The notes under the pieces were generated by a model. It was not told the origin of the DNA. It worked only from the letters and a program-made list of their open reading frames with translations, and did not search any database. A DNA stretch of 45,016 bases from positions 1-45,016 of IMG/VR virus record IMGVR_UViG_3300037424_002632; one strand, 5' to 3'. Source of the stretch: a virus (taxonomy: Duplodnaviria; Caudoviricetes). Below are positions 1 to 45,016 of the stretch, piece after piece. How positions within the stretch are numbered: position 1 is the first letter of the stretch; every line of letters starts with the position of its first letter. The translations under genes and the position numbers were made by a program.

Positions 1-655
1 ATCCTTGAGCAGTTCGCCTTTCGGTGTTCCGAGCAGGCTCCAATGAATCCAGTAATCCGGGCACGGCTCCCCATCATCCCCGGTCAACCGGGTTTTGACC
101 TTGCTGCCGACCAGCCGGTGCTGGTCGGTGGCCGGGATGAACGCCGGATTGGTAAGCACCGCGGGGACCGGGTCCAGGGTGTAGACCCGGACCTTGAGGT
201 CATTTTCTACAGCAATAATCAGCCGGTGCAGACAGTCATACGCAGCCATGATGCAGGGCCGGATGACGCTGGTCCAAAGAACCTGCAGGTTCACGTAGTC
301 GACCATGGCCACCCTGCCGGCCTCGAAGTCAACGGCGATCACCAATCCTTCTCCGGCCCAGGCCAGATGATCATACATCGTGCCAGTGCCCGGCAAGGTC
401 ATGTAGGTGGTCTCGATGCCGGTAACCAGGTCAATGAAATGCAGTCTCCGGTTGACGTAGGAGTAGAGGATCAGGCCGCGTCGATCATCGACATAGTGCC
501 CCGGCCGGAAAGCCTCGGTCGGGGGAACCCAGGCCCCGCTCAACACGTCGTCATAGTGGTAGTTGCCGGAGATTTCATCGGCAGCCCACCATTTTCCAAT
601 ATCCTCACCCACGGTATAGGTGTTCATCCAGCAGTGCCGACCATCGACCCGGGCC
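1..655. repeat. Terminal direct repeat, copy 1 (matches 44362..45016)
   Basis: Ungapped alignment with offset 44361; 529..655 (127 bp) identical; 1..528 diverged mostly at third codon positions. Confidence 0.97.
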
Positions 656-849
656 TGAAGCGCCAGCGTCGGTAGTTGCGACATCATCGGGGCCATGGCG
701 CCGTCCCGGAACAGTTTAGAAGCCTTGGAGGGGGCATTCCAATCATGGCAGATCATGGCGTCCCAGGTCCGCACATAACCCATGCGATACTTAGTCAGAT
801 CAGCCCCGCCTGTAATTGATTTGCTGCTGGTGTAGATCAACTCAAGCAT
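1..849 (-). CDS. Tail protein, 5' part (allele A); continues across the circular junction to the stop at 44251, about 319 aa
   Basis: Not in ORF track. ATG at 849 overlaps the stop of 842..1804; reads MLELIYTSSKSITGG...HCWMNTYTVGED, in frame with ORF 44251..44988. Confidence 0.9.
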   Translation of the reverse strand, partial: MLELIYTSSKSITGGADLTKYRMGYVRTWDAMICHDWNAPSKASKLFRDGAMAPMMSQLPTLALQARVDGRHCWMNTYTVGEDIGKWWAADEISGNYHYDDVLSGAWVPPTEAFRPGHYVDDRRGLILYSYVNRRLHFIDLVTGIETTYMTLPGTGTMYDHLAWAGEGLVIAVDFEAGRVAMVDYVNLQVLWTSVIRPCIMAAYDCLHRLIIAVENDLKVRVYTLDPVPAVLTNPAFIPATDQHRLVGSKVKTRLTGDDGEPCPDYWIHWSLLGTPKGELLKD

Positions 850-1804
850 GGGCGATCCTGGCCTTCACCCGGTCCACCTTGCCGGCCAGGGCCGGGTTGC
901 TGGGGGCGAAATAGTAGTTCTTGCAATGCTTGGCCCCATCCGTGATCGTCTTGTCGAACATCAGGGAGCCCAGGGGCGCCCCTTCCCGCCCGGTGGCTGC
1001 ATCATACGCAACCAGCTCCCAATACACCGCCTGGCCCACCTGGTCGCCCGTGGCGGTCAAGGCGGTGCCGGCCTTGATCATGGGGTGTCGTGAGGCGCTT
1101 AACAGAGGCAAACCGGGGGTGTACGGATACGGCGGCGGCGCCCCGAAGGTCTGCGCCACAATCTGGTCTTCTTCCTCTTCTGAGATCAGCCGATCAAAGA
1201 TAACCAATTCGTCCAGATTGCCAGAGGTCAAGGCTACTTCAAAATCTCCATCCGAGATGTTAAGCGTATGGATAAAGGCAAACGTAAAGAAGGTGCGGTC
1301 CCCGGTGTTGATATTCCTGCACCTGATATCGATAATCTTGTTCTCGCCATCAAACCTGATACACAGGTAGTAGGGCACTGCCATTTGTAGCGGCTCTGAG
1401 CTCCCGAGGGTTAAGACGCACTCCTCAGAGTTCGTGTCGTCTAAGCCGATCAAAATGGCAAAGAACCCCGCAGTCTCAGTTATATTGAAGCAATACTTGC
1501 TCCACTTGGCTAAGAAGGTGGTGGGTAAATCGCTGGTCCGGCGGTAATAAAGGCCAAAGGTCCCGACATTGGGACCATCGGATTTAAACGGGAATCCGGC
1601 GCCCAAGTCGGCATCGGCAATTTTGTACAGGGCATTGCCGGCGCCCTGGCCCAGCGACCCGCTGCCTTCCCAGCAGTTGACCGGATCAGAGGCCCCGGCC
1701 TGCACCTCCGTAAGATGATTGGCGCCAATCGAATCATGAATCAAGGCCCCCGGCTCGAACCGCCAGAGGGCCTTGCACGTTGGATCTTGAGAGAAATCGT
1801 TCAT
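842..1804 (-). CDS. Minor tail protein, LamG/concanavalin-like domain plus C-terminal Ig-like domain
   Basis: Directly after tape measure; ALWRFE...DS.G.NHLT start and SGNLDELVIFDRLISEEE end are typical of LamG-like folds. Confidence 0.7.
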   Translation of the reverse strand: MNDFSQDPTCKALWRFEPGALIHDSIGANHLTEVQAGASDPVNCWEGSGSLGQGAGNALYKIADADLGAGFPFKSDGPNVGTFGLYYRRTSDLPTTFLAKWSKYCFNITETAGFFAILIGLDDTNSEECVLTLGSSEPLQMAVPYYLCIRFDGENKIIDIRCRNINTGDRTFFTFAFIHTLNISDGDFEVALTSGNLDELVIFDRLISEEEEDQIVAQTFGAPPPYPYTPGLPLLSASRHPMIKAGTALTATGDQVGQAVYWELVAYDAATGREGAPLGSLMFDKTITDGAKHCKNYYFAPSNPALAGKVDRVKARIAHA

Positions 1805-1806
1805 TG

Positions 1807-4425
1807 TTAGGCCCGGCTGCTCTGCATATAGACGTCCCGGAAATATTCTTCCATGACCTGCTGAATGGCCTCTTTGACCCGGGGGACCAGATCCCCGACG
1901 CTGACATTGACCCCCACGCCCCCACCGCCGCCGCCGCCCCGGGTATTGCTCTCGATCTGGCTCAGGATGCCGTTGGTGGGAATCAGGGCATCGGCCAGGC
2001 TGACCCCGATCTGGGCGATGGGCAGGGAGGTCTCGCCGGCGATGATGCCTCGCACGGCCTCGTGGCCGGTGACCGCCGACTGCACCCCGGAAGAGGTGAA
2101 AGAGGATTTGCCGCCGCCGCTGGTCAGCATCATCCCGACCAGGCCGATGGCCCCCATCACCGCCCCGGACATAGCACTGCCGGCCTCTCCGAACAGGCTC
2201 TTAAAGCCGTTGACCAGCAGGTTTTTCAACTGTTCCAGGCCCGGCTTCAGGGCCGTGTCGAACAGGCCCTTGAAGACGCTGTGGGCCGACTGCATCAAAT
2301 CCCGGCCGCCGCTTGTGAGGGCGTCGCCCAGGGAAGAAAGCCCCTGGGTAATCTGCGAGGCGTAGTTGCCATAGAGGGCATCACCCTTTTTGGCTTCCAG
2401 GTTTTTTTCTCCCGCCGCAAAGAACGGGTTATCGGGAGCCAGCCCGGCATTCAGGGCGGCTTCTTTATTCTTTCTCCATTCCAGGTTGAGCCGCTGCAGG
2501 ATGGCTTCCTGCTCGGTGATGGCCCCCAGCAGTTGCGCCGTCTCGATGTTCATCCCCGCGGTGGTGTCCTGATACTGCCGCTTGAGCTCCACCTGGCGCC
2601 GCAGCTCATCGGTGATCTTGGTCTCGCCCTCCAGCCGGGCCTGGGCCGCTTCGGTGTCCAGCTTGGAGATAGCCTTGCGGTTTTCGGCCGCCAATTTCTG
2701 CCGGGCGATGTGCTTGGCCTCATCGCTTAATTTGGGGTCGGCCTCCACCTCAGACAGGGACTCCTGATAGGCCTTCTGCTGGGCCTGGCGTTTCTGGCCG
2801 ATCATGGCAATGGCGGCGTCGGTCTCCTGCCGCTGCAGGTCCTGGAGGCGCTGGTAATAGGTCTCCCCGTCGATCAACTGCGCCGCCAAATCCTTTTCCA
2901 GTTCGGCCCGCTTCTGGCTGTTGGCGGTCTTGAGCAGGTCCAGGGAGTTCTGGGCGTCCTGTAAATCGGCCTCGCGCTTGGTCTTGTACATCGCCAGCAT
3001 GGAGGCCAGGAGGTTGTCGGTGGTTTCCTTGGCGCCGCCTTTAGCGCCACCACCCTTGCCAAGAGTTTTAGGGGCATTCCGAAGCGCTTGATCAATGGCG
3101 GCTTTGGATTCCTTATCGGCCTGGGCTTTTCGTTCTTCAGGAGATTTGTATCCTAAGACCCCGCCTGGCAGCGGAGTTTCATACCCCTCAAATTTGTCAA
3201 CCGATTCTTTCGGCGCAGCCAGAACCAGGGCCGGGCCCAAAAGCGCTGCTTCTTCAGAACTCATCTGGTCCAAGGAAGCGGGTTTTTTGATGGTCTGGTA
3301 AGCGCCATAGGCGGCTAAGCCACCAACGACCGCCAATAAAGTAGGCAACCACCCGAGCATGGCGATTTGTACCGTTTTAACCCCGGTGGCCAGAGCCGCC
3401 AAACCCGCACCTGCACTATATGCCGCGGCCCCGAGAGATATTACCCATCCAGCCGCCTTGGTAAAAATGACCATTTCCAAGGCGCTTTTAACCAGTTCAC
3501 GGTTCTGAACAATGAATTCCCCGACCGAGCGCATGGCATTGGCCACGCTATGCAACCAGGTGGCGATCTGGTTCCCCCAATCATAGAGAGCTTCTTTATT
3601 CGCATCGGCCCAGGTCTTCAAGTCCTTCCAAGCCCGGGTCATTTCCTGTACCGCGGCGCCCATCACCGGGCCAAATAAGGCCCAGAGGGCGTTTTTGGCC
3701 TCCTCGGCAAACCGAGCCATTGACTGGAGCTGCTTACCTACGGATGAATCGGCCGCCGCGGCGGTGCCAGCAAAGCCCGCCGATAGCCGCATGACCTCAT
3801 TGAGCATGGCCTGGGTTTTTTGCACGGCATTAAGCTGCTCGGCCGTGGTCCCGAGAGTAGCGGCATAACGCTTATAAATCTCTTCCGAGCCCCCTACCTG
3901 AATCATCAGACGGCGCAGGGTCTCCTGTTCCCCGGAGATGATACCTTGCATCATCCGGTTCAAGGCTTCGGAGGTGTTGATCCCGGCTACCACGGCGATA
4001 TCTCTCGCCCGGGTAGCCAGGTCCTTCAATTGGTCTAAGGGAATACCGGTGGTTAGCGCTTTGGTGACCGCAGTCATCGACTCCTGGGTGGTGATCCCGG
4101 CGCCCTTGAGTTCATCCACGTAGAACTTCAGGGAGGCCGCCGACACCCCGTAAGTCTTGCCCACCTGCTCCATGGCAATGTTCAGAGTCTCGGTCCGGGC
4201 TCCTGCCTGGGCGGCGGCGACGGCAAACTCCTTTAAGGCGCTGGCGATCTCGTAAATTCCCACCGCCACCCCGGCGAAGGCCAAGACCTGAGTGATCCGG
4301 GCCCCGGCGCTCTCTACCACACTCTGGAAGGAGGCCAACTGCTGGCGGCCCTCGGCCAGACCCCTTTTCAGGTCACTGGCGTCCGCCGTCAGTTTGGCAA
4401 TGATCGTGCCCAGATCTTCAGACAT
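1807..4425 (-). CDS. Tail tape measure protein
   Basis: 872 aa, Ala-rich helical, N-terminus LGTIIAKLTADASDLKRGL, hydrophobic segments, follows chaperone genes. Confidence 0.92.
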   Translation of the reverse strand: MSEDLGTIIAKLTADASDLKRGLAEGRQQLASFQSVVESAGARITQVLAFAGVAVGIYEIASALKEFAVAAAQAGARTETLNIAMEQVGKTYGVSAASLKFYVDELKGAGITTQESMTAVTKALTTGIPLDQLKDLATRARDIAVVAGINTSEALNRMMQGIISGEQETLRRLMIQVGGSEEIYKRYAATLGTTAEQLNAVQKTQAMLNEVMRLSAGFAGTAAAADSSVGKQLQSMARFAEEAKNALWALFGPVMGAAVQEMTRAWKDLKTWADANKEALYDWGNQIATWLHSVANAMRSVGEFIVQNRELVKSALEMVIFTKAAGWVISLGAAAYSAGAGLAALATGVKTVQIAMLGWLPTLLAVVGGLAAYGAYQTIKKPASLDQMSSEEAALLGPALVLAAPKESVDKFEGYETPLPGGVLGYKSPEERKAQADKESKAAIDQALRNAPKTLGKGGGAKGGAKETTDNLLASMLAMYKTKREADLQDAQNSLDLLKTANSQKRAELEKDLAAQLIDGETYYQRLQDLQRQETDAAIAMIGQKRQAQQKAYQESLSEVEADPKLSDEAKHIARQKLAAENRKAISKLDTEAAQARLEGETKITDELRRQVELKRQYQDTTAGMNIETAQLLGAITEQEAILQRLNLEWRKNKEAALNAGLAPDNPFFAAGEKNLEAKKGDALYGNYASQITQGLSSLGDALTSGGRDLMQSAHSVFKGLFDTALKPGLEQLKNLLVNGFKSLFGEAGSAMSGAVMGAIGLVGMMLTSGGGKSSFTSSGVQSAVTGHEAVRGIIAGETSLPIAQIGVSLADALIPTNGILSQIESNTRGGGGGGGVGVNVSVGDLVPRVKEAIQQVMEEYFRDVYMQSSRA

Positions 4426-4801
4426 GACGTTTCCTCTTGACGACGGGCAGGTGGTTCAGCCAGGGGGCCAGGGGGGGAGAGGCCGGATCAGCGCCGGCGG
4501 CCGGGGGGGCCGGTTGTATTTCTTGCAGCTCTGTGCCCCAGGCTTGCACCAGTTTACCCTCCTTGACGAAGGCGTCCCGGATTCCCAGGGAGACCCCCAC
4601 GGCCAGGTCGGCCACCAGCATCCGGCGGTTGAGCCGGGCAGCCCGGTGAAAGTTCAGGACCAGGACCACCGGGTAGCCATCCAGCAGGTCCTGGTAACGG
4701 TGCCCCCGACTGACCAGGTCCTCGATGAGGAGGGTCAGGCCGAGGGGGTGGAGGCCCCGATCCCCTGGCTGATCTTTGGAATCAGGGCCGAAAAGTTTTT
4801 T
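4418..4801 (-). CDS. Frameshift extension of tail assembly chaperone (gpGT-like)
   Basis: -1 frame relative to 4735..5151, open from the slippery site to the tape measure start, no good own start codon. Confidence 0.75.
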   Translation of the reverse strand, partial: KKLFGPDSKDQPGDRGLHPLGLTLLIEDLVSRGHRYQDLLDGYPVVLVLNFHRAARLNRRMLVADLAVGVSLGIRDAFVKEGKLVQAWGTELQEIQPAPPAAGADPASPPLAPWLNHLPVVKRKRHV

Positions 4802-5151
4802 AAGGGCTCCAGGTTCTGCGAGAAATTTATCAGGACCAGGGCCATGGCCGTGGCCACGTCCAGGTCCTCGGCCTCCTCCAGGGGGATATCCAGGGAGGCC
4901 GCCAGGAACGGCGGAATCTCCGGCAGGATGGCCGGCAGGCAATCGAGCAACTGCCCGCCGATAAAGCCCTCCAGGTTGGCCCAGGTGAGGCCCTGGGCCG
5001 CCAGTTGGCCGATGATCCGGCGCAGCGGCGGGTAGACCAGGGCGAAGCGCTTCACGGTCCAGGCCCGGACCTCGTACTTCCCGACCCGCTGCGGCTCGGC
5101 CAGGAGCGCCGTCATCTCATCCGGGGCCTTGGCTTTTTTGCTCGGGCTCAT
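4735..5151 (-). CDS. Tail assembly chaperone (gpG-like)
   Basis: Between major tail and tape measure genes; ATGA overlap with upstream gene; contains slippery heptamer. Confidence 0.8.
   Translation of the reverse strand: MSPSKKAKAPDEMTALLAEPQRVGKYEVRAWTVKRFALVYPPLRRIIGQLAAQGLTWANLEGFIGGQLLDCLPAILPEIPPFLAASLDIPLEEAEDLDVATAMALVLINFSQNLEPLKNFSALIPKISQGIGASTPSA
4795..4801 (-). other. Programmed -1 ribosomal frameshift site A AAA AAC
   Basis: TTA AAA AAC TTT (LKNF) slips to AAA AAA CTT TTC GGC (KKLFG), the frame of ORF 4418..4942. Confidence 0.8.
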
Positions 5152-5690
5152 ACAGACCCCTCATCCTCATAGACGATGACCCGGCCATAGGGATAGGTCG
5201 GGGTGGCCAGATAGTTGTCCAGGACCTCGAGCATCATGGGCAACTCCATCACTTTTTTATCGTCCAGATTAAAAGAGCCGTTGGGCTTCAGTTGGCATTT
5301 GGGGATCTGGATCTCGAAGGCCATACCCATGCCGGGGGCAGGGGTACAGACCAGGCGGGCCACACCCTCGATATAGCCGGACGCCCCAATGGCGAACCGG
5401 TTACCCCCAGCCACCACCTCGGGGGCGTCCCCCTTGAAGAAGGCCTGGAGGTTTTCCAGGATGGGGGAATTGAGCTTGAAGCGGATCATCAGCTCTTCCT
5501 GGAGGGACCAGGTCTTGGCCACCCGGCGCTTGCCGGAGCGGTTGGAGTAGTATTTCAGTTCCTCGGTTTTGGGCTCCACCTCCAGGTTGGGAGACTCGAA
5601 GTAGCCCAGGTCACGCTCCCCGGTACCGTCGTTAAAGTAGAGTACGGTCGCGCCAGGAATGGTCAAGGCGGCAATATTGGTGCTTTCCAT
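5148..5690 (-). CDS. Major tail (tube) protein
   Basis: Position, 180 aa beta-rich sequence, RDLGYFE..LEV and IQIPKCQLKPNG segments resembling tail tube proteins. Confidence 0.78.
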   Translation of the reverse strand: MESTNIAALTIPGATVLYFNDGTGERDLGYFESPNLEVEPKTEELKYYSNRSGKRRVAKTWSLQEELMIRFKLNSPILENLQAFFKGDAPEVVAGGNRFAIGASGYIEGVARLVCTPAPGMGMAFEIQIPKCQLKPNGSFNLDDKKVMELPMMLEVLDNYLATPTYPYGRVIVYEDEGSV

Positions 5691-5700
5691 TGAATTCTCC

Positions 5701-6156
5701 TTATACGGTCAGGCTGGCAGCATCGCCCCGGGCGTGCGCATACGTCAATTGATAGCTCATAAAGAGGACGCCATAGTCGCTGTTGTACCGCGCCTTGACG
5801 ACCTTGTCGGCGGGCAGGGCCTGGACCAGTCCCGCCGCCCGCAACTCCCCCGGGGCCGCAAACAAGCCGCTGATCTTCCCGGCTATCTCCTCCGCGGTCT
5901 CGCTAAAGGTGGTGAAACTGGCCGGAACTTCCGGGTCCAGGCTGAAAAACACTTCCACCCAGAAATCCAGGCGGCCCAGGGTGAGGCGATTGTAGGCCTC
6001 CTGCTGCTCCTCCTCCCAAAAGAAGGCGGCGGGCAGGGTCAAGAGGCTGAGGTCGGTGGGGATATCCTTCCAGCGCTTCACCGTGGCCAGGGCCGTGATT
6101 TCTCCCAGTCTGGTCTCGATAGCCTTGAGAAGGGTGGTTTTAACCGTATCCGCCAT
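5701..6156 (-). CDS. Tail terminator-like protein
   Basis: Start re-assigned to MADTVKTTLLKAIETRL; LPAAFF motif, about 150 aa, just upstream of major tail gene. Confidence 0.65.
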   Translation of the reverse strand: MADTVKTTLLKAIETRLGEITALATVKRWKDIPTDLSLLTLPAAFFWEEEQQEAYNRLTLGRLDFWVEVFFSLDPEVPASFTTFSETAEEIAGKISGLFAAPGELRAAGLVQALPADKVVKARYNSDYGVLFMSYQLTYAHARGDAASLTV

Positions 6157-6164
6157 AGTTTTCA

Positions 6165-6187
6165 GTGGCACAGGTTTGTAACCTGTG
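6165..6187 (+). repeat. REP-like palindrome
   Basis: GTGG CACAGGT TTGTA ACCTGTG followed by ATCCTT. Confidence 0.8.
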
Positions 6188-6191
6188 ATCC

Positions 6192-6767
6192 TTATGCTTT
6201 TAAAAGGCCGCCGCTTTTCAGGGCTGCCAGAAACTGCGGCTTGATCCAGCGGACCAGTTCTGAGGGTATGATCCGCCGCCGCACCACTATCGAGCTTTTG
6301 AGGATGAACAAGGGAACCAAAGTTTCCTTGGCGAACTTCTCCCCCGCCGCCCGGCGCTGGCGCAGGCCCCCGCCAGTCCGGGCCCCGCCCCAACCGGCCT
6401 TACCCCAGATGATGCCGGCGAAGATCCGGGTGCCGCCATAACTCTTCGGCCTCGAGCCTCTGCGGGCAAAGTCGGTGGGGATAGCCAGCATGCCGGAAGT
6501 GGCTTTGATGGTGGTGGACCCCGGGGGGCCGATGTGGACGGCGCCTGCTTTCCAACCACTGGCCCCCCGCACCGTCGCCGTCATCAGGTCCCCCACCGGC
6601 TTGGCCTTCTCCGCCACCACCGGGATGCGGCGGCTCTTCCATTTTAAAAACTCCTGGCTTGCAGTCCTGGTCCGAATCCTGAAGGCCATCTCGTTGAGGA
6701 CCTGGGCAACCTGCTTGCCCAGGTTCTTTTCGATGACCTCCAGGGTCTTGACCGGGTCTTTGGCCAT
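6192..6767 (-). CDS. Tail completion / neck (virion morphogenesis) protein, structural copy
   Basis: Basic 191 aa between capsid and tail terminator; AVHIG, MLAIP and PLFILKSSI motifs recall Mu gpG / HK97 gp10-like proteins; AAGGAG RBS. Confidence 0.65.
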   Translation of the reverse strand: MAKDPVKTLEVIEKNLGKQVAQVLNEMAFRIRTRTASQEFLKWKSRRIPVVAEKAKPVGDLMTATVRGASGWKAGAVHIGPPGSTTIKATSGMLAIPTDFARRGSRPKSYGGTRIFAGIIWGKAGWGGARTGGGLRQRRAAGEKFAKETLVPLFILKSSIVVRRRIIPSELVRWIKPQFLAALKSGGLLKA

Positions 6768-6787
6768 AGTGCTCCTTTTTCAAGGAT

Positions 6788-6810
6788 CACAGGCTGGAAG
6801 CCTGTGCTAC
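6788..6810 (-). repeat. REP-like palindrome; its GTAG supplies the capsid gene stop codon
   Basis: GTAG CACAGGC TTCCA GCCTGTG followed by ATCCTT on the minus strand. Confidence 0.88.
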
Positions 6811-7775
6811 GATAGGGTCGCCTTCAGGGCGTACTGCCAGTAGCCGAAGCCCACGTTCCGGCTGGCCTTGATGCCGTACTGGTGCCGGTCGGTGTCATGC
6901 TCGTATTCCGAGCCCTCGGCCTTGGCGCTGATCTTGACCCCGTACTCTTCCTGCCGGATCAGAGGTTTAGCCCGGGCATCGGTGCGCAGGACCACAAAAT
7001 TGACGGTCCAGTCGTTCAACAGCGGATTGACCACGACATTGACGATGAAGCCTTTAGCCTGCATAGCCTTCATCAGCAGGTTATCGGCCGAGGCGCCGCC
7101 CGCGGTGGTCAACACCGGGGCCGTGACCGCCGCCAGGGCCGGGACATAGAGACTTACCGGCACCTGCACCTGGAATTGCCGGGCCTGGCCGTTCATGGGC
7201 ATGCCCTGGTCGTCTTTATAGTTATACTGGTAGGCGATACAACCCATGATGGCCGCGGCCATCTCCGCCGGCGTCGGCGCCGCCGCCGTGCTGACGTTCA
7301 ACTGCGACACCTGGGCCGCGGCCAGCAGGTTGAGCTGCACCCCGGATTTGCCTTCCTCGTGATCGACGGCAAAAAACGGCTTGCCGTCGTAGCACAGGGC
7401 CGATTCGCCCAGGGCCAGGGCCGCCGAGCCCAGCACTTCCCAGTGCTCGTTAACCCGGTCCGCCATCTCCTGCACCCGGAGCATGATCTGCCCGGTCTTG
7501 TCCCGGTTCAGATCATCGACTTCGATGTCCAGGCTGGCTTCAAACTTCAGGTTCTCCAGGGAATAGGCGTCGGCCCGCAGTCCCTGGGGGTGCCGTCCGG
7601 CAATCCACTCCCGCACCGCCGGAGCCATGCCCAGCCACTTATACTGTTCCACTTTCTGCTGGCTGCTGACCAGAAAGGAGACATCAGGCATCCAGGAGCC
7701 GGCCAGGCCAGCCTCCAGGGTCTGATAGAAAGTGCCGATGAGAGCCCGGCTGGAAAATCCTAATACTTCTGGCAT
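6807..7775 (-). CDS. Major capsid protein, Mu gpT-like
   Basis: YKWLGMAPAVREWIAGR, CYDGKPFFAVDH, KPLIRQ and RNVGFGYWQ motifs; AAGGAGG RBS favours the second ATG (MPEVLG). Confidence 0.93.
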   Translation of the reverse strand: MPEVLGFSSRALIGTFYQTLEAGLAGSWMPDVSFLVSSQQKVEQYKWLGMAPAVREWIAGRHPQGLRADAYSLENLKFEASLDIEVDDLNRDKTGQIMLRVQEMADRVNEHWEVLGSAALALGESALCYDGKPFFAVDHEEGKSGVQLNLLAAAQVSQLNVSTAAAPTPAEMAAAIMGCIAYQYNYKDDQGMPMNGQARQFQVQVPVSLYVPALAAVTAPVLTTAGGASADNLLMKAMQAKGFIVNVVVNPLLNDWTVNFVVLRTDARAKPLIRQEEYGVKISAKAEGSEYEHDTDRHQYGIKASRNVGFGYWQYALKATLS

Positions 7776-7804
7776 GACCATTCCTCCTTAAAAAGAAAAG
7801 GGAC

Positions 7805-7827
7805 CGCAGGCTGGAAGCCTACGCCGC
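7805..7827 (-). repeat. Degenerate REP-like palindrome at stop of decoration gene
   Basis: GCGG CGTAGGC TTCCA GCCTGCG GTCC on the minus strand. Confidence 0.75.
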
Positions 7828-8240
7828 TAAGCCGAAACCTCCGGCGCAATTTCCGGGCTGATGAATTCCACCACCGCCACGTTGGCGCTGACGTACCGTT
7901 TCACCTTGCCCACCTGGTAGGTGCCCGTCAGGGCGTAGGTGTTGTCGTCGGTGGCGTAAACCGGGCCGCCCACATCCGTAATGGCCACGCTGGGCAAGGC
8001 CACCTGGGCGCAATAGCGCCCATAGCGCAGGTTGACCGATTTGGCGGCGTTGCCGCCGGTGCGGTTGTCCGCCTCCGCCACCACATGCCCCGCGAATACC
8101 GACCCGGGGGTCGGGGTGGCGTAGCCGCTGGCATCCAGGAAGGCCATGGCCCCCTCGAACAGGCGCTTCGTGCTCGCCACCGGAATCAGGTTGCGGTCGC
8201 CGGTTTCCTCTACCAAAGGCACATTCTTCGTTGCTGCCAT
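7827..8240 (-). CDS. Capsid decoration / cement-like protein
   Basis: 137 aa just upstream of capsid; ITDVGGPVYATDDNT motif; GGAGG RBS. Confidence 0.65.
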   Translation of the reverse strand: MAATKNVPLVEETGDRNLIPVASTKRLFEGAMAFLDASGYATPTPGSVFAGHVVAEADNRTGGNAAKSVNLRYGRYCAQVALPSVAITDVGGPVYATDDNTYALTGTYQVGKVKRYVSANVAVVEFISPEIAPEVSA

Positions 8241-8280
8241 ATTGCCTCCTCTCCTGCTGTATAATTCCGGCCCCGCCGGG

Positions 8281-8811
8281 TTATTGCTTGTTGATCCGTT
8301 TGACCAGGCCCGCTTCCTCGGCCCGCTTGCCGGCCAGGAAGCTCTCGAAGTGGCCGCCGAATTCAGTCCACAGCTTCGGGTCCTTGTCCCATTCCGCCTT
8401 GGCCCGGGTCTCGATGGGGGCGTCGCCGCCCGGGTCGGTATGGCTCTCCACCTGCGGCGGGTCGCTCCCCACCGCCGGCGGGGCCTGGGATACCAGGGCC
8501 GCCAGGGCGTCGGCCTTGATCTGCTCCTGGTTGGCCAGGAAGGCCTTCAGGGCGTCCTTGACCTCCAGCCCCTTTTGCACCGCCTCGAAGATGAGGCCTT
8601 TGACGCCGGCGGCTTCCAGGATCTCCACCGCCCGCTCCCGCTCCAGCTTGATCCCGGCCTCACGGCCTTCGGCCCGGAGCTTGTCCGCAGCCTGGGGCTG
8701 ATCCTTCAAAATGGTTTCCAGCGTGACTTCCCCGGCGCCCGCGGCCTTGATCAGGGCGTAAAGTTCCGGGTTTCCCTCTGCCAACTGCGCCTGCGTGATA
8801 TTCTTGGGCAT
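8281..8811 (-). CDS. Nested in-frame scaffolding protein (lambda Nu3-like)
   Basis: Internal AAGGAGG-GGCC-ATG (MPKNITQAQL) right after the protease domain; helical charged C-terminal region. Confidence 0.7.
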   Translation of the reverse strand: MPKNITQAQLAEGNPELYALIKAAGAGEVTLETILKDQPQAADKLRAEGREAGIKLERERAVEILEAAGVKGLIFEAVQKGLEVKDALKAFLANQEQIKADALAALVSQAPPAVGSDPPQVESHTDPGGDAPIETRAKAEWDKDPKLWTEFGGHFESFLAGKRAEEAGLVKRINKQ

Positions 8812-9660
8812 GGCCCCTCCTTCCGCCCGGGCCAATGCCAGGGCATCGTCAAAATTGCCAATTTGATCAATGAGCCCTGCCTTCAGGGCCTTCTTCCCCA
8901 CAAAGATACGGCCGTCGGCCATGCGCTCATGCACCGTCTCCGGATCAGTCCCCCGGGCCGCGGCCACTCCCTCCACAAACAGGGCGTAATAATCGTCCAC
9001 CATGCCCTGAAGATATTCCTGGCCTTCCTTGGAGAGGGGCTTTTCATCGCTGGCGATCCGCTTGTATTTGCCGCCGGTGATCACGGTGCGCTTGACCCCC
9101 TCCATGGCGTCCGCCACCGAGTAATCATAATGCATCAGGGCCACGCCGATGGAGCCGACCTCGGCCGTGGCCGGGGCCACGATGGTATGAGCTCCGGCGC
9201 CGATCCAGTAGGCCGCTGAGGCCATGAGGCCGTTGGCATAGGTCACCACCGGCTTGCCCCCCTCCCGAGCCGCCAGGACCAGGTCGGCCAACTCCTTGGT
9301 GCCGTCCACCGACCCGCCCGGCGAATCCACGTCCAGCAGGATGGCCTGCACCCGGGGATCATTCTGGGCCTGCCTGAAGTCCCGGGCCAGCAGTTCGGTG
9401 CTGGTGCCGCCGGAAAAGCGGCTGAACATATTCATGCGCTTGTCCAGGATGCCATAGACCGGCAGGATGGCTACCCCGTCCCGGACCTCATAAGCGTCTT
9501 CTGCCTTACCCCCGGTCTTGGTGGCTGCGGCTGCCGGGAACTCCAGCTTGTCCCCCGCCAGGCGGCGCTCGATGAACAGGCCCAATTCCTCCAGCTTGCC
9601 GGGGTGCAGGGCCCAGGGGCGGTTTAAGATCGTCTTGCAAATCTGTTCATTGCGGGGCAT
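8281..9660 (-). CDS. Prohead protease, S49 (SppA-like) family, fused to scaffold region
   Basis: LDVDSPGG, MASAAYWI, VGSIGV, GKYK and GLIDQIG motifs. Confidence 0.93.
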   Translation of the reverse strand: MPRNEQICKTILNRPWALHPGKLEELGLFIERRLAGDKLEFPAAAATKTGGKAEDAYEVRDGVAILPVYGILDKRMNMFSRFSGGTSTELLARDFRQAQNDPRVQAILLDVDSPGGSVDGTKELADLVLAAREGGKPVVTYANGLMASAAYWIGAGAHTIVAPATAEVGSIGVALMHYDYSVADAMEGVKRTVITGGKYKRIASDEKPLSKEGQEYLQGMVDDYYALFVEGVAAARGTDPETVHERMADGRIFVGKKALKAGLIDQIGNFDDALALARAEGGAMPKNITQAQLAEGNPELYALIKAAGAGEVTLETILKDQPQAADKLRAEGREAGIKLERERAVEILEAAGVKGLIFEAVQKGLEVKDALKAFLANQEQIKADALAALVSQAPPAVGSDPPQVESHTDPGGDAPIETRAKAEWDKDPKLWTEFGGHFESFLAGKRAEEAGLVKRINKQ

Positions 9661-11167
9661 TGGGCTGCTCTCCTGTAGTTTCTTGGGGCACCACCACCTG
9701 CACCTGGGCCGCCAGCGGTTCCGGCAACCCCAGTTCTTTGCGGCGCTTCATCTCCCGGGCCTTTTGTTTCAGGACATCTTCCCAATCCCGGCCCTGGGAG
9801 GCGCACTGATCGGCCAGGGTGGCGTAGTTGTAGTCTTCCTCCAGCTTGGCGGCGACAATCTCCTTCACCGGGTCCACCCAGCCGCGGCCGGGGCCGATCC
9901 ACACTGCCCGGCAATATTCCGCCCGATTGGCGTAGAAGTCCCGGACCCGGAACAGCCCCCGCAAATAAGCCTCTTCCAGGACCAGCTCCCAGACCGGCTG
10001 GCAAAGTTTCCGGGTCAGCCAACTGCGCCAATAGAGAAAACCCCGCCAGGCCTCCAGCAGAGCGGCCCGGGCGGAGGAGTAATTGGTCTTGCTGAAATCT
10101 TTGAGCAGCAGCTCGTAGGGCAGGCCCAGGGCATTGCCGATGATGCGCAGGACTTTAGTTAGAAAAATGTCGAAGGTTTGGCCGTCCTTCTTGAAGTCGA
10201 TGATCTTGAGATCTTCGCCGATACCCAGGGTCGGGACCATCCCCGGCTCCAATTTGACTAGTTTCTTACCGGTGCCGGGGTCGGTGACGGTGGGAAAGGT
10301 GTTCATGGTGGGATCAGAGCGGATGATCACCGCCGACAGGCAGGCCGCCACCTTCTGGGCCACCACCTCGGCGTCCAGGGAATCGGCCATGTTCTTGAAA
10401 TATTTCAGTACCGGGGCAAAATGGGGCACCCCCCGGGCCTGGCCGGGCTGTTGGGTGGCGAAGATGTGCAGGATCAAGGGCCGGCCCTGGCCGTCCCGGG
10501 CCGGGATGCCGGAAAACTCGAAGCTGGGCAGCTCCATATCCCCCACATTCTTGTGGGCCTTGCGAATCCAATAGCGCCGCGGCTCCTGGCGTTCATCACC
10601 CAACTCGATGCCCTGAAAAATCCCCTGGCCGCGCTTGCCCAGGGGGGTGGCCAGGCGGTCCGCCGCCACCATCTCCAGGGCCCGGCCCAGGGGCCGGAAG
10701 CTGTCCTTAATCATCGGCAGGTTGATCAGGATCTCCCCGTCCTCGATGATCTTGCGCATGACCAGGGCCTGAACCTCAGCAAAGTCGAGGCGGCCGGCGG
10801 CGTCGGCCTGGGGCTGCCAGAGATCAAAGACCGCTTCGGCCTGAGCCTGCAATTCCTCGGCCGCATCCTCGGAGATCCCCAGCTTCTCGGCCCGCAGGCG
10901 GCTTTGAGGCTGCAAGCCGGGGCCGACCACGTTCACGGTGATGGTTTGGGGAATGGAGGCGGCAATGGGGTCATTCAGGGCCCGGTCCCGGGAGCGGTCC
11001 CGCAGGGTGTCCAGTTCCCAGGGCAGCGGGTTGGTTCCCAGAGAGGAAATCACCCAATCCATCATCAACCGGTTGGCCCGGGCGCCCTCGAAACGCGACC
11101 CGGATGAGGCTTGCGGCTGAAACGGCCGGCCCAGGTGGTCCACCAGTTGCCGGGGGTTGAGGGTCAT
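9647..11167 (-). CDS. Portal protein, lambda family
   Basis: LRDRSR, QARGVPHFAP, NYSSARAALLE and GWVDPVKE motifs. Confidence 0.95.
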   Translation of the reverse strand: MTLNPRQLVDHLGRPFQPQASSGSRFEGARANRLMMDWVISSLGTNPLPWELDTLRDRSRDRALNDPIAASIPQTITVNVVGPGLQPQSRLRAEKLGISEDAAEELQAQAEAVFDLWQPQADAAGRLDFAEVQALVMRKIIEDGEILINLPMIKDSFRPLGRALEMVAADRLATPLGKRGQGIFQGIELGDERQEPRRYWIRKAHKNVGDMELPSFEFSGIPARDGQGRPLILHIFATQQPGQARGVPHFAPVLKYFKNMADSLDAEVVAQKVAACLSAVIIRSDPTMNTFPTVTDPGTGKKLVKLEPGMVPTLGIGEDLKIIDFKKDGQTFDIFLTKVLRIIGNALGLPYELLLKDFSKTNYSSARAALLEAWRGFLYWRSWLTRKLCQPVWELVLEEAYLRGLFRVRDFYANRAEYCRAVWIGPGRGWVDPVKEIVAAKLEEDYNYATLADQCASQGRDWEDVLKQKAREMKRRKELGLPEPLAAQVQVVVPQETTGEQPNAPQ

Positions 11168-11406
11168 GTGGGCCCCTCGAACTGCACGAAGGCAGTGCTG
11201 CCGTCGGCTTCCCGGGCCTCCTGGCTCTTATACTCCGCCAGCCAGTATTGCCGCTCCTTGTACATGGCCAGGAGATCGCCCCGGGCCTCATGGGCGTTAG
11301 ACCCGGGGCCCCCGGAGGTATAGGCCTGTTTGGTTTCGGTCTTGGCGATCTGGCCGTCTAAGGCTTCGATCTTGGCTTTGATTTCGGCTAAGGAGTACAG
11401 CGCCAT
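11164..11406 (-). CDS. Head-tail joining protein (gpW-like)
   Basis: 80 aa helix-hairpin-helix pattern immediately before portal, ATGA overlap; start re-assigned to MALYSLAEI. Confidence 0.65.
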   Translation of the reverse strand: MALYSLAEIKAKIEALDGQIAKTETKQAYTSGGPGSNAHEARGDLLAMYKERQYWLAEYKSQEAREADGSTAFVQFEGPT

Positions 11407-11427
11407 GGGCACCCTTTGAAAAGCAAT

Positions 11428-11473
11428 AAAAAAACCGGATGTTCCTCTTCTGGGAGGATACACCCGGTTTTTT
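11428..11473 (-). terminator. Intrinsic terminator-like hairpin (potentially bidirectional)
   Basis: A7-CCGG..TCCTC-loop-GAGGA..CCGG-T6. Confidence 0.65.
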
Positions 11474-11523
11474 GCCGAAATACGTATATGGTCGTGAGAG
11501 GCTAGATTAGATACGCAAAACCA

Positions 11524-11772
11524 TCATCTTTTGCTCTTGACAGGTTTTTTGCGGGGGTTCCCGGTAAGGGTTGCGGGGTTGATCTCTGACAGGCCATTAC
11601 CGTTGATCTGACTCCGCCGCCAGGCGGTGATCAGTTCCGAATCCGATTCCCAGACCCCGTCGATTTTGCGGGCCGGGAACTCCCGTTCTCTGATCCAGCG
11701 CTCCACTATGGCCCAGGAACGGCCCAGAAAATTGCAGATATTTTTCTTGCCGGTGAGGCTAAAGGCCGTCAT
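11524..11772 (-). CDS. Small HTH DNA-binding protein (AlpA/Xis-like)
   Basis: GKKNICNFLGRSWAIVERWIREREFPARKIDGVWES; ATGA overlap with upstream gene; start re-assigned. Confidence 0.72.
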   Translation of the reverse strand: MTAFSLTGKKNICNFLGRSWAIVERWIREREFPARKIDGVWESDSELITAWRRSQINGNGLSEINPATLTGNPRKKPVKSKR

Positions 11773-12476
11773 GTCTGGGACCTCCGGTATTTGTCGTTGA
11801 TCGCCGCAGTTTTGTCTAAATAGGTTTGCAGAGAAATGGCTTCCACCAGGGCCTGGCCCTTCCATCGCAGGTCGGCGCCGCAATTGTCTTCCCCAATGAA
11901 GAACTTGGCGTAGCGCCCCGCCTGGCTCCGGAGATTCCAGACCAGGGACTCGCCCTCGATGCGGTGGTCCACCAGGGAGGGCATGGTGTACCACACCGGC
12001 CGGCCCTGGGTCAGATACCAATAGCCGATGCGCACGTCGTAATTGGGCATGTGGCAATTTTCATCCACCCAGGCCAGCATGGGGGCGATGTCGGCGGCGG
12101 GCAGCAACACCGCCGGGCCCCAGTTGAGGCGCTGCAAAATCATCCAGCGGACCCGGCGCCGGTCATTCAGGCACTTCTGAATCAGGGGATTCCAGTGCTT
12201 TTTGTTCCGGGCGAACAGGCTGATCGGTTGATCCGGCACGGCCTCGATCACCTTCGGCAGCGCCGCCAGCAGATCGCTGGAGAGGATAACGTCATCCTGG
12301 AGCACCAGGTGGTGGCTGGCAGCGGGGTCGTGGAGCTGCCAGGCCCGACGGCCGGTATCCCAGCGGTTGGAAATCTGATCCCAGGCCACCGGCACTTCCC
12401 GCCCCAGTTTCTCGAAGATGTAGGGAATGAAGTCTGCCCGGGACGGGTGGGCCATGATGGAGACGGAGACGCTCAT
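11769..12476 (-). CDS. Glycosyltransferase (GT-A-like)
   Basis: Start re-assigned to MSVSVSIMAHPSR (ATGA overlap); HLVLQDDV and PSLVDH motifs as in phage GT-A enzymes. Confidence 0.75.
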   Translation of the reverse strand: MSVSVSIMAHPSRADFIPYIFEKLGREVPVAWDQISNRWDTGRRAWQLHDPAASHHLVLQDDVILSSDLLAALPKVIEAVPDQPISLFARNKKHWNPLIQKCLNDRRRVRWMILQRLNWGPAVLLPAADIAPMLAWVDENCHMPNYDVRIGYWYLTQGRPVWYTMPSLVDHRIEGESLVWNLRSQAGRYAKFFIGEDNCGADLRWKGQALVEAISLQTYLDKTAAINDKYRRSQT

Positions 12477-12985
12477 TTCGCCCCCTTGATTTGATGAAAC
12501 CAGATGCCTTTGATCACCCCGATATCTCGGCCGAAGATTTCCTGCACCGCCCGCTGCACCCCGGGCCAGGATTTCTTGTAGTCGTGGCCGCAAATGAGCT
12601 TGCGGACCTTGGGCCGCCAGGCCAGAATATCGGCCCGAATCGCCTCGTAACTGTGGTCGGCGTCGATGAAGACCATATCCACCGTTCGGTCCAGGAACAT
12701 TTCGGCGGCCGCCAGGGACGGCAGTTTGATGACCACCAGGTTGGAAAATTCCCTGACATGGCGGAGAAAATCCTCCCAGGCTTCGGCCGGGTCGTGGCCC
12801 TGGATGACGGTCTGCCAGGTGTCCACCGCCGTCACCTGGCCGCGGCAGGCGCTCAGCAGGGCGTGGGTGGACCGGCCTTTCCAGGAGCCGACCTCCACGA
12901 TATTCTGCATCTGGCCGGCCATGTTGAACAGCCACTGCAGCTCTTCGGGCCGCATCCAACCTTGGATATCATTGCCTGGATACAT
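12473..12985 (-). CDS. Class I SAM-dependent O-methyltransferase (Methyltransf_24-like)
   Basis: VEVGSWKGRST, AVDTW, VFIDADHSYE and ICGHDY motifs. Confidence 0.9.
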   Translation of the reverse strand: MYPGNDIQGWMRPEELQWLFNMAGQMQNIVEVGSWKGRSTHALLSACRGQVTAVDTWQTVIQGHDPAEAWEDFLRHVREFSNLVVIKLPSLAAAEMFLDRTVDMVFIDADHSYEAIRADILAWRPKVRKLICGHDYKKSWPGVQRAVQEIFGRDIGVIKGIWFHQIKGAK

Positions 12986-12996
12986 GCTCTCCCCCC

Positions 12997-13650
12997 TTAA
13001 ATTGGTTCGTCTTGCCGCTCGATCTTGGTGTGGCAGTTGTCGCCGTGAATCACCAGGTCACAGTAGCCCTCGGGCACCGTCACCACCCGGGGGAAGGCCT
13101 CCCAGATGAGGCGATGGTTATAGTCGTAAATGTAATGGTAGTCGGATTTGTCGGGCTGGTAGAGGCTGAGAAACATGGAGCCGCGCCGGGCATGATAACG
13201 GGTGCTCATGCGGTAGCGGCGCAGGGTGGCAATATTCAGTTTGTAGGGCTGAAATGACACCACCAGGGGCGCTCCCGGCCCCGCCCGTTCCACCTCCTTG
13301 CGGATGCGGGCCACATAGTGCCGGCTGACCAGGTCGTCGGAATCGTGCCGGGTCTGGATATCCACCCGGGGGAGGTCCTCGCCGTCCCCCGCCAGGGCGG
13401 CCAGGGCCAGCAGGCCGATCTCGGCGTCTTCCCGCCGGGGTTGGTCCCGGAAGGTCCGTATCCGGGGGTCCAGGGCCTCCAGGCGCTCCCGGTGGGCCGG
13501 ATGGCACCGAATCCATATCTCGAAGTCCGGGCAGCTCTGCCGCTGGAGGCAAGGCAGGGCCATGGCCTCGAAGAAAGCCAGCCGCCAACCCGCCCGGGGG
13601 TCTTCCGGCTCGAAGAACAGGCGGATGATAATGGCGTGGGTCAGGGTCAT
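12997..13650 (-). CDS. Glycosyltransferase, putative rhamnosyltransferase-like
   Basis: RLAFFEAMALPCLQRQSCPDF and TRHDSDD (DxD) motifs, VIHGDN near the C-terminus. Confidence 0.75.
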   Translation of the reverse strand: MTLTHAIIIRLFFEPEDPRAGWRLAFFEAMALPCLQRQSCPDFEIWIRCHPAHRERLEALDPRIRTFRDQPRREDAEIGLLALAALAGDGEDLPRVDIQTRHDSDDLVSRHYVARIRKEVERAGPGAPLVVSFQPYKLNIATLRRYRMSTRYHARRGSMFLSLYQPDKSDYHYIYDYNHRLIWEAFPRVVTVPEGYCDLVIHGDNCHTKIERQDEPI

Positions 13651-13970
13651 TGAAGCCTGCCCTCAAACAAGGCCGCCACCCCGCGGCGCACTACACTTTC
13701 ATAAATCCAGGCGTCATGTGCAATGACCAACTTGGTAAGTTCATCTGAAATAAACCTCGACGACTCTGAGGCAAGCTCCTTAACCGCTTTTTGAAACCCA
13801 GGGCTGCATATCGAATCACTCTTAAACCTGGTCCTGATTTCAATCATTCTCAAAAGCCCCATGGTGGTTACCAGGGCGTCTTTAACGGTCTGGTGAAATT
13901 GTGATAGTGGGATGGTGATTTCTCCGACGACGATATTGCGGATTGCTGGATCAATTATTTTTTCTTTCAT
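13647..13970 (-). CDS. Hypothetical protein
   Basis: ATGA overlaps on both sides; lower GC than neighbours. Confidence 0.7.
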   Translation of the reverse strand: MKEKIIDPAIRNIVVGEITIPLSQFHQTVKDALVTTMGLLRMIEIRTRFKSDSICSPGFQKAVKELASESSRFISDELTKLVIAHDAWIYESVVRRGVAALFEGRLQ

Positions 13971-14701
13971 GTTTCGCCCTCATATTTCGACGGTTCAGGA
14001 TAAAGGCTCTCCAAAATCTCCCACACCAACCGGGGAATATAATTCCCGGTGGACCAGCAGGGCCGTTCCCGTAATCTTTCCACCCAACCGTCCAGGCGGC
14101 CACCGGTCCTAACTGTCATCTTGCAATCAGGCAAATGAACCCCCGCCGCGGCGATCTCCGGCACGGAATTGCCATAAACGCTCTTCATCACCACCCCGGG
14201 TCCCTCCAGGTCCGCCCAATCCCAAGCGTCGAAGACCTCCAAAAACGGTCCCTGGTGGATCAAGATGGGTGTGTGAACGTCATAATCCAGGGTGGGCAGC
14301 CCCCGGGCCGTCAGGAGGTTCCGGGTGTTGGCCAGGCGCCGGGGGTATTCCCGGCTGGCAAACGGCGCCTTGAGCTCCCCCCGATGATAGTAAGGGAACT
14401 CCCCAGCCCGGCAGTCCTGGGAAAAGAAATGGTCATCATTGACGAAGAGAAACGGATCGCTGATCGCCGCATTCTTACAGGTGATCCGCATCTTGCGGAT
14501 AATGTTGGCATCCTTGTTGTGATCATAAGGATCGCACTCGGGTATCTGCACCAGACCCCGGCAGGGCCAGGCGATCGCCGCCCCCACCACGAAGACCCGC
14601 CCCACCCCGGCGAGGTGCTTTTCCAGGCTCCGCAGGGAATAGCGCAGCTCCTGGTGCTGGTAGAACTTATCCGGAGTCAGGAAATAAACCACGTCAGTCA
14701 A
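13967..14701 (-). CDS. Stealth-like sugar-phosphotransferase / glycosyltransferase
   Basis: DVVY, ELRYSLRSLEKH, FLFVNDDHFF and HTPILI motifs match Stealth conserved regions. Confidence 0.75.
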   Translation of the reverse strand: MTDVVYFLTPDKFYQHQELRYSLRSLEKHLAGVGRVFVVGAAIAWPCRGLVQIPECDPYDHNKDANIIRKMRITCKNAAISDPFLFVNDDHFFSQDCRAGEFPYYHRGELKAPFASREYPRRLANTRNLLTARGLPTLDYDVHTPILIHQGPFLEVFDAWDWADLEGPGVVMKSVYGNSVPEIAAAGVHLPDCKMTVRTGGRLDGWVERLRERPCWSTGNYIPRLVWEILESLYPEPSKYEGET

Positions 14702-14704
14702 GGC

Positions 14705-16642
14705 TCAACTCCTCAGCCAATCGCCTTCGGACCGGCCGGTGAAGGGATTTAACGGCTCGCTATCCATCGCACTGGCGGCCGGGCTTGCGGCCTGGGGCCG
14801 CGGCAGTAGCCAGACATTTAAGGCCTCTGCTGCTCCGGCCGCCATGACCTCGCAGTCCAGTAGGTGGTTGTCCCTTTGATATTGCACTGTCCAGGCCAGG
14901 TGCCCTTTTGTATTGCGCTCCTTTACCTCAGCCGACAGGTGCGCGGCGTACAATAAATCGTGCGCCTCGATCTCTTTCGCCGACGGGTCCTGGCCGCCGT
15001 CGAGATGGAATAGGCCGTTTTCAATACGCGCCCAGATAAAATCTTTCAAAGCGTTGGTATCCAATCGCCACAGCACCAAGCCCCCAGGCAAGGGCTTGCC
15101 GCTCGGGTAGCAATCGATATTGCTCCGGATTGCCAACCGCCCGCCGGTCAAAGGCTTGGAACTGCCCTTGGAGCCGAAGATCCGGCCCCGGCCGGATCGG
15201 CGCAGCCAGTTATAGACCTGCTCGGTCAGGTTGGCCTCGCCCTCTCCCATGAGGCCGCCGCCGGTATCAATCAACCCGGCCCAGATCCGATGCTCGATGC
15301 TGCCGGTTTCGGTGCGGTAAACATCCTCAAAGAGCCATTTCTCCAGCTCACCGAAGGACCCCACCCAGCCATGCCTGATCTTATGGGAGGCTCGCAGGCC
15401 GTCCTGAGTCAAAACCCAGGCCCGGATCACCACCCAAAAACCCCGCTTCTGGCTGTCGATGCCCGCGGTTAGGGCCAGGGTATCTTCCGGTACTACCAGT
15501 GCTGGCAGGTTGGTGCGCAATTCCAGAATAGCCGAGGCCGGACGGGACTGAACGATCTCTTTCCAGGGCTCCGCCAGCCACTGATTCACGAAGTTGCGGT
15601 GGTCGGCCGGGCTATCCTTGACGCTGAAATACTCCGCCGCCACATGCGACCAGGTCCTGGTCAAGAAGGGCGAATACAAGGCATTCCACCAAAAACCGAC
15701 GTGCGACACCGGCGCCGGCGGGTCCGTGGAACCGTCCCGGTCGATATGGCAATCCTCCGACACCCATTTCCCGGCCAACATCATGGCGCCTTTTTCCCGG
15801 TTGTCGATTTCTGCCAGGCAATATTTGCACTCATACACCGCCACTTGCCGATCAATAATATAATCTTTGCCGCGCTTCTCTTTCGGCCACTTCCCCCGTT
15901 CCTCGCCCCGGTGCTTTACCTGCCAAAAATCCAACACCTGGTAACCGCCGCACCGGGGGCAGGGTACCCAGAATTTCCTCCGGTCCGACTTTTGATACTC
16001 GGTATTTATATGGCCCTCGGGTATGGTTGGCCGGCTTAGGGTCACCACCTTGCGGTTCCAAAAAGTGGTGGTCCGGTCGATGGCCTGTTTTACTGTGCCG
16101 GGTTGATAGAGGTCGGTTTCATCCAGGATGAGATAGCGCGCCTCCACAAATTGCATATCCGCCTCACTGCCGGCTGTGGCAAAATTCAGATCCATCCGAT
16201 CCAAGGTTATGGTCTTCATACGCAGATCATCGGGGTTGCCGGTGAGATGTCCCGCCAACTCCTCACTCACCCGCAACATAGTGCGCAGCCGCCGGTTGGC
16301 CTTGTGTCCCAGTTCCAGGGTCGGCATTACCACCAGCGCCGGGGCAGGGTCCTCACAAATCGCATAACCCAGCATGTTATAAGAGCACTCGGTCTTCATG
16401 GACTGGACCGAGGCCATGATGGTGATGAATTCCACCCGGGGATCGGTAAATGAATCCATCACTCCCACGGCATAAGGCCCCAACCGGTTCGACCAGGCCC
16501 CGGAGATAGCCGCCGACTTCGGCAGGACGCGGTATTTCGCGGCCCACTGGCTCACCGTAATCGGCGAGGCTGGAGCCCAGGCCGCGCGCTCGGCGGCAGA
16601 CCAGGGGGATAAGAGCGGCATTATTTTATTCACTCCTGACAC
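14705..16642 (-). CDS. terL: Terminase large subunit, lambda gpA family
   Basis: ITVSQWA start, Walker A variant ASVQSMKTE, LILDETD Walker B, VPCPRCG, TAGIDSQ and NHLLDC nuclease motifs. Confidence 0.95.
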   Translation of the reverse strand: MSGVNKIMPLLSPWSAAERAAWAPASPITVSQWAAKYRVLPKSAAISGAWSNRLGPYAVGVMDSFTDPRVEFITIMASVQSMKTECSYNMLGYAICEDPAPALVVMPTLELGHKANRRLRTMLRVSEELAGHLTGNPDDLRMKTITLDRMDLNFATAGSEADMQFVEARYLILDETDLYQPGTVKQAIDRTTTFWNRKVVTLSRPTIPEGHINTEYQKSDRRKFWVPCPRCGGYQVLDFWQVKHRGEERGKWPKEKRGKDYIIDRQVAVYECKYCLAEIDNREKGAMMLAGKWVSEDCHIDRDGSTDPPAPVSHVGFWWNALYSPFLTRTWSHVAAEYFSVKDSPADHRNFVNQWLAEPWKEIVQSRPASAILELRTNLPALVVPEDTLALTAGIDSQKRGFWVVIRAWVLTQDGLRASHKIRHGWVGSFGELEKWLFEDVYRTETGSIEHRIWAGLIDTGGGLMGEGEANLTEQVYNWLRRSGRGRIFGSKGSSKPLTGGRLAIRSNIDCYPSGKPLPGGLVLWRLDTNALKDFIWARIENGLFHLDGGQDPSAKEIEAHDLLYAAHLSAEVKERNTKGHLAWTVQYQRDNHLLDCEVMAAGAAEALNVWLLPRPQAASPAASAMDSEPLNPFTGRSEGDWLRS

Positions 16643-17229
16643 TCCGGCTTTTCTTTTAAATCATCTATAAAAGCGAATTCCGCCACTTGCGCCATTTCTA
16701 AACCGGCGCTTGCCCCGCCGCCACCGACGTTTTCCGGCAATGGCCGGGCAAACTCCTCCTGCAGCTTCCAAACCCGGTCGGCGATGACCACCTCCATCTC
16801 CCGTTCGTTACCGCAGGTAGCCAGAAGCGGCGGCAAGGACCGGGATAAACTCGCCAGACCCTGGCGCACCGTCATAATCCGGTCCACAAACAGCTGCTCC
16901 ACCACCCGGAGCTCCACCAGTTCGCCCCGGCGCTGGCGCACCTCCATCTCTTTCAGGTCGGCCTGGGCCCGTTTCAGCCGTTCCTCCTGAAAGTCCTTCC
17001 CCCGGGATACCGGCAACTCGGGCTGGCGGGGATCACGTCCCGCCGGCGCCGCCGGCTCCCTGCCGTCCTTGGCATCCAACCAGGCTCGAATTTGCAGAAG
17101 ATCAAAGCGCCGGCCGGACAGTTTAGGGAAAGTCGGGGCTTTGCACCACCGCTGGACGGTCCGCCGGCTCACCCCAAAATGGAGCGCCACCTGCACCGTT
17201 CCCCGAACTATCGTGTCCTCATGCGCCAT
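16630..17229 (-). CDS. terS: Terminase small subunit (Nu1-like)
   Basis: N-terminal HTH VALHFGVSRRTVQRW, coiled coil ending RRGELVE, overlaps terL. Confidence 0.88.
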   Translation of the reverse strand: MAHEDTIVRGTVQVALHFGVSRRTVQRWCKAPTFPKLSGRRFDLLQIRAWLDAKDGREPAAPAGRDPRQPELPVSRGKDFQEERLKRAQADLKEMEVRQRRGELVELRVVEQLFVDRIMTVRQGLASLSRSLPPLLATCGNEREMEVVIADRVWKLQEEFARPLPENVGGGGASAGLEMAQVAEFAFIDDLKEKPECQE

Positions 17230-17284
17230 GTCGTTTTTGTCCTATTTCAACCCAAACCGCCATTTGGCGACATGCAAAAAAACC

Positions 17285-17347
17285 TTCATAAGTAAAAAAC
17301 CCCAGCGACTTCGGACCCTTATTACTTTTGGGTCCGGGAAGGACCCG
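17285..17347 (-). other. Candidate cos packaging site
   Basis: Upstream of terS; CGGGTCCTT.CCGG contains the lambda cosQ heptamer GGGTCCT (17340..17346), followed by TCGC.GGG.TTTT..TA.TTATGAA resembling the lambda left end as recalled. Confidence 0.65.
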
Positions 17348-17348
17348 C

Positions 17349-17489
17349 TTACACTTGCATTCCTTCCACCAGGTCGGCAATCAGGGCCTGCTTCTCTATC
17401 TGGTGCCAGACGTAGGCATTGTAAGTGAACGGTGAGAAGAGGACCAAACCCAGTAATCCAACCATGATCCACGAATATACAATTTTCAT
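17349..17489 (-). CDS. Small membrane protein
   Basis: GGAGG RBS, 46 aa with N-terminal hydrophobic helix. Confidence 0.55.
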   Translation of the reverse strand: MKIVYSWIMVGLLGLVLFSPFTYNAYVWHQIEKQALIADLVEGMQV

Positions 17490-17520
17490 AACATCCAGCC
17501 TCCCGAACTTATTTGTAAAG

Positions 17521-17549
17521 AAAATAGCCTTATCAATTTCTATACTCAA
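17521..17549 (-). promoter_or_regulatory. Candidate promoter upstream of packaging genes
   Basis: TTGAGT-17 bp-TATTTT. Confidence 0.4.
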
Positions 17550-17552
17550 TCA

Positions 17553-17778
17553 GCCACTATCAGTCACTCATACCGTCACTATATAAATACCTTTAATCTC
17601 TACATATTCTTATCTTTAGTGACACAGTGACTCTTATTTTAGTAAAGTGAAGCTGGGTCATATAGTGAGCAACGATTTACCTTTTTCTGTGTCACTGCGT
17701 CACTCGCCGTTGCTATTAATAATAATCTCAATCACTTACTTAGTGACCGATTGAGTGACGCATAGTGACTGTAGTTAC
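17553..17778. repeat. Iteron array / candidate replication origin
   Basis: Nine exact GTCACT/AGTGAC hexamers flanking AT-rich spacers, directly downstream of primase-helicase. Confidence 0.8.
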
Positions 17779-17783
17779 CCCCA

Positions 17784-20033
17784 TCATTCAACCGTCTTCA
17801 AACCAACGCCACGCCAGAACCGGCGGCCGCCGGTGCCCCGATCCCGCTTGAATCCCCGCTCTGCCAGGCACCGGCCGAAGCTCTGTTGCTTCAGGATCTC
17901 CTTCTCCCGCATGGCTGAATCCTCACAGAAAGCGGTATAGGCCGCATAGAGATCACTGGCCGTGGCTGTCAGACCCGGCCCCAACAGACACTTCTCCGCC
18001 AGAAAACCGGCGAGGTCATCCATCTCGGCCCGATAGTCGGCCGTGGCCGCCAGGACCTCCTCCGGCACATCCAACCCCCCCTGCTGCCAGGCCAGGCAGC
18101 CCTGGACCATCCAGTTTAAAATACCGGCCCCCTCGGCCTCAAGCTTGTCCCGCAGCCGCTTGTCCCGCTCCTCCTTGGGGATCTGCACCGTAAACTCGAC
18201 GAACATGATCCGCCGCCAGATGGCATCGTCCGCCCCCTTGATCACCGGCTTATTGTTGGTGCTCAGCCACAATTTGAATTGCGGCGTAAAGTCGAAGTGC
18301 TCGGCATAGAGAAACCGGGCTGTCACCACATCCCGCCCGGTGAGTTCCTTCACCAGGCTCTCGGCCAGACGCCGGCCCCGGTCCACCTCCGCCGCGGTGA
18401 CAAAGCGCGGCCCGTCCAGCCGGGCCACATCCGTGGGGATCTCCCCTCCGCTCTTCTTGATGAGCAGGGTCTCCACCGGCGTGTTCCGGGCATAGTCCCC
18501 CAGGATGTGGCTCACCGTGTTCACCAGGGTACTCTTGCCGTTGGCCCCACCCCCCCAGAGCATGAACAGGCACTCCTCCTCGCAGCTCCCCGTCAGGCTG
18601 TACCCCAGGCTGCGCTGCAGGAACCCCACCATACGGTCGGCCGAGGCCGGCTTGGCGTACACATCCATGATCTGGTAGAGGAACTTCTCCCACAGCTCAT
18701 AATCCGCCTTGGGGTCATAATCCACCGGGGCATAGCGGCTGATCAGATCCTCCCGGCGGTGCTCCCGCAGCTCCCCGGTAGTCAGGTCTATCGTGCCGTT
18801 GGCGCAGGTAAGAAGCCAGGGGTTGGCGTTCATCTCGCCCGGCGCCACCGGCACCCCGGGCTCGCTCTGGGCCAGCCGGATCATGGAGAGAATCTTGTCC
18901 CGGGACTCGCTCCGGAAGGCATGGCCCGAGATTGCCTTCCGCCGGTCCCCATCCCGCTCCCGGCCAGCCTCCAGGTAAATCCCCGCCACCGTCCGCTTGG
19001 CCCGGCGCTCCACCTCTCCGGAGGCGTCCACCTCCCAGAATTTGCCGTTCCACCAGTACCACTTCTTGGCCAGGTGGCAGTACCGCAGGTCCTGGCCCTG
19101 GGTTGCCACCAGCCGCCGGGCGTTCCCCAGGTCGGTCAGAGAGAAGTTGGACACCACCACCGGGGGCGGCGGCGGCACGGTCCGGGCTTTTTTTTTCAGG
19201 TCCTCCACCAGGGCCTTGATGTCCTGCCCCTGGAGATACAACTCGCTCAGATCTTTCCCCGCCGGCGGCGCCGGGATTACCCGCACCTCCGGCAGGATAG
19301 CCGCCACCTTGCCCGGCAGTTTGTCGGCGTCCGGCTCCTGCCAGAGATAAAAGACGACCGTTTCGTCTTCCAAGATCTTGCAGGCCTTGAAATTTTCCTT
19401 GCCGGGAATCCCCAGGGCCGGAATCTTGTGGAACCAGCAGGTGAGGGCGTCCGATTCCCCCTCCACCAGCAGGCACCAGCCGGCCTTGCGGATTCCTGCC
19501 AGCCACTGCAGGCCATAGAGCTGGGCCTTGTCGCCCCGGCGGTAACGGAACTTGTTGGGCTTGGGACTGCCGTAACGCAGCCGCACCGCCTGAATCTTGC
19601 CGTCCGGGTCAGGGTAGGGAAAGGCCACCGCCAGGGTGCCCCCCCGGCTGCGGTGCTCTCCCACCCCCATCTTTTCCAGGAATTCCCGGGGCAGGCGCTT
19701 GGCCCGGGCAAATTCCTCCAGGGTCAGGCTGAGAAATTCGGTTTTCGGCTCAGCCTCCACTCCGGCCTGAGCCGCCAGGGCCGCCAGGGCCGCCTTGAAA
19801 TCGCAACCATGGCGCTGCTGATAAAAATGAAACACATCGCCGGCCGCCTCGCAGGCGAAGCACTTGAACCGTCCATCCTTCAGATTGACCGATAGTGACG
19901 GGTTATGGTCATCATGGAACACACAACGGGCCAAGGCGTTGTCGCCCCGGGGCTTCCCCAACTCCCCCAACTCCCCCCGGTAAAACGCCTCAAAACTCAG
20001 GCGGTCCAATATCTTGTCTTTCAGGCTTTGCAA
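17784..20033 (-). CDS. DNA primase-helicase (CHC2 zinc finger, TOPRIM, D5/P4-type SF3 helicase)
   Basis: CVFHDDHNPS..FKCFAC, LVEGESDA, TDLGNARRL, GGGANGKST and AIWRRI motifs. Confidence 0.95.
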   Translation of the reverse strand: MQSLKDKILDRLSFEAFYRGELGELGKPRGDNALARCVFHDDHNPSLSVNLKDGRFKCFACEAAGDVFHFYQQRHGCDFKAALAALAAQAGVEAEPKTEFLSLTLEEFARAKRLPREFLEKMGVGEHRSRGGTLAVAFPYPDPDGKIQAVRLRYGSPKPNKFRYRRGDKAQLYGLQWLAGIRKAGWCLLVEGESDALTCWFHKIPALGIPGKENFKACKILEDETVVFYLWQEPDADKLPGKVAAILPEVRVIPAPPAGKDLSELYLQGQDIKALVEDLKKKARTVPPPPPVVVSNFSLTDLGNARRLVATQGQDLRYCHLAKKWYWWNGKFWEVDASGEVERRAKRTVAGIYLEAGRERDGDRRKAISGHAFRSESRDKILSMIRLAQSEPGVPVAPGEMNANPWLLTCANGTIDLTTGELREHRREDLISRYAPVDYDPKADYELWEKFLYQIMDVYAKPASADRMVGFLQRSLGYSLTGSCEEECLFMLWGGGANGKSTLVNTVSHILGDYARNTPVETLLIKKSGGEIPTDVARLDGPRFVTAAEVDRGRRLAESLVKELTGRDVVTARFLYAEHFDFTPQFKLWLSTNNKPVIKGADDAIWRRIMFVEFTVQIPKEERDKRLRDKLEAEGAGILNWMVQGCLAWQQGGLDVPEEVLAATADYRAEMDDLAGFLAEKCLLGPGLTATASDLYAAYTAFCEDSAMREKEILKQQSFGRCLAERGFKRDRGTGGRRFWRGVGLKTVE

Positions 20034-20054
20034 GGGGACTCCCGGGTATGAAAA

Positions 20055-20660
20055 TCAGAGGGTTTGCTGGCCTAACATCGCCAGCATCCGTTCTATTTCC
20101 GCCGCCAAATCAGTCAGGCTGTCATTATTGACAATCCGGAAATCCCACCCCTCCCAGCCGTCCAGATCAACCTCCGACACATGCCCCGGAATCCCGGTAG
20201 CACAGGCTTCCAGCCTGTGGTCCTTATTGTTTTCCTGCCTGTGGACCTTATCGCGCCGCAGGCGCACCAGCACCGCCCCCATGGCCTTCAACGCCGCTGC
20301 CTCATCCCGGAAGCGGAGGTCGGTGACCACTATGGGGTGCTGGCCGTTCTCGGCCAGGAAACCCAGGATCTCCCAGCGCAGGTTCCAGATCCACACTTCT
20401 GGCCAGACTGCCCTGAAGGCGGAGCCGAAGTGTTGCAGGCACCACCGGGGCGATTTGCCGCACCGGGGATCGACAACCTCCTTGCCGAAGACCATCTGCT
20501 CATCGGTGAAGTGAAAGGCAGTCTGCACCACCTCTTTCAAGGCCCCGGCAAAGGCGAACTGCGCGTATCCATGCGCCCCGGCCAGGTAGTCGCCCACGGT
20601 GCTCTTGCCGGACCCGGCCTTGCCGGAGAGGCCGATCAACAATGGCTTCCTATCCATCAA
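20055..20660 (-). CDS. Deoxynucleoside monophosphate kinase
   Basis: IGLSGKAGSGKST P-loop, FAGALKE, PRWCLQHFG, VVTDLRFRDE, HVSE; contains an in-frame REP. Confidence 0.88.
   Translation of the reverse strand: MMDRKPLLIGLSGKAGSGKSTVGDYLAGAHGYAQFAFAGALKEVVQTAFHFTDEQMVFGKEVVDPRCGKSPRWCLQHFGSAFRAVWPEVWIWNLRWEILGFLAENGQHPIVVTDLRFRDEAAALKAMGAVLVRLRRDKVHRQENNKDHRLEACATGIPGHVSEVDLDGWEGWDFRIVNNDSLTDLAAEIERMLAMLGQQTL
20197..20219 (+). repeat. REP-like palindrome inside the kinase gene
   Basis: GTAG CACAGGC TTCCA GCCTGTG GTCC. Confidence 0.88.
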
Positions 20661-20994
20661 ATTTCCCCTCCCGCTTCGCCTGCCAGTAGATGGCCATCAC
20701 CGCCCGGTAGTAACCTTCGCTGAAGGCGGTGTTATACCGCCGCAGCACCCGCCGCTTGTCGGCTCCCCGCAGCGCCCGGACCCCCACCTCGATGTTAGTG
20801 GCCGGATCGTCTATATCCCATTTTGCCCGGAAACATTTGGCGATTCCCATGGGACCGATGAATCTACCTGATTTTCCAAGAGGACCGCATTTTAGGCGAG
20901 ACTCAATGGTGGCCACCGCAACACAAAAGTCAGGGTCGGCACCATATTGAGCAGAGTAAATATGAATCAATAAAATAATTAACGCCTTAGACAT
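20650..20994 (-). CDS. Lytic transglycosylase (SLT-like)
   Basis: AVATIES catalytic Glu motif, GPMGI, NIEVGVRAL, RYN. Confidence 0.78.
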   Translation of the reverse strand: MSKALIILLIHIYSAQYGADPDFCVAVATIESRLKCGPLGKSGRFIGPMGIAKCFRAKWDIDDPATNIEVGVRALRGADKRRVLRRYNTAFSEGYYRAVMAIYWQAKREGKFDG

Positions 20995-21619
20995 CAGTAT
21001 TTATTCTTTTGCGCCAATCTTCCGTAAATTGACGGGCGCACTCTTTATGATAATAACGGAATTGTCCACTCCTATTTTTACCTTTTCTTTCTTTTATCAT
21101 TAAATGTTCTGGGGCATCATGCTTCTTACAATAAGGGCATCTTAACCAGTTTGCATGACCACACGCTAAAAAAGCCCGGGTTCTTTGCTCGATAAACATA
21201 TGATAGGGCGATTGTGGGGCGACCGGCATGTCTATGAGCTCCGGCCCAGGACCTAATTTACCCTCCAAGTGGGGAACCGCCTGGTCATCATTTGCCGCCA
21301 TTTCCGGTAAAGACCGGGTCTGTCCAGTAATTTGCGGAATTGTCTCGTTTTGTTCTATTACTTGACGATTTTTCGGTAAAAGTGGCGTCGGCTTGACAAC
21401 CGACTGCCCCGCCGGCTGTTCCAGGATCACCAATTCCCGGCCCTGGCAACCCAGGCAATGCTCCATGGGGCCGAGCAGGGCCTGGGGGTATTTATCCCGC
21501 AGGCCCTTGACCCGGGCCAGGTTGCCCTCACACGGGGCGCGCAGGTGTTTGCTACGCAGCCGGGGGCAGCGGTAGGACAGGAATGGCTCGGGGTGGCCGG
21601 CACCAGCCTCAGGACTCAT
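20987..21619 (-). CDS. Hypothetical protein with C-terminal zinc-finger domain shared with HNH at 27131
   Basis: YHMFIEQRTRAFLACGHANWLRCPYCKKHD; start uncertain (MSPEAG chosen). Confidence 0.55.
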   Translation of the reverse strand: MSPEAGAGHPEPFLSYRCPRLRSKHLRAPCEGNLARVKGLRDKYPQALLGPMEHCLGCQGRELVILEQPAGQSVVKPTPLLPKNRQVIEQNETIPQITGQTRSLPEMAANDDQAVPHLEGKLGPGPELIDMPVAPQSPYHMFIEQRTRAFLACGHANWLRCPYCKKHDAPEHLMIKERKGKNRSGQFRYYHKECARQFTEDWRKRINTDV

Positions 21620-21902
21620 CCCGCCCCCATTTGGCCGCCCGGCCCCGCAGGGTGATGAGCCCCGCCGCCGCCTCGCACATGGCATGGTACGGGTACACCT
21701 GCCCCAACACCGGTGGCGCAGGCGTCCCGCCTGCGGTCCTCTTGCTTTTCATCGCCTCCAGGTAGGCTTCCTTTACCATTGTCATGGCCACGCTGGTCTC
21801 CCCCAGGCAAAAATCCAGCCAGGCCAGGGCCTCGGGCAGATCGGGCGCCTTACTCATGCCAGTGGCACAGGCTTCCAGCCTGTGGTCCTTATCGTTGTTC
21901 AA
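21609..21902 (-). CDS. Hypothetical protein containing two REPs
   Basis: Fills the gap in the minus-strand operon; start uncertain. Confidence 0.45.
   Translation of the reverse strand: MNNDKDHRLEACATGMSKAPDLPEALAWLDFCLGETSVAMTMVKEAYLEAMKSKRTAGGTPAPPVLGQVYPYHAMCEAAAGLITLRGRAAKWGRDES
21713..21735 (+). repeat. REP-like palindrome
   Basis: GTGG CGCAGGC GTCCC GCCTGCG GTCC. Confidence 0.85.
21862..21884 (+). repeat. REP-like palindrome
   Basis: GTGG CACAGGC TTCCA GCCTGTG GTCC. Confidence 0.88.
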
Positions 21903-22305
21903 CCTGCACTCCCCTCATCCTTTCCCGCGCCTCAAATTCCCGGTCATAATGGTGAACGCCCTCCCGGTAGTCGTGATCCGGGCAGGCGATCTTTCCACAG
22001 GCCTCATTGATGAAATCAATGGGAGAACAATCTTCGCAGACTTTGATCAGCAGCAGAAAGGCGTATAAGGAAGGCCGAGAATCGGGCTGGTTTGGGTTGG
22101 CCCACTGGTAAAGCAGACTATCAGAACACTTTTTCACCCCGGCACCCTTAAGTGCGGCTGCCACCCGAGAGATATCCCGACCCACAAGCAAGTCTCTCAC
22201 CAAATAGCTGATGGATTGGTTGAGGTCTTTCCAAAAATCCTTGTCGAAACAGGGGTACAATTTTTTTTGCAATGACATTGCTAAATTAGCCCGTATTTTT
22301 TGCAA
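21889..22305 (-). CDS. CII-like phage regulatory protein
   Basis: SLLYQWANPNQPDSRPS...LLIKVCEDCSPIDFINEACG pattern; downstream of cro-like gene; start uncertain. Confidence 0.6.
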   Translation of the reverse strand: MQKIRANLAMSLQKKLYPCFDKDFWKDLNQSISYLVRDLLVGRDISRVAAALKGAGVKKCSDSLLYQWANPNQPDSRPSLYAFLLLIKVCEDCSPIDFINEACGKIACPDHDYREGVHHYDREFEARERMRGVQVEQR

Positions 22306-22396
22306 TCAATGGTCAAAAAAAATAAAACCCGATAACCACGCGGGTTTCGAGCCGGTCAGTTTTGGATTGTTGCCGGGAGAGACCGGGCTTATCCTC

Positions 22397-22690
22397 TCAA
22401 CCATGCGACACCTCAGCCCCGGTAGCACCGGCGTCCCCAGTGGCGCAGGCGTCCCCGCCTGCGGTCCTTACGCTTTCCCCAAACAGCTCCTCTACCGGCA
22501 GCCCCAGAAACCCGGCGATCTTGGTGCGCACCGCCGGGTTGACCCGGTTGCCGTACACCACCCCGGCCACCGTGCCGTAGGCTTCGCCAATCGCCAGGGC
22601 CAGCGAAGTCATGTTCATCCTCCGGCCCCGGCTGTCCTGGCGCTGCGCCAACAACTCCTTGATCCTGAATTCCGGCTTCAACTTGCTCAT
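22397..22690 (-). CDS. Cro/Ner-like HTH protein; C-terminus REP-derived
   Basis: MTSLALAIGEAYGTVAGVVYGNRVNPAVRTKIAGFLGLPVEELF; GAGGT RBS. Confidence 0.8.
   Translation of the reverse strand: MSKLKPEFRIKELLAQRQDSRGRRMNMTSLALAIGEAYGTVAGVVYGNRVNPAVRTKIAGFLGLPVEELFGESVRTAGGDACATGDAGATGAEVSHG
22422..22463 (+). repeat. Half REP plus full REP-like palindrome
   Basis: GTAGCACCGGCGTCCCCA then GTGG CGCAGGC GTCCCC GCCTGCG GTCC. Confidence 0.85.
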
Positions 22691-22719
22691 GCTTACCTCT
22701 GTATTATCCGTTCCATTTG

Positions 22720-22728
22720 TGCTATAGT
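22720..22728 (+). promoter_or_regulatory. Extended -10 promoter pointing toward the repressor gene
   Basis: TGC-TATAGT. Confidence 0.5.
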
Positions 22729-22835
22729 GCCGGGCAATATAAAAACCCTTCCGGCCCGGTCCAGTCTTGGCGGGCGGCGCCGGGCCGGAAGGCCAACATC
22801 AACCCGCACCCATACGGATGCCGGAGGCGTTGCTT

Positions 22836-23063
22836 ATGGTGGACCAGGCCTTTGATGTTTTTGGCATCGTGGTTACCGTGCGCACCCGGAAAGGCCGGAC
22901 TCGCGGCTTTTTCGATTGCTCTCATTGTGGCCAAGCCAATCAATTTGATTTTCTGGAGGCCCTCGAGCAGGAAATTATGGTTCAATGCTCGGCCTGCGGC
23001 CGGGATCAAATCAATTGTCTTGACCCTCGCCTCCGGTGGGCCTGGGAGAAGTCTTGTCCCTGA
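22836..23063 (+). CDS. Small zinc-ribbon protein, antisense to the early operon
   Basis: GGAGG RBS 8 nt before ATG; CSHC...CSAC. Confidence 0.6.
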   Translation: MVDQAFDVFGIVVTVRTRKGRTRGFFDCSHCGQANQFDFLEALEQEIMVQCSACGRDQINCLDPRLRWAWEKSCP

Positions 23064-23292
23064 TATCCAGTAAATGGTTACAGGCGATGCGCAGAGTCCC
23101 GGCCATCAACTGCAAAAAGGCAATATCCCGGGCGCCGATTTCTCCAGTCCGGTGGCGCATAATCCCCTGGAGCCTGTCCAGGCAGTCAAGCTGCGCCATT
23201 ATGGCGGGCAAATCGTCCAGGCCATATTCCCAGACGATCTTGGCCTTTTCGCCGTCCGGCATCAACCGGGGGCATTTTATGACTTCTGCCAT
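23011..23292 (-). CDS. Hypothetical protein, first gene of leftward early operon
   Basis: AAGGAGG RBS before MAEVIKCPRL. Confidence 0.7.
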   Translation of the reverse strand: MAEVIKCPRLMPDGEKAKIVWEYGLDDLPAIMAQLDCLDRLQGIMRHRTGEIGARDIAFLQLMAGTLRIACNHLLDIRDKTSPRPTGGEGQDN

Positions 23293-23397
23293 GCGCGCCT
23301 CCTTGAAGAACTTGCCCGGCTGGCCACGGCCCCGGGGTTTTGACGGCCCCGATGGGGCGGCCCTGGACCCAGGGACCAGCCGGGACTTACTGAGAAC

Positions 23398-23428
23398 AGG
23401 ATAATACACGCATACACGTGCAAGTCAA
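23398..23428 (-). promoter_or_regulatory. Leftward early promoter with putative operator
   Basis: TTGACT-16 bp-TATTAT; shares GTATGCRTGTATTATCCT with the promoter at 24276. Confidence 0.78.
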
Positions 23429-23454
23429 GGTTTTATCACGTGGTCAAATATTTT

Positions 23455-23883
23455 ATGAACGAAAAACTTTTTTCGACCGCAGGCTTTATTTTGAGAATAA
23501 GATCCCTTATGGAAAGGGAAGGGATTGACCATTGGAATAAATTTGAGGCCGAAATCGGCATGCGAGGAGCCGGGAGTCGCTGGAAATCAGGCAAAGATAA
23601 GCCGACCCCGGACAGTCTCCTAAAAATTAGAAAACGGTTTAATGTTTCGATAGATTGGCTTCTCACCGGGAAAGGGTCAGGACCCCCAACTGCGCCGCTT
23701 GAAACATCTCTGCTCATTAAAACCTTGACTGTGGTGGAAGAATTCTTAAATGAAGAACGAAAGGAACTCCTGCCGGAGCAAAAGGCCCGGCTGATTGACC
23801 GGATCTTCAATGACTGTGCCGAAGACCGGAGCGAACCTGACATTAAAATGGTAAAACGATATTATTCGGTCATGACTCCATGA
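23455..23883 (+). CDS. Phage repressor (CI-like, XRE HTH)
   Basis: SRWKSGKDKPTPDSLLKIRKRFNVSIDWLLTGKG; divergent from early operon; no S24 autocleavage domain. Confidence 0.85.
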   Translation: MNEKLFSTAGFILRIRSLMEREGIDHWNKFEAEIGMRGAGSRWKSGKDKPTPDSLLKIRKRFNVSIDWLLTGKGSGPPTAPLETSLLIKTLTVVEEFLNEERKELLPEQKARLIDRIFNDCAEDRSEPDIKMVKRYYSVMTP

Positions 23884-23897
23884 TCCGGGAGGCCCCC

Positions 23898-24185
23898 ATG
23901 AAAAAAAAATGTTTTACAGTTGTATTCGTGCTTATCATCTTAATGGGCTGTGCAACTACTCTGCCCAAGGTACCGATAACATCCCTGAATGATGATGAAT
24001 TATTGCGATATTATTATTCTTTAAACGACAATATCGCTGCAAAAGACCGGTTAGAATCCGGCTATAGAAATACTGAATCGATTTTTTCTTTAAATAGCGC
24101 CATAGCGAAAAGCGATGGCGATGATCTAAGAAAAGAAAGAATCAATGCCACTATGGAACTGCGGAAAAGGGGGATAAGCCCATAA
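23898..24185 (+). CDS. Lipoprotein co-transcribed with repressor
   Basis: MKKK plus hydrophobic core plus LMGC lipobox; GGAGG RBS; low GC. Confidence 0.8.
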   Translation: MKKKCFTVVFVLIILMGCATTLPKVPITSLNDDELLRYYYSLNDNIAAKDRLESGYRNTESIFSLNSAIAKSDGDDLRKERINATMELRKRGISP

Positions 24186-24208
24186 TCTAATTAATTAAAT
24201 TAGATTAT
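24182..24208. repeat. AT-rich inverted repeat
   Basis: ATAATCTAATT-AATTA-AATTAGATTAT (11 bp arms). Confidence 0.7.
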
Positions 24209-24214
24209 TTTCCC

Positions 24215-24243
24215 AAAGGCGGCCCGTGGGCCGCCTTTTTTTT
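24215..24243 (+). terminator. Intrinsic terminator of repressor operon
   Basis: AAAGGCGGCCC-GT-GGGCCGCC followed by T8. Confidence 0.88.
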
Positions 24244-24275
24244 CCTCATAAAAACACGTATACGATATTTTTCTC

Positions 24276-24306
24276 TTGACACATTCTCGTATGCATGTAT
24301 TATCCT
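24276..24306 (+). promoter_or_regulatory. Rightward early promoter with putative operator
   Basis: TTGACA-16 bp-TATTAT; ATG at 24311 follows without an RBS (probably leaderless). Confidence 0.8.
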
Positions 24307-24310
24307 TTCC

Positions 24311-24568
24311 ATGACCATCGCAGACCGCATCGCCACCCTGGAGCGCCTGGAGCGGCAAGATTTACCCGAGCTCGGGTTGAAGACCCTGGCCCGTGCCCAC
24401 CCTTGCCCCTGGGTCTTTTGCCGCATGCGTTTTATAAATTGGACTACAAATTCTCTTAACCTTATCAATCTATTGGGTAAAACATCGCGCTATCCAATTC
24501 CCTGCCCGCAGCTTTTTTGCCAGATGGTGGCAAATCAGATAAGGGCAAAAGGAATATTCAATGCCTAA
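24311..24568 (+). CDS. Hypothetical protein
   Basis: First ORF after promoter; overlaps ligase start. Confidence 0.6.
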   Translation: MTIADRIATLERLERQDLPELGLKTLARAHPCPWVFCRMRFINWTTNSLNLINLLGKTSRYPIPCPQLFCQMVANQIRAKGIFNA

Positions 24569-25181
24569 GGGCCTCTGCCAAGTTAGCCCCGATTGCCAAT
24601 ATTTTTACCCCGAGCAGCCGCGGCGCCCGGAAGACGGCCTGGCCCTCTTAGACCAACTGAGCCCCGACCCGGACTGGGTGGCGGAACCGAAATACAACGG
24701 CAACCGCCTGCAACTCTATGGTTTCGATGGGGACTGGCAGTTTTGGAACCGCCACGGCAGCCGCATGGCCTACGTTCCCAGCCCGGAGCTGCTCACCGCC
24801 TTGAATCATCTGAAGTTGGAGGGCCTGTGGCACTTCGACGGCGAACTGCGCCACAACAAGGTCAAGGGCACTCGCCATCAGATCGTGCTCTATGATCTTT
24901 TCATCGCCGATGGCGAATTCCTGATCATGCCCGATTTCGGCACCCGCCGGGCGGTCCTGGAAACTTTGATTGGCGACCACCTCACCGGCCCCTTGAGTCT
25001 GGCTCCCCAATTTACCACTTCCTTCCGCCGGGTCTTCCAGGAATTGCGCCAAGATAAAGAATTGGAGGGGCTGGTTTTAAAAAATCTCCGGGGCGAGCGG
25101 CAATTGAGCCCGTACTGCGGGACGCCAAGCCGCTGGATGTGGAAGATTAAATATTTAAAGGAGGCTCCCACTGATGCCTAA
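24561..25181 (+). CDS. ATP-dependent ligase-family nucleotidyltransferase, adenylation domain only
   Basis: Motifs I EPKYNGNR, III FDGEL, IIIa LYDLF, IV LEGLVLK, V MWKIK; ends 9 aa after motif V. Confidence 0.85.
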   Translation: MPKGLCQVSPDCQYFYPEQPRRPEDGLALLDQLSPDPDWVAEPKYNGNRLQLYGFDGDWQFWNRHGSRMAYVPSPELLTALNHLKLEGLWHFDGELRHNKVKGTRHQIVLYDLFIADGEFLIMPDFGTRRAVLETLIGDHLTGPLSLAPQFTTSFRRVFQELRQDKELEGLVLKNLRGERQLSPYCGTPSRWMWKIKYLKEAPTDA

Positions 25182-25770
25182 AGACCCCATTAAGACCCTG
25201 GAGGCGATCGAAAAGGGTCTGGATAAGAAATTAGAGAAGATTCTTAATAAGATTGCCTTCATGATTAAACGCCGGGTCGATTCTCAGGAATTCATCAAAT
25301 GGAAGACCAAGCGGAAGCCCATCGTAGTGGATAAGGCGCGCCTGGTGGGAAGTTTGATGGAGGTAAAGGTTAGAGCGGCCAGCGGCTGGAAGTGGGGCCT
25401 GGTCCTCATCGGCCCGGCGGGCTCTTCGTTCACTATCGAAAACTTTGGCGGCATGCTGGCCATTCCCACCGACGCCGCCAAGCTGACTTTTAGAGGCAAA
25501 AAGGTAGGCCCGAAGCAATACAAAGGCACCACGATCCACAACAATATCATTTGGGGCAAGGCCGGCTGGGGCGGGGTTGGAAGCGGCGGTTATTTGCGCC
25601 AGCGCCGGGCCGCGGGGGAGAAATTTACCAAAAATAAGGAGATCCCCCTGTTCATCCTAAAAAAATCAGTAGTAGTGCGGCGGCGAGTCATCCCGGCTGA
25701 CATGCAAGCCTGGGGCAATAGATTGCTCCGGCAGTATCTGGTCACCGCCCGCATCCTGAAACCCGAATAG
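25174..25770 (+). CDS. Paralog of tail completion protein 6192..6767
   Basis: Full-length alignment, about 55% identity by hand count; AAGGAGG RBS; overlaps ligase stop. Confidence 0.9.
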   Translation: MPKDPIKTLEAIEKGLDKKLEKILNKIAFMIKRRVDSQEFIKWKTKRKPIVVDKARLVGSLMEVKVRAASGWKWGLVLIGPAGSSFTIENFGGMLAIPTDAAKLTFRGKKVGPKQYKGTTIHNNIIWGKAGWGGVGSGGYLRQRRAAGEKFTKNKEIPLFILKKSVVVRRRVIPADMQAWGNRLLRQYLVTARILKPE

Positions 25771-25796
25771 CACTTTTTACAACAAGGAGAAAGTTA

Positions 25797-25976
25797 ATGA
25801 CCCATCTCATGGTAGCGGCGGCTTCGCTTATCTTGGCGGTGATCTTTTCCCGGCAATTTCTCCAGGCCCGGCGGCGGGCGCCCTTGCTGGCCCGCCTGGC
25901 CCGGTATGCCGCCGAAGCGACCCCGGACCGGGCCGCAGGCTATTTCCCCGGCTCCTTGTCGGACCCCAGGGATTGA
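25797..25976 (+). CDS. Small membrane-anchored protein (59 aa)
   Basis: Not in ORF track; AAGGAG RBS; MTHLMVAAASLILAVIFSRQF. Confidence 0.6.
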   Translation: MTHLMVAAASLILAVIFSRQFLQARRRAPLLARLARYAAEATPDRAAGYFPGSLSDPRD

Positions 25977-25995
25977 GGCCATAAGGATTATTCGC

Positions 25996-26040
25996 GGCTT
26001 TGCATGGCCCGGCGAGGCCAGACAAGGCCGGGCGAGGCAA
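25996..26040 (+). repeat. Degenerate pentanucleotide tract (GGCNN)x9
   Basis: GGCTT TGCAT GGCCC GGCGA GGCCA GACAA GGCCG GGCGA GGCAA. Confidence 0.65.
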
Positions 26041-26045
26041 ACTTT

Positions 26046-26219
26046 ATGAGTGATCCGGAACCCATCGGCACCATCGTCAAACGCCTCTTGGGCGAGATGC
26101 AGGCAGCCAGGGCCCAGGCCGGTGGCCAGACGCCCCGCCTCGAGCTTTGGGATGAGGCGCCCGGACGTAGGGCAGAACCCAGTGGCGCAGGCGTCCCCGC
26201 CTGCGGACCTCTTTTTTAA
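26046..26219 (+). CDS. Hypothetical protein with REP-derived C-terminus
   Basis: MSDPEPIGTIVKRLLGEMQ; GAGG upstream. Confidence 0.55.
   Translation: MSDPEPIGTIVKRLLGEMQAARAQAGGQTPRLELWDEAPGRRAEPSGAGVPACGPLF
26182..26205 (+). repeat. REP-like palindrome
   Basis: GTGG CGCAGGC GTCCCC GCCTGCG GACC. Confidence 0.85.
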
Positions 26220-26248
26220 GCGAGGTACGGCATGGCAAGGCGAGGGAA
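26219..26248 (+). repeat. Degenerate pentanucleotide tract (GGCNN)x6
   Basis: AGCGA GGTAC GGCAT GGCAA GGCGA GGGAA. Confidence 0.5.
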
Positions 26249-26297
26249 CTTTTATATGCGACTACCGCATCATCAAAGATGCACCCAGGAACCCTTT

Positions 26298-26762
26298 ATG
26301 AGTGATTCCGTTCTCGAACAGATGGTGGCCTACGCCGTCCGGCATACCCCGGAACTGGCCATCAAGGAGATGGTGCTGCTGACCCAACGCGTCGCCGAAC
26401 TCGAACAGGAACTCGCCCGGGGGCAGGAGGCGCTGCCCGGCCCTGACCCCGCCGGCCGCCAACGGCCATTGTATTGTAGCTGCCGGGCCGTCAATGGCGA
26501 CGATCCGGCCTGCCGGGTCCATGGCACCTTTGAAACCGACATCACCCGGGCCAACAATCTCATCGCCGAATGGGGCCTCATAGCCCAAAGCATCGCCCAA
26601 CAGTGCAAGTGGCGCCCCCAGGGTAAATGCCTGCTCCACTGCCAGGGCATGGCCGTCTGCAACCTGGACGGCCTCACCCTGGTGGACCCCCAGGGCCGGT
26701 CCGTGGAAGTGGCACAAGCGTCCAGTGGCACAGGCGTCCCGCCTGTGGACCCTAAACCATGA
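26298..26762 (+). CDS. Hypothetical Cys-rich protein with REP-derived C-terminus
   Basis: MSDSVLEQ start; CSC...CRVHG motif. Confidence 0.6.
   Translation: MSDSVLEQMVAYAVRHTPELAIKEMVLLTQRVAELEQELARGQEALPGPDPAGRQRPLYCSCRAVNGDDPACRVHGTFETDITRANNLIAEWGLIAQSIAQQCKWRPQGKCLLHCQGMAVCNLDGLTLVDPQGRSVEVAQASSGTGVPPVDPKP
26725..26747 (+). repeat. REP-like palindrome
   Basis: GTGG CACAGGC GTCCC GCCTGTG GACC, preceded by half copy at 26709. Confidence 0.85.
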
Positions 26763-27043
26763 CCCACCCCATCCGCAAAAACTACTGGGTCATGGCCATA
26801 GGAAGAGAATTATGAGGAAACCGCCAAAAAACTTAGATACTGCACCGCGTTATTGCGCATGTGGTTGTGGAAAAATTCTCATCGCCGAATGGGGCCTCAT
26901 AGCCCAAAGCATCGCCCAACAGTGCAAGTGGCGCCCCCAGGGTAAATGCCTGCTCCACTGCCAGGGCATGGCCGTCTGCAACCTGGACGGCCTCACCCTG
27001 GTGGACCCCCAGGGCCGGTCCGTGGAAGTGGCACAAGCGTCCA

Positions 27044-27066
27044 GTGGCACAGGCGTCCCGCCTGTG
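27044..27066 (+). repeat. REP-like palindrome (duplicated copy)
   Basis: Identical to 26725..26747. Confidence 0.85.
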
Positions 27067-27130
27067 GACCCTAAACCATGACCCACCCCATCCGCAAAAA
27101 CTACTGGGTCATGGCCATAGGAAGAGAATT

Positions 27131-27637
27131 ATGAGGAAACCGCCAAAAAACTTAGATACTGCACCGCGTTATTGCGCATGTGGTTGTGGAAAAATTACCA
27201 ATATCTCACGAGACACCGGAAAAGGCCGGGTAAGAGGAAGATATAATAAATATTGTAACGGCCACAACCATAAAGGGGAAACAGGCTCACTATCCACCAC
27301 CTGGAAAGGTGGAAGGGTTAGCACCAAACATGTTTTAAAGGCAAGAGAAGTTCTTGGCAAATCATTGCCTAAAGGAACTGTAGTTCATCATCACTCAAAA
27401 GAACAACTTGTAATCTGTGAAAATCAAGCATATCACCTATTACTTCATCAACGCACAAGGGCGCTCAAAGCATGTGGTAATGCCAATTGGCGTAAGTGTT
27501 ATATATGCAAAAAATATGATGAGCCAAGGGGGCTTTCTATACCCAGCATGAAAGGTCGCCAAGCATATCATAAATGTTGCATGGCAAAACATGTCAGAAG
27601 GATAACATACAAACAAAAAGAAAAACCTATTTCCTAA
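27131..27637 (+). CDS. HNH-like homing endonuclease, possibly degenerate
   Basis: YCACGCGK, WKGG, HVLKAREVLGKSL..GTVVHH..LVICENQAYHLLLH; AT-rich; loop after HH looks shortened and lacks the usual Asn. Confidence 0.75.
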   Translation: MRKPPKNLDTAPRYCACGCGKITNISRDTGKGRVRGRYNKYCNGHNHKGETGSLSTTWKGGRVSTKHVLKAREVLGKSLPKGTVVHHHSKEQLVICENQAYHLLLHQRTRALKACGNANWRKCYICKKYDEPRGLSIPSMKGRQAYHKCCMAKHVRRITYKQKEKPIS

Positions 27638-27769
27638 TAAAAGTTTCCTGGGCCGGCCTGCACCACCGGGTGCTCCAGATCCGCACCGCCCTGGTCCTGC
27701 CCCTGGACGGCCGGCGGGCCCGGATGATCGCCCGGAGCTTGGGCGGCAATTACCTGAAGGAGGCCTGAG

Positions 27770-27940
27770 ATGCCCATGAAAGACCTGCTCGCCCTTTACC
27801 TCATCGACTACAACCACCTCACCCGGCCGGAGAAGGCCCGGGCCTGTTGGTACGCCGTGATTATCTGTATCCCCCTGGTGGCGGTCATCCTGGCGCACTG
27901 GTGGTACGGCCCGGGACTGGATCGGGTTATGGGGTGGTGA
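27770..27940 (+). CDS. Small membrane protein (56 aa)
   Basis: Not in ORF track; AAGGAGG RBS; WYAVIICIPLVAVILAHWW segment. Confidence 0.65.
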   Translation: MPMKDLLALYLIDYNHLTRPEKARACWYAVIICIPLVAVILAHWWYGPGLDRVMGW

Positions 27941-28380
27941 TGATGGGGCCATTTGATCCGTTTCACATCAAGGATGAGCCGGGGTTTGATTACGGCTGGA
28001 GTGGAGACGCGATATCGCCCTACTCGCCTTTTTTTTACGATGGGGTCTCGATGATCTCCAAACGACACCTGATCAGTCACAAATGGGTGCAGGTGTTAAT
28101 GAGGCCCCGAATAGGTAGGAGTTTTACAGCCTGGCCGCACGATGGCTGTGATTATTTTGAACGGTTTGTTGCCATGGCCAAGGCAAAATATAGGATCGTC
28201 GGCCGGGACCACCGGGAGGGAGAGGATTGCGCAGTTTTGGTTTCTCCAGCACATAAATATTCCTGCATGGTACCGGCTTATCGACTGGTCACGGTATTGG
28301 CCTCGACTATGGCGACAGAGATTTATGGCGATTTGCCTGTCTCTGCGCTGGTGTTTTGGAAAGACGACGAATTGAGGTGA
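27940..28380 (+). CDS. Hypothetical protein
   Basis: TGATG coupling with upstream gene. Confidence 0.6.
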   Translation: MMGPFDPFHIKDEPGFDYGWSGDAISPYSPFFYDGVSMISKRHLISHKWVQVLMRPRIGRSFTAWPHDGCDYFERFVAMAKAKYRIVGRDHREGEDCAVLVSPAHKYSCMVPAYRLVTVLASTMATEIYGDLPVSALVFWKDDELR

Positions 28381-28385
28381 GACAC

Positions 28386-30224
28386 ATGCCTGAACCAGTC
28401 TGCCGCCTATGCGGTTGCACCGAAGACCTGGCCTGCCCGGGCGGCTGTTCCTGGGTGGCCGACCCTGAAAACCTCGGCGACCTTTGCAGTCGTTGCCTGG
28501 AAACGAACCGCGCCTGGGAAATCCCCCTGGACCAGATCCGCCCGGCGCCCTGGAACCCGCCTTCCCGGATGGACCCGGCCAAAGTTCAGGAACTGGCCGA
28601 CAGCATCAATCGAGAGGGGCAGAGGATAATCGCCCTGGTGCGGCCGGTGGAGGCTGAGGCCCCGGTAAAGTATGAGCTGGTCTTCGGCCACCGGCGTTAT
28701 GCCGCCAAGAAGCTGCTCTCAGAAAAGGTCGACGCGGCCCATGCGGTTCTCCAGGTCGAGATTGAGGAAATGGAGGAAGAAAGAGCCATGATCCTCTCCG
28801 GCATTGAGAACCTGCAGCGGGAAGGTTTCTCCGACATCGAGGAGGCCGAGTTCTTCCGGACCTGCGGCGAACGCTACGGCGAGTCGGCCGTTAAGATGCT
28901 CGCTGAAAAGCTCTCCGTCTCCGACCGCTATATCCGCAAGCGCATCGAGATCCTGAAGCTGCCGGAGGCGGCATTGGAGCTCTGGCGGTCGGGGACCTGG
29001 CACGTCGGCCACATGGAGCAGCTCCTGCGCCTGGGGGAGAGCGACAAGGTGGCGGCCTTCCTGGATAAATTTGATTCCTGGCGCCTTGAGGAACTTGCGG
29101 TTTGGGCCTTGAAAGATGTGATCAACCGCCAGGCCCTGCCGCTCCATGCCGGCAGCTTCGACAAGGCCGAGTGTAAGACCTGCCGCAAAAATACCGACTG
29201 CCAGTTGCGGTTGTTCGGCGGCGACAAGGACAAGGGCGCCAAGTGCCTGGACCAGCATTGCTTTCAACAGAAACAGGAGGCCTGGCTGGCCGTCAACTGG
29301 CCCACGTGCAAGGCTAATAAATTCGGGACCCAGGTTGCCGTTATCGGAGATTATAATACTCCCACCACCAGGTCACTTTCTGGTTATGGAGATCCCCGCC
29401 CGGCCGAAAAGTGCGCCTCTTGCCCGCAGTTTGCTACCATCCTGAGACTTGACGGTAGCCAAATTTACGAGTCTCAGAAAAAGGTGTGCCTGGGTAAAAG
29501 CGAGTGCTTCGCCGAGCTCACGAAGGCGGCCAAGAAGAACGGGGCGAAAAATAAGGTTGCAGCGCCCGATACTCCCCGGGTGGCCTGGCATGGCGAGTTT
29601 TACCGGCAGGAATTTTATCGCCAGGAGATCCCGCAACTCATGGCCGATTTGACCGCCGATGATCCCCGGCGGCTGCAGATCGCCCTGGCCACCCTCATTC
29701 ATTCCGCCCGTGATTTACATCCATGGTTTTGGGAGAAGCTGGGGCGGGAGGTCCCCAAACAAAAAAATAGTCGGGATAATTTTTCCCTGTCATTTCCCCA
29801 GATACTGCAACTGGTAAAGCAGAACAACGGCCTGCAGGCCGAGCTCCTGATCGGCGAGGTCCTGGTGAAAATCGCCCTGCAACCCGGCCGGGGCTATGAA
29901 ACCACCTTTTCCGACCGCGACCGCCAGGCCCTGGCCGAATTCCTCGACATCGATTTTGCCAAATTTAAGGTAACCGAAGAATACCTGAATAAGAAAACCA
30001 AAAGCGAGCTTGTGAGGTTTATCATTCACGATTCGGGTCTTTGGCAAACTCCCGAGTTCAAGGATGGCATGATTCGGCAAGGCCTTTCATCTGCATTAAC
30101 GCCTGAGCAGCTGGCCGCGCAGAAGAAGCCCGCCCTGGTGGATCTCCTGCTCAACTGCGGCGTGGATCTCCACGGCCGGCTGCCCAAGGAGATTGCGGAT
30201 CGGCCGAAACTGGCGAATGACTAA
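28386..30224 (+). CDS. ParB/RepB/Spo0J family protein with Cys-rich domains
   Basis: ELADSI..EG, YELVFGHRRY, IENLQREGFSDIEEA, HTH; N-terminal CRLCGCT..ACPGGCSWV; internal CKTC and CASC. Confidence 0.88.
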   Translation: MPEPVCRLCGCTEDLACPGGCSWVADPENLGDLCSRCLETNRAWEIPLDQIRPAPWNPPSRMDPAKVQELADSINREGQRIIALVRPVEAEAPVKYELVFGHRRYAAKKLLSEKVDAAHAVLQVEIEEMEEERAMILSGIENLQREGFSDIEEAEFFRTCGERYGESAVKMLAEKLSVSDRYIRKRIEILKLPEAALELWRSGTWHVGHMEQLLRLGESDKVAAFLDKFDSWRLEELAVWALKDVINRQALPLHAGSFDKAECKTCRKNTDCQLRLFGGDKDKGAKCLDQHCFQQKQEAWLAVNWPTCKANKFGTQVAVIGDYNTPTTRSLSGYGDPRPAEKCASCPQFATILRLDGSQIYESQKKVCLGKSECFAELTKAAKKNGAKNKVAAPDTPRVAWHGEFYRQEFYRQEIPQLMADLTADDPRRLQIALATLIHSARDLHPWFWEKLGREVPKQKNSRDNFSLSFPQILQLVKQNNGLQAELLIGEVLVKIALQPGRGYETTFSDRDRQALAEFLDIDFAKFKVTEEYLNKKTKSELVRFIIHDSGLWQTPEFKDGMIRQGLSSALTPEQLAAQKKPALVDLLLNCGVDLHGRLPKEIADRPKLAND

Positions 30225-30310
30225 ATTCTCTGGTTCTGCCCTTGCCACGCTCTGATGACATTCGGTGCGGTGGTGGAAATCGCCGTTGACAGCCTTGGAG
30301 AATCGCGGTA

Positions 30311-30646
30311 ATGACCCTTAAGCCCCTTCTTACCCCGGAACAGGTCGCCGACCTCTTGCAAATCAGCCCGCAAACGGTGTATCGTTACCAGGCGCGGTTA
30401 GGGGGTTTTTGTCCTGCTGGTATTGGGGTATTGCGATTTAAGCCAGGGATAATCCATGCCATCATGGAAAACCAAATGGGGGTGGCGGTACCGGTTTCAA
30501 TTGAGCGGGGAGTTCTACGGGAAGTCGGGATTCAAAACCAAGAAAGAGAGCGAGGCCGCAGAAGCGGCACATCGAAAAAAGTTAAAACCAGCGAAGAACT
30601 CCGCACCCGAGCCGCAGAAGTCGGGCTTCGCCTCCCTGACCGTTGA
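30311..30646 (+). CDS. xis: Excisionase-like HTH protein
   Basis: LLTPEQVADLLQISPQTVYR; directly upstream of and overlapping integrase. Confidence 0.75.
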   Translation: MTLKPLLTPEQVADLLQISPQTVYRYQARLGGFCPAGIGVLRFKPGIIHAIMENQMGVAVPVSIERGVLREVGIQNQERERGRRSGTSKKVKTSEELRTRAAEVGLRLPDR

Positions 30647-31505
30647 GTACCTGGAATGGGGAAAGCGCCGATTTGCCGATAAGACCTGGAAATATAAGCG
30701 TTTCGTTTTCCAGACCTTCCTGGATCGAATGGGGGATATGCCTTTATCGGACTTGTCCCTGCCCGCCCTGGAAAAATTTCTTCTGACCCGTCACAGCAAT
30801 TCCAATTACAACCGCTTTCGGAAAGAACTCTGCTGCCTCCTGGCCTGGGCCAGAAAGCGGAGATATGTCGATACTGATCCCTGCTTTGACCTGGAAAAAC
30901 TCAAAGAGGACCACGCCCGAAAAATCATTCCTACCCAAGACGATATGCGCCGGCTGCTCCTGGCGGCAGGGGAGGACCGGCCCTTGATCCTGGTCCTCTA
31001 TCATACCCTGGCACGAATAGATGAAGCTCTACGGCTCCGGTGGCAGGACGTGAATTTTCAGGAGCAGGCGGTGACTCTCTGGACCCGAAAACGCCAGGGC
31101 GGGGAATGGGCCAGTGATACCATGCACATGAATCAAGTGTTGTACGACACGCTCTGGACGCTCTGGAAGGCCCGGAAACAAGAGGAGTGGGTATTTCTGA
31201 ACCCCAGGAGCGGGACGCGTTATATCTACCGTCCCAAGCTCATGAGGTCAATCTGCAAACGAGCCGGGGTAAGACATTTTGGCTTTCATGCGATCCGGCA
31301 TTATGTCGCCAGTTTTCTTCATGATGCCAAGAAAATCTCCGTGTCCCAGGTGAGCAAACTTTTGAGGCACCAGAACAAGGCGACCACGGAGAGATATTTG
31401 CAGGTGGTAGACCCGGGCTCCCGGGCGGCAATGAAGGCTCTTGAGGGGGATTTTTTGATGCCTCTCAATGATCAATCTCAAAATAGTCCAGATAGTTGTA
31501 ACTAA
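30456..31505 (+). CDS. int: Tyrosine integrase
   Basis: Arm-binding N-domain; catalytic R (LARIDE), HAIR, LRH and TERY all present. Confidence 0.95.
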   Translation: MPSWKTKWGWRYRFQLSGEFYGKSGFKTKKESEAAEAAHRKKLKPAKNSAPEPQKSGFASLTVEYLEWGKRRFADKTWKYKRFVFQTFLDRMGDMPLSDLSLPALEKFLLTRHSNSNYNRFRKELCCLLAWARKRRYVDTDPCFDLEKLKEDHARKIIPTQDDMRRLLLAAGEDRPLILVLYHTLARIDEALRLRWQDVNFQEQAVTLWTRKRQGGEWASDTMHMNQVLYDTLWTLWKARKQEEWVFLNPRSGTRYIYRPKLMRSICKRAGVRHFGFHAIRHYVASFLHDAKKISVSQVSKLLRHQNKATTERYLQVVDPGSRAAMKALEGDFLMPLNDQSQNSPDSCN

Positions 31506-31555
31506 AGAGACTTGCGCTATCACCTAATATAAATTATAATCTCCTTATAAATCAA

Positions 31556-31632
31556 TGGTCGGGGTGGCGAGATTTGAACTCGCAACTTCTTGGTCCCAAA
31601 CCAAGCGCGCTGCCGGATTGCGCTACACCCCG
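31556..31632 (-). tRNA. trnP: tRNA-Pro (TGG), complete with CCA; candidate attP
   Basis: Acceptor CGGGGTG/CACCCCG, D stem GCGC/GCGC, anticodon arm CTTGG-TTTGGGA-CCAAG, T arm GCGAG-TTCAAAT-CTCGC, ACCA end; 77 nt. Confidence 0.96.
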
Positions 31633-31647
31633 AAAAGGAGATTAATC

Positions 31648-32190
31648 TTGACTGCCTGGAATACTAAATATGGCTGGCGTTATCGCTTCACGGTTAACGG
31701 TCAATCTTACACCGGTTCTCCATTTATTACAAAGGAAGAAGCCATAGAGGCGGAGACAGAACGCCGCAAGGCAGTTACCGCAGAGGCATCTAAACAGGCA
31801 CTAATTATAATTCCTTTCACCATGGATATTGGCCGGGGGGCCAAAGGCCGGAAGCCCCTGGAAATCGTGATTGACAGCAAAGGCTGCTTTATCTGTATTT
31901 CTCATAAGAATCAAGTGGGCTATCCGCAAATCAAACACCTGGGTAAATATATTAGGCTACACAGGTTGGTTTATCAAGTGCTCCATGGCCCGATCCCGGA
32001 AGGAATATTGGTCATGCACACTTGCGACAACCCTTTATGCATCAACCCGCTTCACCTTACCCTGGGAACTCATGCGGACAACCAAGCAGACAAGGTTGCC
32101 AAAGGAAGGCACCTACCCTCGATGGAAATTATAGAAAGCATGAAATATCCTGACAGGGTTCTGAGGCATTTTCACGAACAAAAATCATGA
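31648..32190 (+). CDS. HNH endonuclease with N-terminal integrase arm-binding-like domain
   Basis: AAGGAG RBS plus TTG start; RLHRLVY..HGPIP...VMHTCDNPLCINPLHLTLGTHADNQAD; N-terminus paralogous to Int residues 1-43. Confidence 0.9.
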   Translation: MTAWNTKYGWRYRFTVNGQSYTGSPFITKEEAIEAETERRKAVTAEASKQALIIIPFTMDIGRGAKGRKPLEIVIDSKGCFICISHKNQVGYPQIKHLGKYIRLHRLVYQVLHGPIPEGILVMHTCDNPLCINPLHLTLGTHADNQADKVAKGRHLPSMEIIESMKYPDRVLRHFHEQKS

Positions 32191-32437
32191 AAATTAACAA
32201 ACCCGCGCAGACAACCTTCTCAGGTACTTAGACGCCAAAATGTCTATATAACTAAAAGAGTAGTGAATTAAATTGGTTATGATGTCAAATTTAGTAGCGA
32301 CACCCCGCTCCCAAAGCAGTGAGGCCATACTCGAGGCCCTGAAAACATGGGGGTTTGCGGAGAAAATCTTCTCATATTTATAGCCTAATCTTCTCAAATA
32401 CCCTCCAATCCGCGCAATGGACCCGCGCAAATATCTC

Positions 32438-32471
32438 TTGAAAAAACTTCCTTATAGTAATATATTATATT
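32438..32471 (+). promoter_or_regulatory. Sigma70-type promoter with overlapping inverted repeat
   Basis: TTGAAA-17 bp-TATATT; AATATA-T-TATATT at 32459..32471. Confidence 0.65.
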
Positions 32472-32472
32472 C

Positions 32473-32601
32473 ATGCTAAAGATTCTTAAATTGATTTGCC
32501 TCCGGTGTGGACATAAATGGGTGCCCAGGAAAGAAGAGGTCAGGGTATGCCCACATTGCAAAAGCCCTTATTGGAATAAGGAAAAGCAGGCAAAATCCTA
32601 G
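32473..32601 (+). CDS. 42-aa zinc-ribbon microprotein, probably leaderless
   Basis: Not in ORF track; MLKILKLICLRCGHKWVPRKEEVRVCPHCKSPYWNKEKQAKS; ATG at the predicted +1. Confidence 0.8.
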   Translation: MLKILKLICLRCGHKWVPRKEEVRVCPHCKSPYWNKEKQAKS

Positions 32602-32626
32602 TGGTTCTTATATCTGGGGAGGACTC

Positions 32627-33013
32627 ATGGAATATCTGGTCATCTGGGGATTTTTCGGGATCCTTGCCGCCACTATCGCCGGCGGCAAGGGCCGCAGCGG
32701 CTTCAGCTGGTTTATCCTGGGGCTACTTCTGGGACCCTTCGCCCTGGCGGTGGCCTGCTTGCCGTCCTTGAAGCCGCAGTTCGTGGCGGCCGCCCCGGCG
32801 CCGGCCGCCGGCCTGGTGCCCTGCCCGGAGTGCGCCGAGCTGATCCAGCGCCAGGCCCGGAAGTGCCGCTTCTGCGGCAGTGCCGTCACCCCGCCGCCGG
32901 AGCCCAAGGACCTGGCCTGCTATCATTGTAATTGGCTCAACAAGCGCAGCGCCATTTACTGCTCCGACTGCGGCAAGAAGGTGCATTCCCCGCTGTATGA
33001 TTTTTTTAATTGA
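32627..33013 (+). CDS. Membrane protein with zinc-ribbon domains
   Basis: GGAGG RBS; IAGGKGRSGFSWFILGLLLGP TM hairpin; CPEC..CRFC and CYHC..CSDC. Confidence 0.85.
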   Translation: MEYLVIWGFFGILAATIAGGKGRSGFSWFILGLLLGPFALAVACLPSLKPQFVAAAPAPAAGLVPCPECAELIQRQARKCRFCGSAVTPPPEPKDLACYHCNWLNKRSAIYCSDCGKKVHSPLYDFFN

Positions 33014-33030
33014 AAGCGCCAAGGCTTCCC

Positions 33031-33082
33031 GTTCCTTCGGCCGGTCCGCCCCGACAGAATGCAGGCGGACCGGCCCCGGAAC
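33031..33082. terminator. GC-rich hairpin between convergent operons
   Basis: GGCCGGTCCGCC / GGCGGACCGGCC 12-bp stem extended by GTTCC/GGAAC; no adjacent U tract. Confidence 0.55.
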
Positions 33083-33085
33083 TGC

Positions 33086-33238
33086 CTACTTGTTAAAATA
33101 GTCCTCCGGCTTCTTGTCGATGAACGCCGCCCGGATCTGATCCGGGGTGGGTTCGCCCGATTCCTTCCAGGCCGCCAGCACCCCCAGCACGGTGTCAATG
33201 CCTAATTTGGCCAGCCAAGCCACCAATAGTGGATCCAT
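33086..33238 (-). CDS. Small hypothetical protein (50 aa), last late gene
   Basis: Not in ORF track; TAATG coupling; MDPLLVAWLAKLGIDTVLGVLAAWKESGEPTPDQIRAAF. Confidence 0.7.
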   Translation of the reverse strand: MDPLLVAWLAKLGIDTVLGVLAAWKESGEPTPDQIRAAFIDKKPEDYFNK

Positions 33239-33615
33239 TATTCCACCCCCAGAAGGTAAGGTGTCGCCGCGTCCAGGAACAGATCCAGGGCCGCCCGCAC
33301 CGTCGCAAGATTGGCCGTCCCGTCCGCCAGGAGGGCCTGGACCGCGGCGTTGTGCGCCTGCATATAGAGATTACCCAGCCGGATCGCTTTGGCCTTGGCG
33401 GCCGCCGGCAGCTTCCCCTGACGGTCCAGGAGGGCCAGGGTCTGGAAGGTTGAGTCGTAAATCTGCTTGTCCAGGTTCAGGGCTTGCAGCGCCTGAGCCT
33501 TGGGGCTCGGGGACGCTTGGGAGGTTGGGGGCGCCTGGGGGGGTGACGCGCAGGCCGCCACCAGGACCAGCAGTAGCAGTAGGGGCAACAGGACTCGGTG
33601 GGAGCGGTGCAGCAT
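33238..33615 (-). CDS. Lipoprotein, spanin-like candidate
   Basis: AAGGAG RBS; LLLLLLVLVAAC lipobox; end of lysis region. Confidence 0.7.
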   Translation of the reverse strand: MLHRSHRVLLPLLLLLVLVAACASPPQAPPTSQASPSPKAQALQALNLDKQIYDSTFQTLALLDRQGKLPAAAKAKAIRLGNLYMQAHNAAVQALLADGTANLATVRAALDLFLDAATPYLLGVE

Positions 33616-33886
33616 AAGGCAGCTCTCCTTTGATGGGGGGAGGCACCCCTTTGACGGAGGCCCCCCAGATGTAATCTATGATGGTGCTGGCCTTGGCCAG
33701 ATACCAACCCAGGGTGGTGCTGATAATCGTGTTGAGGAAGTTCCAGACCAGGCTATCCCCAGAACATTTCTCCCCAAATAACAGCACCAGCACGGTAACG
33801 AGAACCCCGTAAAGGATGGCAGAGAAGATGATCGCCAGACCCACGGTGAACTTGAATGCCTGCCAGGTTTGCGGCAGAAGTTTCAT
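33371..33886 (-). CDS. Holin-like membrane protein
   Basis: Two TM segments, TIIDYIWGAS motif; Pro-rich tail overlaps lipoprotein gene in another frame. Confidence 0.6.
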   Translation of the reverse strand: MKLLPQTWQAFKFTVGLAIIFSAILYGVLVTVLVLLFGEKCSGDSLVWNFLNTIISTTLGWYLAKASTIIDYIWGASVKGVPPPIKGELPYAAPLPPSPVAPTATAGPGGGLRVTPPGAPNLPSVPEPQGSGAASPEPGQADLRLNLPDPGPPGPSGEAAGGRQGQSDPAG

Positions 33887-33918
33887 TTATCCCCTCTTTT
33901 TCTGCACCGCGGTGGCCA

Positions 33919-34239
33919 CTACACCAGATGGGGATTTAGGGGGGCGTCTGGTGGCGTGGTGTCGAAAGGGACGATGAGGGCCTCGGTCAGGTCGGACAGG
34001 TTCCCCATGATGTCCTTGCAGGCCAGCATCACGAAGGTTTTGTCGCCGGCGGCGGGCGGCAGAAAGCCGTCGGCATCTTCCGGATAACGGTAGATCATGT
34101 CCGGGGCCGGGACTTCCTGGCTGGGGGAGTCATAGTCGATCCGCTCCGGGTCATCCCCGAAGAAAATCACGGTGCTGGCCAGGTCGGGGGTGATTGGCAG
34201 GTACCAGGCGAGTGCGAAACGTCCACCAACGATTTTCAT
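33919..34239 (-). CDS. Fibronectin type III-like protein
   Basis: LAW...TFVMLACKDIMGNLS..DTTPPDAP pattern; AGGAG RBS. Confidence 0.55.
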   Translation of the reverse strand: MKIVGGRFALAWYLPITPDLASTVIFFGDDPERIDYDSPSQEVPAPDMIYRYPEDADGFLPPAAGDKTFVMLACKDIMGNLSDLTEALIVPFDTTPPDAPLNPHLV

Positions 34240-34263
34240 GCTGCTCTCCTTTTCAGGTTAAAG

Positions 34264-34641
34264 TTATTGCCAAACCCATCCCAGACCCTCGGTCCATAAT
34301 TGAATCCAGGTGGGAGTCAAAGGCTTGATCCGAACGTAAAAATAGGTCATACCTTTCAGATTCCCGTCGGGGTAAGTGAACCCCGGGTCGGTTTCCGCAA
34401 AGATTTGGCCGGAATGGTTCATAAAGAAAAAATTGCCGGGTTTCCAGTATTGCGCGGCCATGGCCAGGCACTGCTGTTTGAGGCTGGCCGGCGTATGGTA
34501 AGACCCGTAGGTAGTGACGCACATGGCCACTTCGCCTTTGATCTGAATGAGGGTGACGTTTCCGGCCGAGAACACCTTGCTCTCGCCCCAGGCAGGGGCA
34601 GCAAAGAACAGAAGCGCCAGGATAATCCCGAGGATCTTCAT
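34264..34641 (-). CDS. Secreted hypothetical protein
   Basis: Signal peptide MKILGIILALLFFAAPAWG; ATGA overlap. Confidence 0.7.
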   Translation of the reverse strand: MKILGIILALLFFAAPAWGESKVFSAGNVTLIQIKGEVAMCVTTYGSYHTPASLKQQCLAMAAQYWKPGNFFFMNHSGQIFAETDPGFTYPDGNLKGMTYFYVRIKPLTPTWIQLWTEGLGWVWQ

Positions 34642-34955
34642 TTCAAGAACACCACCACGTTAAGGTAGGTTTGGGGGACCGGGCGGGGAGTGGGCTGCAC
34701 CATGCCCGTCACCGGGTCTTTGACCGGCTCGGCGCCAAGCATGGAGGTGACCAGGGCCACATCCGGGGTGCCGTACAGCGCCGCCCCCTGCTTGGCATTC
34801 TCCACCAGGGTGGCCAGCGGCAGGGTAACCGGCTGGGTCAGCTTGCCCACTGCCACCCCGGGACAAAGCAGCGTGACCTCGACCCCGGCGGCGGCAAAAA
34901 TCTGGATGACGGTGCAAAAGATGATGACAGCGGTTAACCCCAGAATCTTAGTCAT
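34638..34955 (-). CDS. Secreted/membrane hypothetical protein
   Basis: GGAGG RBS; N-terminal hydrophobic segment. Confidence 0.65.
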   Translation of the reverse strand: MTKILGLTAVIIFCTVIQIFAAAGVEVTLLCPGVAVGKLTQPVTLPLATLVENAKQGAALYGTPDVALVTSMLGAEPVKDPVTGMVQPTPRPVPQTYLNVVVFLK

Positions 34956-34973
34956 AGGTCCTCCGGTCAAATC

Positions 34974-35285
34974 TTATGGTTCTTCGTACTGCACGTCGGC
35001 GTCATCGACAATGGCGGTGAAGCTCTGTATATCAAACTGGATCAGGCCGGTGCGGATCGCCCAGGCGATTGCCTGGTTCATGCTCTTGACGCCAATTTTC
35101 AGCATGATGTGCTGTCGATGCGCCTCCACCGTCTTCAGCGAGACAAAATGCTTCTGGGCAATATCAACCGTTCTCATCCCGGAAATGTAATCGCGCAAAA
35201 CCAGGATCTCGGTCAGGGTGATGGGCGAGGCCTCCATGAGCTTGCCGCACTCCGGGCAGTAATAAATGGAGCTGCATCGGCCCAC
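34974..35285 (-). CDS. LuxR/NarL-type HTH regulator without receiver domain
   Basis: GMRTVDIAQKHFVSLKTVEAHRQHIMLKIGVKS...WAIRTGLI; N-terminal C..YYCPECG. Confidence 0.85.
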   Translation of the reverse strand: MGRCSSIYYCPECGKLMEASPITLTEILVLRDYISGMRTVDIAQKHFVSLKTVEAHRQHIMLKIGVKSMNQAIAWAIRTGLIQFDIQSFTAIVDDADVQYEEP

Positions 35286-35516
35286 CTACCGCACCTCCGC
35301 ACAGGCGGCGCGGAGAAATTGCCCCAACAACTCCTGGGCGGCCTGCTGGCCCGCCGCCTCCGATTCCAGGTGTTGGGCCGGGACCAGCGGTTTGAACGAC
35401 ACGATAAAGTGGCCATCCTCGGTGTGCCGGCCCACGGTCACAATCGTCCGGTCGCCCAGCTTTCCATTCAGCAGCCCCGAGGCCATGCGGGACCACTTCA
35501 GGGGCGGTAGCTTCAT
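35286..35516 (-). CDS. Hypothetical protein
   Basis: ATGA overlap with endolysin stop (MKLPPLKW). Confidence 0.6.
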   Translation of the reverse strand: MKLPPLKWSRMASGLLNGKLGDRTIVTVGRHTEDGHFIVSFKPLVPAQHLESEAAGQQAAQELLGQFLRAACAEVR

Positions 35517-36220
35517 AGCCGAGTCCTGGGAAGCTGAAAGTGCATCCCGTCGGGGGTGCTCCACCAGCCGCCCCACTCGAACCCGGCGTCGGTAAAGCAC
35601 ATAACGAATCCGGGGGATAAGGCAGGCTTCCGACCATAGGCGTTCGTGCCGGCGTTGAAATCCACGGCCAGGCCCCAGGCATGGACCGACCAACCGTTGC
35701 CGGAGGTCATGGGCCGGACACAGACGCAGCCGTCAAAGGTCTTCAGTTCCTTGGAGAAGCCACGGTCGATGAGGTTCTTGAAGGCCTGCCGCAGCGGGGT
35801 CTCCATGAGCTTGTGGGCGTATACCCGGCACAACCAAAGCTGACCCAGATAGTTCTTCACATGAGAAAAGGCGCCCTTAAATTCCGAGAAGTCGAGCACC
35901 GCCAGATAGGGGGCCGGATCCCGGGGCTTGCCGAAAAGAGAGGTAAGCTGGCTCTGCAAGAGGACCTTCCCGACGGGCAGGTTGGGTTCTTCGGTTTCGT
36001 CGTCCTCAGCCCCGGACTCTTGAAAGAGCTTTTGCCAGGTTTCCGGGCCCACGATCCCGTCAGCATCCAGGCCATTGGTTTCTTGAAAATCGATAACCAT
36101 ATCTTCGGTTAGCCCGCCGAAGTCATTGTCGACGACAAGCTGTTCCTCATAAATCTCGTTGAGCCTGGCCTGAACCTGGCCTACTTGCGGCCCTTTGGAT
36201 CCAAAGCGTAGAAGATTCAT
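35513..36220 (-). CDS. Endolysin: peptidoglycan-binding domain plus M15 family peptidase
   Basis: DNDFGGLTE..V.DFQ..NGL.ADGIVGPETW; SVHAWGLAVD; FEWGGWW..PDGMHFQ. Confidence 0.92.
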   Translation of the reverse strand: MNLLRFGSKGPQVGQVQARLNEIYEEQLVVDNDFGGLTEDMVIDFQETNGLDADGIVGPETWQKLFQESGAEDDETEEPNLPVGKVLLQSQLTSLFGKPRDPAPYLAVLDFSEFKGAFSHVKNYLGQLWLCRVYAHKLMETPLRQAFKNLIDRGFSKELKTFDGCVCVRPMTSGNGWSVHAWGLAVDFNAGTNAYGRKPALSPGFVMCFTDAGFEWGGWWSTPDGMHFQLPRTRL

Positions 36221-36258
36221 CCACTCCTCCCTCTCTTATCTTGGGCCGGATGTCCCGT

Positions 36259-36735
36259 TCATTCATCCCGGGGCAAATCTCGGGGGTCGATGATTTGTTT
36301 GGCCAGCAAGCCGTTGGTAATGCAGGTAATCCCTTTCCGGATACCCTTCAGTTCCTTAAAGAACATCTCCCGGTCAGCATGATGTTTGGCTTCCAAGGCC
36401 TCGATATCCTGTTTATTTTGCAGGCTCCGTTGATTTTCTTCCCCATGTTTCGGACAATTTTCCGGCATGGCACAGGCCAGGCCGGCCAGGACCATCCGAT
36501 CTAAAACCATTTCCGCCCGATCCCCCGCCATGGCTTTCCGATCCCCCGCCATGGCCTTGCGGTCCTCGGCCGCACTCACATTTACCGTCACCACGTCCTT
36601 GCCCAGGAATTTTTTGGCCAGTTGCACCAGCAACAACCCGGCCCCCTTACCGATGGAAATCATTAAGATAACGAGCAGCAACAGGATTTCCGTTTCATGC
36701 CCGGCGCAGATGCTTTTAAACAAGGTCCCCCCCAT
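36259..36735 (-). CDS. Single-TM protein before endolysin (holin-like candidate)
   Basis: ILLLLVILMISIG segment, charged C-terminus; internal 21-bp tandem duplication at 36518..36559 (DRKAMAG x2). Confidence 0.55.
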   Translation of the reverse strand: MGGTLFKSICAGHETEILLLLVILMISIGKGAGLLLVQLAKKFLGKDVVTVNVSAAEDRKAMAGDRKAMAGDRAEMVLDRMVLAGLACAMPENCPKHGEENQRSLQNKQDIEALEAKHHADREMFFKELKGIRKGITCITNGLLAKQIIDPRDLPRDE

Positions 36736-36767
36736 TACACCCCCTTTTCTCCTGGTTTTTAACTGGG

Positions 36768-37148
36768 TTAAACCGGGTCTTTGATCTCCCAGGCATCGTA
36801 GCCGGGGACCGACTGGTTGACGCCGGTGGCCATGTTATAGTTGGGCGCCGTGGTCACGGCCTTGATCGCAGCGTTTACCGTGTCGATGATCACCGCATGG
36901 TCGGCGACCCCATCCCCGGTGCCGGGGATCGTCTGGTCGGCCACGGACAGGCGCCGGCCGGAGACCACCCCGTCCCGGATCGTGTAAGAGCCGTTGCCGT
37001 CCCCCAGGTTCAGGGCCACAAACCCCAGGGAATAAAGGGCCACGTCGGCATAAGCCGCCGGCGCCTGGCTCACCAGGTGCAACTGATTGCCGTTGTCGGC
37101 GATATCGGCCAGGGCCAGGTCTTTTGACGCATCGTCCGCGTATTTCAT
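36768..37148 (-). CDS. Virion structural protein (tail-associated)
   Basis: AAGGAGG RBS before MKYADD; DGVVSGRRLSV...GVADH..WEIKDP pattern. Confidence 0.6.
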   Translation of the reverse strand: MKYADDASKDLALADIADNGNQLHLVSQAPAAYADVALYSLGFVALNLGDGNGSYTIRDGVVSGRRLSVADQTIPGTGDGVADHAVIIDTVNAAIKAVTTAPNYNMATGVNQSVPGYDAWEIKDPV

Positions 37149-37164
37149 CAAAGCCTCCTTAAAT

Positions 37165-37506
37165 TTAAAAAACCAGGAACATGCCGCAGTAACCCCGGAG
37201 ATCTTCGCAAGTGGTGGGGCTGACACAGGCGTCCGGGCTGGCCTTGGCCAGGTTGGAGCAAGTCGTGTCGCTTATGCTGTCGGCCGGCCGGGGCAGGGTG
37301 ATGGTCTCGCAGGTGGTCTCCGATACGCACGGATCGACTACTTCCGGGATATCCTCGCAAGTGGTTTCCGAGATGCAGGCGGCGGGGCCGACAGCGGCAG
37401 AATAGATCACCTCAAGCGGACCACCATCACCCCAATAGGCTAATTTGGTCGTCTGCTTATCGCTGGCGATTATCGGACCGTCTTCGCCCCAGCCTAAGAA
37501 CGCCAT
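37165..37506 (-). CDS. Protein with four Cys/Thr repeats
   Basis: CISETTCEDI, CVSETTCETI, SISDTTCSNL, CVSPTTCEDL; TGATG coupling. Confidence 0.7.
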   Translation of the reverse strand: MAFLGWGEDGPIIASDKQTTKLAYWGDGGPLEVIYSAAVGPAACISETTCEDIPEVVDPCVSETTCETITLPRPADSISDTTCSNLAKASPDACVSPTTCEDLRGYCGMFLVF

Positions 37507-39674
37507 CAGGCCACCCCGATATCGCTGTACCAGGCAGTCGCCCCGACATTAAGGCTCTCAAAGACCACTTCCAGGATAATGGCCCCTTTCTGTGATGGGG
37601 TCACCGTGTACGACACCTGGCAGAAGGCGTCATTGGTGTTCGGCATGACTTCTTCATGCTCGTTTGACACCAGGGCCCCGGAAGCTCCCGTGTACCAGCG
37701 TAAACGCATCTTCGGGCGGGTGAGAGAACCATAAGTGCTGTTCTTGCGTAACCAGACCGATATGGTCTTGGCTACCCCGGCCTCGCAGGGGATAAGATGC
37801 TTCCTGGTTACTATTGCCCCGGCTTTGCCGATCCAAACCTTAGCGCCCGGAGCGACGGTATGGTAAACCGCCATGTCCTGAGACACGATGCCGAAAAAAG
37901 TAGAATTACAGATTGCCTCTTGGTTATTGTTGGGGTTGCCATTTATGCAGGAAAATCCTATTCTGCCGGGTGACAAAGAGGTCCCGGGCCAAGTAATTAA
38001 TGCTCCGGCCCCAACCGTGGGGTTTTGAACAATGGCGTAGGTGTCGCCGGTATAGACGCAGAAATTTTGCACCCCACTGCCAAGCTGATCCAAGATTGGA
38101 TCAATAAGCCGCAATCCATTATTGGAACCGGTAAAGACCACTGCTGAGTTGGCCTCACCCGACCCTGTTGAAGCGTTCCTTAACCTGATTATAGTATTGA
38201 ACATGCTATAGCAGGTTAAACCTGCCCTGGTAGCTTCGGCAGTTTGTACGGTAAGATCGCAGTCGTAAAAATACCTATTGGCGGCAAACCCGCCCAACTC
38301 AGACACCATGTTGCCGGTGAACCTCCACCACCCGCCAGCCAGACTAAAGCGAGTCGTGGCCCGGAAACAATAAAACTTATCTAAGTTACAATCATAGGAA
38401 TTGTTGCTTACTGGATATGAGTAGTAATAACAACCCAATCTGGAGAAATTTGCAAAATACTGTTCATATCCAGAATGGAAAAAATTCACTCCCCCATTGC
38501 CGTTGATGAGGGTAAAGCCATCCTGTACGTTGTTGCTGGTATTGACTCCACCTTGAACCTCGATCCGATGACCGTCCGTCCCGATCATAGTGACCGGGGC
38601 AAAATAATTCTCGCCCGCCGCCGGAAGGTCGGCGGCGGCATAACGGGTCATCGACTTACCGGCCCCCGTGATCCCTTGGTAAGGCCGGTATAGGGTGAGG
38701 CCCCCGGAAGTGATCTCCTTGATCATGTGCATATCGTCATCGCCGCCGATCCTGACGATGGAATACTGGGCCAGGACTCCGGTCAGATCGTTGGTGGTGT
38801 TGACCGAGGCACTGCCGTTGGTCGCCGTGACTGTTCCGGCGCAAGCGGTTTCCGGGGTCTTGGCAAACCTGAGGATTTCATCAGAAACGTAATCCCCGGT
38901 CACGGTCTTTAAGGCCGTGGCCCAGGTGATCCCATCGTTCAAATTGTTGCCGTTAATGTTATCGAAATGCCAGAAGGCCTCTGCAACTGGGAAATGGCCG
39001 CCCCGGATAGCATTGATTTCGTAACGGGTCAGGTTAGAGTTCAAGCCGATGACGATCTCGTCCATCTGGCCGCTAAACTGCTTATTGGCCGTCAGGGTGT
39101 CATCAGCCCCGATCCTCCAACTATAGGTATTGGCCGACACCGCGCCGGAAGCACCGGAAACATAAATCATCGCCCCGGTGACGGCATTGTAAACCGAGAA
39201 ATAGAAAATCTGAGTAGCCGGGTCCACTGTGAAAATCAAGTGGTAAAACTGATTGGCCGTAAACTTGAAGGTCCCGCCGACAGTGACCGAAGACCCGCCC
39301 CGCTGAAACTGGATATTCGAGCTGCTGTGCCGCAGGGAAAACCCGCCCGAGGTAGCACCCTTGGCAAAGATCACCCGGTAGTTGCTATCTACGATGGTGG
39401 GCCGCAGCCAGGCCGCAAAGGTCAGGATGCCTGGGGTATAGCCGTTTTTGCCGGGCCAGTTTACCGGGAGATCGGCATCTTCAATTTTCAGGTATTGCTG
39501 GGAGGCTCCGGCCAGGGACAGGGCGCATGATCCCTGCTTGTAATTTACCGCGTCCTCGGTCGGGGTATTGACCAGGGTGCAGTTATACCCGTTCTTCGAG
39601 TCAACGCCCAGGGCCCCGGACTCGCAGTTGTAGACGGCCAGGATATCGCTTCGGGCGGAGAAATCGTTAGGCAT
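37506..39674 (-). CDS. Tail fibre / receptor-binding protein with LamG-like N-domain
   Basis: TFAAWLRP, WRIGAD, FSGQMDEI; NDGITWATALKT; beta-helix-like middle; 722 aa. Confidence 0.72.
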   Translation of the reverse strand: MPNDFSARSDILAVYNCESGALGVDSKNGYNCTLVNTPTEDAVNYKQGSCALSLAGASQQYLKIEDADLPVNWPGKNGYTPGILTFAAWLRPTIVDSNYRVIFAKGATSGGFSLRHSSSNIQFQRGGSSVTVGGTFKFTANQFYHLIFTVDPATQIFYFSVYNAVTGAMIYVSGASGAVSANTYSWRIGADDTLTANKQFSGQMDEIVIGLNSNLTRYEINAIRGGHFPVAEAFWHFDNINGNNLNDGITWATALKTVTGDYVSDEILRFAKTPETACAGTVTATNGSASVNTTNDLTGVLAQYSIVRIGGDDDMHMIKEITSGGLTLYRPYQGITGAGKSMTRYAAADLPAAGENYFAPVTMIGTDGHRIEVQGGVNTSNNVQDGFTLINGNGGVNFFHSGYEQYFANFSRLGCYYYSYPVSNNSYDCNLDKFYCFRATTRFSLAGGWWRFTGNMVSELGGFAANRYFYDCDLTVQTAEATRAGLTCYSMFNTIIRLRNASTGSGEANSAVVFTGSNNGLRLIDPILDQLGSGVQNFCVYTGDTYAIVQNPTVGAGALITWPGTSLSPGRIGFSCINGNPNNNQEAICNSTFFGIVSQDMAVYHTVAPGAKVWIGKAGAIVTRKHLIPCEAGVAKTISVWLRKNSTYGSLTRPKMRLRWYTGASGALVSNEHEEVMPNTNDAFCQVSYTVTPSQKGAIILEVVFESLNVGATAWYSDIGVA

Positions 39675-40556
39675 TTAGTACCCCCTGGAAAAGCTGACGT
39701 AATGGTACTTGGAGTTCTCGGCCGAGAAGAAGAACCCCAAGAAGTCCCGCTTATCCCCGGTGGCGGTCAAGGGCACCGGGAAGGTAAAATCGGTCCCGGC
39801 CACGATCCCCGCCCCGAAGGCCACCGCCCGGCCCCCGACCACATCCTGAATCAATTCCAGGGTGCATTTCTGCCCGTCGTAGGCCCCGGACATATTGATG
39901 GTCGTGGTGGCCCGGTCCAGGACTATCCGGGCATGGCTTCCCAAGGCCCAATTCAAGGCGATGGTATCGGCTGAGGCCGGGGCCTGAATCCCTTTCGCCA
40001 AGAGCCCTTCGATTTCTTCCAGCCGGGTAGCCAGTTGCGTAAAGGTCTTCGACCGGGCAATAGAAACCAGGCAGGCGGCATAATCCGTACCATCGAACAG
40101 GATATTTACCCCGGCATAGAGGGCCTTGGCGCTGGTGGTGGTGGTGCCGTTCCAGGCGAATTGCCGGCTGGTCGTAGCATCGGCGGACGTACCAATAATG
40201 GGGGTTCCCAGCCCATCGAGATTCAGGTAATACGTGCCAGCCGACCGCCCCACCAGGGACAGGGTGGTGGTGGTGGTCTTATGGTAAAAGGACCCGGCGT
40301 TGTAATAGGCCCCGGCTGCTACGACGATATTGGTGGAGGCGCCGGTGCTGAAATCATAACTGCCGACCCCGATCAGGCCGCGGCGGTCGAAGATTTCTTG
40401 CAGACCGAGGGGCACCAGCGCCTGGCCCCCGGTGACTCCGGTTATCAGGGTGGCCAGCTCGTTCAGCGCCGCTTCAACAATGCCGTAATTGGAGTTGTGT
40501 CGCTGCATATAGTCTGTCGTGCCGAACACAAACGCCTTGAATAGTTCATAGTTCAT
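39675..40556 (-). CDS. Minor tail protein
   Basis: G/T/A-rich; C-terminal LELIQDVVGGRAVAF...KRDFLGF domain typical of tail-associated proteins. Confidence 0.65.
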   Translation of the reverse strand: MNYELFKAFVFGTTDYMQRHNSNYGIVEAALNELATLITGVTGGQALVPLGLQEIFDRRGLIGVGSYDFSTGASTNIVVAAGAYYNAGSFYHKTTTTTLSLVGRSAGTYYLNLDGLGTPIIGTSADATTSRQFAWNGTTTTSAKALYAGVNILFDGTDYAACLVSIARSKTFTQLATRLEEIEGLLAKGIQAPASADTIALNWALGSHARIVLDRATTTINMSGAYDGQKCTLELIQDVVGGRAVAFGAGIVAGTDFTFPVPLTATGDKRDFLGFFFSAENSKYHYVSFSRGY

Positions 40557-41035
40557 AGTATTGGCCTCGATTCGATGATTTCAATAAGGCTGCCGCCGGC
40601 GTCAAACCGGCCCATGACCCCGTAGGGAAAAAAGCCGTAGCCGGTGTTCGCCACCAACTCCCCGAGCTCCCCGTAGGTCAGGGCTCGCACCTTGTAGCCC
40701 GCCATCTCATCCCCGATAACCTCGGCAATGTCATCCTCAAAACAGACATACATGATGTGCTGATAGCTCTTGAGGGTCTTGGACAGGCCGACGACCACGA
40801 AGCGGTTGTTCTCCTGCCGCAGGGCCACCGGCTTGCCCTGGTCGGCATAGAAAAGCTCTTTGTTGTTGCTGGCGACCGGGACGCTGCGTAGAATCTCGCT
40901 GCCGTCCCCCAGGTCCACGTCTACCGCCCAGGTGTAGCCGCTGGCGTCATCGTAGAGTTGATAAAAGGGCGAGACCGTGACGCCGGTAACGTCTCCTTGG
41001 GGCGTCCGCAGACTCAGAACATTGTCGATACTCAT
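40553..41035 (-). CDS. Minor tail protein (OB-fold-like)
   Basis: Coupled in tail operon; VDVDLGDGSEILRSVPV. Confidence 0.55.
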   Translation of the reverse strand: MSIDNVLSLRTPQGDVTGVTVSPFYQLYDDASGYTWAVDVDLGDGSEILRSVPVASNNKELFYADQGKPVALRQENNRFVVVGLSKTLKSYQHIMYVCFEDDIAEVIGDEMAGYKVRALTYGELGELVANTGYGFFPYGVMGRFDAGGSLIEIIESRPIL

Positions 41036-42612
41036 TAGGCCCTCTTGACCTTAAAGCCGTCCAGAGACAGCAGCGGGACCTCGCCCCGCCTGATGGACTT
41101 GCTCATGCCGGTAATGAAGAATTTCAGGCCGTCAGGCAACCGAATGGAGTCGCCGACCTCCAGGGCTGGATCGTTCTGGATGACCAGTTTTCGGGGAAAG
41201 CACTGCGATTTTTCCCAGATCAGTTCCAGCAGGGCGATGGCGTCGGCCTGTCCCTGGGTGCCAAGAAAATCGTTCTTGATGACCCGCTCATTCTCCTGCC
41301 AATATTCCAGGTTGCACTCGACGGCGATGGACTGTTTTTCCAGGTAAACAAAATCATACGGGGTGCCCCAAACTTCATATTGGCCAGTGCCGATGCACAT
41401 CATCATGGCGAGGATCTGGACCAGGGTGAGGGACTGGGACAGCCGGCCGACCGGGATGGTCATGCCGCCCAAAGGCAGAGAAACATCGCCGATATATGAG
41501 GCGATCAGGTATTCGGCCAGGGCCCCGGCGAACATCGCCGGCGACCACCAGGGAACCGTAATATTAATCTGCCCGTGGAAGTCGTCTATCTGTTCGTAAG
41601 CTTCCCGGGCCCATTCCAGGCCGAAGTTGCCGCCCATGGCCAGGCGGCCCACTTTGGTCACGACGGACTGCTTGATGATCAGGCTGGTGTTCTTGGCCCG
41701 TTGTTTGTGGTCGTCTCCCCACCAGCAATCCAGATGAATGGCGGGCATGAAAAAGCCAGCCGTGATATTGGCGCTTCCCAAAATCTGATAGGTTCCCTCT
41801 ACCTCTTCCAAGGTGGAGTCCAGGAAGATCACCCGAATCTTATTGATGGCCTCTTGGCTGTACTCAGGCACTTCATAATCCAAAATCTTCTTCCAATCGG
41901 TCAGGCGCCTGGACTCGGGGGCGGCAAGGTTCTTGGTGAAGCACGACAGCCTTCCGTCCCCGTCAAAATAGGGCACCGCGCCGATGGCCTCCAGGATACT
42001 GGAGATGCCGGCCCACGGAGCCACCTGAACCAACTGATTGACCTGGTGCTTGAGCTGCAGCCCCAGGGTGGAGGGAATCCGAATCTCGTTCTCCGTCAGG
42101 CCCATGAAGCGGGTGCACACGTCCCGGAGTACCACCCCGATTTCGGTGCCGGCCGAATATTGCTTCGTGGTGATGGAACGCCGTTTCCAGCTTTGGTTGT
42201 TCTCCCGGGAATAGACCGATACCCGGGATTCCAGGGTCTTGGAGCGGCGTGACCGCTTCCAGCCCACCTGTCCCTGGATCTGCCCGGTGAAGGTGTTCAC
42301 CCAATCGGCTTCCGCCAGGTTGACATCGCCCTCCTGTAACCGGAGTATGGCCCCGTCTACCAGGTAGTTGCGCCGGACTCCGAAGTCCGGGTGGAAAACG
42401 GCCTCAGCATCTTGCAGCACGAAGGCCAGCCGGGTGGGGGTCCAACTGATATCAGAACAGTACGGGGTCAGGTCGAACGGGGTCTGAGTGTAGGTACCGC
42501 AGACTATTGCCGACATCGAATCGAGTTTCGGATCAAAAGCCAGGATCTTATAGGCGGGCCGGGGCCGGTTCGCCTGTAAAACCGACTCGAAATTGTACGG
42601 CAAGGTCCTCAT
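41035..42612 (-). CDS. Tail tip hub (Tal-like) protein
   Basis: Start re-assigned to MRTLPYN (ATGA overlap); FTGQI, PYFDGDGRL and DPALEVGDSI motifs. Confidence 0.7.
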   Translation of the reverse strand: MRTLPYNFESVLQANRPRPAYKILAFDPKLDSMSAIVCGTYTQTPFDLTPYCSDISWTPTRLAFVLQDAEAVFHPDFGVRRNYLVDGAILRLQEGDVNLAEADWVNTFTGQIQGQVGWKRSRRSKTLESRVSVYSRENNQSWKRRSITTKQYSAGTEIGVVLRDVCTRFMGLTENEIRIPSTLGLQLKHQVNQLVQVAPWAGISSILEAIGAVPYFDGDGRLSCFTKNLAAPESRRLTDWKKILDYEVPEYSQEAINKIRVIFLDSTLEEVEGTYQILGSANITAGFFMPAIHLDCWWGDDHKQRAKNTSLIIKQSVVTKVGRLAMGGNFGLEWAREAYEQIDDFHGQINITVPWWSPAMFAGALAEYLIASYIGDVSLPLGGMTIPVGRLSQSLTLVQILAMMMCIGTGQYEVWGTPYDFVYLEKQSIAVECNLEYWQENERVIKNDFLGTQGQADAIALLELIWEKSQCFPRKLVIQNDPALEVGDSIRLPDGLKFFITGMSKSIRRGEVPLLSLDGFKVKRA

Positions 42613-43166
42613 GCGGGAATCTCTCCGATGATCCGGAAAGTCAAGACCACTTCCTGTAAAACGATCCCGGCCTGACAAGCGAACAGATTCATGGCGATAC
42701 CTTCGGTCCCGCCCACTGTCAGCGATTCGATCTCGATATAGTAGCCTTTGGTGGTGCGGTCCTTGGGCCACCATTCGATGTACCCGGAGGCAGGCGGGTT
42801 AGCAAAGTATTCCCAGAGCTGCCGCAGCATATCCAGGGTCATGTGGGAGGTCTTATCGTCACCCTTCCAGTGCTCGACCACCGGGCGGTCCTTGACGTAC
42901 CCGGGCCACCGGGCCATGGCCACGTCCGAGAGGGTCATTTCGGCCTTGAACAGCGGCCTAGCCGTCAGAGGCTCCGTGTCGAAGTTGTCCCACCACTCCG
43001 GGTTCTGCTCGTAGACGATGGGCGGCAGCGCGTTCGCCGGGTAATGCAGTTCCCTTACAACATTAGCGCCAGTGTTCTCAGGCAAGAGCACCAGGTCCAG
43101 GGCTTCTTGATAAGCCTCGACGGGTTCCTGAATCTCGAAGGCGGTCTGTGCAGTTAGATCAGGCAT
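42609..43166 (-). CDS. Distal tail-like protein
   Basis: 185 aa upstream of hub gene; ends VVLTFRII; call mainly positional. Confidence 0.5.
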   Translation of the reverse strand: MPDLTAQTAFEIQEPVEAYQEALDLVLLPENTGANVVRELHYPANALPPIVYEQNPEWWDNFDTEPLTARPLFKAEMTLSDVAMARWPGYVKDRPVVEHWKGDDKTSHMTLDMLRQLWEYFANPPASGYIEWWPKDRTTKGYYIEIESLTVGGTEGIAMNLFACQAGIVLQEVVLTFRIIGEIPA

Positions 43167-44254
43167 TATAGGGCTCCATCGTTGATACTGGCTGCCAGGA
43201 TTAGCGTGTCCTCCCCGGATTCAGCCGGGGCCTGGTACAATAAGCTGACGGCGCCGTTCACTGCACTTGAGGCTTCGGCTCTCAAGAGGGTGCCCTGGGC
43301 CGGGGCCACTAACGATCCGATTACCCGATAGGGCGTCACCCCTTCCCCGGCGTTCCCATACAGGTGGGCCACGAACTCCACCAGGTCCCCGGCCCGGTGG
43401 CGATTGACCGGGACCGGATCGGTCATGCCGATGATTTTCACCAACGGGCGATAGAACTCAAACTGGCACTGGTTAGCCCCATCCTCAGCATCATGCCGCT
43501 GCCGTAAGACTACCAGCCGCCCCCGTTTCGGGTCCCAGGTCATGAGAAAATTGTAGGTGTCCGGATGGTCGTCGGGCTGGACACTGGACAGCATTTCCCA
43601 ACGGGGAGAGGGGTCTTTGTAGTTGGCCTTGAGAATCAAGCCATCCTTGGTAATCACCCAGCAAATCTCGCGGCTCTCCATGCACAGATAGCCGAGCGTG
43701 TTCGGCAGCCTCAGGGCTTTTATCAGGGTCGGCGTTCCCGAGATGTCCCAAACCTCCAGGTTCCAGTCTTTCACCCCCACGACCAGGTTGTCCTGGAGAT
43801 TAACCAAGGCTTGTACAAAGTGTGGCTCTGGGACCCAGGTAGAAGTATCCACCAGCCAGGTGCCGTCGGCCCAATAAAGCGTGTCCCAAGGAACGTCCGA
43901 TATTTGCGGGCCGGAAGAAAAGACACAAAAAATCTTATTGTAGCTGCCCAGCCCGGCATGTTTCGGATAAGCTATTGGCCAGATCCCGCACCAGGTACGC
44001 TTGATAAATTCCCCGGTTTCGGCACTCCATTCATACCTCCAGGCCCCCCACCCCGGCCAGGCTTTTTGCTGAAACGTCATGAAACCCACAAGATGATCGT
44101 TACTGGGCTCATAAAAGAAACTGGCGAGTTGCAACAAGGTTTCCCGATAGATTCTGGGCGGAGTGCATAGCACCGCGTTATAAAAGCCATCGTTACCTTG
44201 GCACAATTCATATTCCATGATCCCGGTAACCGTCTTGATAGGCCACAGGCTCAT
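43166..44254 (-). CDS. Tail protein, beta-propeller-like plus C-terminal Ig-like domain
   Basis: Trp-rich beta strands, LEVWDIS; coupled on both sides. Confidence 0.6.
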   Translation of the reverse strand: MSLWPIKTVTGIMEYELCQGNDGFYNAVLCTPPRIYRETLLQLASFFYEPSNDHLVGFMTFQQKAWPGWGAWRYEWSAETGEFIKRTWCGIWPIAYPKHAGLGSYNKIFCVFSSGPQISDVPWDTLYWADGTWLVDTSTWVPEPHFVQALVNLQDNLVVGVKDWNLEVWDISGTPTLIKALRLPNTLGYLCMESREICWVITKDGLILKANYKDPSPRWEMLSSVQPDDHPDTYNFLMTWDPKRGRLVVLRQRHDAEDGANQCQFEFYRPLVKIIGMTDPVPVNRHRAGDLVEFVAHLYGNAGEGVTPYRVIGSLVAPAQGTLLRAEASSAVNGAVSLLYQAPAESGEDTLILAASINDGAL

Positions 44255-45016
44255 GACGGCACCTTAGCGCTCACCAGGATCGTTTCTTCCCCGATCTCAC
44301 CCGCTTCCGGCGGCCCGAAATAGTAGTTTTCGGCGTAGCCGTCGGCATCGGTTTGGCTCTTATCCTTGAGCAGTTCCCCTTTCGGGGTCCCAAGCAGGCT
44401 CCAGTGAATCCAGTAATCCGGGCACGGCTCGCCGTCATCCCCGGTCAACCGGGTCTGGACCGGGCTGCCCATCAGCCGATGCTGGTCGGTGGCCGGGATG
44501 AACGCCGGATTGGTCAGCACCGCCGGCACCGGGTCCAGGGTGTAGACCCGGACCTTGAGGTCGGCTTCTACGGCAATAATCAGCCGGTGCAGACAGTCAT
44601 ACGCCGCCATGATGCAGGGCCGGATGACGCTGCTCCAGAGCACCCGCCGATTCACGTAATCCACCATGGCCACCCGGCCGGTTTCGAAGTCGATGGCCAT
44701 CACCAGCCCCTCCCCGGCCCAGGCCAGGTGATCGTACATCGTGCCGGTGCCCGGCAAGGTCATGTAGGTGGTCTCGGCGCCGGTCACCAGGTCGATGAAA
44801 TGCAGCCGGCGGTTGACGTAGGCGTAGAGGATCAGGCCGCGGCGATCGTCCACATAACCGCCGGGCCGGAAAGCCTCGGTGGGCGGAGACCAGGCCCCGC
44901 TCAACACGTCGTCATAGTGGTAGTTGCCGGAGATTTCATCGGCAGCCCACCATTTTCCAATATCCTCACCCACGGTATAGGTGTTCATCCAGCAGTGCCG
45001 ACCATCGACCCGGGCC
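44251..45016 (-). CDS. Tail protein, 3' part (allele B); 5' end lies at 849
   Basis: Frame open to window end; same gene as 1..849. Confidence 0.9.
   Translation of the reverse strand, partial: ARVDGRHCWMNTYTVGEDIGKWWAADEISGNYHYDDVLSGAWSPPTEAFRPGGYVDDRRGLILYAYVNRRLHFIDLVTGAETTYMTLPGTGTMYDHLAWAGEGLVMAIDFETGRVAMVDYVNRRVLWSSVIRPCIMAAYDCLHRLIIAVEADLKVRVYTLDPVPAVLTNPAFIPATDQHRLMGSPVQTRLTGDDGEPCPDYWIHWSLLGTPKGELLKDKSQTDADGYAENYYFGPPEAGEIGEETILVSAKVPS
44362..45016. repeat. Terminal direct repeat, copy 2
   Basis: See 1..655. Confidence 0.97.

Follow-up and report, generated by a model that had tools for sequence, protein, structure and literature searches.

A phage HNH nuclease headed by an integrase-family domain, encoded between a tRNA-Pro gene and a predicted attachment site

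Analysis of a 45,016-bp virus record (the window, analysed at its full length) indicated the presence, next to the integrase gene, of a gene whose product is predicted to be an intact HNH nuclease headed by a domain of the integrase family. Judged from sequence, this is a real and rare fusion. The best explanation may be a free-standing homing endonuclease that has been re-aimed by its head at integrase arm repeats, a proposal to which we give an even chance of being correct.

Results

Gene order at the integration locus

The window contains terminase, portal, head, tail and endolysin genes. It was read as the probable genome of a temperate phage whose integration region is in the attP form, and as circularly permuted because both ends of the record fall inside one minus-strand structural block. 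The order at the integration locus is xis, int, a tRNA-Pro gene on the opposite strand and the fusion gene, with the xis frame overlapping the start of int. The features are as follows.

30311..30646, plus strand: excisionase-like gene, xis (HTH_17, E 3.6e-7; phrog_66 excisionase, E 6.3e-6)
30456..31505, plus strand: tyrosine integrase gene, int, 349 aa (PF00589, E 2.5e-19)
31556..31632, minus strand: full-length tRNA-Pro(TGG) gene that encodes its CCA end and is recoded compared with host-type copies
31635..31640, plus strand: Shine-Dalgarno-like site, 7 nt before the TTG (duplex -8.7 kcal/mol)
31648..32190, plus strand: fusion gene, product P0001, 180 aa (integrase-type head, linker, HNH_3/His-Me finger nuclease)
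31648..31782, plus strand: head domain, residues 1-45 (predicted three strands and a helix, model pLDDT 85.8)
31858..32115, plus strand: HNH domain, residues ~71-156 (phrog_1872, E 6.9e-28)

The HNH frame opens at 31648, 15 bp from the 5' end of the tRNA at 31632, exactly as an earlier note on this DNA had reported. Int has an N-terminal arm-binding-type domain at approximately residues 1 to 45, with a weak match to Arm-DNA-bind_4 (E 0.029), and belongs to a Desulfobacterota family with relatives mostly from Desulfobaccales and Syntrophales.

The locus region was present in two sediment runs; a further run, X3, which contained a small share, was left out, and no RNA run was listed among those with the region. 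A Logan contig from run X1, possibly the source sample, matched positions 29922-36500 of the window without differences, and a contig from a second study (X2) did so over 31431-31755. An assembly chimera at the fusion junction is unlikely, since the X1 and X2 contigs both carry the junction unchanged. Promoter and terminator scans of the window gave results at chance level, and a terminator-like hairpin on the minus strand (31783-31764) is of a kind no commoner here than in shuffled sequence.

Start, head and nuclease domain of the fusion gene

Comparison of the first 43 residues of the HNH protein with Int gave 21 identities without gaps, the initiator being counted, which reproduced the resemblance first described in the note. 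The local score of the head against Int was 114, whereas shuffled sequences (n = 5,000) scored 30.9 on average and 66 at most. This identity ends at the domain boundary, with 21 identities detected whether 43, 45, 50 or 60 residues were compared. The domain lies inside the translated protein, as had been assumed: the TTG start is preceded by a strong Shine-Dalgarno site and a homologue, P0247, has a Met at the same column. A start at the internal ATG at 31822 (MDIGRG) was rejected, having a duplex energy of +1.8 kcal/mol and no Shine-Dalgarno match.

A model of the head, built on an alignment of integrase heads, predicted strands at residues 3-6, 9-16 and 19-22 and a helix at residues 29-45. 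Integrase clusters made up 9 of the 10 structural matches listed for the head in the ESM Atlas (TM 0.74-0.88), and the head scored 49 bits against a profile of integrase heads. In a model of full-length P0001, the head was poorly predicted, the alignment there having only two rows. The Pfam arm families did not match P0001; Arm-DNA-bind_4 was matched by the neighbouring Int and by P0247 at an E value of about 0.03. Searching the PDB by sequence detected no arm domain for the head and no match of any kind for P0001, and a Foldseek search gave no solved arm domain at E <= 0.001 (3jtz and 3rmp were at about 2). The positions W, RY-F and F-TK-EA of the integrase family are retained in the head. 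Overall, the head comparisons, the structural matches and the predicted fold support the assignment of an arm-binding-type domain, namely, that of this integrase family.

HNH_3 matched residues 103-146 with 43.3 bits, compared to a Pfam cut-off of 24.8. The HNH motif was found to be intact, in agreement with the first description, as C80, H124, C126, C131, N133, H136 and N145 fit conserved columns of an alignment (A7) whose rows were picked by a pattern over residues 123-129, conservation over that stretch being partly by choice. We take these residues to comprise the catalytic His and Asn and the Zn ligands. The GC3 of the fusion gene was 0.50 versus 0.64 for int.

Relationship of the head to integrases

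The note had described the head as a copy of the Int domain. Homology of the two domains was upheld but recent copying was not, as only 11 of 43 third codon positions are alike. DNA identity between the head and int was 68/129, and recent duplication from the neighbouring int was rejected because third codon positions are saturated. Neither did the head prove closest to its neighbour in the comparison that the note had proposed; the neighbouring Int took 4th place among 120 integrases when ranked by score and 20th among 208 heads when ranked by identity. Identity of the head was 55% to the L111 Int, 51% to the P0028 group and 44% to the neighbour. One motif, chosen after the fact, was common to the HNH head, the neighbour and P0015 only, among 209 heads.

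Trees of the 45-residue head placed the fusions in three positions, and none of three groupings was rejected by AU tests with 55/208 rows (p 0.57, 0.78 and 0.67). Neither an origin from the neighbour nor a single origin of all fusions was rejected by the tree tests, and we make no claim on the number of fusion origins because the AU tests reject no grouping. Across 46 integrase loci among L081-L201, the residue at head position 13 covaried with several arm-repeat columns; 0 of 1,000 shuffles reached as high a value of this statistic, which ignores kinship. Position 13 is Arg in the HNH head and the neighbouring Int and Gln in the P0028 group. The shared Arg is a hint only.

These identities bear on a different reading, that of a weapon resembling the Odn nuclease of a Vibrio phage, in which a domesticated phage gene would destroy the attP, attL or attR of competitors at tRNA-Pro without copying itself. 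The head is as close or closer to the L111 Int and the P0028 group than to the neighbour; both are tied to tRNA-Pro, which is targeted by many elements of the Int family, and the available text on Odn provides a precedent for a nuclease with a DNA-binding domain taken from the target element (PMC8263062). The position of the gene against attP, its rarity and its low GC3 suit a mobile gene, however, and a weapon does not exclude homing, since one cut would serve both. We consider a weapon without self-copying unlikely.

Homologues and other fusions of the head

A protein search of 1.84 billion representatives was performed, and only the best 150 of 160,637 matches, mostly multi-HNH proteins, were inspected, so weaker fusions would have been missed. 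Among the matches listed, a single protein, P0247, was homologous over its full length, with 41% identity across 155 aa; it was also the only one of the 149 other matches listed to have the head. The HNH domains of P0001 and P0247 were mutual best matches among 173, with 53% identity between these domains and 36% between the heads. Retention of both head and nuclease at 41% identity suggests that the fusion has lasted through a long divergence.

The domain order that the note had proposed to search for recurs in P0247 and, with another endonuclease, in P0168 and P0170. In the latter two, the same head is joined to a phrog_2340 endonuclease; in P0162 and P0169, it is joined to a short tail without an assigned function. 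These four were among the 54 proteins detected by a head-profile search of proteins of 24-315 aa; pieces of integrases and plain HNH proteins made up most of the 54.

No case of the fusion was found in 240 HNH loci, in 83 class genomes or in two samples of 401 phylum genomes. The class search gave 45 head matches; the 8 with frames of <300 aa were cut, frameshifted or stopped integrases, and the remaining 37 were retrieved in part. No DNA context for the fusions was found in viral contigs with P0001, A5, A3, P0325 and P0170 as queries, in metagenome contigs with A5, in annotated phages with P0247 and the head, or in genomes. Two viral-contig matches, L361 (an integrase) and L370 (a chance match), were rejected as fusions. 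A position beside attP is thus predicted for the fusion at a single locus, that of the window. P0170 and the integrase P0103 are each encoded on an 18,780-bp Logan contig, possibly the same one, and P0247 on a Logan contig of 3,509 bp.

The gene could also be a relic, with an HNH gene lying in frame behind an old integrase stump that supplies a start site but no useful binding. Integrase stumps of 60-80 aa do exist in the Int family (L096/P0138, L170), and the heads of P0001 and P0247 have diverged further than their HNH domains. Identity with Int stops exactly at the domain end, however, and the head keeps its family positions despite the saturation of third codon positions. The gene also has its own ribosome-binding site with no xis in front, and the head persists in the distant homologue. 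We consider a relic quite improbable.

Predicted attachment site

Examination of the sequence downstream of the nuclease gene suggested that the true attP probably lies at 32203-32430. The repeats and core are as follows.

31461..31483, plus strand: repeat pair in the int tail, spacing 13, at the near-arm position of relatives and unlike the G-type pair
32203..32222, plus strand: predicted near arm pair (one G-type and one T-type unit), 12 bp past the HNH stop
32307..32319, minus strand: 13-bp predicted core of attP (same letters in the anticodon arm of host-type tRNA-Pro(TGG))
32355..32397, plus strand: additional repeat units beyond the core (pair 32355/32368, single unit 32390)
32410..32430, plus strand: predicted far arm pair (two G-type units), core +102/+115

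The nuclease gene was placed outside attP because the predicted site starts beyond the HNH stop. A candidate with the full tRNA as att core and the nuclease inside attP was dropped once the downstream sequence had shown a core-like 13-mer and the arm spacing. The core is on the same strand as the full tRNA, and among host-type tRNA-Pro copies (n = 16) it has a 13-bp match in 11 and a 12-bp match in 1; the core match alone is weak, with 22 of 200 shuffled 45-kb windows giving an equal length. Repeat pairs flank the core at -105/-92 and +102/+115, and the far pair was found at +104/+116, +103/+115 and +83/+114 in three related phages. In the Int family, a tandem pair of C-rich repeats, 11-13 bp apart, is present at the end of int (46 head-bearing loci), and free-phage forms have a second repeat pair after a tRNA-derived core. 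The repeat pattern was drawn from these same window repeats, and its genome-wide counts were at chance level. Three G-type and three T-type units are present in the predicted attP, while the relatives inspected look uniform; the G-type repeat is probably the arm site of Int.

From a visual comparison with the P0015 and X2 contig 7 tails, the pair in the int tail may be the decayed remnant of a near arm. X2 contig 7 (172 bp) has an identical 100-bp int end, then 7 letters and then 22 letters of the window far pair. Its tail peptide looks similar, on visual inspection, to that of P0015, an integrase with 81% identity. This contig, a single one with a depth of 2.5 and only 22 letters on its short side, could represent the canonical layout without the cassette and is a candidate empty allele.

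The location of the gene raises the possibility of a recombination regulator that competes with Int for the arms or nicks attP and so biases integration versus excision. The gene is in line with xis and int and ends close to the near arm, and it would be subject to antisense transcription only after integration. An excisionase gene is already present, however, the gene is absent from related phages and competition needs no intact nuclease site. Such a regulator is a very remote prospect.

The full tRNA-Pro

All 21 stem pairs (21/21) are kept in the phage tRNA, with six two-sided changes, three of these in the T-stem and two in the anticodon stem. Of 15 host-type copies, the nearest differs from it at 14 positions. 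The T-stems of host-type tRNA-Pro copies vary too, with up to 17 differences between copies. A swap at 32/40 in the anticodon stem is common to the phage tRNA and that of a related phage, L082, and is in no host-type copy; it would have removed the core sequence from the phage copy. According to the accessible part of one account, a canonical attP carries one end of the tRNA gene, and this fragment makes the gene whole again (PMC4383910). As a 13-bp internal core at attP cannot restore the host tRNA, the full tRNA may be a replacement for a host gene that is split on integration.

Nucleases beside the attP of related phages

Thirteen viral loci were compared, with L082-L084 forming one lineage, L089 and L090 ending at int and L092 resembling a host junction. 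The arrangement at L082:5077-5960 (also in L083 and L084) consists of a full recoded tRNA-Pro, an arm pair, a short anticodon core and an arm pair, and in L082 a NUMOD4-HNH gene abuts the other end of the full tRNA-Pro. The first gene beside int/attP was an HNH gene in three of eight distinct related phages (L082, L086 and L087). These HNH genes are ordinary and unrelated to the fusion, and no integrase head was found on any of the three.

The pairing in L082 bears on a mode of action like that of T4 SegB. In such a system, the nuclease would recognise host-type tRNA-Pro (the 3' half of which is in a canonical attP), the recoded tRNA would be an immunity allele and the head would supply only general DNA affinity. 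The two-sided changes in the phage tRNA would fit this, and in L082, too, an HNH gene abuts a full recoded tRNA-Pro. The portion of the SegB report available describes an enzyme that spreads tRNA genes and has a T-loop motif as its recognition site (PMC2330249). T-stem variation also occurs among host-type copies, however, and the change common to L082 sits in the anticodon stem, where removal of the att core explains it; furthermore, a tRNA-cutting enzyme would endanger the host chromosome. We regard this reading in its entirety as decidedly unlikely.

Several other arrangements were observed in these relatives. In L081, a 146-aa gene (5255-5695) lies right after attP and by eye resembles a PD-(D/E)XK nuclease; it had no Pfam or PHROG match. 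Genes for phrog_2340-type endonucleases without the head lie upstream of xis in L081 (3342-3761) and L082 (2074-2517). A full tRNA-Pro is located just after int, and co-oriented with it, in L178 / L195 and L101 / L172; in L178, it lies between int and a convergent tRNA-Val.

Discussion

Proposed homing at integrase arm repeats

Under the preferred reading of a homing endonuclease, the head would dock on the integrase arm repeats of related phages that have no cassette, and the nuclease would nick or cut beside these repeats. This genome would then serve as the template for repair of the cut rival, with homology provided by int to the left and by the arm region to the right, and a block of the int tail, tRNA and nuclease would be copied into the rival. 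The phage's own allele would be spared, as the nuclease gene and not the usual tRNA 3' half adjoins the near arm. After integration, the host tRNA-Pro gene would be split, and transcription from its promoter would run leftwards, crossing the core and then the nuclease gene in antisense before it reached the tRNA 675 bp away. From the geometry alone, this antisense read-through could damp the nuclease in the lysogen.

The homing reading is supported by the match of the far-pair spacing to that of relatives and by the persistence of the fusion in P0247. The joining of the same head to another endonuclease in P0168 and P0170, the presence of HNH genes beside int/attP in three of the eight relatives, the fit of X2 contig 7 to a cassette-free layout and the low GC3 also support it. 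It is weakened by the head not being closest to the neighbouring Int, by the rarity of the fusion and by the HNH genes beside the attP of relatives, which manage without an integrase head. The weakness of the 13-bp core match taken alone, the chance-level counts of the repeat pattern, the short, low-depth X2 joint and the hairpin at 31783-31764 also count against it. According to the part of the source available, a typical HNH_3 protein is a homing endonuclease whose targeting comes from additional DNA-binding domains (PMC5714182).

A wider reading joins four proposals. Temperate phages may contest tRNA sites with integrase-headed nucleases that read the arm code of rivals; the nuclease may have moved attP and put a recoded, integration-proof copy in the place of the host tRNA; integration may silence the nuclease by antisense read-through from the host tRNA promoter; and the two types of attP repeat may be separate docking sites, one for Int and one for the nuclease. 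Taken as a whole, this combination is tentative and somewhat improbable.

Comparison with known systems

In principle, the closest known system would be Odn (Gp88) of Vibrio phage ICP1, which binds and cleaves repeats of the targeted element's protein (PMC8263062). As far as the available text describes it, Odn is likewise a chimeric phage nuclease with a DNA-binding domain resembling a protein of its target element, and its nuclease part is from a homing-endonuclease family (PMC8263062). Odn has a replication-origin-binding domain directed against a satellite origin, whereas an integrase-type head is joined here to HNH_3; in addition, the fusion gene lies directly beside the predicted attP of its own phage, which is temperate.

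In family, the HNH-AP2 endonucleases are closest, with the domain order reversed. In the accessible portions of two accounts, HNH-AP2 and IPA-HNH proteins (His-Me finger group 2, I-HmuI type) combine HNH_3 with a small domain of three strands and one helix, but the AP2 domain is C-terminal and the head of P0001 is N-terminal (PMC10448857, PMC5714182). Moreover, the P0001 head has no PF00847 match and is 44-55% identical to the integrase heads of one family. It also weakly matches the C-terminal parts of two HNH PHROGs (E 0.005-0.02). The arm-binding (AB) domain of integrases, as described in the portion available, has the same N-terminal three strands and helix (bioRxiv 10.1101/542381); here it is joined to a nuclease and not to core-binding and catalytic domains.

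T4 SegB, in the parts of its report that were available, resembles the present enzyme in being a free-standing homing endonuclease beside tRNA genes that it carries along; it differs in being a GIY-YIG enzyme of a lytic phage that recognises tRNA sequence, with no integrase context described there (PMC2330249). Islander-type attP sites in tRNA genes, as set out in the available text, are similar in their arm-core-arm arrangement of ~230 bp and in a crossover predicted in the anticodon loop (PMC4383910). The present site differs in having only a 13-bp internal core, with the full recoded tRNA 675 bp away and a nuclease between. The Islander filter for internal fragments, as that text presents it, would reject this attP (PMC4383910). 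No report of an arm-domain nuclease at attP was found in a full-text literature collection that covered few subscription papers, and supplementary tables could contain such fusions.

If the proposed reading is right, attachment sites would be targets of phage-against-phage nucleases and integrase arm domains would be reusable addressing modules, so that the principle seen in Odn at replication origins would apply to integration sites as well. As a compact test system, the locus would offer a nuclease, an integrase, a core and arms as predicted here, and a candidate empty allele. A predicted attP design of a minimal anticodon core and a distant recoded full tRNA is one that fragment-based island finders would reject. 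Finally, the covariation of one head residue with the arm sequence across the 46 loci may offer a handle on arm-site recognition and possibly a recognition code.

Other features of the window and the Int family

A gene for a 622-aa ParB-domain protein (28356-30224) lies immediately upstream of xis-int. Further upstream, at 26232-27200, is a tandem duplication with a period of ~319 bp, which may be real or an assembly effect; the ORFs at 26232-26762 and 26725-27081 have the same ~70 aa at their ends, and the ORFs starting at 26725 and 27044 are alike at their start. The ORF at 27044-27637 encodes a His/Cys-rich protein of 197 aa that by eye could be a second mobile nuclease and has a weak match to a PHROG of unknown function. 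Between terminase and portal (12997-14701) are rhamnosyl-transferase-like and Stealth-like genes, a possible glycan-modification module, and a small gene at 24561-25181 has an ATP-dependent DNA ligase domain. In the Int family, xis and a 74-aa integrase stump lie upstream of a complete xis-int at L096:3078-3489, and the stump cluster P0138 occurs on 41 contigs.
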